From an uncultured Gammaproteobacteria bacterium (lineage in GTDB: Bacteria; Pseudomonadota; Gammaproteobacteria; UBA9214), in contig CAVVHS010000002.1 in NCBI GenBank assembly GCA_963748215.1, positions 128,001-192,000 on the forward strand: a DNA stretch of 64,000 bases, read 5' to 3'. Every line of letters begins with the position of its first letter. Positions within the stretch are counted from its first letter, which is position 1. A program made the position numbers and the translations under genes. Below are positions 1-64,000 of the stretch, piece after piece. The notes beneath the pieces were generated by a model. The model searched no databases and was not told where the DNA came from. It saw only the letters and a program-made list of their open reading frames with translations.

Positions 1-1555
1 ATACCGCGTATCGACGGCCGCGCTCGATTGCCACGGCCTTCTGCAGCGCCCGATCGAACCAGAGCGGAACTTCCGGGTTGATCTGCGATGCCGACCTGTA
101 ACGCGCCCGGCGCAACCGGCGAAGCGTGAGTTCGTCTTTGCCATAGGGTAGCTGGCCTGTGACCAGCTCGTAGGCAACCACGCCTAGCGAATAGATGTCG
201 GAGATATTGTCACCCCGCAGGCCCTGCAGATATTCCGGCGCCGTATAGTTGCGCGTACCCAACAGATTATCACGTGCCAATGGCGTGGTGATCTCCTCGA
301 TACCGGCAATGCGCGTGGACCCGAAATCGATGATTTTCACGGTGCCGTAGCGATCGATCATGATGTTCTCGGGCTTGAGGTCCTGATGCACCATCTCAAG
401 ACGGTGAAATGCGCGCAGTCCGGCGGCAATCTGCTGAACGATCTCGCGCACATCCTCGAGGGCCGGTTGCGGGTTATCGTTCATCCACTGGCGCAGCGTC
501 CAGCCATCGATGAATTCGGAAACATAATACAGGCACTGGCGCCGGCCATGCGGCTCGAACACCTTGAGAACGTGCTGGTTGCGTATGCGCCGACCGGCCC
601 ATTCCTCATGCAGGAAACCGTCGATGTATTCGGCATCGTCACTATAGTTAACCGACGGCGTCTTCAGGATGACCTTGCGATCGGTTTGTCCATCAACGGC
701 CAGATACACCTGCGTGCGATTGCTGGCATGCAGCTCGCGCACGACCTTGTACCCATCCAGCACCATGCCAGGCTCCAGCGCCGGTGGAAAAAGCAGTTCG
801 GAGAATTTCTGATAAAATTCGTTCTCATCAAGATCGGGTAACTGGTCGATATGCAACACCTGGCAAGTTACGTTGTCATGACTGCCATTGGCCAGCGCCT
901 GCTCCGCGATGCGACGGGCCTTTGTATCCGGATCGCTGTGTCGATCGTAGATGAAAGCGGCCAGCGCCGTGTCATCCAGGTAGTCATGCACACCGTCCGT
1001 GGTGAGCAGGTAGATATCATCCTGTTCTACCGGCAGCGCACGATAATCGATTTCCATGTGCAGTTCGATGCCCATGGCACGACTCAAGACATTCTTGTCC
1101 GAGCCGAGACGGACGCGGTGATCACGCGTAAGACATTCCAGGCTACCCCTGCGCATGCGGTAGATACGCGTGTCTCCGACATGGAACAGGTGCACAGTGG
1201 CCGACTTGATAACCAACACGCTTAGCGTGGTAACCATGGCCTGCGTGGATTCGTATTCACGGTGGCCCTGCCCGTACAGCCAGCGATTGAGTGCGGTAAG
1301 TACCTTGGCTCCCGCCGTCTCGGTGCTCCACGATTCCGGCGTGGTGAAATAGTCAGCGAGAAAGCCGGTTACACAGGCCTCGGATGCCAGCTTGCCGGCC
1401 TCGCTGCTGCTCACGCCATCGGCGATGACCGCGGCAACACCCTTGGTCCTGAGCAACGCAGCATCCGGCATACGGATCCCGCAGCTGTCGTCGTTGCTAT
1501 CCTTGTTGCCGGCAGTACTGTATTGACCGCAGGTTATTTTCAGGGCGGATGACAT
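1..1555 (-). CDS. Bifunctional PP2C-type phosphatase / Ser-Thr kinase (runs off the left edge)
   Basis: Manual translation from ATG at 1555 gives MSSALKITCGQYS..NDDSCG..AVIADGVSS..HVGDTRIY..LTTDGVHD (PP2C motifs). Kinase motifs follow: HQDLKPEN, KIIDFGS, GTRNYTAPE, DIYSLGV. Confidence 0.9.
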   Translation of the reverse strand, partial: MSSALKITCGQYSTAGNKDSNDDSCGIRMPDAALLRTKGVAAVIADGVSSSEAGKLASEACVTGFLADYFTTPESWSTETAGAKVLTALNRWLYGQGHREYESTQAMVTTLSVLVIKSATVHLFHVGDTRIYRMRRGSLECLTRDHRVRLGSDKNVLSRAMGIELHMEIDYRALPVEQDDIYLLTTDGVHDYLDDTALAAFIYDRHSDPDTKARRIAEQALANGSHDNVTCQVLHIDQLPDLDENEFYQKFSELLFPPALEPGMVLDGYKVVRELHASNRTQVYLAVDGQTDRKVILKTPSVNYSDDAEYIDGFLHEEWAGRRIRNQHVLKVFEPHGRRQCLYYVSEFIDGWTLRQWMNDNPQPALEDVREIVQQIAAGLRAFHRLEMVHQDLKPENIMIDRYGTVKIIDFGSTRIAGIEEITTPLARDNLLGTRNYTAPEYLQGLRGDNISDIYSLGVVAYELVTGQLPYGKDELTLRRLRRARYRSASQINPEVPLWFDRALQKAVAIERGRRYAV

Positions 1556-1734
1556 GTTTATAACCGTGATACGTGACTGGTTAAACCTTATACTGGTTTA
1601 TCGGCTTCCGATCCCGAGCAGAACCAGGGCCGGATCCTGTATTCCCGAAGGATACAGCGATCGGGCCCTGTGCATGTATCACCTTTGGCGTTTTACATAG
1701 GGTCTGATGCCTTTCCGGACACGGCGGCAGGCCC

Positions 1735-3204
1735 CTAGGTCACCTCGATCATCTGCACCGTCCCGTCGGGCAACACTTCTGCCATATGTCCCTGCGGCTC
1801 ATCCAGAAACAGCGCCACGGCCGCCAGCGTCACCACGGCGGCAGCGGCGATCACCATGAAGAACACCTGCGGAGACACAAACGAAAGCACGGTCAGGAAG
1901 CTCACGGCTCCGACGTTGCCATAGGCACCGGCCATACCCGCCACCTGACCGGTGAGGCGGCGCTTCACCAGTGGCACCATGGCGAACACCGCGCCCTCAC
2001 CTGACTGTACGAAAAAGGAGCAGACCATGGTCATGGCGACAGCGAGCATAACCGGCCAGCTGGAATCGATCTGGCTCATGAACAGGTACCCGGCCGCCAG
2101 TCCCGTCAGGAGTACCAGCAGGGTCTTCTTGCGTCCGAAACGGTCACTGATCAGACCACCACCGGGACGCGCGACCAGGTTCATGAAGGCGTAGCCGGAG
2201 GCGAGCAGGCCGGCCTGCACCAGCGACAATTCGAAGGTGTCCTTGAAAAACAGCGGCAGCATCGAGACCACGGCCAGTTCCGAGCCGAATGTCACCAGGT
2301 AGGCGAGGTCCAGTATGGCGACCTGCTTGAACTTGTAGCGTTCGAATTCGGGAACCTCGCCGGTAAACACATGCCGGTTGACCTGATAGATGCGCACGGT
2401 CTGAAAGATATACAGACCGACCAGTACCGCATAGCTCAGGTTGGTCGCACCGGCATCGAGTAATTTCAGGTTGGCCGGCCCAAGCTTCCAGGCCAGCACG
2501 GCCAGCGCGGCATACAACGGAATGTTCATGACCAGATAGAGAAAGAAATCACCGCGGCTGGTCACTTCCATGCCGCCGTTCTTCTTCGGCTTGAAATAAG
2601 TCGAACCCTTGGGGGTATCGCTCACCGAGAAGAAATAGACTGCCGAGTACACCAGCGTCAGCACGCCGGTGAGGGCGATAGCATGGCGCCAGCCATCTTC
2701 ACCACCCAGCCACAATGCCAGTGTCGGCAGGCTGAGTGCCGCCGCAGCCGAGCCAAAGTTGCCCCAGCCACCATAGACGCCCTCGGCGACACCCACCTGC
2801 CGAGCCGGAAACCATTCGCCGATCATGCGGATGCCGATCACGAATCCCGCCCCGACGAAGCCCAGCAGGAAGCGCATCAACGCCAGACGCTCAAAGGTGT
2901 CCGCGAATGCAAATCCGAAACACAGGAAACTGGAAACGAACAGCAAGAGCGAATAGATACGACGCGGCCCGAAGGCGTCCACCAGCATGCCGATAATGAT
3001 GCGCGCCGGGATGGTCAATGCCACGTTGAGGATCAGCAGCATTTTCACCTGCTGGTCAGACAGCCCGAAGGCGTCGCGAATCGACGCCATCACGGGAGCG
3101 TGGTTGAACCACACGAAGAAGGACAGGAAAAACGCGAACCAGGTCAGATGCAGGATCTGATATTTCCCGGAAAACGATAACAGCTTGAGCCTGGACTCCG
3201 ACAT
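1735..3204 (-). CDS. narK: NarK/NRT2-family MFS nitrate/nitrite transporter
   Basis: Nitrate signature motifs GGWGNFG and AGAYGNVG, with multi-TM MFS hydrophobicity. Start MSESRLK follows an AAGGAG RBS. Confidence 0.92.
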
Positions 3205-3260
3205 AAATACTCCTTTACGGTGATGCATCCGACGCCGGATGCCATGTTCAGGAGAGTTAG

Positions 3261-3276
3261 AGCAAGGAGCATGCCA
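3261..3276 (-). promoter_or_regulatory. sigma54 (-24/-12) promoter of narK
   Basis: Minus strand reads TGGCATGCTCCTTGCT, matching TGGCAC-N5-TTGCW, about 57 bp upstream of the start. Confidence 0.8.
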
Positions 3277-3472
3277 GCTCCACCGACACAACAGTATGGC
3301 GCGCTGATGCGTTCGCCGGCCAGTAACGTTGTTTACTGGATTTCATTGTTTGTATCTGCACTTAAGTCAATTGAACAGGGCGTGGAGTCGCGCTTGTCGT
3401 GCCGCCGAACAAGTGCATCATTGCAAGCACGTGGCGGTGATCTGCCTGCAGGCAGTGCATGAAATACATATT

Positions 3473-3489
3473 GGCACCAGCCTGGTGCG
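3473..3489. promoter_or_regulatory. NtrC-like enhancer site
   Basis: GGCACCAGCCTGGTGCG resembles TGCACCA-N3-TGGTGCA and lies about 200 bp upstream of the narK sigma54 promoter. Confidence 0.55.
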
Positions 3490-3843
3490 GCCATATCAAG
3501 ACACTAGACCGGCCTGACAAGGGCAGAATACTTTGTTTGTGCAGGCAGGCTTCGGCAGGGGCACGCGCACACAGACGGTTCGTAGGCGCAATCGTGATCG
3601 TGTCGGCAACCATCGCGCCGTCAGCATTGCCGGGCCGCCGTCATACCTGCCACATCCTCAGGAGCTTTACCGCCAGTGCCGGCGCTTGTGATCCCGACTT
3701 CGAAGCCTCCTGTGCGCAGGTATAACGCAACGCGTGAACACTGTGCATCAAACCGGTGCCAGCCTGCCTTCCCGCCTGTCGCACGACCGATGCAAAGCGA
3801 ATGGCGTAAATGCAGCATATTAAAGGTGCATATTACTGGCCGG

Positions 3844-3860
3844 TGCGCCAACTTGGTGCA
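3844..3860. promoter_or_regulatory. NtrC-like enhancer site
   Basis: TGCGCCAACTTGGTGCA has one mismatch to the consensus and lies about 100 bp upstream of the nirB sigma54 promoter. Confidence 0.7.
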
Positions 3861-3959
3861 AAAAGTGGCGATGTTACACCCGGCCGCCAGTCCGGGCCGC
3901 ACCAAAATAGCAAATTTGATTCAGGGGCTTACAGATTTTCACCGGACAAACCACCGCGC

Positions 3960-3975
3960 TGGTACGGACCTTGCA
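3960..3975 (+). promoter_or_regulatory. sigma54 promoter of the nirB operon
   Basis: TGGTACGGACCTTGCA, 42 bp upstream of the nirB ATG. Confidence 0.8.
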
Positions 3976-4017
3976 AATTTCCCGCTAATGCATCGGTAAC
4001 AAGCACAGGAAACGGCT

Positions 4018-6450
4018 ATGAAGGAAAAACTCGTCCTGGTAGGCAACGGCATGGCCGGCGTACGTACCCTCGAGGAACTGCTCAAGCTCGCACCGGAACG
4101 TTATGACATCACGGTGTTCGGCGCCGAGCCATACGGCAACTACAACCGGATCATGCTGTCACCCGTGCTGGCCGGCGAGAAAACCATCGATGACATCATG
4201 CTCAACGACGAGCAATGGTATATCGATAATGGTATCAGCCTGCACAAGGGCAAGACCGTTACCCGCATCGACAGGCTGCGGCGCCAGGTGATCGCCGATG
4301 ACAGTACCACGGCACACTATGACCGCCTGCTGCTGGCGACCGGCTCCAACCCGTTCATCATCCCGGTACAGGGACACGACAAGGACGGGGTGATTGCCTT
4401 CCGCGACATCCACGATGTCGACACCATGCTGGCGGCTTCGCGCGACTACAGGAAGGCCGTGGTAATCGGTGGCGGCCTGCTCGGACTGGAAGCCGCCAAC
4501 GGCCTGATGAAACAGGGCATGGAGGTGACCGTCGTGCACCTGCTCGACTCGCTGATGGAACGCCAGCTCGACAAGCCGGCGTCGGGGCTGCTCAAGCGCT
4601 CGCTGGAACAGCGCGGCATGACCTTTTTAATGGAAGCCCAGACCAGCGAGATCCTCGGCAACGGCCGCGTCCGCGGCGTGCGTTTCAAGGATGGCAGCGA
4701 AGTCGAGGCCGACCTGGTGGTAATGGGTGTCGGCATCGTGCCGAATGCCGCCCTGGCGAAGAGTGCCGGCCTGTACTGCGAGCGCGGCATCGTGGTGAAC
4801 GACGTCATGCAGACGTACGACCCGCGCATCTACGCGGTCGGCGAATGCGCTCAGCATCGCGGCATCGCCTACGGCCTGGTCGCGCCACTGTTCGAGCAGG
4901 GCAAGGTTGCGGCCAACCAGCTCGCCGGCCTTGGCTATTCCCATTACAAGGGCTCGGTCACCTCGACCAAGCTCAAGGTCACCGGCATCGACCTGTTCTC
5001 GGCCGGCGAGTTCAACGAATCCGAGGGCGACGAGGTACTGGTATTGCAGGACGATGCCGCCGGCAACTACAAGAAACTGGTCATCCGCGACAACCGGGTC
5101 AAGGGTGCGGTGCTGTACGGCGATACCATCGACGGCAGCTGGTACTTTCAGCTGATGCGTGAGGGCACTGGCATCGCGGATTTTCGCAAGACCCTGCTGT
5201 TCGGCCAGCACGACCTGGGTGACGCCGGCCACGGCGACGAGACGCGTGTCATGTCGCTGCCCGACTCGGCAGAGATCTGCGGCTGCAACGGCGTGTGCAA
5301 GGGCGATATCGTCAAGGCCATCAGCAAGCAGGGCCTGTTCACGCTGGATGATGTCCGCGCCCACACCAAGGCCTCCAGTTCCTGCGGTTCCTGCACCGGC
5401 CTGGTAGAGGCGCTGCTCGCCAGCACGGTGGGCGAAGGCTACGATGCCTCGCTCAACAGGAAACCGATGTGCAAGTGCACCCAGTACAGCCACGACGAGG
5501 TGATCGCTGCCATCAAGCAAAACGAACTGAAGGCCATGCCTGCGGTACGCAATTTCCTGGAGTGGAAGAACCCGGACGGTTGCGCCGCCTGCCGCCCGGC
5601 ACTCAATTACTACCTGCTGGCCTACTGGCCCGGCGAATACCGGGACGATGCGCAGTCGCGCTTCATCAACGAGCGCGCGCACGGCAACATCCAGAAGGAC
5701 GGCACCTACTCGGTGGTGCCGCGCATGTTCGGCGGGCTGTGCAAGCCGGACGAGCTGCGCGCCATCGCCGATGCCTGTGACAAGTACCAGGTACCGGAGG
5801 TCAAGGTCACCGGCGGCCAGCGTATCGACATGTTCGGCGTGAAAAAGGAAGACCTGCCGCTGATGTGGAAGGACCTGTCCGAGGCCGGCCTGGTCTCGGG
5901 TCATGCCTATGCCAAGGCGTTGCGCACGGTGAAGACCTGTGCCGGCAAGACCTGGTGTCGATTCGGTACCCAGGACTCGACCGGGCTTGGCGTGCAGCTG
6001 GAGCAGATGACCTGGGGCTCGTGGATGCCGCATAAATACAAGATGGCGGTGTCGGGCTGTCCGCGCAACTGTGCCGAGGCCACCATCAAGGACTTCGGCG
6101 TGGTGTGCGTCGACTCCGGTTACGAATTGCACATCGGCGGCAACGGTGGCATCAAGGTGCGCATCACCGACCTGCTCACCAAGGTCGAGACCGAGGAACA
6201 GGTGAAGGAATACTGCGGCGCGTTTACCCAGCTGTACCGCGAGGAAGCTCACTACCTGGAACGCACCGCCCCCTGGGTTGAACGTGTCAGCCTGAGCTAT
6301 ATCAAGGGCAGGATCCTGGAAGACGCGGAAGACCGCAAGGCACTGTACGAGCGATTCCTGTATTCACAGCAGTTCTCGCAGACCGACCCCTGGAAGGAAC
6401 GCGCCGACGGTTTCGCAGCACACGAGTTCACGCCCCTGAAGATCGCGTAA
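4018..6450 (+). CDS. nirB: NAD(P)H-dependent assimilatory nitrite reductase large subunit
   Basis: GNGMAG FAD motif, GGGLLGLE NAD motif, BFD-like CGCNGV/CGSC clusters and siroheme motif SGCPRNC. Confidence 0.96.
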   Translation: MKEKLVLVGNGMAGVRTLEELLKLAPERYDITVFGAEPYGNYNRIMLSPVLAGEKTIDDIMLNDEQWYIDNGISLHKGKTVTRIDRLRRQVIADDSTTAHYDRLLLATGSNPFIIPVQGHDKDGVIAFRDIHDVDTMLAASRDYRKAVVIGGGLLGLEAANGLMKQGMEVTVVHLLDSLMERQLDKPASGLLKRSLEQRGMTFLMEAQTSEILGNGRVRGVRFKDGSEVEADLVVMGVGIVPNAALAKSAGLYCERGIVVNDVMQTYDPRIYAVGECAQHRGIAYGLVAPLFEQGKVAANQLAGLGYSHYKGSVTSTKLKVTGIDLFSAGEFNESEGDEVLVLQDDAAGNYKKLVIRDNRVKGAVLYGDTIDGSWYFQLMREGTGIADFRKTLLFGQHDLGDAGHGDETRVMSLPDSAEICGCNGVCKGDIVKAISKQGLFTLDDVRAHTKASSSCGSCTGLVEALLASTVGEGYDASLNRKPMCKCTQYSHDEVIAAIKQNELKAMPAVRNFLEWKNPDGCAACRPALNYYLLAYWPGEYRDDAQSRFINERAHGNIQKDGTYSVVPRMFGGLCKPDELRAIADACDKYQVPEVKVTGGQRIDMFGVKKEDLPLMWKDLSEAGLVSGHAYAKALRTVKTCAGKTWCRFGTQDSTGLGVQLEQMTWGSWMPHKYKMAVSGCPRNCAEATIKDFGVVCVDSGYELHIGGNGGIKVRITDLLTKVETEEQVKEYCGAFTQLYREEAHYLERTAPWVERVSLSYIKGRILEDAEDRKALYERFLYSQQFSQTDPWKERADGFAAHEFTPLKIA

Positions 6451-6485
6451 CAAACCCATTGCCACAGAGATACGGAGCCATAGAG

Positions 6486-6659
6486 ATGAAGATTAAAATT
6501 GACGTCAACCTTGAACTGGGCTTGCAGGAATACGGTCTGCAACAAGCCGAAAAATCGATTCCGGAAAGCGTACGCCGCCCTGATTGGATGGAAATAACGG
6601 AATACGAAGCACCTGCACAAGCTGCATTCAGGACGTATTCAAAAAAGGCGTTACATTGA
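6486..6659 (+). other. 57-codon ORF of unknown status inside an inverted-repeat-bounded insert
   Basis: ATG with upstream GGAG, in an AT-richer stretch flanked by GCCACAGAG (6461-6469) and CTCTGTGGC (6681-6689). Confidence 0.35.
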
Positions 6660-6711
6660 TTTCCCTGTGTACTCCATGCCCTCTGTGGCGAATCCTGTGA
6701 AAGGTAGCACC

Positions 6712-7041
6712 ATGACCAACTGGACTGAAATCGCAAAGCTGGAAGACATCCCGCGACTCGGCGCACGTGTGCTGAAAACCGACACCATCAACATCGCGCT
6801 GTTTCGTACCGCGCTGGATGAAGTGTTCGCCATCAGGGACGAGTGCCCGCACCGCGGGGGACCGCTGTCGCAGGGCATCGTGCATGGCACCTCGGTGAGC
6901 TGCCCGCTGCACAACTGGAAGATCGATCTGGCCAGCGGTCAGGCGCTGGGTCCGGATGAAGGCTGCACCAATACCTTTGCCACCCGGGTCGAGAATGGCC
7001 GGGTTTACCTGGCGCTGAAAGCCGACGAGGTCGCCGCGTGA
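6712..7041 (+). CDS. nirD: Nitrite reductase small (Rieske) subunit
   Basis: Rieske motifs CPHRGGPL and CPLHNW, downstream of nirB. Confidence 0.93.
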   Translation: MTNWTEIAKLEDIPRLGARVLKTDTINIALFRTALDEVFAIRDECPHRGGPLSQGIVHGTSVSCPLHNWKIDLASGQALGPDEGCTNTFATRVENGRVYLALKADEVAA

Positions 7042-7062
7042 GCGTGCTGCTAGAAATAGCCT

Positions 7063-7127
7063 GTAGGAGCGGATCTCATCCGCGACTCTGTTAACCATTC
7101 TCAACCGCGCATGAGATGCGCTCCTAC
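7063..7127. repeat. GTAG-type REP inverted pair (REPIN-like)
   Basis: GTAGGAGCGGATCTCATCCGCGA ... CGCGCATGAGATGCGCTCCTAC. Confidence 0.85.
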
Positions 7128-7144
7128 GCGTAACAGGAAATCCC

Positions 7145-9331
7145 ATGCTATTCGGTCGCAACAAGAAGAACCCGGTAAAAATCGCCGACAAGGGTGTCAT
7201 GGAATGGCGATATGCCACCTGCGGCTATTGCTCCACCGGCTGCTCGATCGAGGTGGGACTGGATGCCGACGGTGAACCGGTCGCCTCGCGCGGCGTTGCA
7301 GATGCCGACGTAAATCGCGGCAAGCTGTGCATCAAGGGCATCTTCGAACACGAACTGTTCCGCAAGACCGCCGGGCGCGGCGACCGGCCGCTGATCCGCG
7401 ACAAGCGCTGGGAAGCCTTCACCGAAACAAGCTGGGACGTTGCGCTGGATAAAACAACCGACGAGATCAAGCGTATCCAGCAGATGTACGGACGCGACGC
7501 ATTTTCCATCGTCTCCACCGGCCAGATCATGACCGAGGAGTTCTACACGCTGGGCAAGCTGGCGCGCGGCGTCATCGGCACCAACAACTACGACGGCAAC
7601 ACCACGCTGTGCATGTCATCGGCAGTATCCGGCTACAAGCGCTCGTTCGGGTCCGACGGCCCGCCCGGCTGCTACGACGATTTCGAGCACACCGACTGCC
7701 TGCTGGCGTTCGGTTCCAACCTGCCGGAACAGCACCCGATCATCTACTGGCGCCTGCAGCAGGTGCGCGAGCAGCGGAAATTCCCGATTATCGTGGTCGA
7801 TCCGCGCGTGACCATGTTCGCGCAGTTTGCCGACATTCACCTGCCCGTGGCGCCCGGCACCGACCTGGTGCTGCTCAACGCGCTGGCGCACGTGATCCTC
7901 GAGGAAGGACTGGAGGATCGCGGCTATATCGAGGCACACACGCAGGACTTTGATGAATTCGCCGCTCTGGTGCAGGATTACGACCCGGTCATGGCCTCCG
8001 GCATCTGCGGCATCGATGCAGACACCATCCGCAATGTCGCGCGCGTATACGGCAAGGCCAGTGCCGCCATGACCATCTGGACCATGGGCATCAACCAGAG
8101 CACGCATGGCTCCGACGGCGTGGTGGCGATCAACAACCTGAATCTCATCACGGGCAACATCGGCAAGCCCGGCGGCAGCTCGCTGTCCATCACCGGCCAG
8201 TGCAACGCCATGGGCACGCGCGAGTGGTCGTCCTGCTCCGGACTGCCCGGCTACCGTGCGCTGGAAAAGGAGCAGGATCGCGCGGAAATTGCGCAGTTCT
8301 GGGGCATCGATCCCGGGTTCTTTCCGAAACAGCGCGGCATGTTCATGACCGACATCCTGCCGGCCATCGAGACCGGCCAGATCAAGGGCCTGTGGCTGAT
8401 CGCCACCAACCCGATGACATCGATGGCGAACACCGCGCGCATCCGCAAGACACTCGAGAAGCTGGAATTCCTGGTGGTGCAGGACGCCTACCGCGATGTC
8501 GAAACCAACGAGTACAGCCACGTGTTCCTGCCGGCCGCGGTGTGGGCGGAAAAGGAGGGCTGCTTCACCAACACCGAGCGGCGCGTGAACCTGATCCGCA
8601 ATGTCTGCAAGCCGCACGGAGACTCTAAGACCGACCTGTGGATCTTCAACGAGACGGCCAGGCGTTTCGAACAGGGCCGTAAAATGCGCTTCCCGGAAAC
8701 CGCCGAGGGCGTATTCGACGAACTCAGGATACTGTCGAAGGGACGCATGCTCGACTACTCCGGCATGAGCTACGACAGGATCGAGGCCAGCCGCGGCATC
8801 CAGTGGCCCTGCAACGAAGAGACTGCACCGGAAGGCTCGCAGCGCCTGTACATCGACGGTGTCTTCCAGACCGCCAGCGGCCGGGCAAACCTGATCGCGC
8901 TGCCGTTCTTCGACGACAACGAGCGTCCCGACGCCGAATACCCGTTCTGGCTCAATTCAGGGCGCGTGGTGGAGCACTTCCACACCCGCACCCGCACCGG
9001 CAAGGTAAGCAACGCCAACAAGTTCAGCCCGACCCCGTACATGGAGATGAACCCGGATGCAGCCGCGGAACTCGGCATCACGCACGGCACGTATGCGCGC
9101 CTGACCTCGCGCCGCGGCGATGCCGTTGTGCTGGTGCAATGTACCCAGCGCGTGCCGCGCGATATGGTGTTCATCCCCTTCCATTACCACGAATGCGTGA
9201 ACCGCCTGTCGCTGGGGCTGCTCGATCCGCACTCGCGCCAGCCCGCCTACAAGCAATGTGCCGTACGCATCGAATCGGCCTGTGACCAGGCGGCCGCCGG
9301 CGAGCGCAATCGCGCCGCGAGGGCGTTCTGA
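7145..9331 (+). CDS. Mo-bisPGD nitrate reductase catalytic subunit (NasA/NarB-like, cytoplasmic)
   Basis: N-terminal CGYCSTGC..C 4Fe-4S motif, TLCMSS Mo-ligand Cys and GQCNAMG motif. No twin-arginine leader. Located in the nir operon. Confidence 0.85.
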   Translation: MLFGRNKKNPVKIADKGVMEWRYATCGYCSTGCSIEVGLDADGEPVASRGVADADVNRGKLCIKGIFEHELFRKTAGRGDRPLIRDKRWEAFTETSWDVALDKTTDEIKRIQQMYGRDAFSIVSTGQIMTEEFYTLGKLARGVIGTNNYDGNTTLCMSSAVSGYKRSFGSDGPPGCYDDFEHTDCLLAFGSNLPEQHPIIYWRLQQVREQRKFPIIVVDPRVTMFAQFADIHLPVAPGTDLVLLNALAHVILEEGLEDRGYIEAHTQDFDEFAALVQDYDPVMASGICGIDADTIRNVARVYGKASAAMTIWTMGINQSTHGSDGVVAINNLNLITGNIGKPGGSSLSITGQCNAMGTREWSSCSGLPGYRALEKEQDRAEIAQFWGIDPGFFPKQRGMFMTDILPAIETGQIKGLWLIATNPMTSMANTARIRKTLEKLEFLVVQDAYRDVETNEYSHVFLPAAVWAEKEGCFTNTERRVNLIRNVCKPHGDSKTDLWIFNETARRFEQGRKMRFPETAEGVFDELRILSKGRMLDYSGMSYDRIEASRGIQWPCNEETAPEGSQRLYIDGVFQTASGRANLIALPFFDDNERPDAEYPFWLNSGRVVEHFHTRTRTGKVSNANKFSPTPYMEMNPDAAAELGITHGTYARLTSRRGDAVVLVQCTQRVPRDMVFIPFHYHECVNRLSLGLLDPHSRQPAYKQCAVRIESACDQAAAGERNRAARAF

Positions 9332-9351
9332 TGGCTGTCACACGCTTTCCT

Positions 9352-9414
9352 GCAGGAGCGCATCTCATGCGCGATGTATTGATAACACCTGTCGCGGATG
9401 AGATCCGCTCCTAC
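9352..9414. repeat. GTAG-type REP inverted pair (REPIN-like)
   Basis: GCAGGAGCGCATCTCATGCGCGA ... TCGCGGATGAGATCCGCTCCTAC, the same family as 7063-7127. Confidence 0.85.
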
Positions 9415-9439
9415 AAAAACATATCTCTTTTGTACAACC

Positions 9440-11278
9440 ATGTTTGAGCCGCGCCCGAAAGAACAGCCCTATGCCTTCGTGCCGCAGGCCGCGCACCCGG
9501 AGACGAATTGCTATGGCACGCCGATCGAGACCGTGCCGGAAGGTCATGATCTGCGCGGGCAGTCGCTCAACATCAACGGCGATGACAGCGTGCCGGACAA
9601 CCCGGACCGCTACAAGCAGCACGGCTTCTATTTCAATGCCGACAACTGCATCTCCTGCCATGCCTGCGAGGCGGCCTGCTCGGAGAAGAACGACTTGCCC
9701 GCGCACATTGCATTCCGCTCGGTCGGCTACGTGGAGGGTGGCAACTATCCTGCGTACCAGCGACTCAACATCTCCATGGCATGCAATCACTGCGACGACC
9801 CGGTGTGCCTGAAGGGCTGCCCGACGCGCGCCTACACCAAGTTTGCCGAGTACGGCGCAGTGCTGCAGGACCCGGACATCTGTTTCGGCTGCGGCTACTG
9901 CACCTGGGTATGTCCCTACAACGCGCCGCAGCTGGACACCCGGGCCGGCCATGTCTCCAAGTGCAACATGTGCGTGGACCGGCTCGAGGTCGGCCTGAAA
10001 CCGGCCTGTGCAGCGGCCTGTCTCGCCGGCGCGCTGGATTTCGGCATCATGGAAACGAAACCGGAACACCGCGACCAGCTGGAGACCAGCATCCCCGGTT
10101 TTCCGTCACCGGGCATCACGCATCCGAATATCCGCTTCCAGCAGACGCGCAGCCTGCCGCGCGCGATGACGCGCCCGGACAGCATGCCGATTCGCTATGA
10201 GCGCAGTGGCAAGCAGGGCGAGTCCTACCTGCCGCAGGTGGATGAAACCCGGCGTACACGCGCCTGGAACCTGAAAAATCTCGGCACACGCGAAAATCCG
10301 CTTGTCGTCTTCACCCTCGTGTCACAGGCGGTGATCGGCGCCTTCATCGTGCTGTTTCTCGGCCCGCGGTTTGGCCTGCAGACGCTCTCGATGCAGGACC
10401 ACCCGGTGGCCATGCCACTCATACTGTTCGGCCTGATCGGCATGCAGACCCTGGCACTGGTGCTGTCCACCCTGCACCTGGGCCGTCCGCACCGTTTCTA
10501 TCGCGCCTTCAACAACCTGCGTTACTCTCCGGTGAGCCGTGAGGTGGCGGGGATCGCGGTGTTCTATAACTTCCTCGGCGCCTATACCCTGCTGAGCGCC
10601 CTGCCCATGCTGTTCGGCTGGCTGCCGGACGGGTTGCTGGCCGCGCTGGTGCAAGTCAGCGGCTGGGGCGCGGTGCTTTCCGGCCTTGCAGCACTGTATT
10701 TCATGCACCGGATCTACCGCATCGCGGCACGTCCATTCTGGAATCACTGGCAGGTGCTGACCTCGTTCTACGGCAGCATGCTGACGCTTGGTTCGATGCT
10801 GATCGTGGCGGTGTATGCCGGCGTTCAGCACTACAACGGCCTGGCCTGGCAGGAGACAGCGGCACGGCTGGCTATCGTCATGCTGGCCGGGCTGGCGCTG
10901 GAGGCCATCGGCCTGTTTTACCATGCGCGTGACCTGCGTGCAGGCAGCGGCGAGGGCCAGGCCTCGCATTTCGAGCAGACTACCCGCTTCGGGTACACCT
11001 ACCTCGCGCGTAACAGTGGCATCGGTCTCGCCATGGCGCTGTTGCTGGCACTGGCGGTGACGGCCCCGGGTGGCGTACCTGGCCTGCTGGCCTGGCTGAT
11101 CACGACCGCCATCATCGCCGCGACGGCTGTCGTCGGCCGTACCCTGTTCTACGCGCTGGTCATTCCCACCACCATGCCGGGTGCGTTTTTCTGGCGCAAC
11201 AAGGGGTTCGAACAGCATGCCCGTGAAACCGGTCTGGCTGAATTGCCGCAGGTCGGCGTGCTGCCGGACTGCCATTGA
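9440..11278 (+). CDS. Fused DmsB/NrfC-like 4x[4Fe-4S] domain and DmsC-like membrane anchor
   Basis: Cys motifs CISCHACEAAC, CNHCDDPVCLKGCP, CFGCGYCTWVCP and KCNMC..PACAAAC. About 8 TM helices follow, with STLHLGRP..SPVSRE (DmsC/NrfD motif). Confidence 0.88.
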   Translation: MFEPRPKEQPYAFVPQAAHPETNCYGTPIETVPEGHDLRGQSLNINGDDSVPDNPDRYKQHGFYFNADNCISCHACEAACSEKNDLPAHIAFRSVGYVEGGNYPAYQRLNISMACNHCDDPVCLKGCPTRAYTKFAEYGAVLQDPDICFGCGYCTWVCPYNAPQLDTRAGHVSKCNMCVDRLEVGLKPACAAACLAGALDFGIMETKPEHRDQLETSIPGFPSPGITHPNIRFQQTRSLPRAMTRPDSMPIRYERSGKQGESYLPQVDETRRTRAWNLKNLGTRENPLVVFTLVSQAVIGAFIVLFLGPRFGLQTLSMQDHPVAMPLILFGLIGMQTLALVLSTLHLGRPHRFYRAFNNLRYSPVSREVAGIAVFYNFLGAYTLLSALPMLFGWLPDGLLAALVQVSGWGAVLSGLAALYFMHRIYRIAARPFWNHWQVLTSFYGSMLTLGSMLIVAVYAGVQHYNGLAWQETAARLAIVMLAGLALEAIGLFYHARDLRAGSGEGQASHFEQTTRFGYTYLARNSGIGLAMALLLALAVTAPGGVPGLLAWLITTAIIAATAVVGRTLFYALVIPTTMPGAFFWRNKGFEQHARETGLAELPQVGVLPDCH

Positions 11279-11432
11279 ATATGACCGGCTCGAAATACCT
11301 GGATAATCTGGTCACGGCCCATGTGCGACCCTGCAGGTACGTCCTATTGTAGTCAGGAGCGGGTGCTGTCCGCGAACGGTTGCGGCCACATTTGTTCGCG
11401 CATGCCTGCGCTCCTGCAGCTATATTAATCGC

Positions 11433-11801
11433 ATGCACGCAACCACCCCTAAACGCCTCGCCGATATCCGCGACGATTTTGAGCGCGGTGTGTTTCTTGC
11501 GCTGTACAACTCACGCCGGCAACGGCTGCTCCGTGCCATAGCAGCGCTGATCCTCGGCATCAAGCACACCCTGCGCGGCATCCTGTTCAGCTGGCCACTG
11601 TACCTGTTGCCGCTGGCCGCATGGATATTGCAGGCGCGTTACCTGCCACTGATCGTGGTGCTGTTGCTGCCCGGCGTAGTGATTTCCGGATTCATTCTCC
11701 GGCGCGGCGTGCGTGAGGACTACGCGCGACTGGTGGATGGCTGCATACTACGACCGGGTTACCCCGGCCGCATACTCTTTCCGGGTAATTTCAGTACATG
11801 A
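11433..11801 (+). CDS. Hypothetical membrane protein (about 2 TM)
   Basis: 122-aa ORF with a hydrophobic hairpin, overlapping the mobB start (ATGA). Confidence 0.55.
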   Translation: MHATTPKRLADIRDDFERGVFLALYNSRRQRLLRAIAALILGIKHTLRGILFSWPLYLLPLAAWILQARYLPLIVVLLLPGVVISGFILRRGVREDYARLVDGCILRPGYPGRILFPGNFST

Positions 11802-11955
11802 AAAATAACCTGCCGGTACTGGGTTTTGCCGCATTCAGTGGAACGGGCAAGACCACCCTGCTGAAACAACTGATCCCGCTACTCGCGCAGCGGGGCATAC
11901 GTGTCGGCGTCATCAAGCATGCACACCACAATTTCGACATCGACACGCCCGGCGA
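11798..11955 (+). pseudogene. mobB: Truncated mobB (N-terminal ~52 codons)
   Basis: LGFAAFSGTGKTTLL..VGVIKHAHHNFDIDTPG is the MobB N-terminus. Similarity ends abruptly after it. Confidence 0.8.
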
Positions 11956-11994
11956 CGCGCGGGCACGCAGTGAAAAGGCGCCAATGGCGCCGGT

Positions 11995-12138
11995 CATCTT
12001 CAGCCGGCGAATGACACTGGCCTCACCCGGGCCGGGTGAGGCCAGCACACCGATATCCGCCGTCGTCAGTCGTTTCCCGGCCAACAGCACCTGCTGGCCA
12101 GTGGTGACATCCTCACCGGCTGCACGCGCGTTCTGCCG
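11995..12138 (-). pseudogene. moeA: Internal moeA fragment, inverted relative to mobB
   Basis: RQNARAAGEDVTTGQQVLLAGKRLTTADIGVLAS..VIRRLK matches the MoeA region preceding the STGDE motif. Confidence 0.7.
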
Positions 12139-12186
12139 TCATCGATGACCGCTGCCAATGTAAAGGGTCAGATACCGAGTAGGCTC

Positions 12187-13596
<1,410 letters not shown>

Positions 13597-13712
13597 TCAT
13601 TCACGCAGTGACACCGGCCGGATGATTCCGTATATCACAAATTGCCGACAGCGCAATTAAAATACGTCAATATAGACCAACAAAACGTGACGCCCACAGG
13701 AGTTTCAACATC

Positions 13713-14012
13713 ATGGATATGGTCAATCAGATCGGGTCGCTGGCCGGCATGCTGACGACCATAGCCTTCATTCCCCAGGTCGTCAGAACCTGGAAAACCG
13801 GCTCGGCGCAGGATATTTCCCTGCTCACATACCTGTTTTTCACCTGCGGCGTGCTGCTGTGGCTGGTCTACGGGTTCATGTTGCACGCACTGCCGGTCAT
13901 TGCCGCCAACGGCGTCACCCTGACCCTGTCGACATCCATCCTCGGCCTGAAGATCAGGGACATGCTGGCCCGGCAGCGGCGGCTGCGGGCCGCAGATCAG
14001 CGCACGTTGTAA
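13713..14012 (+). CDS. SemiSWEET / PQ-loop transporter
   Basis: LTTIAFIPQV..W..YG..P..AN motifs, 3 TM helices. Confidence 0.85.
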   Translation: MDMVNQIGSLAGMLTTIAFIPQVVRTWKTGSAQDISLLTYLFFTCGVLLWLVYGFMLHALPVIAANGVTLTLSTSILGLKIRDMLARQRRLRAADQRTL

Positions 14013-14121
14013 TGGCGCTGACCTGCCGGACTGCCACCCTGGCAACAATTCTGGTGTAGATTACCCGCCTGGCTTGGCTGACTTTGGAGACATCGCCGTG
14101 TACCCGATCCAACGCCTGGAA

Positions 14122-15183
14122 ATGATGGCAGCCATCACCCTGCTGTCCCTGCTGGTCATCGGCACCGTACTGGTTCTGAGACCGTTCATCATTTCGCTGA
14201 TCCTGGCCGCGGTGCTGGCCTACGCCTCTTGGCCGGTCTATGAATGGCTGCTGGCCCGGCTGCGCAACCGTCCCGGTGCGGCGGCACTGGTCATGACCCT
14301 GCTGTTGCTGCTGACGCTGGTCACCCCGTTCGCGGTGATGGGCGTCAGCCTGGCGGACAATGCAGTGGAACTGCTGCGTCTGCTGCGCGAGGCGCTGAAC
14401 CGGCCGCTGCCGGCGCCCCCGGACTGGCTGCAGAATGTGCCGCTGGCCGGCGGCTACCTGCACGGCAAGTGGCTGGCGATGATGCAACACGAGGAAGGCA
14501 CGCTCCTGCTTCAGTTCCGCGAGCAACTGCAACAACTGCCATTGCGCAGCTGGGCCATCGATGCCGGCACCGCGCTGGTGAATGGCGTGGTACTGATCAG
14601 TTTCAGCGTACTGATCTGTTTCTTCTTCTACCGCGACGGTCCCGCCATCACCACGCGCATGCAGGCCGTCATGGAACGCCTGACCGGGCACCGTGCGCGC
14701 AACCTGATCGAGGTTACCGCCGGTACCGTGTCGCGGGTGGTCAACGGCATACTGGGCACCTCGCTGGCACAATCGGTGCTCGCACTGATCGGGTTCTGGA
14801 TCGCCGGCGTACCCGGCGCCATGCTGCTCGGCCTGCTTACCTTCTTCCTGTCCATACTGCCGATGGGGCCGCCGCTGGTGTGGATTCCCGCCACGGCGTG
14901 GCTGTACTTTCAGGGAGACGTCGGCATGGCCATCTTCCTCGGCACGTGGGGCCTGCTGCTGATCAGCAGCATAGACAATTTCGTCAAGCCGTTCCTCATC
15001 AGCCGCGGCGGTTCGCTGCCGCTGCTGCTGGTATTCATGGGCGTGCTCGGAGGGTTACTCGCATTCGGATTCATCGGCGTATTCCTGGGCCCGGTGATAC
15101 TCGCCGTGGCCTACGCGTTGCTGACCGAGTGGATCAACCCGACGCAGAACGCCGCCACGCAAAACGAAATGACTGACAGCTGA
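14122..15183 (+). CDS. AI-2E family transporter (start uncertain)
   Basis: Multi-TM protein with IDNFVKPFLI and GFIGVFLGPV motifs. Confidence 0.85.
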   Translation: MMAAITLLSLLVIGTVLVLRPFIISLILAAVLAYASWPVYEWLLARLRNRPGAAALVMTLLLLLTLVTPFAVMGVSLADNAVELLRLLREALNRPLPAPPDWLQNVPLAGGYLHGKWLAMMQHEEGTLLLQFREQLQQLPLRSWAIDAGTALVNGVVLISFSVLICFFFYRDGPAITTRMQAVMERLTGHRARNLIEVTAGTVSRVVNGILGTSLAQSVLALIGFWIAGVPGAMLLGLLTFFLSILPMGPPLVWIPATAWLYFQGDVGMAIFLGTWGLLLISSIDNFVKPFLISRGGSLPLLLVFMGVLGGLLAFGFIGVFLGPVILAVAYALLTEWINPTQNAATQNEMTDS

Positions 15184-15231
15184 CAGCGCATCGCGTACGC
15201 GACACCCGGACATGATGCCGGGAGGATGTTG

Positions 15232-15570
15232 CTAGTTTGCCTGGTGGCAACGGCTGCAGCGTTTCGCGGGACCGCCGGGCCTGCCTGCCTTTTTCAGGTC
15301 CAGATGACAACCGAGACAATGGTCATGAAATGCATCAGGGCTGTTGCGCGGCATGCGTGAACCCGCCATATGGCAGGAACGACAGGCGCGTTTGATGCGA
15401 ATGCCGGGCGATGTGTGGTGACACGTTACGCACTCGATGTCCTCATGCCTGTGATGCGAAAACCGAACGTTACCCGGTGCGGACTCGATCAACACCGTAT
15501 CGGGCGGCACTGCCGGCACACCGGCCGCGCAACACACCAGACAGGCCAGCAGCAATATCCGCGCATTCAT
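15232..15570 (-). CDS. Periplasmic tetraheme class III (c3-like) cytochrome
   Basis: Signal peptide, FSHHRH, four CxxCH motifs (CVTCH, CRSCH, CLGCH, CSRCH) and AFH motif. Confidence 0.8.
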   Translation of the reverse strand: MNARILLLACLVCCAAGVPAVPPDTVLIESAPGNVRFSHHRHEDIECVTCHHTSPGIRIKRACRSCHMAGSRMPRNSPDAFHDHCLGCHLDLKKAGRPGGPAKRCSRCHQAN

Positions 15571-15666
15571 GAATTCTGAAACCATGCGAACAGCAGCGAC
15601 AGGACTGTCAGCAGCATTCCGATCGCAAGTGCCAGGATTCGTGCCAGCCAGATACGCATACTGTTA

Positions 15667-17005
15667 TTACGCCATGTCGAAAAGTTCGGTGTGGATGTGC
15701 CGCAGGGGCACGTTCATGACAGCAAGACTGCGTTCGACGCTGTCGGTCATCGGTTTCGGCCCGCACAGGAAATATTCCAGTTCGCGACAGTTGTCGGGCA
15801 GGTGGCGCTGCAGCATGTCACGGGTGAGGTAGCCACGCTCTCCGGTCCAGTCCGGCGGCGGTTCCCTGAGCATGATAACCAGGTTCATCTTGCAGGCGTT
15901 TCTGTAACGCCAGCAATTCCTCCCGGGCCGTCAAGCGCTCCAGGCTCCGGTAGGCATAGAACAGCCATACCGGCCGTCGGTCACCTCGGTCCGCCAGCGT
16001 CCGCAACATGCTCAGAATCGGTGCGATGCCGACCCCGCCCGCCACGAACACGTGACCCGGCGCATGCGGATAGCGGTCGCATGAGAATGCACCGAACGGC
16101 CCGTCCAGATAGACACACTCGCCCGGCACGGCCGTGTCGATACGCGATGTGAAATCACCCAGCCGCTTGATGGTGAATTTCAGTCGCTGCGGTTGCAGCG
16201 CACTGGAGGCAACGGAAAATGGATGCTCGCGCATGGCCAGCGGCAAATGCCAGAGATTCAGCCAGACGAACTGGCCCGGCATGAACGTCAGTCCGGAATG
16301 CCCTTCCGGCGCCACCGTCAGTGTCCAGGCATCGCCGCGCTCCGCCTTGACGTCCACCACGCGGTATCGGCGGCGCATGATGAGCAGCGGTCTGACCAGG
16401 CGCACGTACAGCAGCAGGAGGAAAACACCGACTGACATGGTCAGCCACAATTCGCGCTTGAAAGGCGCCTCGACGTAGTAGTTGACGCCGGCAACGTGGA
16501 CCATGGCCAGGCCGACAGCAAGTACGGCCAGCACGGCATGCAGGAAGCGCCACAGGTCATAGTGCAGATGCAGCGCCTTGCGCCACAGCGAGGTCACCAT
16601 CAGTAACATCATCGCGATCAGCGCCACGTTGCCGGCCAGCATGTGCCAGGGCGCATCGGGCTTGAGATATTCGATCAGCAGCGGCTCCACGCCGACCAGG
16701 ATGAGCGGATGGGCCAGCAGCAGTACAAATGCGACCAGCGCGATCCAGCGATGAAAGTAGTAAATGATATCGATGCCGAAGGCATGCGTGAACCATTTGA
16801 TACGCGCGGTCAGCAGAAACATGGTGAACATGATCGCCAGTGCCGAAAAACCGAGCGCAACCGCGAAATCCCAGTTGAATGTCGTGCCTGGCGGCACTTC
16901 GCCGACCAGCAGAATGCCCGGCGGCAACAGGACCAGCAGTAGGTACAGGCTGATCCACAGCAGACCGCGCAGCGTGTAACCGGGCCTGGCTACCACGCCA
17001 CTCAC
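15667..17005 (-). CDS. Ferric-reductase-like TM domain plus FNR-type FAD/NAD domain; apparent +1 frameshift near 15890
   Basis: TM His motifs (FHRW, LHAV), PGQF, EHPFS and GGVGIAP. The C-terminus (FLCGPKPM..ELF) continues in the frame of ORF 15667-15888. Confidence 0.8.
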
Positions 17006-17124
17006 GCAGAATCAGCTTCGACCGGGAACCCGGGATGACAGTGCCGCATCACGACATCATACACCTGCCGCCGGGCAGGTGCGTTCGCCCGGCAAGCGCT
17101 GCTTATGCAGCGGATGCGTCGCAG

Positions 17125-17610
17125 TCAACCGTACACGTCGTCACGATGATTGATGAAATCGAGGTAATCGATGTAATGGCTGCCGTCGCAGGAAAAGACC
17201 AGCCCTACCATGCCGTTGATGATATTCAGTGAACCCGAGCGCAGGTAGATGGCATCGTCCTTGTGACGCAGGACACGGATGATGTCCAGCACCACGCGGA
17301 TCCTGTCCGGCGGCACGCTGGCGTTAAGCGGGTACAGGGTATGCAGAAAACCCTTGTGAAAACCCGGCGCGAGAAATTCCTCCTTGATATACACCTGGTA
17401 ATTATACGGGTCGGTCATCGACCACAGTGTCACCTGGCCGCTGGAGAAGTGAATCTTGGCGTGGAAGATACCGCGTTCGCGCAACAGCACTTCCACGGTA
17501 TCGATGACGGCATCGAGCTGATCGTCGAATTCGTTGTTGACCCGGGACTGGCTGAACAGGAACTGCCGAATCGACGGATCGCCTCTAATCTGTAGCCAGC
17601 GTTTCAGCAT
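17125..17610 (-). CDS. Hypothetical protein
   Basis: 161-aa ORF with GGAGGGG RBS and protein-like composition. Confidence 0.65.
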   Translation of the reverse strand: MLKRWLQIRGDPSIRQFLFSQSRVNNEFDDQLDAVIDTVEVLLRERGIFHAKIHFSSGQVTLWSMTDPYNYQVYIKEEFLAPGFHKGFLHTLYPLNASVPPDRIRVVLDIIRVLRHKDDAIYLRSGSLNIINGMVGLVFSCDGSHYIDYLDFINHRDDVYG

Positions 17611-17772
17611 GCACCCCTCCCTGCTGCAGGTAACCTATGGGTTATTTGCAAGAATTGAGCCAGGCATAACACAACTGGTTTTACAGGGATTTTCCCGGAA
17701 ACCCGGCGATTTTCTGCACACATCGGGGGCGGGGCGCACTGACTGTGTGCGTCTCAGGCGCCTACTGCCGCA

Positions 17773-19221
17773 CTAGCTGTCCGTGGTTCGACTCCTGACC
17801 TTGCCGATGTGGATGGCGCGGTTGTCGACGGCAAGCGCCGCCTCGTGCAGTGCTTCGGACAGGGTCGGATGGGCAAACACCGTGCGCGCGATATCCTCGC
17901 TGCTGGCATCGAACTCCATGGCGATCACGGCCTGGCCGATCAGCTCGGAGGCCTGCGCACCCAGGATATGCACACCCAGCACGCGATCACTGGCCGCATC
18001 GCTCAGCACCTTCACCATACCATCGGTGGACTGTATGGCCCGCGCACGCCCGCTCGCGGCAAACGGAAAGATACCGCTGCGAAATGCAACACCGGCATGC
18101 CGTAGCGCTTCCTCGGTCTGGCCCACCCAGGCGATTTCCGGGTGGGTATAGATCACCGAAGGAATCGTGGCGTAATTCACCTCGCTGTGCTGCCCGGCAA
18201 TACGTTCCGCCACGGCAACACCTTCTTCCGAACCCTTGTGCGCCAGCATGGGTCCGCGCACGGCATCACCGACCGCGTAAACACCGGGCAGATTGGTCTC
18301 ACAGTTGTCATCCACGTGGATAAAACCGCGCTCGTCGAGCAACAGGTCGGCTGCAGGCGTCGCCAGCTCCTCGGTACACGGACGCCTGCCCACCGCCACG
18401 ATCAGGCGATCGACGTCGAGCAGGTGCGCACCCGTACCGTCCTGGTACTGAATCTCGATGCCGCTGCCGGTCACCTGTGTCGCCTTGACCAGCGCCCCCA
18501 GGCGGATATCCAGGCCCTGCCTGCCATAGAGTTTCAGCGCGGCAGACGCGATCTGCCGGTCGGCCATGGCGAGGAACAGGTCCTGCGCCTCGAGCAGCGT
18601 CACTTCGGCACCGAGACGGCGCCAGACGCTGCCGAGTTCCAGGCCAATGACGCCGGCACCGATAATGCCGAGCCGTCGCGGCACGGTGTCCCAGTCCAGC
18701 GCACCCGCGGAATCGACGATGGTCTTGCCCTGCAGAGGTGCCGCATCCAGCGTCGTCGGTCGCGAGCCGGTGGCCAGGATCACGTACCGGCCGCTCAAGG
18801 TCTGCTGCTCGCCGGCGTGCAAGGCGATGCTGACCTGACACCCGGGCAACAGCTGGCCACGGCCGGGAATCCAGGTGATTTGGCTGGCCTTGAACAATGC
18901 AGCGATGCCACCGGTCAGGTCCCGCACGATCGTGTTCTTCTTGGCGATCATGGCCGGCACCTCGAGTGTCAGTCCGTTCACGCCGATGCCGTGCCGGGGG
19001 GCATGATGCAGCATGCTGTCATACAGCTCGGAACTTTCCAGCAGGGCCTTGGACGGGATACAGCCGGCATTCAGGCAGGTACCACCCAGCACGGGCTTGC
19101 CATCCGGGTCCAGCCAGTCGTCGACACAGGCGGTATGCAGGCCGAGCTGGGCACAGCGCAACGCGGCGACGTAGCCGGCAGGTCCGGCACCGATCACGAT
19201 GACATCGTAACTATCACTCAT
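17773..19221 (-). CDS. lpdA: Dihydrolipoamide dehydrogenase (E3)
   Basis: GAGPAG, GGTCLNAGCIPSK and HPTLSE motifs, in the sucAB operon. Confidence 0.95.
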   Translation of the reverse strand: MSDSYDVIVIGAGPAGYVAALRCAQLGLHTACVDDWLDPDGKPVLGGTCLNAGCIPSKALLESSELYDSMLHHAPRHGIGVNGLTLEVPAMIAKKNTIVRDLTGGIAALFKASQITWIPGRGQLLPGCQVSIALHAGEQQTLSGRYVILATGSRPTTLDAAPLQGKTIVDSAGALDWDTVPRRLGIIGAGVIGLELGSVWRRLGAEVTLLEAQDLFLAMADRQIASAALKLYGRQGLDIRLGALVKATQVTGSGIEIQYQDGTGAHLLDVDRLIVAVGRRPCTEELATPAADLLLDERGFIHVDDNCETNLPGVYAVGDAVRGPMLAHKGSEEGVAVAERIAGQHSEVNYATIPSVIYTHPEIAWVGQTEEALRHAGVAFRSGIFPFAASGRARAIQSTDGMVKVLSDAASDRVLGVHILGAQASELIGQAVIAMEFDASSEDIARTVFAHPTLSEALHEAALAVDNRAIHIGKVRSRTTDS

Positions 19222-19313
19222 ATCAGGCCGCCGTTCATGTCACACCAACCTTCGCAGAGCATGCCTGCCTCCGTGGCGATTTCTTCCCGAGTATAGAACA
19301 CTGCTACAGGCCG

Positions 19314-20582
19314 CTAGATATCCAGCAGCATGGCTGCCGGGTCTTCCAGCAACTCGACAATGGTCTTGAGGAAGGTGACGGCACTCTTGCCGTCGACCAG
19401 GCGGTGATCGTAGGTCAGTGCCAGGTACATGACCGGTCGCACCACCACCTCGCCGTTCACCGCCACCGGCCGATCCTGGATCCGGTGCATACCCAGGATC
19501 GCGCTTTGCGGCGGATTCAGGATCGGCGTGGACAGCATGGAGCCGAACACGCCGCCATTGGTGATCGTGAAAGTACCGCCGCTTATGTCCTCGATCGCCA
19601 GCTTGCCCTCGCGCGCGCGCGTGGAAAAGGCCAGGATTTCGGACTCGATTTCCGCAAGGCTCATGTACTCGGCGTTGCGCAGGATCGGGACTACCAGGCC
19701 GCGGTCGGTGCTGATGGCCACGCCGATATCGCAAAAGCCGTGGTAGACGATATCGTCACCGTCAATGGACGCATTGATGTCCGGGTGACGCTTGAGCGCC
19801 TCGGCCGCAGCGCGCACGAAGAACGACATGTAACCCAGTCGTACACCATGCACCTTTTCAAAGGCATCGCGATGCCGGTCGCGCAGGGTCCTGACCGGCT
19901 CCATGTTGACCTCGTTGAAGGTCGTCAGCATGGCCGTGGTCTGCGCGGCCTGCAGCAGGCGCTCAGCAATACGTGCCCGCAGGCGTGACATCGGCACACG
20001 TTTTTGCGGGCGGTCTTCCTCGATCAGCGGCAGGTCAGGGGTACCGGGTTGCTCCCTGGCAACGGGTTGCTCCCCGGTAACGGGTTGCTCCCTGGTAACC
20101 GGTGCGTTGGCCGGCGCCTGCTTTTCGATATGCACCAGCACGTCGCCCTTGGTGATGCGGCCGCCCTTGCCCGTGCCGTAGATATGCCGGGGATCCAGAT
20201 CATGATCGGCGACCAGCTTGCGTACCGACGGACTGAGCGCGGCATCTGCCTGCACCGGCCCGGAATTATTGGCCTGTGCCGCGGCGGCGCCTTTCGGTCC
20301 AGGTGCGGGCGTCGCGGCAACACCGGCCGCGGACTGGCCGGCACCATCGGGCCTGATGACGGCGATCAGCTGGTCGGCCACGACCGTGGCGCCATCCTCG
20401 ATGAGGATGCTCTCCAGCACACCGTCTTCGGGTGCCGGCACCTCGAGTACAACCTTGTCGGTTTCGATATCGACCAGCGCCTCGTCACGCCGGATGGTAT
20501 CGCCGGCCTGCTTGTGCCAGCAGGCGACCACGCCGTCGCTGACTGATTCCGGGAGGGCGGGCACCCTGACTTCAGTCGCCAT
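19314..20582 (-). CDS. sucB: 2-oxoglutarate dehydrogenase E2
   Basis: Lipoyl motif ETDKV, E3-binding [10 protein letters not shown] and catalytic DHRLVDG. Confidence 0.96.
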
Positions 20583-20644
20583 GTCGCATCGGTTCCTGTT
20601 GTTGGTGGTTGCGTGTCATCGCAGGCGGCAAACAGGCATGATCT

Positions 20645-23479
20645 TCAAACATCCAGGCCCAGTGCCTGCACCACCAGCTGCTCCTGTTGCTGCACGTGCA
20701 CGCTGGTATAACCCACTGCCGGCGCAGAGAGTGCAGCGCGGCCAGTATAGATAAGTTTGTTTTCAGCGCCAATCACTTCCTCGAACTTGTGGCGCGCTGC
20801 GTACCAGGCGCCCTGGTTCTGCGGTTCTTCCTGGCACCACACGTATTCGCGCACATTCGGACAACTGGCCAGCTCCTCGCGCAGCAGGCGCCAGGGAAAC
20901 GGGTACAACTGTTCGATGCGCAGCAAGCCCACGTGATCGAGCTGCGTGGCGCGCCTGCGCTCCAGCAGGTCGTAATAGACACGCCCGCTGCACATGACGA
21001 GGCGAGTGATGACCGACTTGTCGGTCGTATCTGTTTCACCGATCACCGGCTGGAACCGGCCCGCGGCGAGTTCGTCCAGCGTGGATGTGGCAAGCTTGTG
21101 ACGCAGCAGGCTCTTGGGCGCCATGACCACCAGTGGACGACGCAGTGGACGAATCATCTGCCGGCGCAGCATGTGGAACATCTGTGCCGGCGTTGTCGGG
21201 TTGCACACCTGGATATTATGATCGACACACAGCTGCAGAAAACGTTCCAGCCGCGCGGATGAATGTTCCGGGCCCTGCCCTTCGTAGCCATGTGGCAGCA
21301 ACAGGGTCAGGCCGCACAGCCTCCCCCATTTAGCCTCCCCGGAGGCGATAAACTGGTCGATCACCACCTGCGCGACATTGGCGAAGTCGCCATACTGCGC
21401 CTCCCAGATGGTCAGCGTTTCCGGCTCGGTGGTCGCATACCCGTACTCGAATGCAAGCACCGCTTCCTCGGAAAGCATCGAGTCGAAGATCAGGAAATGC
21501 GGCTGCCCGTCGGCGATGTTTTTCAACGGCACCCAGATGTCGTTTTGCTTCTGGTTGTGCAGTACCGCGTGGCGATGGAAGAACGTACCACGCTCGCTGT
21601 CCTGCCCGGATATACGTATCGGGAAACCGTCGTGCAACAGGCTCGCAAAGGCCAGTGATTCGGCAAAACCCCAGTCGGCCGGCAAGGCGCCGGCCGCCAT
21701 CTTGCGCCGGTCCTCCATGATCCTGGCAACACGCGGGTGCAACTCGAAGCCGATCGGCAGCTGTTGCAGGCGTTCTGCCAGTTCGACCAGCACCTGCTTG
21801 CTGCACCGGGTATCGCAGGGCTGGTCCCAGGTATGGCCGAGATAGGATTTCCATTTCACCGCAACCGCCGCGTCGACCGGCTGGCCAAGCATGACGGCCG
21901 GCGTCACGCTCTGGCCGGCATCGAGCAGCGTTCGATACTGCAACGCCATTGCATCGGCGGCATCCGCGCTTATCACCTGGCTTGTCGCCAGCTTCTCCGC
22001 GTACAGCGTGCGCGTGCTCTGCAGATTACGTATATCGCGGTACATGGTCGGCTGGGTGGCCGCCGGTTCATCGGCCTCGTTGTGGCCATGGCGGCGGTAA
22101 CAGACCAGGTCGATCACGACATCCTTTTTGAAGGTCATGCGATAGTCGAGCGCGACCTGGGTAACGAACAGCACCGCCTCCGGGTCATCGCCGTTGACGT
22201 GGAAGATCGGCGCATTGACCATCTTGGCGACATCGGTGCAGTACAGGGTCGATCGCGCATCCTTGACCTGGCTGGTGGTAAAACCGATCTGGTTGTTCAC
22301 CACGATATGCACGGTGCCATGTGTCGTAAAGCCTCGCAGCCCGGACATGTTGAACGTCTCCATCACCACGCCCTGTCCGGCGAAGGCCGAGTCTCCGTGA
22401 ATGACTACCGGCAGGATGCGCTCGCCCTCATCGTCCCGGTAGCGCTGCTGGCGCGCCCGAACCGAACCCTGCACGACCGGCGAAACAATCTCCAGGTGCG
22501 ACGGGTTGAACGCCAGCGCCAGGTGCACCTGGCCGCCGGCGGTGGTTATGTTCGAGGAAAATCCCTGGTGGTATTTGACGTCGCCGGAAGTCAGCTCCTT
22601 GCTGTGCTGGTCCTCGAATTCTGAGAACAGCATCGAGGGCAACTTGCCAAGAATATTCACCAGCATGTTGAGACGGCCACGGTGCGACATTCCCATGACG
22701 ATTTCCTTGATGCCCTGCGCGCCGGCACGGTCGATCAATTCACCCATCAGGGGTATCAGGCTCTCGCCGCCTTCCAGCGAAAAACGTTTTTGCCCGACGT
22801 ATTTCGAATGCAGGTAACGCTCGATACCTTCTGCCGCGGTCAGGCGCTGCAGCAACCATACCTGCTTGTCGACGGCGATCCCCGGGTGCGACTGTACGCT
22901 TTCGAGACGCTGCTGGATCCAGCGTTTTTCCTCCGTCACTGACATGTGCATGTATTCCGCACCGATGGTCTCGCAGTAGGTGCGGTTGAGTGCAACAAGG
23001 ATGTTATCCAGCGTCGCCTTCTCCGGACCGACCAGCGAACCGGTGCGGAACACGGTATTGAGATCCTCATCGGAAAGTTCGTGATAGCGCAGGTCAAGCT
23101 CGCTCACAGGCACCGCACCGTTTTGCTGCAACGGGTCGGTACGCGCGTACTGATGACCGCGAAAGCGATAGGCATTGATCAGCTGCAGCACGCGCACCTG
23201 TTTGCGCTCGAACTCGAGGCGTGTCTCGGTGACGCGTGCGATGCGGTGGCCGCGCAGGTGGCCGGTCAGTTTCGAGAATTCGTCGCGAAGCTCGGAATGA
23301 AAGACATCATCGACGGCCTTGCCGTTGACCTGCGGCAGCTGTTGAAACCAGGCATGCCAGCGCTCATCGACCGAGTCCGGATCCCGCTGCCAGCTCTCGT
23401 AGAGTGACTCGAGCCAGGAACCGTTGGTACCATCGAGCAGCGAGGACTGTTGCAGCGCAAGCATGCGTGAGTTGCTCAT
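20645..23479 (-). CDS. sucA: 2-oxoglutarate dehydrogenase E1
   Basis: KRFSLEG, GDVKYH, HGDSAFAGQG, WEAQYGDF and GPEHSSAR motifs. Confidence 0.97.
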   Translation of the reverse strand: MSNSRMLALQQSSLLDGTNGSWLESLYESWQRDPDSVDERWHAWFQQLPQVNGKAVDDVFHSELRDEFSKLTGHLRGHRIARVTETRLEFERKQVRVLQLINAYRFRGHQYARTDPLQQNGAVPVSELDLRYHELSDEDLNTVFRTGSLVGPEKATLDNILVALNRTYCETIGAEYMHMSVTEEKRWIQQRLESVQSHPGIAVDKQVWLLQRLTAAEGIERYLHSKYVGQKRFSLEGGESLIPLMGELIDRAGAQGIKEIVMGMSHRGRLNMLVNILGKLPSMLFSEFEDQHSKELTSGDVKYHQGFSSNITTAGGQVHLALAFNPSHLEIVSPVVQGSVRARQQRYRDDEGERILPVVIHGDSAFAGQGVVMETFNMSGLRGFTTHGTVHIVVNNQIGFTTSQVKDARSTLYCTDVAKMVNAPIFHVNGDDPEAVLFVTQVALDYRMTFKKDVVIDLVCYRRHGHNEADEPAATQPTMYRDIRNLQSTRTLYAEKLATSQVISADAADAMALQYRTLLDAGQSVTPAVMLGQPVDAAVAVKWKSYLGHTWDQPCDTRCSKQVLVELAERLQQLPIGFELHPRVARIMEDRRKMAAGALPADWGFAESLAFASLLHDGFPIRISGQDSERGTFFHRHAVLHNQKQNDIWVPLKNIADGQPHFLIFDSMLSEEAVLAFEYGYATTEPETLTIWEAQYGDFANVAQVVIDQFIASGEAKWGRLCGLTLLLPHGYEGQGPEHSSARLERFLQLCVDHNIQVCNPTTPAQMFHMLRRQMIRPLRRPLVVMAPKSLLRHKLATSTLDELAAGRFQPVIGETDTTDKSVITRLVMCSGRVYYDLLERRRATQLDHVGLLRIEQLYPFPWRLLREELASCPNVREYVWCQEEPQNQGAWYAARHKFEEVIGAENKLIYTGRAALSAPAVGYTSVHVQQQEQLVVQALGLDV

Positions 23480-23670
23480 TGTTCAATGACTCCGGCTGTC
23501 CTGTGTAGCATTGCAGCGAGTATAGGGGACCGATACTTATATAGACGATATCGTTGTCCTTAAGTTTTACTTTAGACCGCGTCTGCGGGCCTTTGTTAGC
23601 CGGCGCCGGTATCCAGTGGCCGGTAACCGGCTGTCAGGTCGCAACGCCGCACCCCCCTCGTGACCGTAAT

Positions 23671-23909
23671 TACGGACATACCAGCAGGTAGAAGGTGAGA
23701 TCGCGCAGCTATCGAGAGACTGGCCTGGGCCATGTACGAGAGCGGCCATACCTACGATGTACAGGGAAGTACGAGTGTCACGAGAGGACACGACTGCAGG
23801 GAGGAGGTGAGACCGTTTTTACGGGCATAGCCCGGGTCGAGAGGCTGGCCTGGGCCATGCAGGAGGTAGAGCAACGCAGGAGCAGTTGCCGAGGAAGCCC
23901 GAAGCGGCC
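23671..23909 (+). repeat. Cluster of nested GGA-hairpin miniature elements
   Basis: Two copies of GRAGGTGAGA..TGGCCTGGGCCA (23691-23732, 23803-23857) and one CGACTGCAGGGA..GTTGCCGA element (23791-23892). Both families recur at 25049-25208. Confidence 0.8.
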
Positions 23910-23920
23910 GCCCAGTAGGC

Positions 23921-23949
23921 AAAAAAAGGGCTGCACAAGGCAGCCCTTT
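23921..23949 (-). terminator. Rho-independent terminator of the cytochrome c5 gene
   Basis: Minus strand AAAGGGCTGC-CTTGT-GCAGCCCTTT followed by more Ts. Confidence 0.85.
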
Positions 23950-23972
23950 GAGTTCAGGGGACAGTGATTCTC

Positions 23973-24473
23973 TTACTGGCTTTTGCTGACCATGTACTCG
24001 ACGGCAGCCTGGAGCTCGGCATCGGAACAGGCCATGCAGAGTCCCTTTGGTGGCATCGCGTTCAGGCCCTTGGTGACACTGGTCATCAGGGATGGCATCC
24101 CTTTGGCGATACGCGGCGCCCAGGTGGCGGCATCGCCCAGTTTCGGGGCCCCGGCCGCACCGGTGGCGTGGCAGGCCATGCAGCTGCCATTGTAGACCTG
24201 CTCGCCTGATTTCGGTTCCGCGGCAACCGGCGCGGCACTGGCCATTGCCGTTCCAGCAGGCGTGGCAGTAGTCCCGGCCGGAGCTGAAGCCGATTTACTC
24301 CCCACGTTAACCTGCCCGACCGGCGTGATGTTCTCAATCACGACCTCATCCGGCTTGTATTCAGCCACTTCGCTGGTCAGGTTGCTGGCGATCATGACCA
24401 GAATGATCGCGAGGACCGCGAGTGCGCCCATGATGGTGAAGAATGTGGTGTAAAACTGTTTATCCTGACTCAA
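23973..24473 (-). CDS. Cytochrome c5
   Basis: N-terminal TM helix, CMACH..GAPK..W..R, and MPPKGLCMAC. Confidence 0.9.
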   Translation of the reverse strand: MSQDKQFYTTFFTIMGALAVLAIILVMIASNLTSEVAEYKPDEVVIENITPVGQVNVGSKSASAPAGTTATPAGTAMASAAPVAAEPKSGEQVYNGSCMACHATGAAGAPKLGDAATWAPRIAKGMPSLMTSVTKGLNAMPPKGLCMACSDAELQAAVEYMVSKSQ

Positions 24474-24688
24474 GGTAATCTCCTGAATGATTTGCAGTGG
24501 TGCGTTATGGCGACGGATGGATTGGGCCCCGGCTGCCAGGTTGGGCGGATTATACTGAAAAGGGCGGGCTCATGAAATTACCGGCCAACTCCGCCGTAGA
24601 CCCGCCAGTTGGCAGGCGGTATCCTTGCCAGCTTATCTGTGGCAATCCGAGCCGGTTAGCATCGATCGCCGGGGAGAGACAGCAAAAA

Positions 24689-24765
24689 GCGCCCGTAGCT
24701 CAGTTGGATAGAGTGTCGGTTTCCGAAACCGAAGGTCACAGGTTCGATTCCTGTCGGGCGCGCCA
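24689..24765 (+). tRNA. tRNA-Arg (CCG)
   Basis: GCGCCCG acceptor stem, anticodon arm TCGGT-TTCCGAA-ACCGA, GTTCGATT T-loop and encoded CCA; 77 nt. Confidence 0.95.
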
Positions 24766-25274
24766 TTTACAGTTTCAGTTCCGCACCGGAAGGTGCGGGA
24801 CTGTTCCGGTTCGACCGGCAGGAAGCGAACCTGTGAAACAGGTTCGACCAGCCACCGGAAGGTGGCGCAGAACGTCGTCGCGTAGCGACGGCGGCCCCGC
24901 AGGGGTGAGGGCCAGCGGCCCGAATATTCCTGTCGGGCGCGCCATTTACAGTTTCAGTTCCATATCGGAAGGTGCGGGACTATTCCGGTTCGGCCGGCAG
25001 GAAGCGAACCTGTGAAACAGGTTCGACCAGCCACCGGAAGGTGGCGCACGACTGCAGGGAAGCACGACTACACGGAGAAGGTGAGACCGGGTACCGGACG
25101 GAAGGCTGGCCTGGGCCATGTAGGAGGTAGAGTAACGCATGGAGCGGTTACCGAGGAGTTAGGGCACCAAAAGTAGGCGCCTTAGGCGATGCAGGGAGCC
25201 ATTGCCGGGAACGTCGCCGCACAGCGGCGGCGGCCCCGCAGGGGCGAGACGGTAATCCCCTGCAGGGACACCCA
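24747..25274 (+). repeat. tRNA-linked tandem repeat (179-bp unit; second copy carries a 160-bp insertion)
   Basis: ATTCCTGTCGGGCGCGCCATTTACAGTTTCAGTTC occurs at 24747 and 24926, followed by near-identical downstream sequence. Confidence 0.9.
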
Positions 25275-25297
25275 ATATCAGCGAGACAGGCACCGCC

Positions 25298-25846
25298 ATG
25301 AACCTAGACAGAGTACCGTCCGGCGATAACGTGCCAGACAATGTCAATGTCATCATCGAAATACCGTCCCACAGCGACCCGGTAAAATACGAGGTCGACA
25401 AGAAAACCGGCGCCATGTTCGTCGACCGTTTCATGGATACCGCCATGCACTATCCGTGCAACTATGGCTATATTCCGCATACCCTGTCCGAGGATGGCGA
25501 CCCGGTCGACGTGCTGGTGGTGACACCGGTGCCACTGATCAGCGGTGCGGTAATCCAGTGCCGCCCGATCAGCATCCTGCGCATGTCCGATGAAGCCGGG
25601 CCGGATGCCAAGATCCTCGCCCTACCGGTGGACCGGCTGTCTACCCACTACCGCCATATCGACTCGCTCGACGAACTCCCGCCGGAGCTGCCCGCGTCGA
25701 TCGCGCACTTTTTCGAGCACTACAAGGACCTGGAGCCGAACAAGTGGGTCAAGATCGAGGGATGGGACGGGCTGGATGCCGCCCGAGAGGAAATCCTGGC
25801 AAGCATACAGCGTTTCAAGGATGCCCCGGTCAAGCCGCACTTCTAG
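25298..25846 (+). CDS. ppa: Inorganic pyrophosphatase
   Basis: KYEVDK, YPCNYG, DGDPVD and [10 protein letters not shown] motifs. Confidence 0.96.
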
Positions 25847-25895
25847 ATAGGAGCTTAATCCTCTGATTTTATTGACTTTATATTTTATGGTCTAA

Positions 25896-25931
25896 ATATA
25901 CGCTTGACCATATATATGTTCAAGCGTATAT
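25896..25931. promoter_or_regulatory. ArsR operator palindrome overlapping the promoter
   Basis: ATATACGCTTGA-cCATATATATGt-TCAAGCGTATAT is a 36-bp near-perfect palindrome. It overlaps TTGACC-N17-TATATC. Confidence 0.75.
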
Positions 25932-25938
25932 CTACGGC

Positions 25939-26292
25939 ATGCCCATCACGCCGGAAACCCTGTTCCAGATGCTGTCGGATGCCACGCGCCTGCGGGTGCT
26001 GCTACTGCTGGCCGCCGAACAGGAGTTGTGCGTCTGCGAGCTCACCCATGCGCTGAACCAGTCGCAACCGAAGGTCTCGCGCCACCTGGCACACCTGCGC
26101 GACAGCGGGCTGCTGCTGGCACGCCGCGAGGGTCAGTGGATGTATTACCGCATCGACCCGTCATTGCCCGACTGGGCACACAGCATCCTGCACCATACCC
26201 TGCTCGGCAACGCGAGCAGCGCACCGTTTCGCGCTGACCGCGCCACCCTCAAAGACATGCCCAACCGCCCGGGCGCGGCCTGCTGCGCCTGA
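25939..26292 (+). CDS. arsR: ArsR family repressor
   Basis: ELCVCEL and SQPKVSRHL motifs, with C-terminal CC. Confidence 0.93.
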   Translation: MPITPETLFQMLSDATRLRVLLLLAAEQELCVCELTHALNQSQPKVSRHLAHLRDSGLLLARREGQWMYYRIDPSLPDWAHSILHHTLLGNASSAPFRADRATLKDMPNRPGAACCA

Positions 26293-26313
26293 GCACAAGC
26301 AAGGAGAACCATC

Positions 26314-26742
26314 ATGTCCCGTATGCATATCCATATCGCCGTCACCGACCTGGCGCAGAACATCCGCTTCTATTCCACCCTGTTCGGCACGGCACCCACG
26401 GTCAGCAAACCCGACTATGCCAAGTGGGAGCTGGCCGACCCGGCCGTGAACTTCGCCATCTCCGACCGTGGCGGCGCAGCCGGCCTCGACCATGTCGGTA
26501 TCCAGACCGACGACGAGGCCGAACTGGCCGCCATCCGCGCACGCCTGCAACAGGCCGGCATCGCCGGCCACAGCCAGGATGCAACTGCCTGCTGCTACGC
26601 CCGCTCCGACAAGTACTGGACACAGGATCCGCAGGGTATCGCCTGGGAGACCTTCCGTACCCTGGAGACCATACCGACCTTCAGCAACTCACCGGTCGAC
26701 GGAACCAGCTGTGTCCCGGTCGCCGGCTCGAGCTGCTGCTAA
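26314..26742 (+). CDS. ArsI/CadI family VOC metalloenzyme (C-As lyase-like)
   Basis: MSRMHIHIAV, KPDYAKW and CCYARSDKYW..DPQGIAWE motifs. Confidence 0.88.
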   Translation: MSRMHIHIAVTDLAQNIRFYSTLFGTAPTVSKPDYAKWELADPAVNFAISDRGGAAGLDHVGIQTDDEAELAAIRARLQQAGIAGHSQDATACCYARSDKYWTQDPQGIAWETFRTLETIPTFSNSPVDGTSCVPVAGSSCC

Positions 26743-26747
26743 GCGCC

Positions 26748-27155
26748 ATGAATATCCTGTTCCTGTGTACCGGCAACTCGTGCCGTTCGCAGATGGCGGA
26801 AGGCTGGGCACGGCACTTCGCCGGCGACCGTCATATCATCCAGTCGGCCGGGCTCGAGGCGCATGGTAAAAACCCGCGCGCCATTGCCGTCATGCGCGAG
26901 GCCGGTGTCGATATCTCAGGCCAGGAATCCACCCCGGTGACGGACGCGATGCTGGCCGCGGCCGATATCGTGGTGACAGTATGCGGCCATGCCGACGAGC
27001 AGTGCCCTGTCATACCGGCAGGCGTAAAAAAGATTCACTGGCCCTTGAGCGATCCGGCCAAGGCCGCTGGCAGTGACGACATCGTCATGGAGGTGTTTCG
27101 CGCCAGCCGTGACGACATCCGGCAGCGGGTAATGACCCTGCTGGCAACGCTTTAG
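26748..27155 (+). CDS. arsC: Thioredoxin-coupled arsenate reductase
   Basis: LCTGNSCRSQMAEG, VCGHADEQCP and HW..DP motifs. Confidence 0.93.
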   Translation: MNILFLCTGNSCRSQMAEGWARHFAGDRHIIQSAGLEAHGKNPRAIAVMREAGVDISGQESTPVTDAMLAAADIVVTVCGHADEQCPVIPAGVKKIHWPLSDPAKAAGSDDIVMEVFRASRDDIRQRVMTLLATL

Positions 27156-27162
27156 CCTCGCC

Positions 27163-28197
27163 ATGAGTTTTTTCGAGCGTTACCTGAGCCTGTGGGTGCT
27201 GCTGTGTATCGTGGTCGGCATCATCCTGGGGCATGCATTCCCCGACATGTTCAGTGCTATCGGCGGCCTGGAGATCGCGCGCGTGAACATGCCGGTGGCC
27301 GTGCTGGTATGGCTGATGATCCTGCCGATGCTGCTCAAGATCGACTTTCATGCCCTCCACGAGGTCCGCCATCACATGCGCGGAATCGGTGTCACGCTGT
27401 TCGTCAACTGGGCCGTCAAGCCGTTCTCGATGGCATTGCTGGGCTGGTTGTTCATCCGCGTGCTGTTCGCCGGCTGGCTGCCCGCGGAGCAGATCGACAG
27501 CTATATTGCCGGTCTGATCCTGCTGGCCGCCGCACCCTGCACCGCCATGGTGTTTGTCTGGAGCAACCTGACCAACGGTCACCCGGGTTTCACACTGTCC
27601 CAGGTGGCGCTCAACGATGTCATCATGGTCTTCGCGTTCGCGCCCATCGTCGCGCTACTGCTGGGCATGGCCTCGATCACGGTCCCGTGGGACACCCTGG
27701 TCCTGTCGGTCGTGCTCTACATCGTGATTCCGGTAATCTTCGCCAGTGCATGGCGGCACTGGCTGCTGGCACGTCCGCAGGGCGTCGCAAGACTCGCCCG
27801 GCTGCTGCATGTCCTGCAGCCGCTATCCATCACGGCACTGTTGCTGACGCTGGTGCTGCTGTTCGGCTTCCAGGGCCGGCAGATTCTCGACCAGCCGCTG
27901 GTCATCGTGCTGCTCGCGATCCCGATCACCCTGCAGGTGTATTTCAATTCAGGACTGGCCTACCTGCTGAGCCGCCGACTCGGCGTGGCGCATAATGTGG
28001 CCGCACCCGCCGCCCTGATCGGCGCCAGCAATTTCTTCGAGCTGGCCGTGGCCACCGCCATCAGCCTGTATGGCATCGGCTCCGGCGCGGCACTCGCCAC
28101 CGTAGTCGGCGTGCTGGTCGAGGTGCCGGTCATGCTGTCCGTGGTCGCCATCGCCAACGCGACTCGCGGCTGGTACGAACAGACAGGCAACACCTGA
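27163..28197 (+). CDS. acr3: Acr3 arsenite efflux pump
   Basis: FFERYLSLW, APCTAMVFVW, ASNFFELA and VEVP motifs. Confidence 0.94.
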   Translation: MSFFERYLSLWVLLCIVVGIILGHAFPDMFSAIGGLEIARVNMPVAVLVWLMILPMLLKIDFHALHEVRHHMRGIGVTLFVNWAVKPFSMALLGWLFIRVLFAGWLPAEQIDSYIAGLILLAAAPCTAMVFVWSNLTNGHPGFTLSQVALNDVIMVFAFAPIVALLLGMASITVPWDTLVLSVVLYIVIPVIFASAWRHWLLARPQGVARLARLLHVLQPLSITALLLTLVLLFGFQGRQILDQPLVIVLLAIPITLQVYFNSGLAYLLSRRLGVAHNVAAPAALIGASNFFELAVATAISLYGIGSGAALATVVGVLVEVPVMLSVVAIANATRGWYEQTGNT

Positions 28198-28332
28198 TGC
28201 ACGCCGCTGCCGGCAGCACCGGCAAGCCGGTTGCAATGCATAATATTTCAACCGGGGCTAAAAATTACTCGCCGCCTCATGTTACGCTGCGAGGCTCGTG
28301 ACAAGCCGATAAAAGCAAAGGACTAATCTGCC

Positions 28333-29064
28333 TTGGAACAGCTGCGCCGTTTTCTCGACTCGGTGTTATCCAGCATCCGTGACCTGCTCCCCATCGTGCT
28401 GGTGGTCACGTTCTTCCAGGCCGTTGTCATACAGCAACCGCTACCGGAATTCGGCCGCATACTGGCCGGCGGCCTGATGGTGGTGCTCGGGCTGGCGTTT
28501 TTCCTTCGCGGCCTGGAACAGGGGCTGTTCCCGATCGGCGAGTCGATCGCCTATGCCTTTGCGCGCAAGGCCAACCTCCCCTGGCTGCTCGTGTTTGCGT
28601 TTGCACTGGGGTTCGGCACCACCATCGCGGAACCTGCACTGACCGCGGTAGCTGCCGAGGCGGCACAGATCGCGGCGGATGGCGGCGTCATATTAAATCA
28701 GCAGGCGTCCCTTGAGCGCTATGCTATGGGCCTGCGCATCACCGTGGCACTGTCGGTCGGGATTGCCATACTGGTCGGCGTGTACCGCATCGTGCGCGGC
28801 TGGCCGATCCAGTATTTCATCATCGGCGGTTATATCGGCGTGGTTATCATGACCGCATTCGCACCCCCCGAGATAATCGGCATCGCCTATGATTCCGGCG
28901 GCGTCACCACGTCCACCGTCACGGTACCGCTGGTCACGGCGCTCGGCGTCGGGCTCGCGCAGAGTATTCGCGGCCGCAATCCCATGATCGACGGTTTCGG
29001 CCTGATCGCCTTTGCCTCGCTGACACCGATCATCTTCGTCATGGCTTACGGAATGATCATTTGA
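28333..29064 (+). CDS. DUF1538 family membrane protein
   Basis: [29 protein letters not shown] and [10 protein letters not shown] motifs. Confidence 0.85.
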
Positions 29065-29858
29065 TGGACATATTGCAGGATTTTTACAGGACCGGACTCT
29101 CAACAATCACCGACGTGCTGCCGATCGCCGCAATCGTCTTTGGCTTCCAGGTGCTGGTGCTGCGCCAGCGGGTTCCCAATCTCAAGAGCGTGCTGATCGG
29201 ATTTGTCTACGTCCTCATCGGCCTGACCCTGTTTCTGGTCGGCCTGCAGGAGGCCCTGTTTCCGATCGGTCGGACCATGGCCAGACAACTGACTGATCCT
29301 GCCTTTCTCAGCGCGGCAACCGGTAAATTACCGGAGTTGCGGCATTGGCAGGATTATTACTGGATCTACCTGTTCGCAGCCGCCATCGGCTTTTCCACCA
29401 CCATCGCCGAGCCCGCGCTGATCGCCGTCGCCATCAAGGCGCAACAGGTATCGGCCGGCGCCATCCGTGTGTGGGGGCTGCGCATCGCCGTCGCGATTGG
29501 CGTGGCCGCCGGCATCACCCTGGGCGCCTTCCGCATTGTCACGGGCACCCCGCTGCACTATTACATCATCGCCGGTTATATCATCGTGATCTTCCAGACC
29601 CTGTATGCGCCGCGCATGATTATCGCGCTGGCCTACGACTCGGGCGGCGTGACCACCTCGACGGTGACCGTCCCGCTGGTTGCCGCACTCGGACTCGGAC
29701 TGGCCAGCACCATTCCCGGCCGCAGCCCCCTGCTGGACGGCTTCGGTCTGATCGCATTCGCCAGCCTGTTCCCGATCATGTCGGTCATGGGTTATGCCCA
29801 GCTCAGTGAATGGTGGTCGAGGCGATCCGCACGCAAGGATCAGTCCGGAGAACAATGA
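29064..29858 (+). CDS. DUF1538 family membrane protein (paralog)
   Basis: Same motifs as the upstream gene; translationally coupled (TGATG). Confidence 0.85.
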   Translation: MDILQDFYRTGLSTITDVLPIAAIVFGFQVLVLRQRVPNLKSVLIGFVYVLIGLTLFLVGLQEALFPIGRTMARQLTDPAFLSAATGKLPELRHWQDYYWIYLFAAAIGFSTTIAEPALIAVAIKAQQVSAGAIRVWGLRIAVAIGVAAGITLGAFRIVTGTPLHYYIIAGYIIVIFQTLYAPRMIIALAYDSGGVTTSTVTVPLVAALGLGLASTIPGRSPLLDGFGLIAFASLFPIMSVMGYAQLSEWWSRRSARKDQSGEQ

Positions 29859-29902
29859 ACCTGTATTCGGAACAGGACATACTGCAAACGAGGTAAGCAA
29901 GC

Positions 29903-30253
29903 ATGCATTTCAAACTGATTATTGCACTGGTCGAGGACGGCAAGACCGCCGTGGTCATGGATGCTGCGCGCAAGGCCGGTGCGACCGGCGCCAGCGTACT
30001 CAGCCAGGTACGCGGCGAAGGCATAGAGCAGGCCAAGACCTTCTTCGGACTGAGCCTGGAAACGCAGCGCGACATGCTAATGTTCCTGGTCGAGGAACAT
30101 ATGAGTCGTGAGATCCTGGAAAAGATTGCCGAGATCGGTGATTTTGAGGCCCATCCCGGCACCGGTATCGCCTTTCAGCTCGATGTCGAGGACGCCGTCG
30201 GTGTCAACCGTCAGGTTATCAAGTTGCATAAAGCGGTGGAGGACAAGCTATGA
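29903..30253 (+). CDS. PII-like protein
   Basis: MHFKLIIALV..AGATGA..RGEG..PGTGIAF..VEDAVG PII-fold pattern. Confidence 0.85.
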   Translation: MHFKLIIALVEDGKTAVVMDAARKAGATGASVLSQVRGEGIEQAKTFFGLSLETQRDMLMFLVEEHMSREILEKIAEIGDFEAHPGTGIAFQLDVEDAVGVNRQVIKLHKAVEDKL

Positions 30254-30666
30254 GTGAACAGGAACAGGAACAGGAACAGGAACCGGTACGCGTCAGGGAT
30301 GTCATGACCAGTCATTTCCAGCTGGTCGATGGCCTGATGATGGTCGAAGAGGCACTGGGAATGATGAAAGAGAACGACTCGCGGGTACTGATCGTCGACA
30401 AACGCCATACCAATGATGAATTCGGCATCGTGCTGCTGTCAGACGTTGCACGCGAAGTGCTCTCCGCCAATCGCTCACCCGAGCGTGTCAACGTCTACGA
30501 AGTCATGTCCAAGCCGGTGGTCAGTGTCAATCCCGATATGGATATACGCTATTGTGCGCGCCTGTTTCACCGGCTCGGGTTTTCCTACGCACCTGTCATC
30601 GATGGCAACAGTGTGCTGGGTATCGTGGGCTACGCCGACCTGGTGCTGAGCGGGCTAGTCAAGTAA
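30250..30666 (+). CDS. CBS domain protein
   Basis: VRDVMT and VYEVMSKPV CBS pair. The N-terminus has a (GAACAG)4 microsatellite encoding EQ repeats. Confidence 0.85.
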   Translation: MSEQEQEQEQEPVRVRDVMTSHFQLVDGLMMVEEALGMMKENDSRVLIVDKRHTNDEFGIVLLSDVAREVLSANRSPERVNVYEVMSKPVVSVNPDMDIRYCARLFHRLGFSYAPVIDGNSVLGIVGYADLVLSGLVK

Positions 30667-31236
30667 CGTCAGCACCTGCTGGATGGCTTTTTTCAACGTA
30701 GCGCGCGGGAACTGCGCCTTGCCCATCACATTCATGCCGGCCATGACGGTGGCGATGGTGGTTGCGGTAGCCGCCGCATCCACACCGGCGGGCAGCTCAC
30801 CGCGCTTTCTGGCTCGCGTAATGCGTTGCTGCAATCCCTGCCGGAGTTCCTGCATCGACTGCTCCAGCGATGCGCGCGATGCCGCGTCGTGCTGGCCGCT
30901 TTCCAGCACCGACAGAACCACCAGGCAACCGCCGGGATACTGTTCATCGTAATTGACGTCAAGCGCCGCGTTAAGCAGGCGTGATATACCCTCGCGAATG
31001 TCCGGCACACTGTCCATGGCAGTAAACAGCGATGCCATGACGGATTCCTTGTAGCAGGCGAGCACCCGCTCGAACAGCGCGCGCTTGTTGCCGAAGGCGT
31101 TGTAGAGACTGGTGCGCCCCAGCCCTGTCGCCTGTTCCAGGTCCAGGATGGATGTCCCCTCGTAGCCCTTTTCCCAGAATACCAGCATCGCAGCCAGCAG
31201 CACCTGTCGTTCATCGAATTGTTTCGTTCTTGCCAT
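30655..31236 (-). CDS. TetR/AcrR family regulator
   Basis: FWEKGYEGTS..SLYNAFGNKRALF HTH motif and GGCLVV. Confidence 0.92.
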   Translation of the reverse strand: MARTKQFDERQVLLAAMLVFWEKGYEGTSILDLEQATGLGRTSLYNAFGNKRALFERVLACYKESVMASLFTAMDSVPDIREGISRLLNAALDVNYDEQYPGGCLVVLSVLESGQHDAASRASLEQSMQELRQGLQQRITRARKRGELPAGVDAAATATTIATVMAGMNVMGKAQFPRATLKKAIQQVLTLLD

Positions 31237-31268
31237 GCGCGTACCAATATCACTATCTGCAAAAATAC

Positions 31269-31341
31269 TATACCAAACAGTACAAAATTACTTGACAGCA
31301 TTAGAATTATTGCATATACACATATTGTACTGTTCGTTACA
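31269..31341. promoter_or_regulatory. Divergent promoter with two candidate TetR operators
   Basis: TATACCAAACAGTACA (31269-31284) and TGTACTGTTCGTTACA (31326-31341) are inverted copies of one motif. TTGACA-N17-TATACA lies at 31292-31320. Confidence 0.65.
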
Positions 31342-31361
31342 TTTACACTCTGGAGGCCATT

Positions 31362-31592
31362 ATGAACGTTGCCACAGAAAAACTCGATGCCCGCGGACTC
31401 AACTGCCCGCTACCCATCCTGCGCACACGCAAGGCGTTGAACTCGCTTGCCAGCGGCGCGCTACTGGAAGTCGTTACCACCGACCCGGGCGCCGTCAAGG
31501 ACATGAGCGCGTTCTGCTCGCAAACCGGCAATCGTCTGGTTTCGAGCACGGAAGCGGACAATAGCTTCATCTTCCTGATCGAGAAGGCCTGA
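31362..31592 (+). CDS. tusA: TusA family sulfur carrier
   Basis: LDARGLNCPLP and DPG motifs. Confidence 0.92.
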   Translation: MNVATEKLDARGLNCPLPILRTRKALNSLASGALLEVVTTDPGAVKDMSAFCSQTGNRLVSSTEADNSFIFLIEKA

Positions 31593-31632
31593 ACCCGCCC
31601 GGACTGCCGCAAACACACAGGAGAACATACTC

Positions 31633-32247
31633 ATGTCAACGACTGCCGAGACTGTAAGAGATAGCGCGATGCTGGATGCGTGGCTTGACAAGAAACTGGA
31701 CGAACTGTTGCCGAAAAAGCTGGAAGAGATCGACGCCTCCCGCACCCCGTCCATGGCCATCATCGCCACCAAGGGCACACTCGACTGGGCCTACCCGCCC
31801 TTCATCCTCGCCTCCACCGCCGCGGCGCTGGGCTGGGACGTCACCATCTTCTTCACCTTCTACGGCCTGCTGCTGCTGAAGAAGGATCTCACTGCGCAGG
31901 TCAGCCCGCTGGGCAACCCGGCCATGCCGATGAAGATGCCGTTCGGACCGAAGTGGTTCCAGAACTTCTCCTGGCCCATGCCCAACCTGCTCATGGCCGG
32001 CGTGCCGGGCTTCGAGAAGGTTGCCACCGGGCTGATGAAGAAGACTTTCAAGAACAAGGGTGTCGCCACCGTCGAGGAACTGCGCGGCCTGTGCCTCGAG
32101 GCCGATGTGAAAATGGTTGCCTGCCAGATGACGGTCGACGTGTTCGGCTTCAACTCCAGCGACTTCATCCCGGAGGTCACCGACTACGTCGGCGCCACTT
32201 CCTTCCTGCCCGTCGCGCAAAAATCCGACGTCTGCCTGTTTATCTGA
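31633..32247 (+). CDS. dsrE2: DsrE2-type sulfurtransferase (DsrE/DrsE family)
   Basis: TKGTLDWAYPPFILAST, FFTFYGL and ACQMT motifs. Confidence 0.88.
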   Translation: MSTTAETVRDSAMLDAWLDKKLDELLPKKLEEIDASRTPSMAIIATKGTLDWAYPPFILASTAAALGWDVTIFFTFYGLLLLKKDLTAQVSPLGNPAMPMKMPFGPKWFQNFSWPMPNLLMAGVPGFEKVATGLMKKTFKNKGVATVEELRGLCLEADVKMVACQMTVDVFGFNSSDFIPEVTDYVGATSFLPVAQKSDVCLFI

Positions 32248-32301
32248 CAGCGAACGGCGTGAGCTATGGCGAAGGGGATGCGCTGCCGGACCGGTGGCGC
32301 A

Positions 32302-33138
32302 TCAGGCGGCGCGATCGAGACGCACCGAATCGGGCAGCGTAATCTCCATCTCCACGGGCAGGTGGTCGGACAGTGAAAAATTCAACGCCCCGACACGATC
32401 CACCTGCAACGTGGGGGTCACCAGGATGTGATCGATGTTGTGCTGTGGTCGCCAGCTGGGGAAGGTGTCCATACCGTGAAACGGCTCGCGCATCAGCGTG
32501 CGGTTGATCAGGTATTCCATCTCGGCACTGTCTGACTGGCAGTTCATGTCACCCATCAGGATCACGTGCCGGTACTCGTTGACGATTTCGCTGATGTAAT
32601 CGAACTGCATCATGCGCGTGCGCCGGCCAAGCGCGAGATGCAGGATCAGCACCACCAGCGACTCCTGCTGCGTACCGTAGCGGATAAACATCACGCCGCG
32701 CCCCGGGATCCTGCCCGGCAGGCGGTGTTCAACGATCTCGGCAGGGTGATAGCGGCTCAGCAGGCCCGTGCTGTGTCGTGCCAGCCGGCCGATGCGCCGG
32801 TTGGTCTGGTCGTACCAGAACGGCATGCCCGATTTTTCACTCAGGTATTCGGTCAGGTTGATATAGCCGCTGCGGATGCTGCCGGCATCGAGCTCCTGCA
32901 GACCGACAATGTCATAGCCCCGGACCAGTTGTGCAATCCGGTCCAGATTGTGAAAACGCTGCGCGTGGGGCAACACGTGTTTCCAGCTGTGCGTGAAGTA
33001 ATGCCGGTAGCGGTGCGTACGTATGCCCGCCTGAACGTTGTAACTCAACAGGCGGATTTTTTGTCCCATTTCAGCATCCAGATCGAATGATGTCCCGATT
33101 GCGGCCCTTTCCTGCCGGGGTGTTATCAGGTCGGACAT
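32302..33138 (-). CDS. Endonuclease/exonuclease/phosphatase family protein
   Basis: SYNVQ, GLQE, GDMN, IDHI and SDHLP motifs. Confidence 0.88.
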   Translation of the reverse strand: MSDLITPRQERAAIGTSFDLDAEMGQKIRLLSYNVQAGIRTHRYRHYFTHSWKHVLPHAQRFHNLDRIAQLVRGYDIVGLQELDAGSIRSGYINLTEYLSEKSGMPFWYDQTNRRIGRLARHSTGLLSRYHPAEIVEHRLPGRIPGRGVMFIRYGTQQESLVVLILHLALGRRTRMMQFDYISEIVNEYRHVILMGDMNCQSDSAEMEYLINRTLMREPFHGMDTFPSWRPQHNIDHILVTPTLQVDRVGALNFSLSDHLPVEMEITLPDSVRLDRAA

Positions 33139-34757
33139 ACCAGGGATCCCAATTGCTCCGTGAGTTTGACATTCTCCCGGTAATCGACCGGGCAATCAAT
33201 GATGCTTACCGTGTCGTTGGCAAGCGCTTCCTGCAGTATGTTCGGCAACTCTTCCGTCCTCTGAACCCGGTACCCCTTCGCACCGAAGGCCTCGGCATAT
33301 TTTACGAAATCCGGGTTGCCGAAGTGTACATTAGATATTCGCTTGAACTGGTTCATCTGCTTCCATTCGATCAGGCCGTAGCTGCTGTCGTTCCAGATCA
33401 GGATCACGATCGGCAGGCGGTTGCGGATCGCCGTCTCGATTTCCTGGGAATTCATCATGAAACCGGCATCGCCGGTCACTGCGACGATATTGCGTTCAGG
33501 ATACGCCAGCTTGGCGGCGATAGCACCGGGTACCGCGATCCCCATGCTGGCGAAGCCGTTGGAAATGATGCAGGTGTTCGGATACTCGCAGCGGAACATG
33601 CGCGCCATCCACATCTTGTGGGCACCGACATCGCACACCACGATGTCCTCCAGCTTCAGCGCAGTGCGCAGGTCCCAGATGATCTTCTGCGGCTTGACCG
33701 GAAAATCAATATCGTCGCGGTGCTGGTTCATCTCTTCAACCAGGCGTTCGCGCAGGGGACGGATGTGGGCACCTTCATGGGGTCTTGCACGGTCGGCAAT
33801 GCGCTGCAGGCTGTGCCCGATATTGCCGGTCACGCCGACCCTGACCGGGTAGTGCGCATCGACCTCGGCCGGGGCGTTGTCGATATGGATGATGCTGCGG
33901 TCGCGCGACGGATGCCACAGGTAGGGATGGTACTCGACCAGGTCATAGCCGACGCAGATCACCAGGTCGGCGCGATCGAAGCCGCAGCTGATGTAGTCAT
34001 TGGCCTGCAGTCCGGCACTGCCCAGCGCACAGGGATGGCGGAACGGGATCACCCCCTTGGCCATGAAGGTGTTGGCGACGGGGATGTTCAGCCGCTCGGC
34101 GAACTCGGCGAGCTGGTGCCAGGCCCGCGCACGCACCACGCCGTTGCCGGCCAGGATGATCGGATTTTGCGCGGCACTGATCAGGGTCGCGGCCTGCTCG
34201 ACCTTTTCGGCCGGCGGCTCCGCCTCCGGCGACCGGCTGACCGGCAGCGGCGCGGCATCGATCTCCATCCCGGCGATATTTTCCGGGAACTCGATAAAGG
34301 TCGCGCCCTGTTTGGGTGTGAGCGCCACCTTGAAGGCCTTGCGCACCACCTCGGGAATGATGTCGGGCTCGAGCAGGCTGGCGGTATATTTGGTTACCGG
34401 CTCGAAGATGCGGGTCAGGTCCAGCACCTGGTGCGACTCCTTGTGCAGGCGCGTGGTAGCGGCCTGCCCGGCGATCGCCACCAGCGGGGCATGGTCCATG
34501 TTGGCATCGGCCACGCCGGTCAGCAGGTTGGTGGCGCCGGGGCCGAGCGTGGCCAGGCAGACGCCGGCCTGTTCGGTCAGGCGTCCGTAGACATCGGCCA
34601 TGAAGGCCGCGCCCTGTTCGTGGCGCACGGTGATGAACCGGATGGAGGAGTCCAGCAGGGCATCCATCACGTCGAGGTTTTCCTCGCCGGGAATACCGAA
34701 AACGAATTTAACTCCCTCGTTTTCCAGGCAGCGGACGAACAGCTCGGCGGCTTTCAT
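33126..34757 (-). CDS. Acetolactate synthase large subunit-like TPP enzyme
   Basis: FGIPGEE, RHEQGAAFMA and GDAGF..N TPP motif. Confidence 0.9.
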   Translation of the reverse strand: MKAAELFVRCLENEGVKFVFGIPGEENLDVMDALLDSSIRFITVRHEQGAAFMADVYGRLTEQAGVCLATLGPGATNLLTGVADANMDHAPLVAIAGQAATTRLHKESHQVLDLTRIFEPVTKYTASLLEPDIIPEVVRKAFKVALTPKQGATFIEFPENIAGMEIDAAPLPVSRSPEAEPPAEKVEQAATLISAAQNPIILAGNGVVRARAWHQLAEFAERLNIPVANTFMAKGVIPFRHPCALGSAGLQANDYISCGFDRADLVICVGYDLVEYHPYLWHPSRDRSIIHIDNAPAEVDAHYPVRVGVTGNIGHSLQRIADRARPHEGAHIRPLRERLVEEMNQHRDDIDFPVKPQKIIWDLRTALKLEDIVVCDVGAHKMWMARMFRCEYPNTCIISNGFASMGIAVPGAIAAKLAYPERNIVAVTGDAGFMMNSQEIETAIRNRLPIVILIWNDSSYGLIEWKQMNQFKRISNVHFGNPDFVKYAEAFGAKGYRVQRTEELPNILQEALANDTVSIIDCPVDYRENVKLTEQLGSLVCPT

Positions 34758-34793
34758 GCCGTCATGCGCCACGCACCAGCCGGCACTTGCCTG

Positions 34794-35462
34794 TCACTGC
34801 GGTGCGGCACTTGCGGTTGCGGGCTCGGCAGTCGCCAGCCTTTCCAGCTCCACCAGGTAATCAACCACGGCCATGACACCCTCGTTGCCGTTTGTCACCA
34901 TGCTCGGGCCGGTGCTGTACTTGCCGTTGACGATCAGCGTGGGTACGCCGGTAATGGCATAGCGGCGCGTCATCAAGCGCGCATTGTTAACCTTGACGGC
35001 AACGGCGAAAGAATTGAAAGTCTTGTTGAAATCCGCGGCCGATACACCCTGCTGCATGAAAAAGGCACGCAGTATGTCTTCATTCTTGATCTTGTTGTTC
35101 TGCTCGTGGATCGAATCGAACAGTGCGCGGTGGGTCTTGTCCAGCACGCCCAGCAGCTCGGCGGTGTAATAGCCCTTCGCCAGCAATTCCCAGCCGCCGC
35201 CCAGGATAGCGGGCATACGCACGAACTCAACATCGTCCGGCTTGGATTTAAGCCAGTTCTCCATGAACGGTTCCAGGTGATAGCAGTGCGGGCAGCCATA
35301 CCAGAACAGTTCGACCACCTCGATCCTGTCGCTGCTGGACGTGGGCTGGGGATTGGCCAGCTTCGTGTATTCCTTGCCTTCCACAAAGTTCTCGGCCGCG
35401 CACGCGCTCAGCGCATAGAACGGGATGAGCAGGATAATCAAGCAACGGGACAGGATCTTCAT
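34794..35462 (-). CDS. dsbA: Thiol:disulfide interchange protein
   Basis: Signal peptide, CPHC and GVPT..VNGKY. Confidence 0.93.
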   Translation of the reverse strand: MKILSRCLIILLIPFYALSACAAENFVEGKEYTKLANPQPTSSSDRIEVVELFWYGCPHCYHLEPFMENWLKSKPDDVEFVRMPAILGGGWELLAKGYYTAELLGVLDKTHRALFDSIHEQNNKIKNEDILRAFFMQQGVSAADFNKTFNSFAVAVKVNNARLMTRRYAITGVPTLIVNGKYSTGPSMVTNGNEGVMAVVDYLVELERLATAEPATASAAPQ

Positions 35463-35826
35463 ACCACCAACTCCTTATATTAAATTGTTTGCGACATTAC
35501 CGTGGTTCAGGGGCCACCGACAACTCGCCGCCGAAATGCAGCCCGCACAGTAATATACTAACGCCGGACACGGCGAAAAGGGTGACGGACGCTGCCCGGC
35601 ATGGCGCAGCACTCGGCGCCGGCGAATACCGCCCACGGCTGGCTGTAAACCGCTGGCACTGGCGATGTCCCTGGCGAGTACTCCCTGCTGTGACAGAACG
35701 TCATGCGAGGAAAAAGACAACGCTGGCTGCAATCAGTTCCGCCTGGCGTCTAGCGCCGGGCATGCCGCTGCGCGGGGATTCCGCAGCAACAGGCAGCAGA
35801 ATCCCCGGGGAAGGCTGGAATTTCGG

Positions 35827-36447
35827 TCAGTGCAGTCCCTGGATGTAGTTGGCGACCGCGCGCATTTCCTTGTTGGTCATGCGCGATGCCAGGATCTGCA
35901 TCATTTTCTTGGCATTCTCGTTGACGCGTCTGCCCTCGGCAAAGCCGTGCAGCTGGTTTTCGGTATACTGGGCGTGCTGGCCGCGCAGCGCCGGGTACAG
36001 GGCGGCCGGGTTGCCGGCGCCATCCGGACCGTGGCAGCCCATGCAGGCCGCAACGCCGCTGACCGGGTTGCCGGCACGGTAAATGCGCTGGCCCAGCGCG
36101 AAAAATTCGGGATCGGAATCATCGGCAGCACCGATCTTGGCCTTCTGGCTGGCATAGTAAGCCGCCACATCCTCGCGGCCCTGCGCGTCCAGCACGGAGG
36201 CCATCGGCTTCATGGTCACGTTCTCGCGTTCACCGGCCTCGAAGTACGACAGCTGCTTGACCAGGTAGTCCGCATGCTGTCCGGCCAGCTTCGGCCATTC
36301 CGGGTTGATGCTGTTGCCGTCCACACCGTGGCAGGCCGCGCATTGGGAAGACTTTTCCTTGCCCGCGACCGGATCGCCCGCGGCGTGGGCCGCCTGCCAT
36401 CCACAGCTAGCAAGCAAAGTGATTGTAACTGCAAGCCAATTCTTCAT
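35827..36447 (-). CDS. Diheme cytochrome c4
   Basis: Signal peptide, CAACHG..PKLAGQ and CMGCHG..PALRGQ; divergent from engB. Confidence 0.92.
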   Translation of the reverse strand: MKNWLAVTITLLASCGWQAAHAAGDPVAGKEKSSQCAACHGVDGNSINPEWPKLAGQHADYLVKQLSYFEAGERENVTMKPMASVLDAQGREDVAAYYASQKAKIGAADDSDPEFFALGQRIYRAGNPVSGVAACMGCHGPDGAGNPAALYPALRGQHAQYTENQLHGFAEGRRVNENAKKMMQILASRMTNKEMRAVANYIQGLH

Positions 36448-36664
36448 TTCAATCCTGCTCCTGTATGCTCCTGCGGTATGCGTGCAGGCACTGCGCCGGC
36501 CGAGTATATGCTGTCCCGGGTCGCGGCCGAAAAGGGCTCCTTTTATACCCGCCAGCGCCCGGCGGGTCAACCGCAAGATAGTGGTACCCGGCAGCTAAGC
36601 GGATAAAAACAAAGACACTTTCCATATGCATTCAAGTCACGTCTAATGCGCCCGGGACACTATT

Positions 36665-37288
36665 ATGAACAACCGTTATCAACAGACACACTTCCTGCTC
36701 GGGGCACCGGATGTCCAACGCGCGCCGCCGGACACCGGGGCCGAGGTCGCCTTCGCCGGGCGCTCCAATGCCGGTAAATCCAGCGCGCTCAATACCCTGA
36801 CCGGGCAGCGCGCCCTGGCACGCATCAGTAAGGCACCCGGGCGCACCCGCGAAATCAATTTTTTCCAGGTCGCGGACGACCGGCGACTCGTCGACCTGCC
36901 CGGCTACGGTTACGCGAAGGTCGCGCGCTCCGTCAAGGAACAATGGCAGCAGGGCATCGCCCGCTACCTGGAAACGCGAGAATCCCTGTGTGGCGTCGTG
37001 CTGCTGATGGATGTCCGTCACCCGCTCAAGGACAGTGACCGCCAGGTGCTGGGCTGGTGCCACATGGCCGGACTGCCTACCCACGTCCTGCTCACCAAGG
37101 CCGACAAGCTCAAGCGCGGGCCAGCCCAGTCCACGCTGCTGCAGGTGCGCCGGCAACTGGAATCGCTGCACCCGCAGGCCTCGTTGCAGCTGTTCTCCTC
37201 GCACAGCCGCACCGGCTGCGAGGATCTCAGGGCGTTGCTGGACCGCTGGCTCGGATTCGAGCAGGACGAACAGGATCAGCAGACGTGA
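36665..37288 (+). CDS. engB: Ribosome biogenesis GTPase YihA/EngB
   Basis: GRSNAGKSS, DLPGYG and TKADK motifs. Confidence 0.95.
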   Translation: MNNRYQQTHFLLGAPDVQRAPPDTGAEVAFAGRSNAGKSSALNTLTGQRALARISKAPGRTREINFFQVADDRRLVDLPGYGYAKVARSVKEQWQQGIARYLETRESLCGVVLLMDVRHPLKDSDRQVLGWCHMAGLPTHVLLTKADKLKRGPAQSTLLQVRRQLESLHPQASLQLFSSHSRTGCEDLRALLDRWLGFEQDEQDQQT

Positions 37289-37680
37289 GACGTGAAGAGA
37301 AGTGAAGAATGACCACGGAAATATAAATGCAGGACATTTTTTGTAGGGGCGCATCTCATGCGCGATATAAATGGCCACGGAACCACACGGAAGAACACGG
37401 AAAAAAGACAGGGTGTAGGGTGCACTCTGTGCACCATTACGTGAGACGTGAGACGTGAAGGAATTGAAGAATGGCCACGGAATCCACGCAAGACCACGGA
37501 AATATAATGCAGGACGTTTTTTGTAGGAGCGCATCTCATGCGCGATATAAATGGCCACGGAACCACACGGAAAAAAGACAGGGTATAGGGTGTACTCTGT
37601 GCACCATTACGTGAGACGTGAGTGTAAATACCTGCACTGAACCGGCGTCAAGCTTTTCGTTTCACCTTTCACGCTTCACG
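37282..37680. repeat. Composite tandem repeat (about 170-bp unit x2) containing REPs, heptamer and CACGGAA sub-repeats
   Basis: REP copies at 37343-37365 and 37523-37545, (GTGAGAC)n blocks, CCACGGAA units and a GTAGGGTGCACTCTGTGCACC hairpin. Confidence 0.9.
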
Positions 37681-37690
37681 ATTTCAGTAT

Positions 37691-37730
37691 AAAAAAAGCC
37701 CGGCAGAACGGGGGAGGTTCGCCGGGCTTT
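37691..37730 (-). terminator. Rho-independent terminator
   Basis: AAAGCCCGGC-GAAC-CTCCCCC-GTTC-T-GCCGGGC-TTTTTTT. Confidence 0.85.
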
Positions 37731-37804
37731 CGAATGGCCGATCCTTGCGGATCGGTTGGAGGATTCGTCGCCCAGGGAGGGGAGCGAGCAGTACGCCTCC
37801 GTGC
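37691..37804 (-). ncRNA. Candidate sigmaE-dependent sRNA in the polA-engB intergenic region (ErsA/sX13-like position)
   Basis: Bounded by a sigmaE-type promoter and an intrinsic terminator, with three hairpins, two of them with C-rich loops. Confidence 0.65.
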
Positions 37805-37808
37805 TAGG

Positions 37809-37836
37809 TGTGACTCGACTCGTTGAAAAAAGTTCC
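37809..37836 (-). promoter_or_regulatory. sigmaE/AlgU-type promoter
   Basis: GGAACTT-N16-TCACA on the minus strand. Confidence 0.7.
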
Positions 37837-38000
37837 GGGTCGGGAGACAAAATGGCAGTGGCGCGGCGGTGTTCCTGGGCAAGGCCTGCGCGATCCGGGG
37901 GAAATCAGTAAATTTGCCGTACTATAAATTTAGTCAATTCTCTATAATAATAGATTATTGTTTGTTATTGAATAAGTTATTATCTGGCCGAGGGGCTGCA

Positions 38001-40721
38001 CTAGTGCGCCTCGTCCCAGTTGCTGCCCACCCCGATGTCCACCAGCAGCGGCACCTTGAGATCGGCAGCGGCGCTCATTCGGCTACGGATCTGCTCCCTG
38101 ACCGCGTCGAGTTCATGCGTGGCGACCTCGAACACCAGCTCGTCGTGCACCTGCATGATCATGCGCAGGCCGGTGTCGCCCCGGGTGATGATCCAGCCAT
38201 GCAGATCGATCATGGCACGCTTGATGATGTCCGCTGCCGTACCCTGCATGGGTGCATTGATCGCCGTCCGCTCCGCCGCCGCCCGGCGTGCCCCGTTGCG
38301 CGATTTGATATCCGGCAGGTGCAGGCGCCGGCCGAACACCGTTTCCACGTAGCCCAGCGCGCGGGCCTGTTCGCGCGTGCTTTCCATGTACACCCTTACC
38401 CCCGGATAGCGCTCGAAGTAGCGCTCGATGTACTCCTGTGCCGCGCCGCGCGCGATACCCAGCTGCCGCGCCAGGCCGAACGCGGACATGCCGTAGATCA
38501 GCCCGAAGTTGATGGCCTTGGCGGACCGGCGCTGGTCGCTGCTGACCGTCTCCGGCGCGACCCCGAACACCTCGGCCGCCGTCGCACGGTGCACGTCCTC
38601 ACCGGCCGAGAAGGCGGCCAGCAGGCCCGGGTCCGAGGACAGGTGTGCCATGATGCGCAGCTCGATCTGGGAATAGTCGGCCGCCAGCAGCACGCAACCC
38701 TCGCCCGCCACGAAGGCCTGGCGAATACGCCGGCCCTCCTCGGTGCGCACCGGGATGTTCTGCAGGTTGGGATCGGACGATGACAGCCGGCCGGTCGCGG
38801 CCACGGCCTGGTGGTAGGAGGTATGCACCCGGCCGGTGGCCGGACAGACCTGCTCGGGCAGGCGGTCGGTGTAGGTGGACTTGAGCTTGCTCAGCGAACG
38901 ATACTCCAGGATCAGGCGCGGCAGCGGATAGTCGAGCGCCAGTTCGGCAAGCACGGACTCGGCCGTGGACGGGACCCCCGTCGGGGTCTTGGCCAGCACC
39001 GGCAGCTGCAGCTTCTCGAACAGCAATTCCTGGATCTGCTTGGGGGAGCTGAGATTGAAGGGCTGGCCGGCCTCCCGGTATGCCTCCTGCTCGATGTCCA
39101 CGATCCGTTTTGCCAGCTGGTGGCTATGCTGCGCCAGCATGCCGGTATCGATGGCCACCCCGGTCTGCTCCATGTCGGAGAGCACCGTCACCAGCGGGAT
39201 CTCGATGTCGCGGTAGATCGTCTCCAGGCCCGGCTCACGCGCCAGTTGCGGCCACATCGCCGCGTGCAGACGCAACGTGATATCGGCGTCCTCGGCCGCA
39301 TAGGGGGCCGCGGTCTCGAGCGGGATTTCGTTGAAGGTGAGCTGGTTCTTGCCCTTGCCGGCGACCTCTTCGAACTTGATGGTGGTGTGCGCGAGGTACT
39401 TCAGCGCCACCGAATCCATATCGTGGCGGGTCGCGGTGCTGTCCAGCACGTAGGATTCCAGCATGGTGTCGTAGCCGATCCCGTCCAGCTTTATATCATG
39501 ATTTGCCAGTACGTTACGATCGTATTTAATGTGATGACCAATTTTCTTTATTTCTCTACTTTCCAGCAAAGGTCGCAGTTTTTCCAGCACCGCGTCACGC
39601 TCGAGCTGCACCGGCGCACCCGGGTAGTCGTGCGCCAGCGGCACGTAGGCCGCCTCGCCTGCCGTCACTGCGAACGAGACGCCGACGATGCGCGCGGCCA
39701 TGTAATCCAGGCTGGTGGTCTCGGTGTCGAAGGCGAACTCGCCGGCCGCCTCGAGCACGTCCAGCCAGGCCGTGAGCCGCGCCTCATCGAGTACGGTTTC
39801 ATAGGCCGGTTCGACCGCAGGCCCGCGGGCCGCCCCGGCCGACGGCACGGCCGCACCCTCCTCCAGCTCCTCCAGCCAGCGCTTGAAATCGAGCGCCTGA
39901 TACAGCTCACGCAGGCGCCCGGCATCCGGCGGCTGGCGCTGCAGGGCCTCGGGGCCGGTGTCGAGTTCCAGGTCACAGCGGATGGTGGCCAGCTCGCGCG
40001 ACAACGGCAGCTGCTCCAGCGCGGCGCGCAGCTTGTCGCCGATCTTGCCCTTGATCTCGCCGGCATGCTCGATCACGCTGTCCAGCGAGCCCCAGGCGGT
40101 GAGCCATTTGGCCGCGGTCTTCGGACCCACGCCGGGTACACCCGGGATGTTGTCCGAGGTGTCGCCGATCAGGGCGAGGTAATCGACGATCTGCCCTGGC
40201 GTCACGCCGAACTTCTCCTGCACGCCGTCGGCATCCAGCGTGGTACCGCTCATGGTGTTCACCAGGGTGACATGCTCGTCGACCAGCTGGGCCATGTCCT
40301 TGTCGCCGGTGGAAATGACCGTGTCCAGGCCGTGCGCGGTAGCCGTCGCGGCAAGCGTGCCGATCACATCGTCCGCCTCGACCCCCTCGACCTGCAGCAG
40401 CGGCAGCCCCAGGGCCCGGATCAGCTCCAGCAGCGGCCCGACCTGGGACGACAGCTCGTCCGGCATCGGCGGCCGGTGGGCCTTGTACTGCGCATACAGG
40501 TCGTGGCGGAAGGTCTTGCCTTTTGCGTCGAACACCACGGCGATGTGCTGCGGGGTGTACTCCGTCAGCAGGCTGCGCAGCATGTTCACCACCCCGTAGA
40601 CCGCCCCGGTCGGTTCACCGCGGGCGTTGGTCAGCTGTTGCAGGTTGGGTACATGGAAGGCCCGGTACAGGTAGGAAGAGCCATCGACCAGCAGCAGGGG
40701 TCCGGAATTGTTGGCAGCCAT
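38001..40721 (-). CDS. polA: DNA polymerase I
   Basis: LVDGSSYLYRAFH 5' nuclease, DTETT exonuclease, DYSQIELR, KAINFGLIYG and VHDE motifs. Confidence 0.98.
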   Translation of the reverse strand: MAANNSGPLLLVDGSSYLYRAFHVPNLQQLTNARGEPTGAVYGVVNMLRSLLTEYTPQHIAVVFDAKGKTFRHDLYAQYKAHRPPMPDELSSQVGPLLELIRALGLPLLQVEGVEADDVIGTLAATATAHGLDTVISTGDKDMAQLVDEHVTLVNTMSGTTLDADGVQEKFGVTPGQIVDYLALIGDTSDNIPGVPGVGPKTAAKWLTAWGSLDSVIEHAGEIKGKIGDKLRAALEQLPLSRELATIRCDLELDTGPEALQRQPPDAGRLRELYQALDFKRWLEELEEGAAVPSAGAARGPAVEPAYETVLDEARLTAWLDVLEAAGEFAFDTETTSLDYMAARIVGVSFAVTAGEAAYVPLAHDYPGAPVQLERDAVLEKLRPLLESREIKKIGHHIKYDRNVLANHDIKLDGIGYDTMLESYVLDSTATRHDMDSVALKYLAHTTIKFEEVAGKGKNQLTFNEIPLETAAPYAAEDADITLRLHAAMWPQLAREPGLETIYRDIEIPLVTVLSDMEQTGVAIDTGMLAQHSHQLAKRIVDIEQEAYREAGQPFNLSSPKQIQELLFEKLQLPVLAKTPTGVPSTAESVLAELALDYPLPRLILEYRSLSKLKSTYTDRLPEQVCPATGRVHTSYHQAVAATGRLSSSDPNLQNIPVRTEEGRRIRQAFVAGEGCVLLAADYSQIELRIMAHLSSDPGLLAAFSAGEDVHRATAAEVFGVAPETVSSDQRRSAKAINFGLIYGMSAFGLARQLGIARGAAQEYIERYFERYPGVRVYMESTREQARALGYVETVFGRRLHLPDIKSRNGARRAAAERTAINAPMQGTAADIIKRAMIDLHGWIITRGDTGLRMIMQVHDELVFEVATHELDAVREQIRSRMSAAADLKVPLLVDIGVGSNWDEAH

Positions 40722-40871
40722 GGGTTCGGGATCGTCTAGTGGCGTCAGTGGTGCGTCCAGCGAAAATGCAAGCCAAAACAACCGGCCGCAGCCGGCATGG
40801 TATCATTTATCATTCCCATCAACCCGGGCTTTCAGCAGCCGCAGCCCGATAGAAACAGGCCAGACTGCCAT

Positions 40872-41609
40872 ATGAGCAACAAGGACACGATTGGCCGGCA
40901 GTTCATGCATCACGGCATGCTGCCGCAGGACGACGCGCAGCTCACTCGCGAATCGTGGAAGATCTTCCAGATCATGGCTGAATTCGTCGAGGGCTTCGAA
41001 CGCCTTGCCCATATCCGGCCCTCGGTCAGCCTGTTCGGCTCGGCACGCACCCCGGCCGACCACCCCTGGTACCGGCAGGCCGAGGCGATCGCGCTTGCCC
41101 TGTCGAATGCCGGCTTCGCGGTCGTCAGCGGCGGCGGCCCGGGCATCATGGAAGCCGCCAACAAGGGTGCCTTCCATGGCAAGTCACCGAGCATCGGCCT
41201 GAATATCCAGCTGCCGCATGAACAGGTGGGCAACCCCTACCAGAACATCGCCCTAAATTTCCGGCACTTTTTCTCGCGCAAGGTGATGTTCGTGAAATAT
41301 GCCTCGGCCTACGTGGTGTGCCCGGGCGGTTTCGGCACGCTGGACGAACTGGCCGAGATTCTTACCCTGGTACAGACCGGCAAGACCCGTCGCATTCCCA
41401 TCATCCTGGTCGGCAGCGACTACTGGCAGGGGCTGATCGACTGGTTTCGCGACACGCTGGTTACGGCCGGCACCATTGCGGCCGATGACCTGAAACTGTG
41501 CCAGGTTATCGATACACCGGAGGACGTGGTCAATGCCATTTTCGATTATTATGAACACAAGGGCTTCGAACCGTCCGAACAGGAACGGGAAAAGCTGCTG
41601 GATCTGTAG
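40872..41609 (+). CDS. LOG family (TIGR00730) Rossmann-fold protein
   Basis: FGSAR, GGGPGIMEA and PGGFGTLDE motifs. Confidence 0.92.
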   Translation: MSNKDTIGRQFMHHGMLPQDDAQLTRESWKIFQIMAEFVEGFERLAHIRPSVSLFGSARTPADHPWYRQAEAIALALSNAGFAVVSGGGPGIMEAANKGAFHGKSPSIGLNIQLPHEQVGNPYQNIALNFRHFFSRKVMFVKYASAYVVCPGGFGTLDELAEILTLVQTGKTRRIPIILVGSDYWQGLIDWFRDTLVTAGTIAADDLKLCQVIDTPEDVVNAIFDYYEHKGFEPSEQEREKLLDL

Positions 41610-41616
41610 GACAACC

Positions 41617-41949
41617 ATGATGCATAAAATGATAGCCATACTGTTATTTACGCTTGCGCTGCCGGCCTATGCCGGCGATGCGGCACCCGAACCCGCGCCC
41701 GAGACCACGCCGCTGCCATCGACCGGCCTGGAAGAGGATATGCAGCCCGAGGTCAGCATCATCAAGCGCGACGACGCCGTGGTGCGTGAATACCGGGTCA
41801 ACGGCGCACTCTACATGATCAGGGTCGAACCGATAGTCGGCCCGGCCTACTATCTGATCGATACCACCGGTGATGGCGACCTCAACGCACGTCGCAGCGA
41901 ACTCGATCCGGCCTTCGTGGTACCGAGCTGGATGATTTTCAGGTGGTGA
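41617..41949 (+). CDS. DUF2782-like secreted protein
   Basis: Signal peptide, EYRVNGALYMIRV.P..GPAYYLID and VPSW..F.W; usual neighbour of polA. Confidence 0.8.
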   Translation: MMHKMIAILLFTLALPAYAGDAAPEPAPETTPLPSTGLEEDMQPEVSIIKRDDAVVREYRVNGALYMIRVEPIVGPAYYLIDTTGDGDLNARRSELDPAFVVPSWMIFRW

Positions 41950-42169
41950 TTCCCGCCACACCAGACGCCGGGCGCTAGGCATGTCCGGTGTTACCCGCGC
42001 CGGGTGCGACGGGCTCGTGGTCCCGTATTTCCGGCGCGCGCACCTGCATGACTGGCATTTGCTGCGCCCGGGAGAAATCATCGCGGCGCAAGGACCGGGG
42101 CGTATACCGCCGCATCATCCTGCACCGTCGGCCGGACTACCGCCCTTTGACGATCGCCGAATAACAGGC

Positions 42170-42739
42170 ATGCCTGCCAGCCACGCCATGCTCAACCGCT
42201 TGCAACAGCTTGCCCGCGTACTGGACGGCTTCGCCGAACTGACCGGCCGCGCTGTGTCATGGCTGACGCTGGTCATGGTCGCCGTCACGTTCACGGTCGT
42301 GGTATTGCGCTATGCGTTCGACATCGGCTCGATCGCGCTGCAGGAGTCGATCACCTACCTGCATGCCGCGGTGTTCATGCTGTGCGCAGCCTACACGCTG
42401 AAACACGATGCCCACGTGCGCGTCGATATCTTCTACCAGCGCTGGTCGCCGCGCGGTCGCGCCTGGGTCGACCTGCTGGGCACGCTGTTACTGCTGGCAC
42501 CGGTTTGCATCCTGATCATTGTCGCCAGCGTCGATTACGTTTCCTCGTCCTGGTCGATTCACGAGGGTTCGCGCGAGGCCGGCGGCCTGGACGGCGTGTA
42601 CATTCTCAAGACCGCCATTCCACTGATGGCGGCATTGCTGTTGCTGCAGGGTTGCGCGCTGGCCATCCACAGCCTGCTCACCCTTACCGGCCATACCGAA
42701 CCACCCGCGCCGGACACCGGCATTGACCGTGAGTTGTAG
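42170..42739 (+). CDS. TRAP transporter small permease (DctQ)
   Basis: VVLRYAF, HVRVDIFY and EGSREAGGL motifs. Confidence 0.88.
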   Translation: MPASHAMLNRLQQLARVLDGFAELTGRAVSWLTLVMVAVTFTVVVLRYAFDIGSIALQESITYLHAAVFMLCAAYTLKHDAHVRVDIFYQRWSPRGRAWVDLLGTLLLLAPVCILIIVASVDYVSSSWSIHEGSREAGGLDGVYILKTAIPLMAALLLLQGCALAIHSLLTLTGHTEPPAPDTGIDREL

Positions 42740-42823
42740 TACCGTGCACCGCGTGCGTCATCATCGCCGCGATTACACTGGCGGTACCGGTGCGAAGCCG
42801 CGAACGGCGCAGGCTTGCCCGGC

Positions 42824-44206
42824 ATGACCGAATTCATTCCCCTGTTGCTGTTTCTGATCGTCTGCCTGGTGTTGATGGCAGGCTACCCGGTCGCGCTGTC
42901 GCTGGCCGGCACGGCATTGATATTTGCCTTTGTCGGCGAACTGAATGGCCTGTTTGATATCAGCTTTCTGAATGCACTGCCGTTGCGGCTGTACGGCATC
43001 ATGACCAATGTCACGCTGATCGCGGTGCCGCTGTTCGTGTTCATGGGCATCATGCTGGAACGTTCGCGCGTGGCGGAAAATCTGCTCGAGACCATGGCCG
43101 CACTGTTCGGCCGGCTGCGTGGCGGGCTGGGATTTTCGGTAACACTGGTCGGCATGCTGCTGGCCGCCAGCACCGGCATCGTGGGCGCGACCGTCGTCAC
43201 CATGGGGCTGCTGGCGCTGCCGACCATGCTGCGGCGCGGCTATGACCCGCGCATCGCCAGCGGCGTGATCTGCGCATCCGGCACACTCGGCCAGATCATT
43301 CCGCCGTCCATCGTACTGGTGCTGCTCGGTGACGTGCTGTCGAGCGCTCACCAGCAGGCGCAGCTGGATATGGGATCGTACTCGCCGGACACGGTATCGG
43401 TCGGCGACCTGTTCACCGGCGCATTACTGCCCGGCTTGCTGCTCGTGGCCCTTTACATGTTCTATATCGGCTTCGTTGCCTGGACACGCCCGCACAGCAT
43501 GCCGGCATTGCCGGCGGACGATGCCACGCTCGACAGTGGTCTCGCCGGGCGCGTGATCAAGGGACTGTTGCCGCCGGTGATACTGATAGTGGCCGTACTC
43601 GGCTCCATCCTCGGTGGCATCGCCACGCCGACCGAAGCGGCAGCGGTCGGCGCCGTCGGTGCCATACTGCTTGCGCTGGCAAAGGGCCAGTGCAGCCTGC
43701 GGGTGCTGCGCGAGGTCATGCTGGGCACGACCCGCGTCACCTGCATGGTATTCCTGATCCTGGTCGGTGCCTCGGTGTTCTCGCTGGTGTTTCGCGGCTT
43801 CGGCGGCGACGTCATGGTCGCCGACCTGCTGAGCGATCTGCCGGGCGGTACATTGGGCGCCTTGCTCGCGGTCATGCTGCTGATGTTTCTGCTCGGCTTC
43901 GTGCTCGACTTCATCGAGATTATCTTCGTCGTGGTACCGATCGTCGGCCCCGTCCTGCTCGGCATGGGACTCGACCCGGTCTGGCTGGGCGTCATGATCG
44001 CGCTCAACCTGCAGACCTCGTTCCTGACACCGCCGTTCGGCTTTGCCCTGTTCTACCTGCGCGGCGTGGCCCCGGATTCGGTCAGCACGGCGCAGATCTA
44101 CCGGGGCGTGGTGCCGTTCATCGGCCTGCAGCTGCTGCTGATCCTGTTGCTGGCCTGGTGGCCGGCACTGGCAACCTGGCTGCCGGGTGTCGTGTACGCG
44201 AACTGA
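42824..44206 (+). CDS. TRAP transporter large permease (DctM)
   Basis: SGTLGQIIPPS, TPTEAA and SFLTPPFG motifs. Confidence 0.93.
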   Translation: MTEFIPLLLFLIVCLVLMAGYPVALSLAGTALIFAFVGELNGLFDISFLNALPLRLYGIMTNVTLIAVPLFVFMGIMLERSRVAENLLETMAALFGRLRGGLGFSVTLVGMLLAASTGIVGATVVTMGLLALPTMLRRGYDPRIASGVICASGTLGQIIPPSIVLVLLGDVLSSAHQQAQLDMGSYSPDTVSVGDLFTGALLPGLLLVALYMFYIGFVAWTRPHSMPALPADDATLDSGLAGRVIKGLLPPVILIVAVLGSILGGIATPTEAAAVGAVGAILLALAKGQCSLRVLREVMLGTTRVTCMVFLILVGASVFSLVFRGFGGDVMVADLLSDLPGGTLGALLAVMLLMFLLGFVLDFIEIIFVVVPIVGPVLLGMGLDPVWLGVMIALNLQTSFLTPPFGFALFYLRGVAPDSVSTAQIYRGVVPFIGLQLLLILLLAWWPALATWLPGVVYAN

Positions 44207-44286
44207 ACATTCGCGGAATCTGGCAGTTCTGCCTGCTTCGTGCGATTATTGATGGCAATTGGAAACGCCAAACCGGGTCAACGGAA

Positions 44287-44850
44287 ATGTCGACATCACG
44301 CCTCCTGCTCATCTCGTTGCTGCTGCTGTTTCAGCCGCTGCATGCCGGCGCGACGGACCGGCCGTTGATCAATGCCGCGGCAATCGCATTCGGCGAAAGT
44401 GATGATTCCGATGAAAGCGACGTCTATCGTGTCAGCTTCCAGAAAAAATGGCGCCACAGCTGGTTCGATGGCGGCGCATGGTTCCTGGGTGGTTACTGGG
44501 ATACCGGGCTCACCCGCATAAAGGCCGACAGCGGACATACCGACACGGTGTACGACATCAACCTGACACCGGTCTTTCGCTACCAGCGTGATGCCGGCCT
44601 GTCCAGCGGCGTAACGCCGTTTGCCGAGGCAGGCTTCGGCCTGCACCTGCTGACGGACACCCATGTCGGCAACAACAAACTGTCCACGGCATTCCAGTTC
44701 GGTTCACTTATCGGGGTCGGGGTCGGCTTCGGCGAGCACGGCCAGTATGAACTGACCTACCAGTACACGAACCTGACCAATGCCGACATCAAGAAACCGA
44801 ACGACGGTTTCGATGCTCACCTGTTCAAGCTGGGCTACAACTTCTACTAG
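44287..44850 (+). CDS. PagL-like (acyloxyacyl hydrolase family) outer-membrane beta-barrel
   Basis: Signal peptide, LTPVFRY, PFAEAGFG, LSTAFQF and NADIKKPNDG; aromatic C-terminus. Confidence 0.75.
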   Translation: MSTSRLLLISLLLLFQPLHAGATDRPLINAAAIAFGESDDSDESDVYRVSFQKKWRHSWFDGGAWFLGGYWDTGLTRIKADSGHTDTVYDINLTPVFRYQRDAGLSSGVTPFAEAGFGLHLLTDTHVGNNKLSTAFQFGSLIGVGVGFGEHGQYELTYQYTNLTNADIKKPNDGFDAHLFKLGYNFY

Positions 44851-44886
44851 CCGCCACCGGAAGCACCGCACAAGTCACTGCACGCA

Positions 44887-45981
44887 CTATCCCATGCGCA
44901 CGTTCATGTAGGCGCGCTCCGATATGTCGGTCCAGCTCATCACCTGACGCTGGAACGCGCGATAGGAATCGAACACCTTCGCCGACAGTGCATCCTTGCC
45001 GGCGATTTCGGCGACCACCTGCTCCGACAAGTCACGCAGACGCATCAGCACGCTGCCCGGAAATTCCCTGACATCGACGTTATGTTCATTGATCAGCGAC
45101 TGCAGCGCGGCGTTGTTGCGTGCCGTGTATTCGGCCAGCATGTCGCCGTTCACCACGCGGCAGGCATTCATGACAATGCTTTGCAGATCCGCTGGCAGGC
45201 TGTCGAAAGCGGCCTGGTTGACGAGACATTCCAGCGTGGTGCCTGGCTCGTGCCAGCCGGGGTAATAATAGTATTTCGCTGCCTTGTACAGGCCAAATGC
45301 CAGGTCGTTGTAGGGGCCGACCCACTCGGTGGCGTCGATCGCGCCTGATTGCAAGGAGGTAAAGATATCACTGCCCGGCATGCTCACCGGCGTGCCGCCG
45401 GCACGCTTCAGCACCTCGCCGCCAAGCCCCGGGATACGCATCTTCAGGCCGTTCAGATCATCGAGTGAATTGATTTCACGGTTGAACCAGCCGCCCATCT
45501 GGATACCGGAGTTGCCGGCCGCGAACGGCAGCACGCCGAATGGAGCGTACACCTCGCGCCACAATTGCATACCGCCACCGTAAAACAGCCAGGCATTCAT
45601 TTCCTGTGCGTTCATGCCGAAAGGCACGGCCGCGAAGAACTGCGCCGCCTCGCTCTTGCCCTTCCAGTAATATGCCGCGCCGTGGCCCATCTCCGCCGTG
45701 CCGCTGGCCACCGCGTCGAACACCTCGAAGGACGGTACCAGCTCGTTGTCGCCGTATACGGTGACCTTGATGCGGCCGCCACTCATCTCGGTGATCAGCC
45801 GCGCGACATTGCTGGCTCCGGTGCCGAGGCCGGGAAAGTTCTTCGGCCAGGTGGTGACCATCTTCCAGTGCACCACCTTGTTCGTCACGGCAGGCATCGT
45901 CGCCGTGCCCGTTTCATCCGGCCCGCAACCGGTCAGCACCAGGCCGGCACCGGCGGCACCCAGGAAATCACGTCGTTTCAT
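44887..45981 (-). CDS. TRAP substrate-binding protein (DctP/TakP-like), TAT lipoprotein
   Basis: KRRDFL..LTGC leader, WKMVTTWP, KMRIPGLG and YYYPGWHEP motifs. Confidence 0.92.
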   Translation of the reverse strand: MKRRDFLGAAGAGLVLTGCGPDETGTATMPAVTNKVVHWKMVTTWPKNFPGLGTGASNVARLITEMSGGRIKVTVYGDNELVPSFEVFDAVASGTAEMGHGAAYYWKGKSEAAQFFAAVPFGMNAQEMNAWLFYGGGMQLWREVYAPFGVLPFAAGNSGIQMGGWFNREINSLDDLNGLKMRIPGLGGEVLKRAGGTPVSMPGSDIFTSLQSGAIDATEWVGPYNDLAFGLYKAAKYYYYPGWHEPGTTLECLVNQAAFDSLPADLQSIVMNACRVVNGDMLAEYTARNNAALQSLINEHNVDVREFPGSVLMRLRDLSEQVVAEIAGKDALSAKVFDSYRAFQRQVMSWTDISERAYMNVRMG

Positions 45982-46240
45982 AACGGCCTCTCGATATTTG
46001 TTTGGCGGTCATTGTACGTGGGATGAACGGAATGCGCCTGCGCACGGTAACCGGCCGCGCCCAACACGGACCCGGTCGTCTCAGTTATTAGTCTTGATGT
46101 AACGGGTAGTTATGGAATACTATTCATCAAACGCTTCCAGTATTAAGGCTAGCGCACTAATTCCAAGAAAAATAATATTGGCGAATGCACCAACCGGACG
46201 GCGCACGCGTGCCAGCACGAGGGGAGTACCGGACAGCACC

Positions 46241-49117
46241 ATGTTGACTGAACTCAACCGCATCCGTGCACGTTTCATCAGCCTGATCCTGCTTGGCCTG
46301 CTCATCGCGCCAGCGGCGGGCATCGCCAGCGCGCTGCTGTTCGACCTGATCACCCCGGACGCACTGCAGCACAGCCGCGTCGTGTTCGTCATGGCCACCT
46401 TCGTGCTGCTCATGACCACTTGGGCAGGAGTTCATTTCTCTCGATATTTCAGCAAGTTGCCTAAGAACTTGCGGCCCGGCAGGGGCTCAGGCGAACTCTC
46501 GTACGCGCACCAGCGCCGGCTGACGCGCTTTGGTCGTGACTACTGGGGCCTGTTCCTTATCTATGCCCTGACCCTCCCGCCGCTGCTGTTCATTGCGATA
46601 CAAAAACCGCTGGTCGCCGAACTTGGGCATTTCCTGCAATTGCTGCTGCTGCAGCTGTCGGTGGTCGCGCTGGTCGGACTGCCCACCTACCAGCTCGCGC
46701 TGGCACAGATCGAGAAACTCGCTGGCCATTTCAGCCTGCAACAGGTACACGGCAGCCTGAAATCGAAACTGTTGCTGATGGGCGGCTTCGTACCGTTGCT
46801 GTGCTACACGGTGCTGATGAATTACCAGTGGCAGAAGACCGGCAACCTGACACCGGACCACATGGCCATCTGGTTGACGCTGGTGTGCATCACCGGTCTT
46901 GTCACCCTCTTCGCGGTGCGCAGCGTGACCCAGTCACTGCAACCGATCCAGGAACTTATCACGCGCAGCGGCGCCACACGCCACACGGACCTGGGACGAC
47001 TGCGGCCGCGGTCTACCGACGAGATCGGTTTTGTCACGCAGGTCATGGGCAAACTGTTCCGCCAGCTCGGCGAGCAGGAGTCGCACATGCGCGCCGTGGT
47101 CGAGACCGCCGCCGAGGGCATCATCGTGGTGAACGGCAAGGCCAAGGTCCACACCTTTAACCCGGCGGCGGAAAAACTGTTCGGCTGCAGCGCGGCCGAT
47201 ATCCGGCAGCGCTCCCTGCAGCCGCTGCTGCCGGAGCTGTTCGATGCAGAACACAACATCCGGCTGGTGGCCGGCGAGCGCGAAATGGATGGATGGCACC
47301 GCAACGGTACCGCGGTGCAGATGTCGGTCCGTGTCAGCCCCATGCGCAGCAACGGTGAACGCCTGTATACCTGCATGGTATCGGACATCACACGGCGCAA
47401 GGCCATGGAACAGCAGCTGCGAGACGCCGAGTGCCGTTACCGTGACCTGGTGGAGACGGCGCACGACATGGTCTGGACCATGGACACGGAAGGTCGGCTG
47501 ACCTACGTCAACCGCGCCTGCACCGGCATCTATGGCTACACACCCGGCGAGATGCAGCAGCGCCACCTGCACGAATTCCGCTCCCCGGATCACCCGCCCG
47601 CCGACCGCGAGGCGATCGATGCCCTGCTGGCCGGCGAGGACACGGTGCAGTTCGAGACCGTGCACCTGGACAACGAGAACAGGCCGCACTTCCTGAGTTT
47701 CAGCGCACGCTCGCACAGGAATGCCGACGGCAAGGTCGAGCGTATCAGCGGCACCACGCGCGACATCACCGAGCAGAAGGCGTTCCAGCACCAGCTTTCC
47801 TACAACGCCGAACACGATCCGCTGACCGGCATGTTCAATCGCAATTATTTCCAGGAAGAGCTGGAACGCACCGTGGCGCGCTCCGCGCGCAACGGTACGT
47901 CCTGTGCGCTGTTCTTCGTCGATCTCGACCAGTTCAAGTACATAAACGACACGCTGGGGCATGCCGCCGGCGATCGTCTGCTGGTGGACATCGCCGCACT
48001 GCTGTCCATGCACGTGCGTGACGGCGACCTGCTGGCGCGCTTCGGTGGCGACGAGTTCACGCTGCTGCTCTACAACATTGGCAAGCGCGACGTGCTGCGT
48101 GCCGCGGAAAATTTCCGCGCGCTGTGCGACGACTACCGCTTCAACGTCGACGACAAATCGTGGAACGTCAGCGCAAGTATCGGCATCGCCATGATCGACC
48201 GGCACACCACCTCCGCAGAGGAAGTGCTTTCGCATGCCGACCTCGCCTGCAATATGGCCAAGCAGCAGGGCCGTAACCGTGTCAATCTCTACAATCCGGC
48301 CGACCTCGGCAAGGCTGACATGCAGGCCGACATGAGCTGGGCGACGCAGGTGCGTGACATGCTCGAACACGATCGTTTCCAGCTGGTCTACCAGCCGATT
48401 GTCAGCACCGACGACGGCGAGGTGCTGGATTACGAGGTTCTGGTGCGCATGGTATGCGACGACGGCCAGGTCATCCTGCCAGGCGGTTTCATGCCCGCAG
48501 CGGAACGCTTCGGCCTGATCCACAGCGTCGACCGCTGGATCGTGCGCCGCGCTATCCAGGAACTCGCCGCCTTGCACGTCAGCGGCCAGCGCATCAGCTT
48601 CTCCATCAACCTCTCCGGCAAGGCCTTCGAGGACGAGACCCTGCTGCCGATGATCCAGGCACTACTCGACGACAGCGGCCTCGATCCGACCTGGGTCACC
48701 TTCGAGATCACCGAGACCGCGGCCATCGCCAACCTCGCCGCGGCGGAGACCTTCATTTCGGCGCTCAAGGACATTGGCTGCCAGTTCGCGCTGGATGACT
48801 TCGGGTCCGGCTTCTCCTCGTTTGCCTACCTGAAGCACCTGCCGGTCGACAAGCTCAAGATCGACGGCGCCTTCGTAAAGGGCATGGCGCACAGTTCGGT
48901 CGACCAGGCCATGGTGGAATCCATGAACCAGGTCGCGCACGCGCTGGGCAAGCAGACCGTCGCCGAGTGCGTCGAAAACGGCGAGACGCTGAAGATCCTC
49001 AGGGAAATGGGTGTCGACCGCGCCCAGGGCAACTACATCGGCCCGCCGCACGCGGCCCCCGCTGCGTTCACGCAACCCACGCCAGCAGTCGGCAGCGTGG
49101 CATCACTCACGCATTGA
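46241..49117 (+). CDS. Membrane sensor HAMP-PAS-PAS-GGDEF-EAL diguanylate cyclase/phosphodiesterase
   Basis: TM region, two PAS domains, RFGGDEF, EVLVR and DDFGSG motifs. Confidence 0.93.
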   Translation: MLTELNRIRARFISLILLGLLIAPAAGIASALLFDLITPDALQHSRVVFVMATFVLLMTTWAGVHFSRYFSKLPKNLRPGRGSGELSYAHQRRLTRFGRDYWGLFLIYALTLPPLLFIAIQKPLVAELGHFLQLLLLQLSVVALVGLPTYQLALAQIEKLAGHFSLQQVHGSLKSKLLLMGGFVPLLCYTVLMNYQWQKTGNLTPDHMAIWLTLVCITGLVTLFAVRSVTQSLQPIQELITRSGATRHTDLGRLRPRSTDEIGFVTQVMGKLFRQLGEQESHMRAVVETAAEGIIVVNGKAKVHTFNPAAEKLFGCSAADIRQRSLQPLLPELFDAEHNIRLVAGEREMDGWHRNGTAVQMSVRVSPMRSNGERLYTCMVSDITRRKAMEQQLRDAECRYRDLVETAHDMVWTMDTEGRLTYVNRACTGIYGYTPGEMQQRHLHEFRSPDHPPADREAIDALLAGEDTVQFETVHLDNENRPHFLSFSARSHRNADGKVERISGTTRDITEQKAFQHQLSYNAEHDPLTGMFNRNYFQEELERTVARSARNGTSCALFFVDLDQFKYINDTLGHAAGDRLLVDIAALLSMHVRDGDLLARFGGDEFTLLLYNIGKRDVLRAAENFRALCDDYRFNVDDKSWNVSASIGIAMIDRHTTSAEEVLSHADLACNMAKQQGRNRVNLYNPADLGKADMQADMSWATQVRDMLEHDRFQLVYQPIVSTDDGEVLDYEVLVRMVCDDGQVILPGGFMPAAERFGLIHSVDRWIVRRAIQELAALHVSGQRISFSINLSGKAFEDETLLPMIQALLDDSGLDPTWVTFEITETAAIANLAAAETFISALKDIGCQFALDDFGSGFSSFAYLKHLPVDKLKIDGAFVKGMAHSSVDQAMVESMNQVAHALGKQTVAECVENGETLKILREMGVDRAQGNYIGPPHAAPAAFTQPTPAVGSVASLTH

Positions 49118-49274
49118 TTGTCTGCGCGTACCCGCGCCTGTAGCCGGATTTACCAGGCACGGAGAAAAACGGCTGCTTGTCCTGGCCATTCACCGTAAAT
49201 CGAGACGACCCCGGAAGACAACCCTCAGTCGGGGTATGACGGCATGCACGCCATGACTGCTCTCATGCAGCGGA

Positions 49275-50688
49275 TCAGAGGGGCACCAGCTCGGTAATCG
49301 GCGTTGCATTCTTCGCATCGACCTTGCCGTACAGGTCATACAGCGCGGCCTGCAGCGCCTCCTCGATGACCGGATGGTAGAACGGCATCTGCAGTATCCC
49401 GCCAACCGTCATTTCCTGCTGAATGCACCAGGCCAGCAGGTGTCCCAGGTTCTCGCCCTTCGGGCATACCATCTCGGCACCCAGCAGGCGGCCACTGGGC
49501 TTGTCTGCATAGACCCGTATCAGGCCACGATTTTTGGCCATGATCATGGCACGACCCACCGGCCCCATCTGGACCTGTCCGGTGACCGTGCAGTCCGGAT
49601 CGAGGTCGGCAAAGCGGCTGCCGACCACCACGATGTTGGGATCGCAGAAGGTGATGCCGAGTGGCGTCTTTCTCCTGAAGGCCGTCGGCTCGGCGGAAAT
49701 TGCGTTGTAACCGGCGATACGTCCCTCGTCACCGGCCTCATGCAGCACGGGCCGCTCGCCGGTGACATCACCGGCCATATATATCGGGGTGTCGCCGATA
49801 CGCATGGTTCCTCGGTCAAACACCGGAATACCGCGCGCGTCCAGTTCAACACCGATATCTTCCAAGCCCGAGTTTGTCGAGATTGGGTGTGCGGCCCATA
49901 CTGGCAAAGACGCGCTCGACCTCGACTACCTGCTCACCGGCCTTTACGCGCAGCATGCCGTTGCCGGACTCGCTTATATCAGCTGCATGTCCGAGCCACA
50001 GCGGCATCTCCTTGCCAATGACATCGATGGCGGTTCTGTTGACCTCCGGATCACTCAGGCCACCGATCGTATTCAGTTGATCGATACCTGTGACCTCGAG
50101 GCCCATACGCCGCAGCGACTGGCCGATTTCCAGACCGATCACGCCGAGCCCGATGACAGCAAGCGACTGTGGCAGATCCTCCAGCTCGAAGAAATCATCG
50201 GTGGTGATGATACGGTCGCGAAAGGATGCCCAGGCACGCGGCACGAGCGGTCGCGAACCGGTAGCGATGATGATGTGTTCCGCGCATATGCGTTCACCGG
50301 TGTCGATTTCCAGCAGGTTCGCCTCAATGAACCGGGCATAACCCTGAATGAAGTTTTCCACGGGCAGCTTGTCCGTACTATTGGCAAGCACGCGCTCAAC
50401 AAAGATGTCGCGCAAATCCTGCACAAATTCCATCGCCTCCGGGATGCTGAGGCTCATGTCCTCATGCCCCTCGATCCCGTAACGATTGAATACATTGCGA
50501 CGATAAAAATCCTCGGCAACCTGGATTACGGCCTTGGAGGGCATGCAGCCGACACGCGCGCAGGTGGTCCCCAGCTCACCGCCATTGATCAGTACAAACG
50601 ATTTTCCCGAGGGACGCACCTTGCCCAGCGCATACAGTCCGGCACTGCCGGAGCCTATGATGGCGACGTCGACCTTGCGTTCTTTCAC
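49275..50688 (-). CDS. Second dihydrolipoamide dehydrogenase-like flavoprotein; apparent +1 frameshift near 49868
   Basis: GTG start with CAGGAG RBS and GTTCARVGCMPSK. The C-terminal YHPVIEE lies in the adjacent frame. Confidence 0.85.
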
Positions 50689-51096
50689 ATCGACTCCTGA
50701 TGCATGTAATGGGTTACGATGGTGTTCCCGACGGCGTGGCCCTTGCAGACTGGCGCCCCGGACAGGAAGGATAAACACACGCCGGTCGCTTATCCAGCTG
50801 AATAGCCGCATATCTGAAGCAGGATCCGTTATCTGTCAGACCTTGCCGGGAAACACGCCTGCTGCACTGGTCGAGGCACCTGTTCGAATGGTGGAACCTG
50901 CGCCGGCATCGCTAGCGCCATGGCTTCGGGATGCGAGGTGTGACGAGCAGCTGCCGACAGATACGGCGACTTACAGCCAGTCTGGACAGGCAAGTCCGAG
51001 ATTGCCGGAACAAACTGGCCTGGCGTGATTTTCTGAAAAACTGCGATCGGCCATGCACGGATATGGGGAATACGGGTACAGCACCCTTTTCTGCCG

Positions 51097-51687
51097 TTAA
51101 TACGGATCTTTTCCGGATTTCCAGTCTTCGAGTTTCACGATATAGGGCGGCTGGCCGTTGTCAAAGAACCAGGAATCGACCGCATAGCGAATCCCGGTAG
51201 CATTTTCCCGGATCACGGCCGTTGTATGCGGCATTCCGATAAAAATCCCGAAACGTGTCGAACGATCTGCAACAGTGTGAAACCTGAACAATCCATCCCG
51301 CTCCAGCATGCGCAGGTAAGTGTTGGTGTTGGTGGATTCATCGATACAGTCGAGCTGCTTTGGCCTGCCAAAGCCGGCCAGGTTGCCGCCTTTATCTACC
51401 GATGTTCCCAGGTGCACACCGACTGTTTCTTCCAGGATAGCGATTGAATCCGCAATCACCGCGCGCTCCTCTGCCGCGGTATTTGCGTCCCGGGAAAACG
51501 GGGCCGTTGCCCGGCGCCACTCCTCTTCACTAACGGAATCCGTTGCCACGCTGGCACAGGAATGGTTATAACAAATCGAGAACCGTGCCGGCGTGGGCCG
51601 TGTGATGCCGCCAGCCAGTGCAAAGTTATCTGCAGCCAGTGGCATTGCAAGCATGCCGGCCAGAAAAAATATTACTGCCCGTACCAT
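51097..51687 (-). CDS. Conserved-looking secreted hypothetical protein
   Basis: Signal peptide with CYNHSC, QLDCIDESTN, PHTTAV and YAVDSW (possible Cys-His-Asp triad). Confidence 0.7.
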   Translation of the reverse strand: MVRAVIFFLAGMLAMPLAADNFALAGGITRPTPARFSICYNHSCASVATDSVSEEEWRRATAPFSRDANTAAEERAVIADSIAILEETVGVHLGTSVDKGGNLAGFGRPKQLDCIDESTNTNTYLRMLERDGLFRFHTVADRSTRFGIFIGMPHTTAVIRENATGIRYAVDSWFFDNGQPPYIVKLEDWKSGKDPY

Positions 51688-52079
51688 GATGACCTGTTGA
51701 AGGGGGACAGGCCATTTTCATCGTAATCGAAATCAGGAATCTGTCCTATCTGTAACAGAAGGTGATTGCCGGGCATGAGTCTTTCCACACGAATGGTCAT
51801 GGCACAACGCATGATTACTCTGGATGAAGAATCTTATCCCGTGATTCTAATGTCAACTATCAGGTAGATAGCTACCGTTTTACAATCACTGCAGACACTT
51901 CAGGAATCAGGGCATTCACCAAGGCAATTGAGGGCTGATATGTATGTGTCCCTGACCTCGTTACCGGCTACCGGAGGGGTCTTCGACAGTGGGGCATGGG
52001 TGCGGTTTTGAAAATTTCGGTGGCAATGCGTGCACACATGTACCACCGAATTTCATATTGACTGGGATTTGGTGGAAAC

Positions 52080-52526
52080 CTACCTCACTTCCCCTTCAAG
52101 CTGCCTGATGCGATCTTTCAATTGCTCGATTTCAGAATTGCTGGAGCCGCCTCCCGGTACAACGATTGCAGACGTGGCGCCATAGCCGGGATAGCCGCCG
52201 TAGCCATAACCGGGGCCGCCATAGCCGCCGTAACCGCCGTAGCCGGGATAACCGCCGTAGCCGTAGCCGGGAAAGCCGCCGTAGCCATAGCCGGGATAGC
52301 CGCCGTAGCCATAGCCGGGGCCGCCATAGCCGGGATAGCCGCCGTAGCCATAGCCGGGGCCGCCATAGTCATAGTCATAGTCATCGTAACGATCGCTATC
52401 ATTGTTGCCGCCCATCCACTTCGACGGGTTCATCATATTGCCCATGTCGAATGCGTAGGTTGTATTGGCAAGCAATAAGCCGATAGCCATCAGCGTCACT
52501 CCGGGTGCTATATTCTTGTATTGCAT
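52080..52526 (-). CDS. Sulfur globule envelope protein-like (Gly/Tyr/Pro repeats)
   Basis: Signal peptide, FDMGNMMNPSKW and tandem GYGYGGYP repeats; GGAGG RBS; sulfur-oxidizer context. Confidence 0.75.
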   Translation of the reverse strand: MQYKNIAPGVTLMAIGLLLANTTYAFDMGNMMNPSKWMGGNNDSDRYDDYDYDYGGPGYGYGGYPGYGGPGYGYGGYPGYGYGGFPGYGYGGYPGYGGYGGYGGPGYGYGGYPGYGATSAIVVPGGGSSNSEIEQLKDRIRQLEGEVR

Positions 52527-52806
52527 TGTTTCTGTTCCTCCGATTATTGAAAGTAATCATCTTCAGGCAAACGCTGCACTATTCTGTCTTTCGAGACCCT
52601 TATCCCATTAGCCGATCATGACGTCAAATAAAAGTGCCGCCATAGGTGCCCCGTCGTGCTGTTGCAGCGATCATCTGCAGAAAGATGCGGTTTGGCGAAT
52701 GGCGGATTTGGCTCGGCCCTCACCCTTTAGCATATCTCTGATATTATGTCGCTTTCTTCCCTGCCATCTCAATCAGCCCCAGCAGGCCGGGGCCGAAAGT
52801 ACACCT

Positions 52807-53142
52807 CTACCTAATCAATGGCTGATCAGAAACACGGTACTGTTTAAATGCGTCGACACCCGTACAGCGGATGCTTTTATCTGTGTCACGGTCCCATCGA
52901 CTGCGAATCGGTCGCGGACTGATGCGATCGGCGAAGCGTGAAGCGACCCCACCGGACCAGACGACTCCATTTCGACGACATTTGGAACCCGGTGCTTGTG
53001 GCACTTCATATCGGGAATGGGTGTCGCGGGACATGGTATTACCTGAATTGCTGGCATATGCACCGTCACTGATAACACCGAGAATTACAGAGCAGACTAA
53101 CGTGGAGAAAAGAAAAGCAAGATCATTATTATTGTTCATCAC
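52807..53142 (-). CDS. Hypothetical secreted protein, possibly degenerate
   Basis: GGAGG RBS and signal-like N-terminus ending AYA. Confidence 0.35.
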   Translation of the reverse strand: MMNNNNDLAFLFSTLVCSVILGVISDGAYASNSGNTMSRDTHSRYEVPQAPGSKCRRNGVVWSGGVASRFADRISPRPIRSRWDRDTDKSIRCTGVDAFKQYRVSDQPLIR

Positions 53143-53598
53143 TACCTCCGGTACCGGTAACCTGTCGTTGTTATGTTCTTTCTGGTTAATTCAAGATTAA
53201 CAGTAGAAAATTCAGCTGGCCACTGTTCCAGGCGAATTGAATGGTCTGACTAATACTTTAGAATCACGATAGACAGTCATTTTCGAAAACATCTTAGGGA
53301 CGCAAGACTGGCAGCACGACACATTCTCCCCGCATCCGAGCGGCCGAGGCCATAGTCCGGTACAGATCTGCGATCTGGCCGTGACGAGACCCGGGAATGT
53401 CGTTGTTGGATCCGGGCTGTGTGAAAACCTGACTGCTGGATGCCTCGAAAAATACTGGCTCCACCAGAGGTTTATAGCGCTGCGGTCAACATGTGAGGAG
53501 TGGTTTGGAACCGCCGGATTAGGGCTGGTTTTGAGTTTTACACAGTCGGGGTCAGCCACCCGGCAAGATCACCCGGGTATTTTCCCTGCTACTTCCGG

Positions 53599-54799
53599 TG
53601 ACCGTACCCCCGTAATCCGAGCCATGCGTGATGTGGGATTTCCCTATAATTTTGACCCAGGGAGGTCCCGATATGAAGCGCAAACGCTATACCGAAGAAC
53701 AGATCATTTCGATCCTGAAGGAGCACGAGGCCGGCGCCTCCGTGCCTGAGCTGTCCCGCCGCCATGGCGTGGCGGAGAACACGATCTACCGCTGGAAGTC
53801 GAAGTTCGGCGGCATGGAGATCTCCGAGGCCAAACGGCTGCGTGAACTCGAAGCAGGAGAACGCGAAGCTGAAGCGGCTGCTGGCCGAGGCGGAGCTCGA
53901 CAAGGCCGCACTCAAGGAGCTGGTCGAGGGAAAATGGTGACGGCCGCGCAGCGGCGACGGGCCGTGGATCACCTCAAGAGTCGCCGCGTCAGCGAACGTC
54001 GTGCCTGTCGGCTGACGGGCTTCAGCCGTTCGGCCGCCTGGTATCCGCTCAAGGGGCGCGATGATGCTGCGCTGCGGGCGCGTCTCAGAGCGCTGGCGGA
54101 ACGCTATCCCCGCTACGGGTATCCGACACTGCATGACATGCTGCGGACCGAGGGCCTGGTACAGAACCCCAAGCGCACCTACCGGATTTACCGGGAGGAA
54201 GGGCTGCAGGTCCGCACCAAACGGCGCAAGAAGCTGAACCGTCCGCGGATACCGATGGTCGTGCCCAACCAGGTCAACGAACGCTGGTCGATGGATTTTG
54301 TCAGTGACCAGCTGGCGAACGGGCGGCGCATTCCGGGTGCTGAACGTCGTGGACGACTTCACCCGCGAGTGCGTGCTGCAGGTAGTCGACTTCTCGATCT
54401 CCGGCCAGCGCCTGGCCCGTGAACTGGACCGGCTTGCCGAGCGTCGGCCGCTACCCAAAACCATTGTCTGCGACAACGGACCGGAGTTTACCAGCAAGGC
54501 AATGTTCTTCTGGTCGAAGCACACCGGTGCAAAGCTGCATTTCATCCAGCCGGGCAAACCAACCCAGAATGCCTTTGTTGAGAGCTTCAACGGCAAGTTC
54601 CGGGAGTACTGTCTGAACCTGCACTGGTTTGCCAGCCTGGAGGATGCTCGTGCAACGATCGATGCGTGGCGAAACCATTACAACCACGTCAGGCCGCACC
54701 GTTCACTGGGCAAGAAACCGCCTGCGGTGTTCGCCAGGGAGGCGGCCTGATATGCTTAATATCCACATCCGACCCTGCTCGGGTTCCGGGGTACGGTCA
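53599..54799 (+). mobile_element. IS3 family (IS407-like) insertion sequence; orfA 53673-53940, orfB to 54750
   Basis: TIRs TGACCGTACCCC / GGGGTACGGTCA, orfA MKRKRYTEEQII, and DDE motifs WSMDF, DNGPEF and ESFNG. Two extra single-base insertions at about 53851 and 54330. Confidence 0.93.
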
Positions 54800-54943
54800 C
54801 ATGCACCTGGAATACCTAAACCTGGCTCCATGACGCAACCCTGATAAGCAGGATGAAAGGTGCCAGCCATATCGTAATAGCACGCATAAATATCAACGTA
54901 TTCGTCCCCACATAGGATTCTATAACTCACTAACATTATTCAT

Positions 54944-54968
54944 AAAAAAAGGCGGCACCTGGGCCGCC
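54944..54968 (-). terminator. Orphan intrinsic terminator
   Basis: Minus strand GGCGGC-CCAGGT-GCCGCC-TTTTTTT. Confidence 0.6.
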
Positions 54969-55211
54969 ATTCGTGATTGCGCTAAAGTTATCCGCTCATA
55001 CACCGCGCGCGTAAATGATATTTATCAAAATAATTTTCATCACTAAGCCTAAATGTCTTGGTTGGGTTTAAGCCATCCGGCTGGAATGTCTGTAATTACC
55101 CCCACCAGGGTCTCATAAATGTATTGCAAAAACAGAAGATGGATTTAGGCTGCATATACGAAAATGTATGATATATATAGTCCAAACTTGAGAAGATTCT
55201 TTCCGATCGTT

Positions 55212-55580
55212 ATGCAGAAATACGTACTTTTAGCAATCCTAACAATTGCTACGTTATGTGTAGTCAAGCTGGCTTGTGCAGATTATGGGCCTAGAGTTCA
55301 TTTGTTAGAACTTGATATAGGCAATAACAGATATTTGGTATTTCCTGGCATTACTCGATTATCTGAAGGTAATTACATCAGGTTCTGTCACATAGGACAT
55401 CAAATTACGCCATATGTACTAATTGATACCAAAGAGCAAGAATATTTAGCTGATATAAAAATAACCGAAGGCAAAAGCAATTTACATGGAATGATTGCAA
55501 TTCCTGAGTCTGTTAATTATCGGGATATACTAGGGTTAAGGATAAATGGGCATCATTTTGAATGGCAGCCAGATAATTAA
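55212..55580 (+). CDS. Hypothetical secreted protein (AT-rich)
   Basis: MQKYVLLAIL.. signal-like N-terminus; open frame maintained in AT-rich DNA. Confidence 0.55.
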   Translation: MQKYVLLAILTIATLCVVKLACADYGPRVHLLELDIGNNRYLVFPGITRLSEGNYIRFCHIGHQITPYVLIDTKEQEYLADIKITEGKSNLHGMIAIPESVNYRDILGLRINGHHFEWQPDN

Positions 55581-55854
55581 AATAGCTTTATTTGTAATCA
55601 TTATTACCCTATCTGGATGTGGCGGATTATTCCCGGATTGTAATGTTGATTGCTCCGCAGAAATGAATGAAGTTGTATTAACTCGGGGGCAGCCCGATGA
55701 AATTGAAGTAGTCGCTGATTTTGATAACTTACACATAATCACATATTGGTATTATTGTGATGGTATTGCATATACTTTTACCTGGGGTGGGGGTATATCA
55801 TCATGTTCTGAGCAGTGTTCTGTCGAAACGCATACATTTACACCCATTTGTTAA
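55546..55854 (+). CDS. Cys-rich putative lipoprotein (AT-rich; start uncertain)
   Basis: LSGC lipobox and a GQPD..YWYY pattern reminiscent of the SmpA/OmlA-like fold. Confidence 0.55.
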   Translation: MGIILNGSQIIKIALFVIIITLSGCGGLFPDCNVDCSAEMNEVVLTRGQPDEIEVVADFDNLHIITYWYYCDGIAYTFTWGGGISSCSEQCSVETHTFTPIC

Positions 55855-56109
55855 TTCAGCAATCCTGTAAGCCAGGTTCTAGCTAGTAGCAGGATTTGCA
55901 AAATCAGTTCGCAAGCCTCCTCGTCAAGTTTCCGTTTGTAATCCAGAGTATTCTTGGTCTTGGGTTGCATTAGTTGACAGTGATAAACCATCCGGTGAGC
56001 CGTAGGGTGGTGGCTAATTTCAATGGGTGCACCACTTGTCAACGAACTGAATAACCTGGACCAGGTGACGGGTGATAGTAAGAGAACCAGGACTTCGTTT
56101 CTCGAGCAT

Positions 56110-56195
56110 CGATGGTACGCTCGTCTCGCCATTGAACACTCCTTTCGGGGCATCGTAAGCCCCTTCTGAGTGTCCGTTAAACTGGGGTAAGTTCA
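56110..56195 (-). mobile_element. Truncated left end of a second IS3-family element
   Basis: Minus strand TGAACTTACCCCAGTTTAACGGACAC (IS3-type IR), then AAGGAG RBS and ATG (56132) MARRAY, after which similarity is lost. Confidence 0.6.
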
Positions 56196-56352
56196 TCTGC
56201 CGCCGATTAGCGTTCTCGAATAGTAGCGCCGCTAAACGTCCGACTAGAGTAACCCGTCACTGGCACTCCCTGATACCGATGCAGAATTTACCGGTCGAGC
56301 CCGGCGTTGATGACCTGAAGTCCTCCACACGATCAAGGACATGCGCTGCAAG

Positions 56353-56892
56353 TTACGGCCGGTTGGCATACTCCCGGTCGAAGATCGCCTCCAGCGGCGC
56401 GTGCACGCCGCGCAGTCGGTCGATCACGCGCTTCGCCCAGTCGAAATACTCGCGCCGCCGGTGCAGGTCCCAGCCTGCCGGTGGCGCGTGTGTCACATCA
56501 CGCAGGTTGCTGATCTTGTCGGCCAGCTTCACCAGTTTCGACTCATTGCGAATGTGCGCCGCGTGCTCGACCTGCTGTTCCTTGCGTTCGGCCTTTAGCA
56601 GCGTCTTGTCGTCGGTGACGTCCATGACGATGCCGGCAATCGCTGCGCCGAATTCCCTGACCAGCTCTGCTTCTGTCGTCTCGGTATCCTCCACCGTATC
56701 GTGCAACAGTGCACCGCAGATCACGTTGACATCCGTGATGTGTGCCTCGTTGCAGAGGATGTCGGCGAGCGAAATCGGGTGATTGATATAGGGCGAGGCC
56801 TCGACGTCCTTGCGACGCTGACCGCGGTGCTTGTGCGCGGCGAATGCCAGCGCCTTTAACAGCAGTTTCAAATCACCTTCTGCAATTGTCAT
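56353..56892 (-). CDS. HD-domain Mesh1/small alarmone hydrolase-like protein
   Basis: H.GQRRK..PYINHP, LLHDTVEDT, VTDDK and KLADK..NL motifs. Confidence 0.88.
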   Translation of the reverse strand: MTIAEGDLKLLLKALAFAAHKHRGQRRKDVEASPYINHPISLADILCNEAHITDVNVICGALLHDTVEDTETTEAELVREFGAAIAGIVMDVTDDKTLLKAERKEQQVEHAAHIRNESKLVKLADKISNLRDVTHAPPAGWDLHRRREYFDWAKRVIDRLRGVHAPLEAIFDREYANRP

Positions 56893-56998
56893 CATGGTTC
56901 CTGCAGGAATAGAAAAACGGGATCGGCCCGGCTGACGACAGCAAACGGTAACGGGTCATGCCTCCGCGGTACGCAAACCGCGCGGTGATTTCGTCTGC

Positions 56999-59179
56999 CT
57001 ACGCCCCCACCGCTTCCAGGTTGGCATAGGCCAGCACCAGCCACTTGGTGCCGGCACCGGAGAAATTCACCTGTACGCGGGCACTGGAGCCCTTGCCCTC
57101 GCAGTTCATGATCACGCCGTCGCCGAACCTGGCGTGCCGCACGTGCTGGCCCAGATGCAGGCCACCGGCAGGGACATTCTGCAGGCCGGCCGTTGTCGGT
57201 ATCGATTGCGTCGATGTCATCCGCGGCATGCTGACGCCGGGACGCGGGCGCACCTCGTCGATGAGCTGTTTCGGGATCTCGTCGATGAAGCGCGACGGCA
57301 GGCAATAGGTTTCCGAACCGAACACGCGGCGACGCTCGGCACAGGTAATCACCAGTTGTCTGCGCGCGCGCGTGATACCGACATAACACAGGCGGCGTTC
57401 CTCCTCGAGCCGTCCCGGCTCCTCGACCGAGCGCTGGTGCGGGAACAGGCCCTCCTCCAGGCCGCACAGGAATACCAGTGGAAACTCCAGTCCCTTGGCC
57501 GAGTGCAGCGTCATCAGCTGCACGCAATCCTCCCAGGCATCGCCCTGGCCTTCGCCGGCCTCGAGCGCGGCATGCGAGAGAAACTCGGACAGCGGGTCCA
57601 TGTCGCTGTCGGGATCGGCTTCGAACTCACGCGCGGCATTGACCAGTTCCTGCAGGTTCTCGAGGCGCGCGTCGCCCTTCTCGCCCTTCTCCCTGGCGAA
57701 GTGATCGACCAGCCCGCTCGGGTGCATGACGTGCTCGACCTGTTCGCCAAGCGAGAGCCTGTTGATATCCGAGGCCAGTTCGTCCACCAGCTTCAGGAAC
57801 CCGACCACCGCATTCGCGGCACGTGCCGACAGCAGTTTCTCGTTAACCACGGTCACGGCGGCCTGCCACAGCGAGGTATTGTAGTTCCTGGCGTGCAGAC
57901 GCACCGCATCCATGGTGCGCCCGCCGATGCCGCGCGGTGGATGATTTACCACGCGCTCGAACGAGGCGTCGTCATCGCGGTTGGCCGACAGGCGCAGGTA
58001 GGCCAGCGCGTCCTTGATCTCGGCGCGTTCGAAGAAGCGCAGGCCACCGTACACGCGATAGGGCACGCCGCATTGCATCAGGCGTTCCTCGAACACGCGT
58101 GACTGGGCATTGGACCGGTACAGGATGGCGACGTCGCTGCGCGCATTGCCCTTGTCGACGTGGTCCTCGATGCGATCCACCACGAATCGCGCCTCGTCCT
58201 GTTCGTTGTAGGCGGTGTACAGCTGGATCCGCTCGCCGTCGTTGCCGTCGGTCCACAGCTGCTTGCCCATGCGCGCGGTATTGTTGTCGATCACGGCATT
58301 CGCGGCCTTGAGGATGTTCGCGGTGGAACGGTAGTTCTGTTCCAGCCGCACCACGCGTGTGTTCCTGAAATCCTTCTGGAAGCGCAGGATGTTTTCCACG
58401 CGCGCGCCGCGCCAGCCGTAGATCGACTGGTCGTCATCGCCGACCACCGTGATGCGCGCGGCGTCGCCGGCCAGCATGCGCAACCAGGCGTACTGGATGG
58501 CGTTGGTGTCCTGGAACTCGTCGACCAGGATATGATGAAAGCGCTGGCGGTAATGATCCAGCAGCGCGGGATACTTCAGCCACAGTTCGTGCGAACGCAG
58601 CAGCAGTTCGGCGAAATCGATCAGCCCGGAGCGCTGGCACAGATCCTCGTAGGCCTGGTAGATGTCCAGCTGGCGTTTCAGGTACGGGTCGTTGCGGTGT
58701 TCGATGTGCTGCGGCCGCCGGCCCTCGTCCTTGCAGCCGTTGATGAACCACTGCATCTGCCGCGGCGGCCACCTGGCCTCGTCGAGGTCCAGGGACTTGA
58801 GGATGCGCTTGATCAGGCGCAGCTGGTCCTGTGAGTCGAGGATCTGGAAACCCTGCGGCAGCCCGGCCTCCTGCCAGTGGCTGCGCAGCAGGCGGTGCGC
58901 AAGGCCGTGAAAGGTGCCGACCCACATGCCGCTGGCCGGCGCCTGGATCATCTGCTCGATGCGGCTGCGCATTTCGCCGGCCGCCTTGTTGGTGAAGGTC
59001 ACCGCCAGGATGGAGTACGGCGACAGCCCTTCCACGTCGATCAGCCAGGCGATGCGGTGCACCAGCACGCGCGTCTTGCCGCTGCCGGCGCCGGCCAGTA
59101 CCAGCAGTGGGTCCTGTGCCGCGCAGACCGCCTCGCGCTGGGCGTCATTGAGCGATTCGATAATCCGGGAGACATCCAT
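56999..59179 (-). CDS. uvrD: DNA helicase II
   Basis: AGAGSGKT, VDEFQD, QNYRS, HSAKGLEF, EERRL and C-terminal KWLVLAYANL. Confidence 0.96.
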   Translation of the reverse strand: MDVSRIIESLNDAQREAVCAAQDPLLVLAGAGSGKTRVLVHRIAWLIDVEGLSPYSILAVTFTNKAAGEMRSRIEQMIQAPASGMWVGTFHGLAHRLLRSHWQEAGLPQGFQILDSQDQLRLIKRILKSLDLDEARWPPRQMQWFINGCKDEGRRPQHIEHRNDPYLKRQLDIYQAYEDLCQRSGLIDFAELLLRSHELWLKYPALLDHYRQRFHHILVDEFQDTNAIQYAWLRMLAGDAARITVVGDDDQSIYGWRGARVENILRFQKDFRNTRVVRLEQNYRSTANILKAANAVIDNNTARMGKQLWTDGNDGERIQLYTAYNEQDEARFVVDRIEDHVDKGNARSDVAILYRSNAQSRVFEERLMQCGVPYRVYGGLRFFERAEIKDALAYLRLSANRDDDASFERVVNHPPRGIGGRTMDAVRLHARNYNTSLWQAAVTVVNEKLLSARAANAVVGFLKLVDELASDINRLSLGEQVEHVMHPSGLVDHFAREKGEKGDARLENLQELVNAAREFEADPDSDMDPLSEFLSHAALEAGEGQGDAWEDCVQLMTLHSAKGLEFPLVFLCGLEEGLFPHQRSVEEPGRLEEERRLCYVGITRARRQLVITCAERRRVFGSETYCLPSRFIDEIPKQLIDEVRPRPGVSMPRMTSTQSIPTTAGLQNVPAGGLHLGQHVRHARFGDGVIMNCEGKGSSARVQVNFSGAGTKWLVLAYANLEAVGA

Positions 59180-59446
59180 GGCGGGACATTCTAGCAATAC
59201 AGGGGGTGCGTTTCAGGCCAACCGGCCGGCGGTTTTCGGCCAGGCGTGTATAAACCACGCAACATCCTGTAAACTGTCAAATAAGTAACCGCCAATAATG
59301 ACAAAACGACGGCTACAATGACCGGCACCACACGACGGATTTCCGGCCGCCATGCAGGTATGACACGACTGCAGTGACGATCCGGAAGCAGGGCGCTGTT
59401 CCGCACCACGGACAGCGACTGGGAACTCAGGCCGGTTGAGGTGTTT

Positions 59447-59887
59447 ATGGGTATATTTCTGATAGTGCTTGCGATCCTGCTCGCGGTTGCCGGCGCGGTC
59501 TGGCTAACGTATTACAAGCAGCCGGCAACTGCCCGGCACAAGCGCCGGCCACCGGCTTCCAGCGCCCCCGCCCGCCCAGGCGGCATCGACAAGCTGCAAG
59601 GCAATGATCTGTTCTGGGGCGTGGAGCTGACGCAGGCCGGTTGCGAGTCTGCGCATATCATGCTGGGCAAGCAGTTCACCTTCGACGCGGCGCCGGAACT
59701 GCCGCTCCAGGGTTGCAGCTCGGTCGCCTGCACCTGCCAGTTCCGCGGCCTGAAGGAGCGGCGCTCCAGGAGCCGGCGTTCGCACCCTGACCGCCGCGAG
59801 CTGCTGCGCTACGACGTGGAGAAGCCCGACCGCCGCTCGCGCGCCAGCCGACGGCGTGCCGACAAGTGGGCTAACCACACCTACTGA
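59447..59887 (+). CDS. Hypothetical membrane-anchored protein with Cys cluster and Arg-rich tail
   Basis: N-terminal TM helix, LPLQGC....CTC.F and ERRS/DRR repeats; GAGG RBS. Confidence 0.65.
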   Translation: MGIFLIVLAILLAVAGAVWLTYYKQPATARHKRRPPASSAPARPGGIDKLQGNDLFWGVELTQAGCESAHIMLGKQFTFDAAPELPLQGCSSVACTCQFRGLKERRSRSRRSHPDRRELLRYDVEKPDRRSRASRRRADKWANHTY

Positions 59888-59900
59888 GCCGTGGCCGCGA

Positions 59901-60164
59901 TCAGGCGACGTCGGACAGTAACTTTCTGTTTTTTGGCGAGTTAAGGTTGACCGTCTTGGGCTTCGAACCCCTCAGGTAGGCTTCCAGCGTTACCGTCGGG
60001 ATCTGCGCCAGGTCGACCAGCGGGTGCATGGTGCATTTTTCGCAGGCAATCAGCTTCGGCGGCGCACCGGCCGGGGCCTTGCCGACAGGGCGTTCACGCA
60101 GGTTCTTGCAGGTGGTCACGCTCAGATAGGCTTTCTGGGGAATGCAGTAAAACATTGAATCCAT
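59901..60164 (-). CDS. Small Cys-containing hypothetical protein
   Basis: AAGGAG RBS; FYC..TC..CEKC possible metal-binding pattern. Confidence 0.55.
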   Translation of the reverse strand: MDSMFYCIPQKAYLSVTTCKNLRERPVGKAPAGAPPKLIACEKCTMHPLVDLAQIPTVTLEAYLRGSKPKTVNLNSPKNRKLLSDVA

Positions 60165-60314
60165 ATCCAAAACTAAACTCCTTTGGTCCGCGGCAACGCG
60201 GGTATTCGACCCTGATAAAGCGTCAAATAATACCACATTCGGCATGCGAGTGCACACCAGCGCAAGATATATCAATAACTTGGCGTTTACAGGGTAATGC
60301 GGGCAACCGGGTGA

Positions 60315-62150
<1,836 letters not shown>

Positions 62151-62254
62151 AAAACCCTACCTTCCCCAAGCGGGGCTACGCCCCGCGTCAAATCGTCCGT
62201 TACCCGTTACCCGCCGTGTACAACCGCCACTGTTCCACATTTCGCGTATCACGC

Positions 62255-63637
62255 TTACTTCTTTTGCTTTTTCACCGGACGCTTCCAGCCGAGGCGTGTC
62301 TGCTGTTCCGCGCGACTCAGGGTCAGTTCGCCGGCCGGCGCGTCGCGGGTAATGGTCGAACCGGCGCCAATGGTGGCACCGTCCGCGATTGTCACCGGCG
62401 CCACCAGCTGGGTATCCGAACCGATGAACACGTCATTGCCGATAATGGTGCGATGCTTGTTGGCACCATCGTAATTGCAGGTGATGGTGCCGGCACCGAC
62501 ATTCACGCCGCTGCCGATGGTGGTATCACCGATATAGCTCAGGTGATTGACCTTGGAGCCTGCGCCGATATCCGATTTCTTGATTTCGACGAAGTTGCCG
62601 ACATGGGTGTGTTCGGCGAGTTGCGTTTCCGGACGCACGCGTGCGAACGGTCCGATGCGGGACGCGTTGCCGATCACCGCATCCTCGATCACGCAGTTGG
62701 CCAGTATGACGACGTCATCCCCGGCACGCACATTGCGCATGACCACGTTCGGGCCGATGCTCACACGGTTGCCGAGCCGGATTTCGCCTTCCAGCACGGC
62801 ATTCACGTCTATGACCACGTCCTGACCGGCATCCAGCCTGCCGCGCAGGTCGAATCTTGCCGGATCGATCAGCGTCACGCCTTCCCGCATGCAGTCATCC
62901 GCCCGGCGGCGCTGCAGGCAGCGCTCCTGTACCGCCAGTTGCGCACGGTCGTTGATGCCCATGACTTCCTCGATGGAATCCGTCGTGAATCCGCGCACGC
63001 TGACACCGTCGTTGACCGCACGCACGACGATATCGGTGAGATAGAACTCGCCCTGTGCATTGCTGTTGTCGAGTGCGTCGACCCAGCGGCGCAGTTTCGT
63101 GGCCGGTGCGGCGATGAAACCGGTGTTGATTTCGCGAATGGAGCGCTCGGCGGGACTGGCGTCCTTCTCCTCGACAATGCCGCAGATACTGCCGTCGGCA
63201 TTATGCAGGATGCGGCCGTAACCGGTCGGCACCTCAAGCTCCGCCGTGAGTAGCGCGACAAAACCCTGCGCGGCTATCGCGCACAGCGGCTCGAGCGTGT
63301 CCTTTCGGACCAGCGGCACGTCGCCATACATCACCAGCACGGTGTTGCCATCCGGGATGGCCGGCATGGCCTGCGTGACGGCATGGCCGGTGCCGAGCTG
63401 CCGTTCCTGCATGACCCAGTCGACGCCGGCATCGGCGAACTCGCTGCGCACACGGTCCGCACCGTGCCCGATGACAACATGGATATCGGCGGCATCGAGT
63501 TGTCGGGCGCTTTCAATGACGTGGGCGAGCAGCGGCCGGCCGCCCAGTGGATGCAGCACCTTGGGCAGGTCCGAACGCATGCGCGTACCCTGGCCGGCGG
63601 CAAGTATGACGATACTCAGTGGCATATTAGAAGGCAT
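62255..63637 (-). CDS. glmU: Bifunctional UDP-GlcNAc pyrophosphorylase/acetyltransferase
   Basis: LAAGQGTRM..PKVLH, hexapeptide repeats and TCNYDGANK. Confidence 0.97.
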   Translation of the reverse strand: MPSNMPLSIVILAAGQGTRMRSDLPKVLHPLGGRPLLAHVIESARQLDAADIHVVIGHGADRVRSEFADAGVDWVMQERQLGTGHAVTQAMPAIPDGNTVLVMYGDVPLVRKDTLEPLCAIAAQGFVALLTAELEVPTGYGRILHNADGSICGIVEEKDASPAERSIREINTGFIAAPATKLRRWVDALDNSNAQGEFYLTDIVVRAVNDGVSVRGFTTDSIEEVMGINDRAQLAVQERCLQRRRADDCMREGVTLIDPARFDLRGRLDAGQDVVIDVNAVLEGEIRLGNRVSIGPNVVMRNVRAGDDVVILANCVIEDAVIGNASRIGPFARVRPETQLAEHTHVGNFVEIKKSDIGAGSKVNHLSYIGDTTIGSGVNVGAGTITCNYDGANKHRTIIGNDVFIGSDTQLVAPVTIADGATIGAGSTITRDAPAGELTLSRAEQQTRLGWKRPVKKQKK

Positions 63638-63820
63638 ATCGGTCGTCCGGACTATTGCACACTCAACCGCGGGGACGCAAAGAAAATTCCGCCGGCACCG
63701 GGGCGCCGCAGCACGCCACCCGGCCGCACCAGGGCGCTTGCCGGTATTGTTCTGGGATAAGCGGAAAACATGGCCCTTTATCGACCGGGCGGGTAAAAAA
63801 TTTGATGCGACAGAACGGGG

Positions 63821-64000
63821 TCAGTGCAGCACCGGCATAAGCATGGGCTCGACGCCGTTGGCTGACTCTTCCGGGGTGGCATCGCGAATCGCGGTGACCC
63901 TGATGTGAAACACGATGGTCTTGCCGGCCATCGGATGGTTGCCGTCCACCGTCAGCTTGCCGTTCTCGATGCTGGAAACGGTGAATTTCCGCGTATCGCC
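63821..64000 (-). CDS. SlyD-like FKBP peptidyl-prolyl isomerase (C-terminal part only)
   Basis: Manual translation gives ..TVDGNHPMAGKTIVFHIRVTAIRDATPEE..LH*. Confidence 0.85.
   Translation of the reverse strand, partial: GDTRKFTVSSIENGKLTVDGNHPMAGKTIVFHIRVTAIRDATPEESANGVEPMLMPVLH

Follow-up and report, generated by a model that had tools for sequence, protein, structure and literature searches.

A three-deep nest of miniature hairpin elements beside a tRNA-Arg gene of an uncultured gammaproteobacterium

It is largely unresolved how REPs, SDRs and other repeats of very small size proliferate in bacterial genomes. SDRs of Nostocaceae are reportedly 21–27 nt long, form hairpins, sit inside one another and have been proposed to be mobile; we know of no enzyme that mobilises them, and in this respect, too, they resemble the elements described below. 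REPs, imperfect palindromes of 20–40 nt that bear a conserved GTAG (or CGTC) tag at one end, are usually lineage-specific; their single-copy RAYT gene is flanked by cognate repeats, and inverted pairs (REPINs) act as the replicating unit. Known IS200/IS605 derivatives measure 100 bp or more, and elements of this group are expected to show a bias for the lagging-strand template. Transposition of IS608 and ISDra2 follows a single-strand mechanism (cf. PMC6006769). Di Nocera et al. 2013 (PMC3733652) describe REPs that have entered other palindromes, and put the number of empty targets in the hundreds.

The locus described here lies downstream of a tRNA-Arg gene in the window, by which we mean the whole stretch of 64,000 nucleotides that was analysed, taken from an uncultured gammaproteobacterium (GCA_963748215.1, contig CAVVHS010000002.1). 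A tRNA-linked repeat is present there in two tandem copies, of which the second is split by a nest of short elements (B, C and G):

24689..24765, + strand: tRNA-Arg (CCG), found by ARAGORN and by the Rfam tRNA model (71.2 bits); its 3′ end opens the linked repeat
24749..24927, + strand: tRNA-linked repeat copy 1, 179 bp; the empty site is the junction 24869/24870
24928..25270, + strand: tRNA-linked repeat copy 2, split by the 160-bp nest; 3′ limit approximate
25049..25064, + strand: outer B, left piece, 16 bp, GCA at its end; a plain 48-bp form occupies the same site in genome G008
25065..25076, + strand: inner B, left piece, 12 bp, CGGA at its end
25077..25118, + strand: element C, 42 bp, a degenerate copy with 3 changes in the conserved core
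25119..25154, + strand: inner B, right piece, 36 bp
25155..25166, + strand: outer B, middle piece, 12 bp, GCA at its end; delimited from sequence and from the orthologs in G008 and contig L139
25167..25188, + strand: element G, 22 bp; L139 carries B with G, G008 carries B without G
25189..25208, + strand: outer B, right piece, 20 bp, CCGG at its end

In copy 1 the repeat reads ...GGCGCA up to 24869 and is directly joined to GAACGTCG, which starts at 24870. For copy 2, the last base of GCA is 25048, and GAACGTCG (GAAC...) picks up again only at 25209. The insert is exactly 160 bp long (25049–25208) and without target duplication, and its empty site is preserved 179 bp upstream; every coordinate that the earlier note had given for this junction is borne out by the letters themselves. 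The insert is made of four units, namely an outer B of 48 bp, an inner B of 48 bp, a C of 42 bp and a G of 22 bp, which together account for the 160 bp. The outer B is divided into three pieces (25049–25064, 25155–25166 and 25189–25208) and the inner B, located after a GCA of the outer one, into two (25065–25076 and 25119–25154). C occupies the hairpin loop of the inner B, while G sits in the right half of the outer B. The layer boundaries proposed earlier for the inner B (25065–25154) and for C (25077–25118) were placed correctly. So was the depth of three levels, C in inner B in outer B; the accompanying inventory, however, was incomplete, since it overlooked a fourth element, G (25167–25188), which lies alongside in the outer B. 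When folded as single-stranded DNA, each emptied B forms two hairpins and is stabler than its shuffles (z −2.3 and −3.0), whereas the full nest is not (z +0.2). The C copy in the nest is slightly decayed.

The host repeat has features of its own. Each of the two tandem 179-bp units opens with the last 17 nt of tRNA-Arg. The core of the tRNA-linked repeat is found at 10 places in the genome, 4 of which carry a B-type right end at the nest junction, and elsewhere in the genome the same core also follows tRNA-Ser and tRNA-Gln. The Rfam model RtT (RF00391) matches the host repeat at 24802–24944 with 31.1 bits, under its gathering score of 45.

The same site can be followed in relatives. Within the genus, both repeat copies of G007 are empty, the single copy of G008 contains a plain 48-bp B at exactly this junction, G018 carries there a B with a 42-bp C in its loop, and G002 and G006 lack the repeat altogether. 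Metagenome contigs L137, L138, L140, L142 and L143 are empty, L141 is empty in both copies, and L139 carries B with G. One orthologous site is thereby seen as empty, B, B+G, B+C and B+G+B(C), the last being the state of this genome. The empty sites that the earlier note had seen in the paralogous copy 1 are kept at the orthologous site of relatives as well. Over the first 300 nt of ppa, identity to this genome is 93.0% for L139, 91.2% for L138, 90.7% for L137, 89.0% for G008, 82.0% for G007 and 81.7% for G018. Two rare variants of the outer B are common to L139, G008 and this genome, while the B of G018 belongs to another subtype. The presence of two B subtypes and of graded states at a single junction argues that the site was hit at least twice and that the nest was built stepwise. 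The empty, B, B+G and B+C states of one site point to stepwise, site-specific gain or loss of units; alternatively to gain, the series could reflect their precise loss.

As the earlier note anticipated for mobile elements, copies recur well beyond this locus. BLAST with the pieces of the nest returned 158 pieces genome-wide. For C, a loose two-end pattern gave 77 matches, about a dozen of which are chance matches in genes; a stricter pattern, which leaves out the degenerate C of the nest, gave 68 copies, and the family survey counted 61. The 68 copies fall into two size classes, 42 bp (n=39) and 53–55 bp (n=29), and 64 of them are intergenic according to a crude gene finder. The long form equals the short form plus an extra small hairpin, and in one copy (contig C7 of this genome, region of 440653) this extra 18-nt piece is repeated three times in tandem. 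A search for an autonomous long element with C ends in the genome returned none, the unpaired C ends being truncated copies or chance matches in genes. Two further C copies lie in the window itself:

23691..23732, + strand: second C copy, 42 bp, found by pattern search
23791..23892, + strand: another B with a 55-bp C variant (23803–23857) in its hairpin loop

Together with D-type hairpins they form a second cluster (23691–23892), just before a terminator-like hairpin.

The flanks of C reveal its target. Among the distinct sites in the matches listed, C is preceded by NGGA in 100 of 115 and followed by TG in 113 of 115. The two flanks form at least four Watson-Crick pairs with one another at 76 of the 115 sites, compared with 16.6 expected when flanks are re-paired at random, and the right-flank 8-mers are of 66 different kinds. 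Flanks that are this diverse and yet pair mutually indicate that C sits in the loops of many different hairpins. C ends are sharp rather than ragged, with an ambiguity of only 1 nt, and they are identical in hosts that have only about 6+2 nt in common. In an ungapped alignment of 96 sequences, the first hairpin of C is 98.1% paired and shows two-sided changes at 5 of 6 pairs, as does the flanking helix (5 of 6 pairs). None of 500 shuffles reaches the observed values, and slid controls are 21–36% paired. The second hairpin is uninformative because the search pattern selected it and thereby made it invariant. Each host type contains short as well as long forms of C, with the exception of the D-REP host, which carries long forms only (6 of 6). 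In one case, in another genome, a C lies inside another C (L125, about 6247–6316).

B and G obey comparable rules. BLAST-based peeling recovered 24+1 full copies of B, with GCA as the left flank in 18 of the 25. This procedure is too strict and missed the inner B of the nest, so the count of B inside B, 7 cases with the inner copy at the same point after GCA, rests on the sequence listing. G was found 7 times, always after GCA and in the same position within the right half of a B-type unit; an eighth match is a chance one, in a gene. A GTAG motif lies in B between the two hairpins, ahead of the second, and C and G have no GTAG/CGTC tag. More hairpin modules, of 23–25 nt, also sit in B, and all of these B-resident modules have the hairpin tip CA-(N)GGA-TG. 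Empty tips of this kind with at least three further pairs number, in the genome, 119 among 2416 core matches, against 7 among 277 for the backwards control. All units are nested or in tandem in one orientation. The discrete, non-autonomous units that the earlier note had put at about 45 bp thus range from about 22 to 55 bp; comparison of empty with filled junctions upholds its statement that they lack terminal inverted repeats and target duplications, and the short fixed targets, together with recurrent nesting at the same point, agree with its proposal of site-specific insertion into each other.

We note several other repeats in this genome. C is also housed in a MITE whose terminal inverted repeats measure 22 bp, some copies of which contain B and a GC-rich element of about 230 bp as well; the loci concerned are C9:2294–2618, C9:19882–20563 and C6:221328–222000 of this genome (G000; L132–L134). 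MITE copies with and without inserts provide further empty/filled pairs. Other short repeats are unusually abundant, too: regions composed of 15-mers that each occur at least five times add up to about 96 kb and include GTAG-headed REPs at about 150 and about 70 copies.

The elements are unevenly distributed. In a sample of the class with one genome per family, the C motif is present in 4 of 200 other families. Within the family of the window, 47 of 53 other genomes carry C, at 0–49 copies per genome, and within the genus the copy number ranges from 0 to 61, with B, C and G rising and falling together. Matches to the nest number 0 in G250 (100% complete), 1 in G010, 1 in G253, 2 in G007 and at least 50 in G242. 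The backwards control pattern gave 0 matches in all 201 class genomes and all 54 family genomes. This genome-wide recurrence, set against a silent backwards control, indicates that the nest is not a product of chance. At least 114 stretches among GTDB species genomes contain a perfect match to a 23-nt piece of C; the matches listed are from Gammaproteobacteria MAGs that include, by record label, Ectothiorhodospiraceae, Chromatiales, Lysobacterales and Porticoccaceae, and C is near-identical across families. Typical C and B copies are also seen on four MAG contigs labelled ‘Halobacteria archaeon’ or ‘Rhodothermales’ (L039, L057, L064 and L052), which seems to reflect errors of binning or labelling more than a genuine presence in those groups.

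Searches of reference collections are in line with the earlier statement that no named family was recognised. Rfam covariance models did not match the elements at E up to 1 in the window and up to 0.1 at five further loci, and at permissive thresholds they left the MITE and the element of about 230 bp next to B unmatched. Plasmid and phage collections contained no match to the elements; among viral contigs there were 4 matching stretches. A literature search with the sequence motifs of the elements gave chance primer matches only, and one on nested or miniature hairpin REPs gave nothing relevant. Hammerhead and k-turn readings of C were dropped since the core positions do not fit, in agreement with Rfam.

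Taken together, we favor the view, at a probability of roughly 0.6, that four non-autonomous miniature insertion elements are stacked in the insert, having entered successively and moved as folded single-stranded DNA. The outer B would have entered the tRNA-linked repeat on the 3′ side of a GCA; G would then have its place 3′ of GCA in the right half of this B, and a second B 3′ of GCA in a hairpin arm of the first. C may have entered the first-hairpin loop of the second B, after NGGA and before TG. The short target of each lies within other elements of the system, which is how nests arise. By analogy with HUH enzymes, the responsible enzyme would act in trans, cutting and resealing the strand either at the exposed loop or on the 3′ side of the short target. 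B and C are each little more than two hairpins and leave no target duplication, and we reason that, at such a size, closure into double-stranded circles would be improbable. Given the small size of the units and the location of their targets in or beside hairpins, single-strand nicking and joining is the most economical route, one for which HUH enzymes are the known model. The units are discrete and sharp-ended, are met in empty and filled states, carry compensatory changes in their hairpins and differ greatly in number between close relatives. Counted against a mobile four-element stack are the negative search for a mobilising gene, the lack of strand bias, the divergence of C copies, the partial agreement of C variants with host type and the absence of read-level excision. 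Among the 39 copies of the 42-bp form, mean pairwise identity is 86.7% with 13 identical pairs, and this moderate divergence suggests that activity may be old or slow. At the nest locus itself there is no read-level sign of excision; joints that skip 42 bp in runs X1 and X8 are too short-sided (about 30 nt) to assign and may originate in other C copies. RNA runs contained less than 0.1 of the sampled words.

It is possible, if on balance improbable, that elements of 22–55 nt which home into each other's hairpin loops and arms make up an undescribed system, present in one gammaproteobacterial family and a few further lineages, and dependent on an enzyme that belongs to none of the Y1, Y2, IS110, reverse transcriptase or TnpB families. 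Such an enzyme would be an unrecognised strand-transferase, or a housekeeping enzyme acting on CA-NGGA-TG hairpin tips. If this holds true, the 42-nt, two-hairpin C would be among the smallest conserved transposable units known.

The alternative that survives best, although we regard it as unlikely, is Y1 HUH transposition proper, with B, C and G being REP- or PATE-like derivatives moved by the genome's own RAYT or by a TnpA of the IS200 type. The architecture of the units would suit it, with two subterminal hairpins, neither terminal inverted repeats nor target duplications, insertion 3′ of a short motif, and GTAG ahead of the second B hairpin. The genome also has five Y1_Tnp matches in four distinct genes, all of them best to the NCBIfam model for REP-associated tyrosine transposase and one above cut-off, and a Y1 match is present in 4 of the 4 class-level genomes with C. 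However, 0 of the 5 are flanked by B or C, and a clear RAYT at C2:111905–112123 is flanked by its own, different REP family. With the genome's own Y1 proteins as query, a Y1 gene was found near C at 1 of 114 C-bearing loci, in fetched stretches of up to 8 kb. Nor is any gene of this genome bracketed on both sides by modules; the transposase, HUH nuclease or recombinase gene flanked by these motifs, for which the earlier note had suggested looking, was thus not found.

Copy numbers speak against the Y1 explanation in the same way. Y1 matches occur in 48 of the 54 family genomes, in 47 of them over the family cut-off, and across the 54 genomes their number shows little relation to that of C copies (rho 0.115, p 0.41, a rough measure given that relatives are not independent). 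Four of the 19 genomes with at least 10 C copies have no Y1 match, namely G242 (49 copies, 96% complete), G252, G222 and G233, while all six genomes with zero C copies have Y1 genes. In the one-contig genome G232, with 18 C copies, there is a single Y1 match at E 5e-4, which is taken to be the sub-threshold one. The replication strand of C copies, read against a clean GC skew, shows no significant bias (39 vs 29, p 0.27), and TnpB is absent from 5 of 5 genomes tested. The attribution to HUH/Y1 enzymes (RAYT, IS200/605-like) made in the earlier note consequently loses its footing, as there is no flanked gene and the Y1 count does not follow C copies. Its second candidate, IS110, fares no better, with 0 matches in G018 (32 copies) and 4 in G250 (0 copies). 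The same pair of genomes gives 0 and 5 matches for reverse transcriptase, and Y2/IS91 is absent from the former and present in the latter. With none of these groups (Y1, Y2/IS91, IS110, reverse transcriptase, TnpB) following copy number, the HUH idea serves as an analogy only; membership in IS200/IS605 or REP-RAYT is unsupported, since the defining gene link was tested and failed.

A negative enzyme search could also suit an explanation without any dedicated enzyme, in which template switching or short-homology recombination among similar hairpins created composites that were then duplicated. Truncated and chimeric copies do exist, such as a C whose two flanks come from different D sites (the left half of one, the right half of the other), and the final 4 nt of some modules are identical to their left flank. 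Moreover, C variants partly follow host type, and in the E host one hairpin variant is present in 7 of 7 copies of the 42-bp form; much of the spread may therefore have been of composites and not of C alone. We nevertheless consider such an enzyme-free origin distinctly improbable. It sits poorly with identical C ends in hosts that share so few nucleotides, with both C size classes in all host types but D-REP, with two B subtypes at exactly the same junction in distant lineages, and with the near-identity of C across families.

Strong covariation in two helices, invariant unpaired stretches, a three-helix junction layout, and GNRA-like and GNA loops could also be read as signs of a structured RNA, the units then being modules with optional expansion segments and not mobile DNA. 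This we hold to be very improbable, as C shows no preference of orientation towards the genes reading into the element (34 co-oriented, 39 opposed, by the crude gene finder), the Rfam searches were empty, and the units are variously present or absent at orthologous sites and vary so widely in number within one genus.

That the nest is an assembly artefact at a repeat-rich spot of a metagenome-type assembly can be practically dismissed, as Logan contigs from runs of two studies, one of which may be the source sample, are exact across the junctions (X1 at 25019–25151 and 25129–25800; X5 at 25043–25195), which supports the assembly on a point that the earlier note had raised, and as independent assemblies show partial versions of the nest at this site. 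In a related strain (X9), a contig of 1496 nt links 25064 with 25189 through 60 other letters where this genome has 124, a different filling of the outer B. As 60 equals 124 − 42 − 22, the contig would fit a strain that lacks C and G, though this is only a possibility.

For the question of how very short repeats multiply, the locus offers clean material, with exact ends, a ladder of empty, single, double and nested states at one locus, and sister species that range from 0 to 61 copies. The closed genome G232, with its 18 copies and no canonical Y1 gene, adds to the value of the system. Given these exact ends, the ladder, the unequal copy numbers and G232, the mobiliser should be findable by gene association and testable in vitro with oligonucleotides of 42–48 nt. 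If the enzyme proves to be new, it would be a compact inserter of single-stranded DNA that is specific for both sequence and structure.

Compared with described systems, the units share with IS200/IS605 elements and PATEs the lack of inverted terminal repeats and of target duplication, a hairpin near each end (seen as covariation in the first hairpin of C and as the two hairpins of an emptied B) and insertion 3′ of a short motif, NGGA for C and GCA for B. They differ from them in being only 22–55 bp long, in having no linked TnpA/TnpB and in showing no lagging-strand bias. Similarly to REPs and BIMEs with RAYTs, they are short, extragenic, high-copy hairpin repeats, often located just 3′ of genes and arranged in mosaic clusters, and B has a GTAG motif next to a hairpin, though between its two hairpins. 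In contrast to REP/BIME arrangements, however, units keep one orientation and nest at several levels instead of forming inverted pairs (REPINs); C has no GTAG head, no cognate RAYT flanks the units, Y1 genes do not track copy number, and C is near-identical across families.

The SDRs of Nostocaceae, which we compare by description only, are likewise very small, hairpin-forming, nested and proposed to be mobile, yet they belong to a different phylum and probably differ in sequence; in PMC5861425, SDRs are said not to occur outside Nostocaceae. For the host repeat only, the RtT repeats of the E. coli tyrT operon (RF00391) offer a parallel, with tandem units of about 178–179 bp 3′ of a tRNA, each opening with the 3′ end of the tRNA; the Rfam match falls short of the gathering score, and it is silent on the nested elements. 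In sum, we file the system with tiny hairpin repeats of the REP/SDR type, among which it is notable for the absence of the customary mobilising genes, for how deeply its units nest, for the ladder of states at one locus and for its conservation across lineages.
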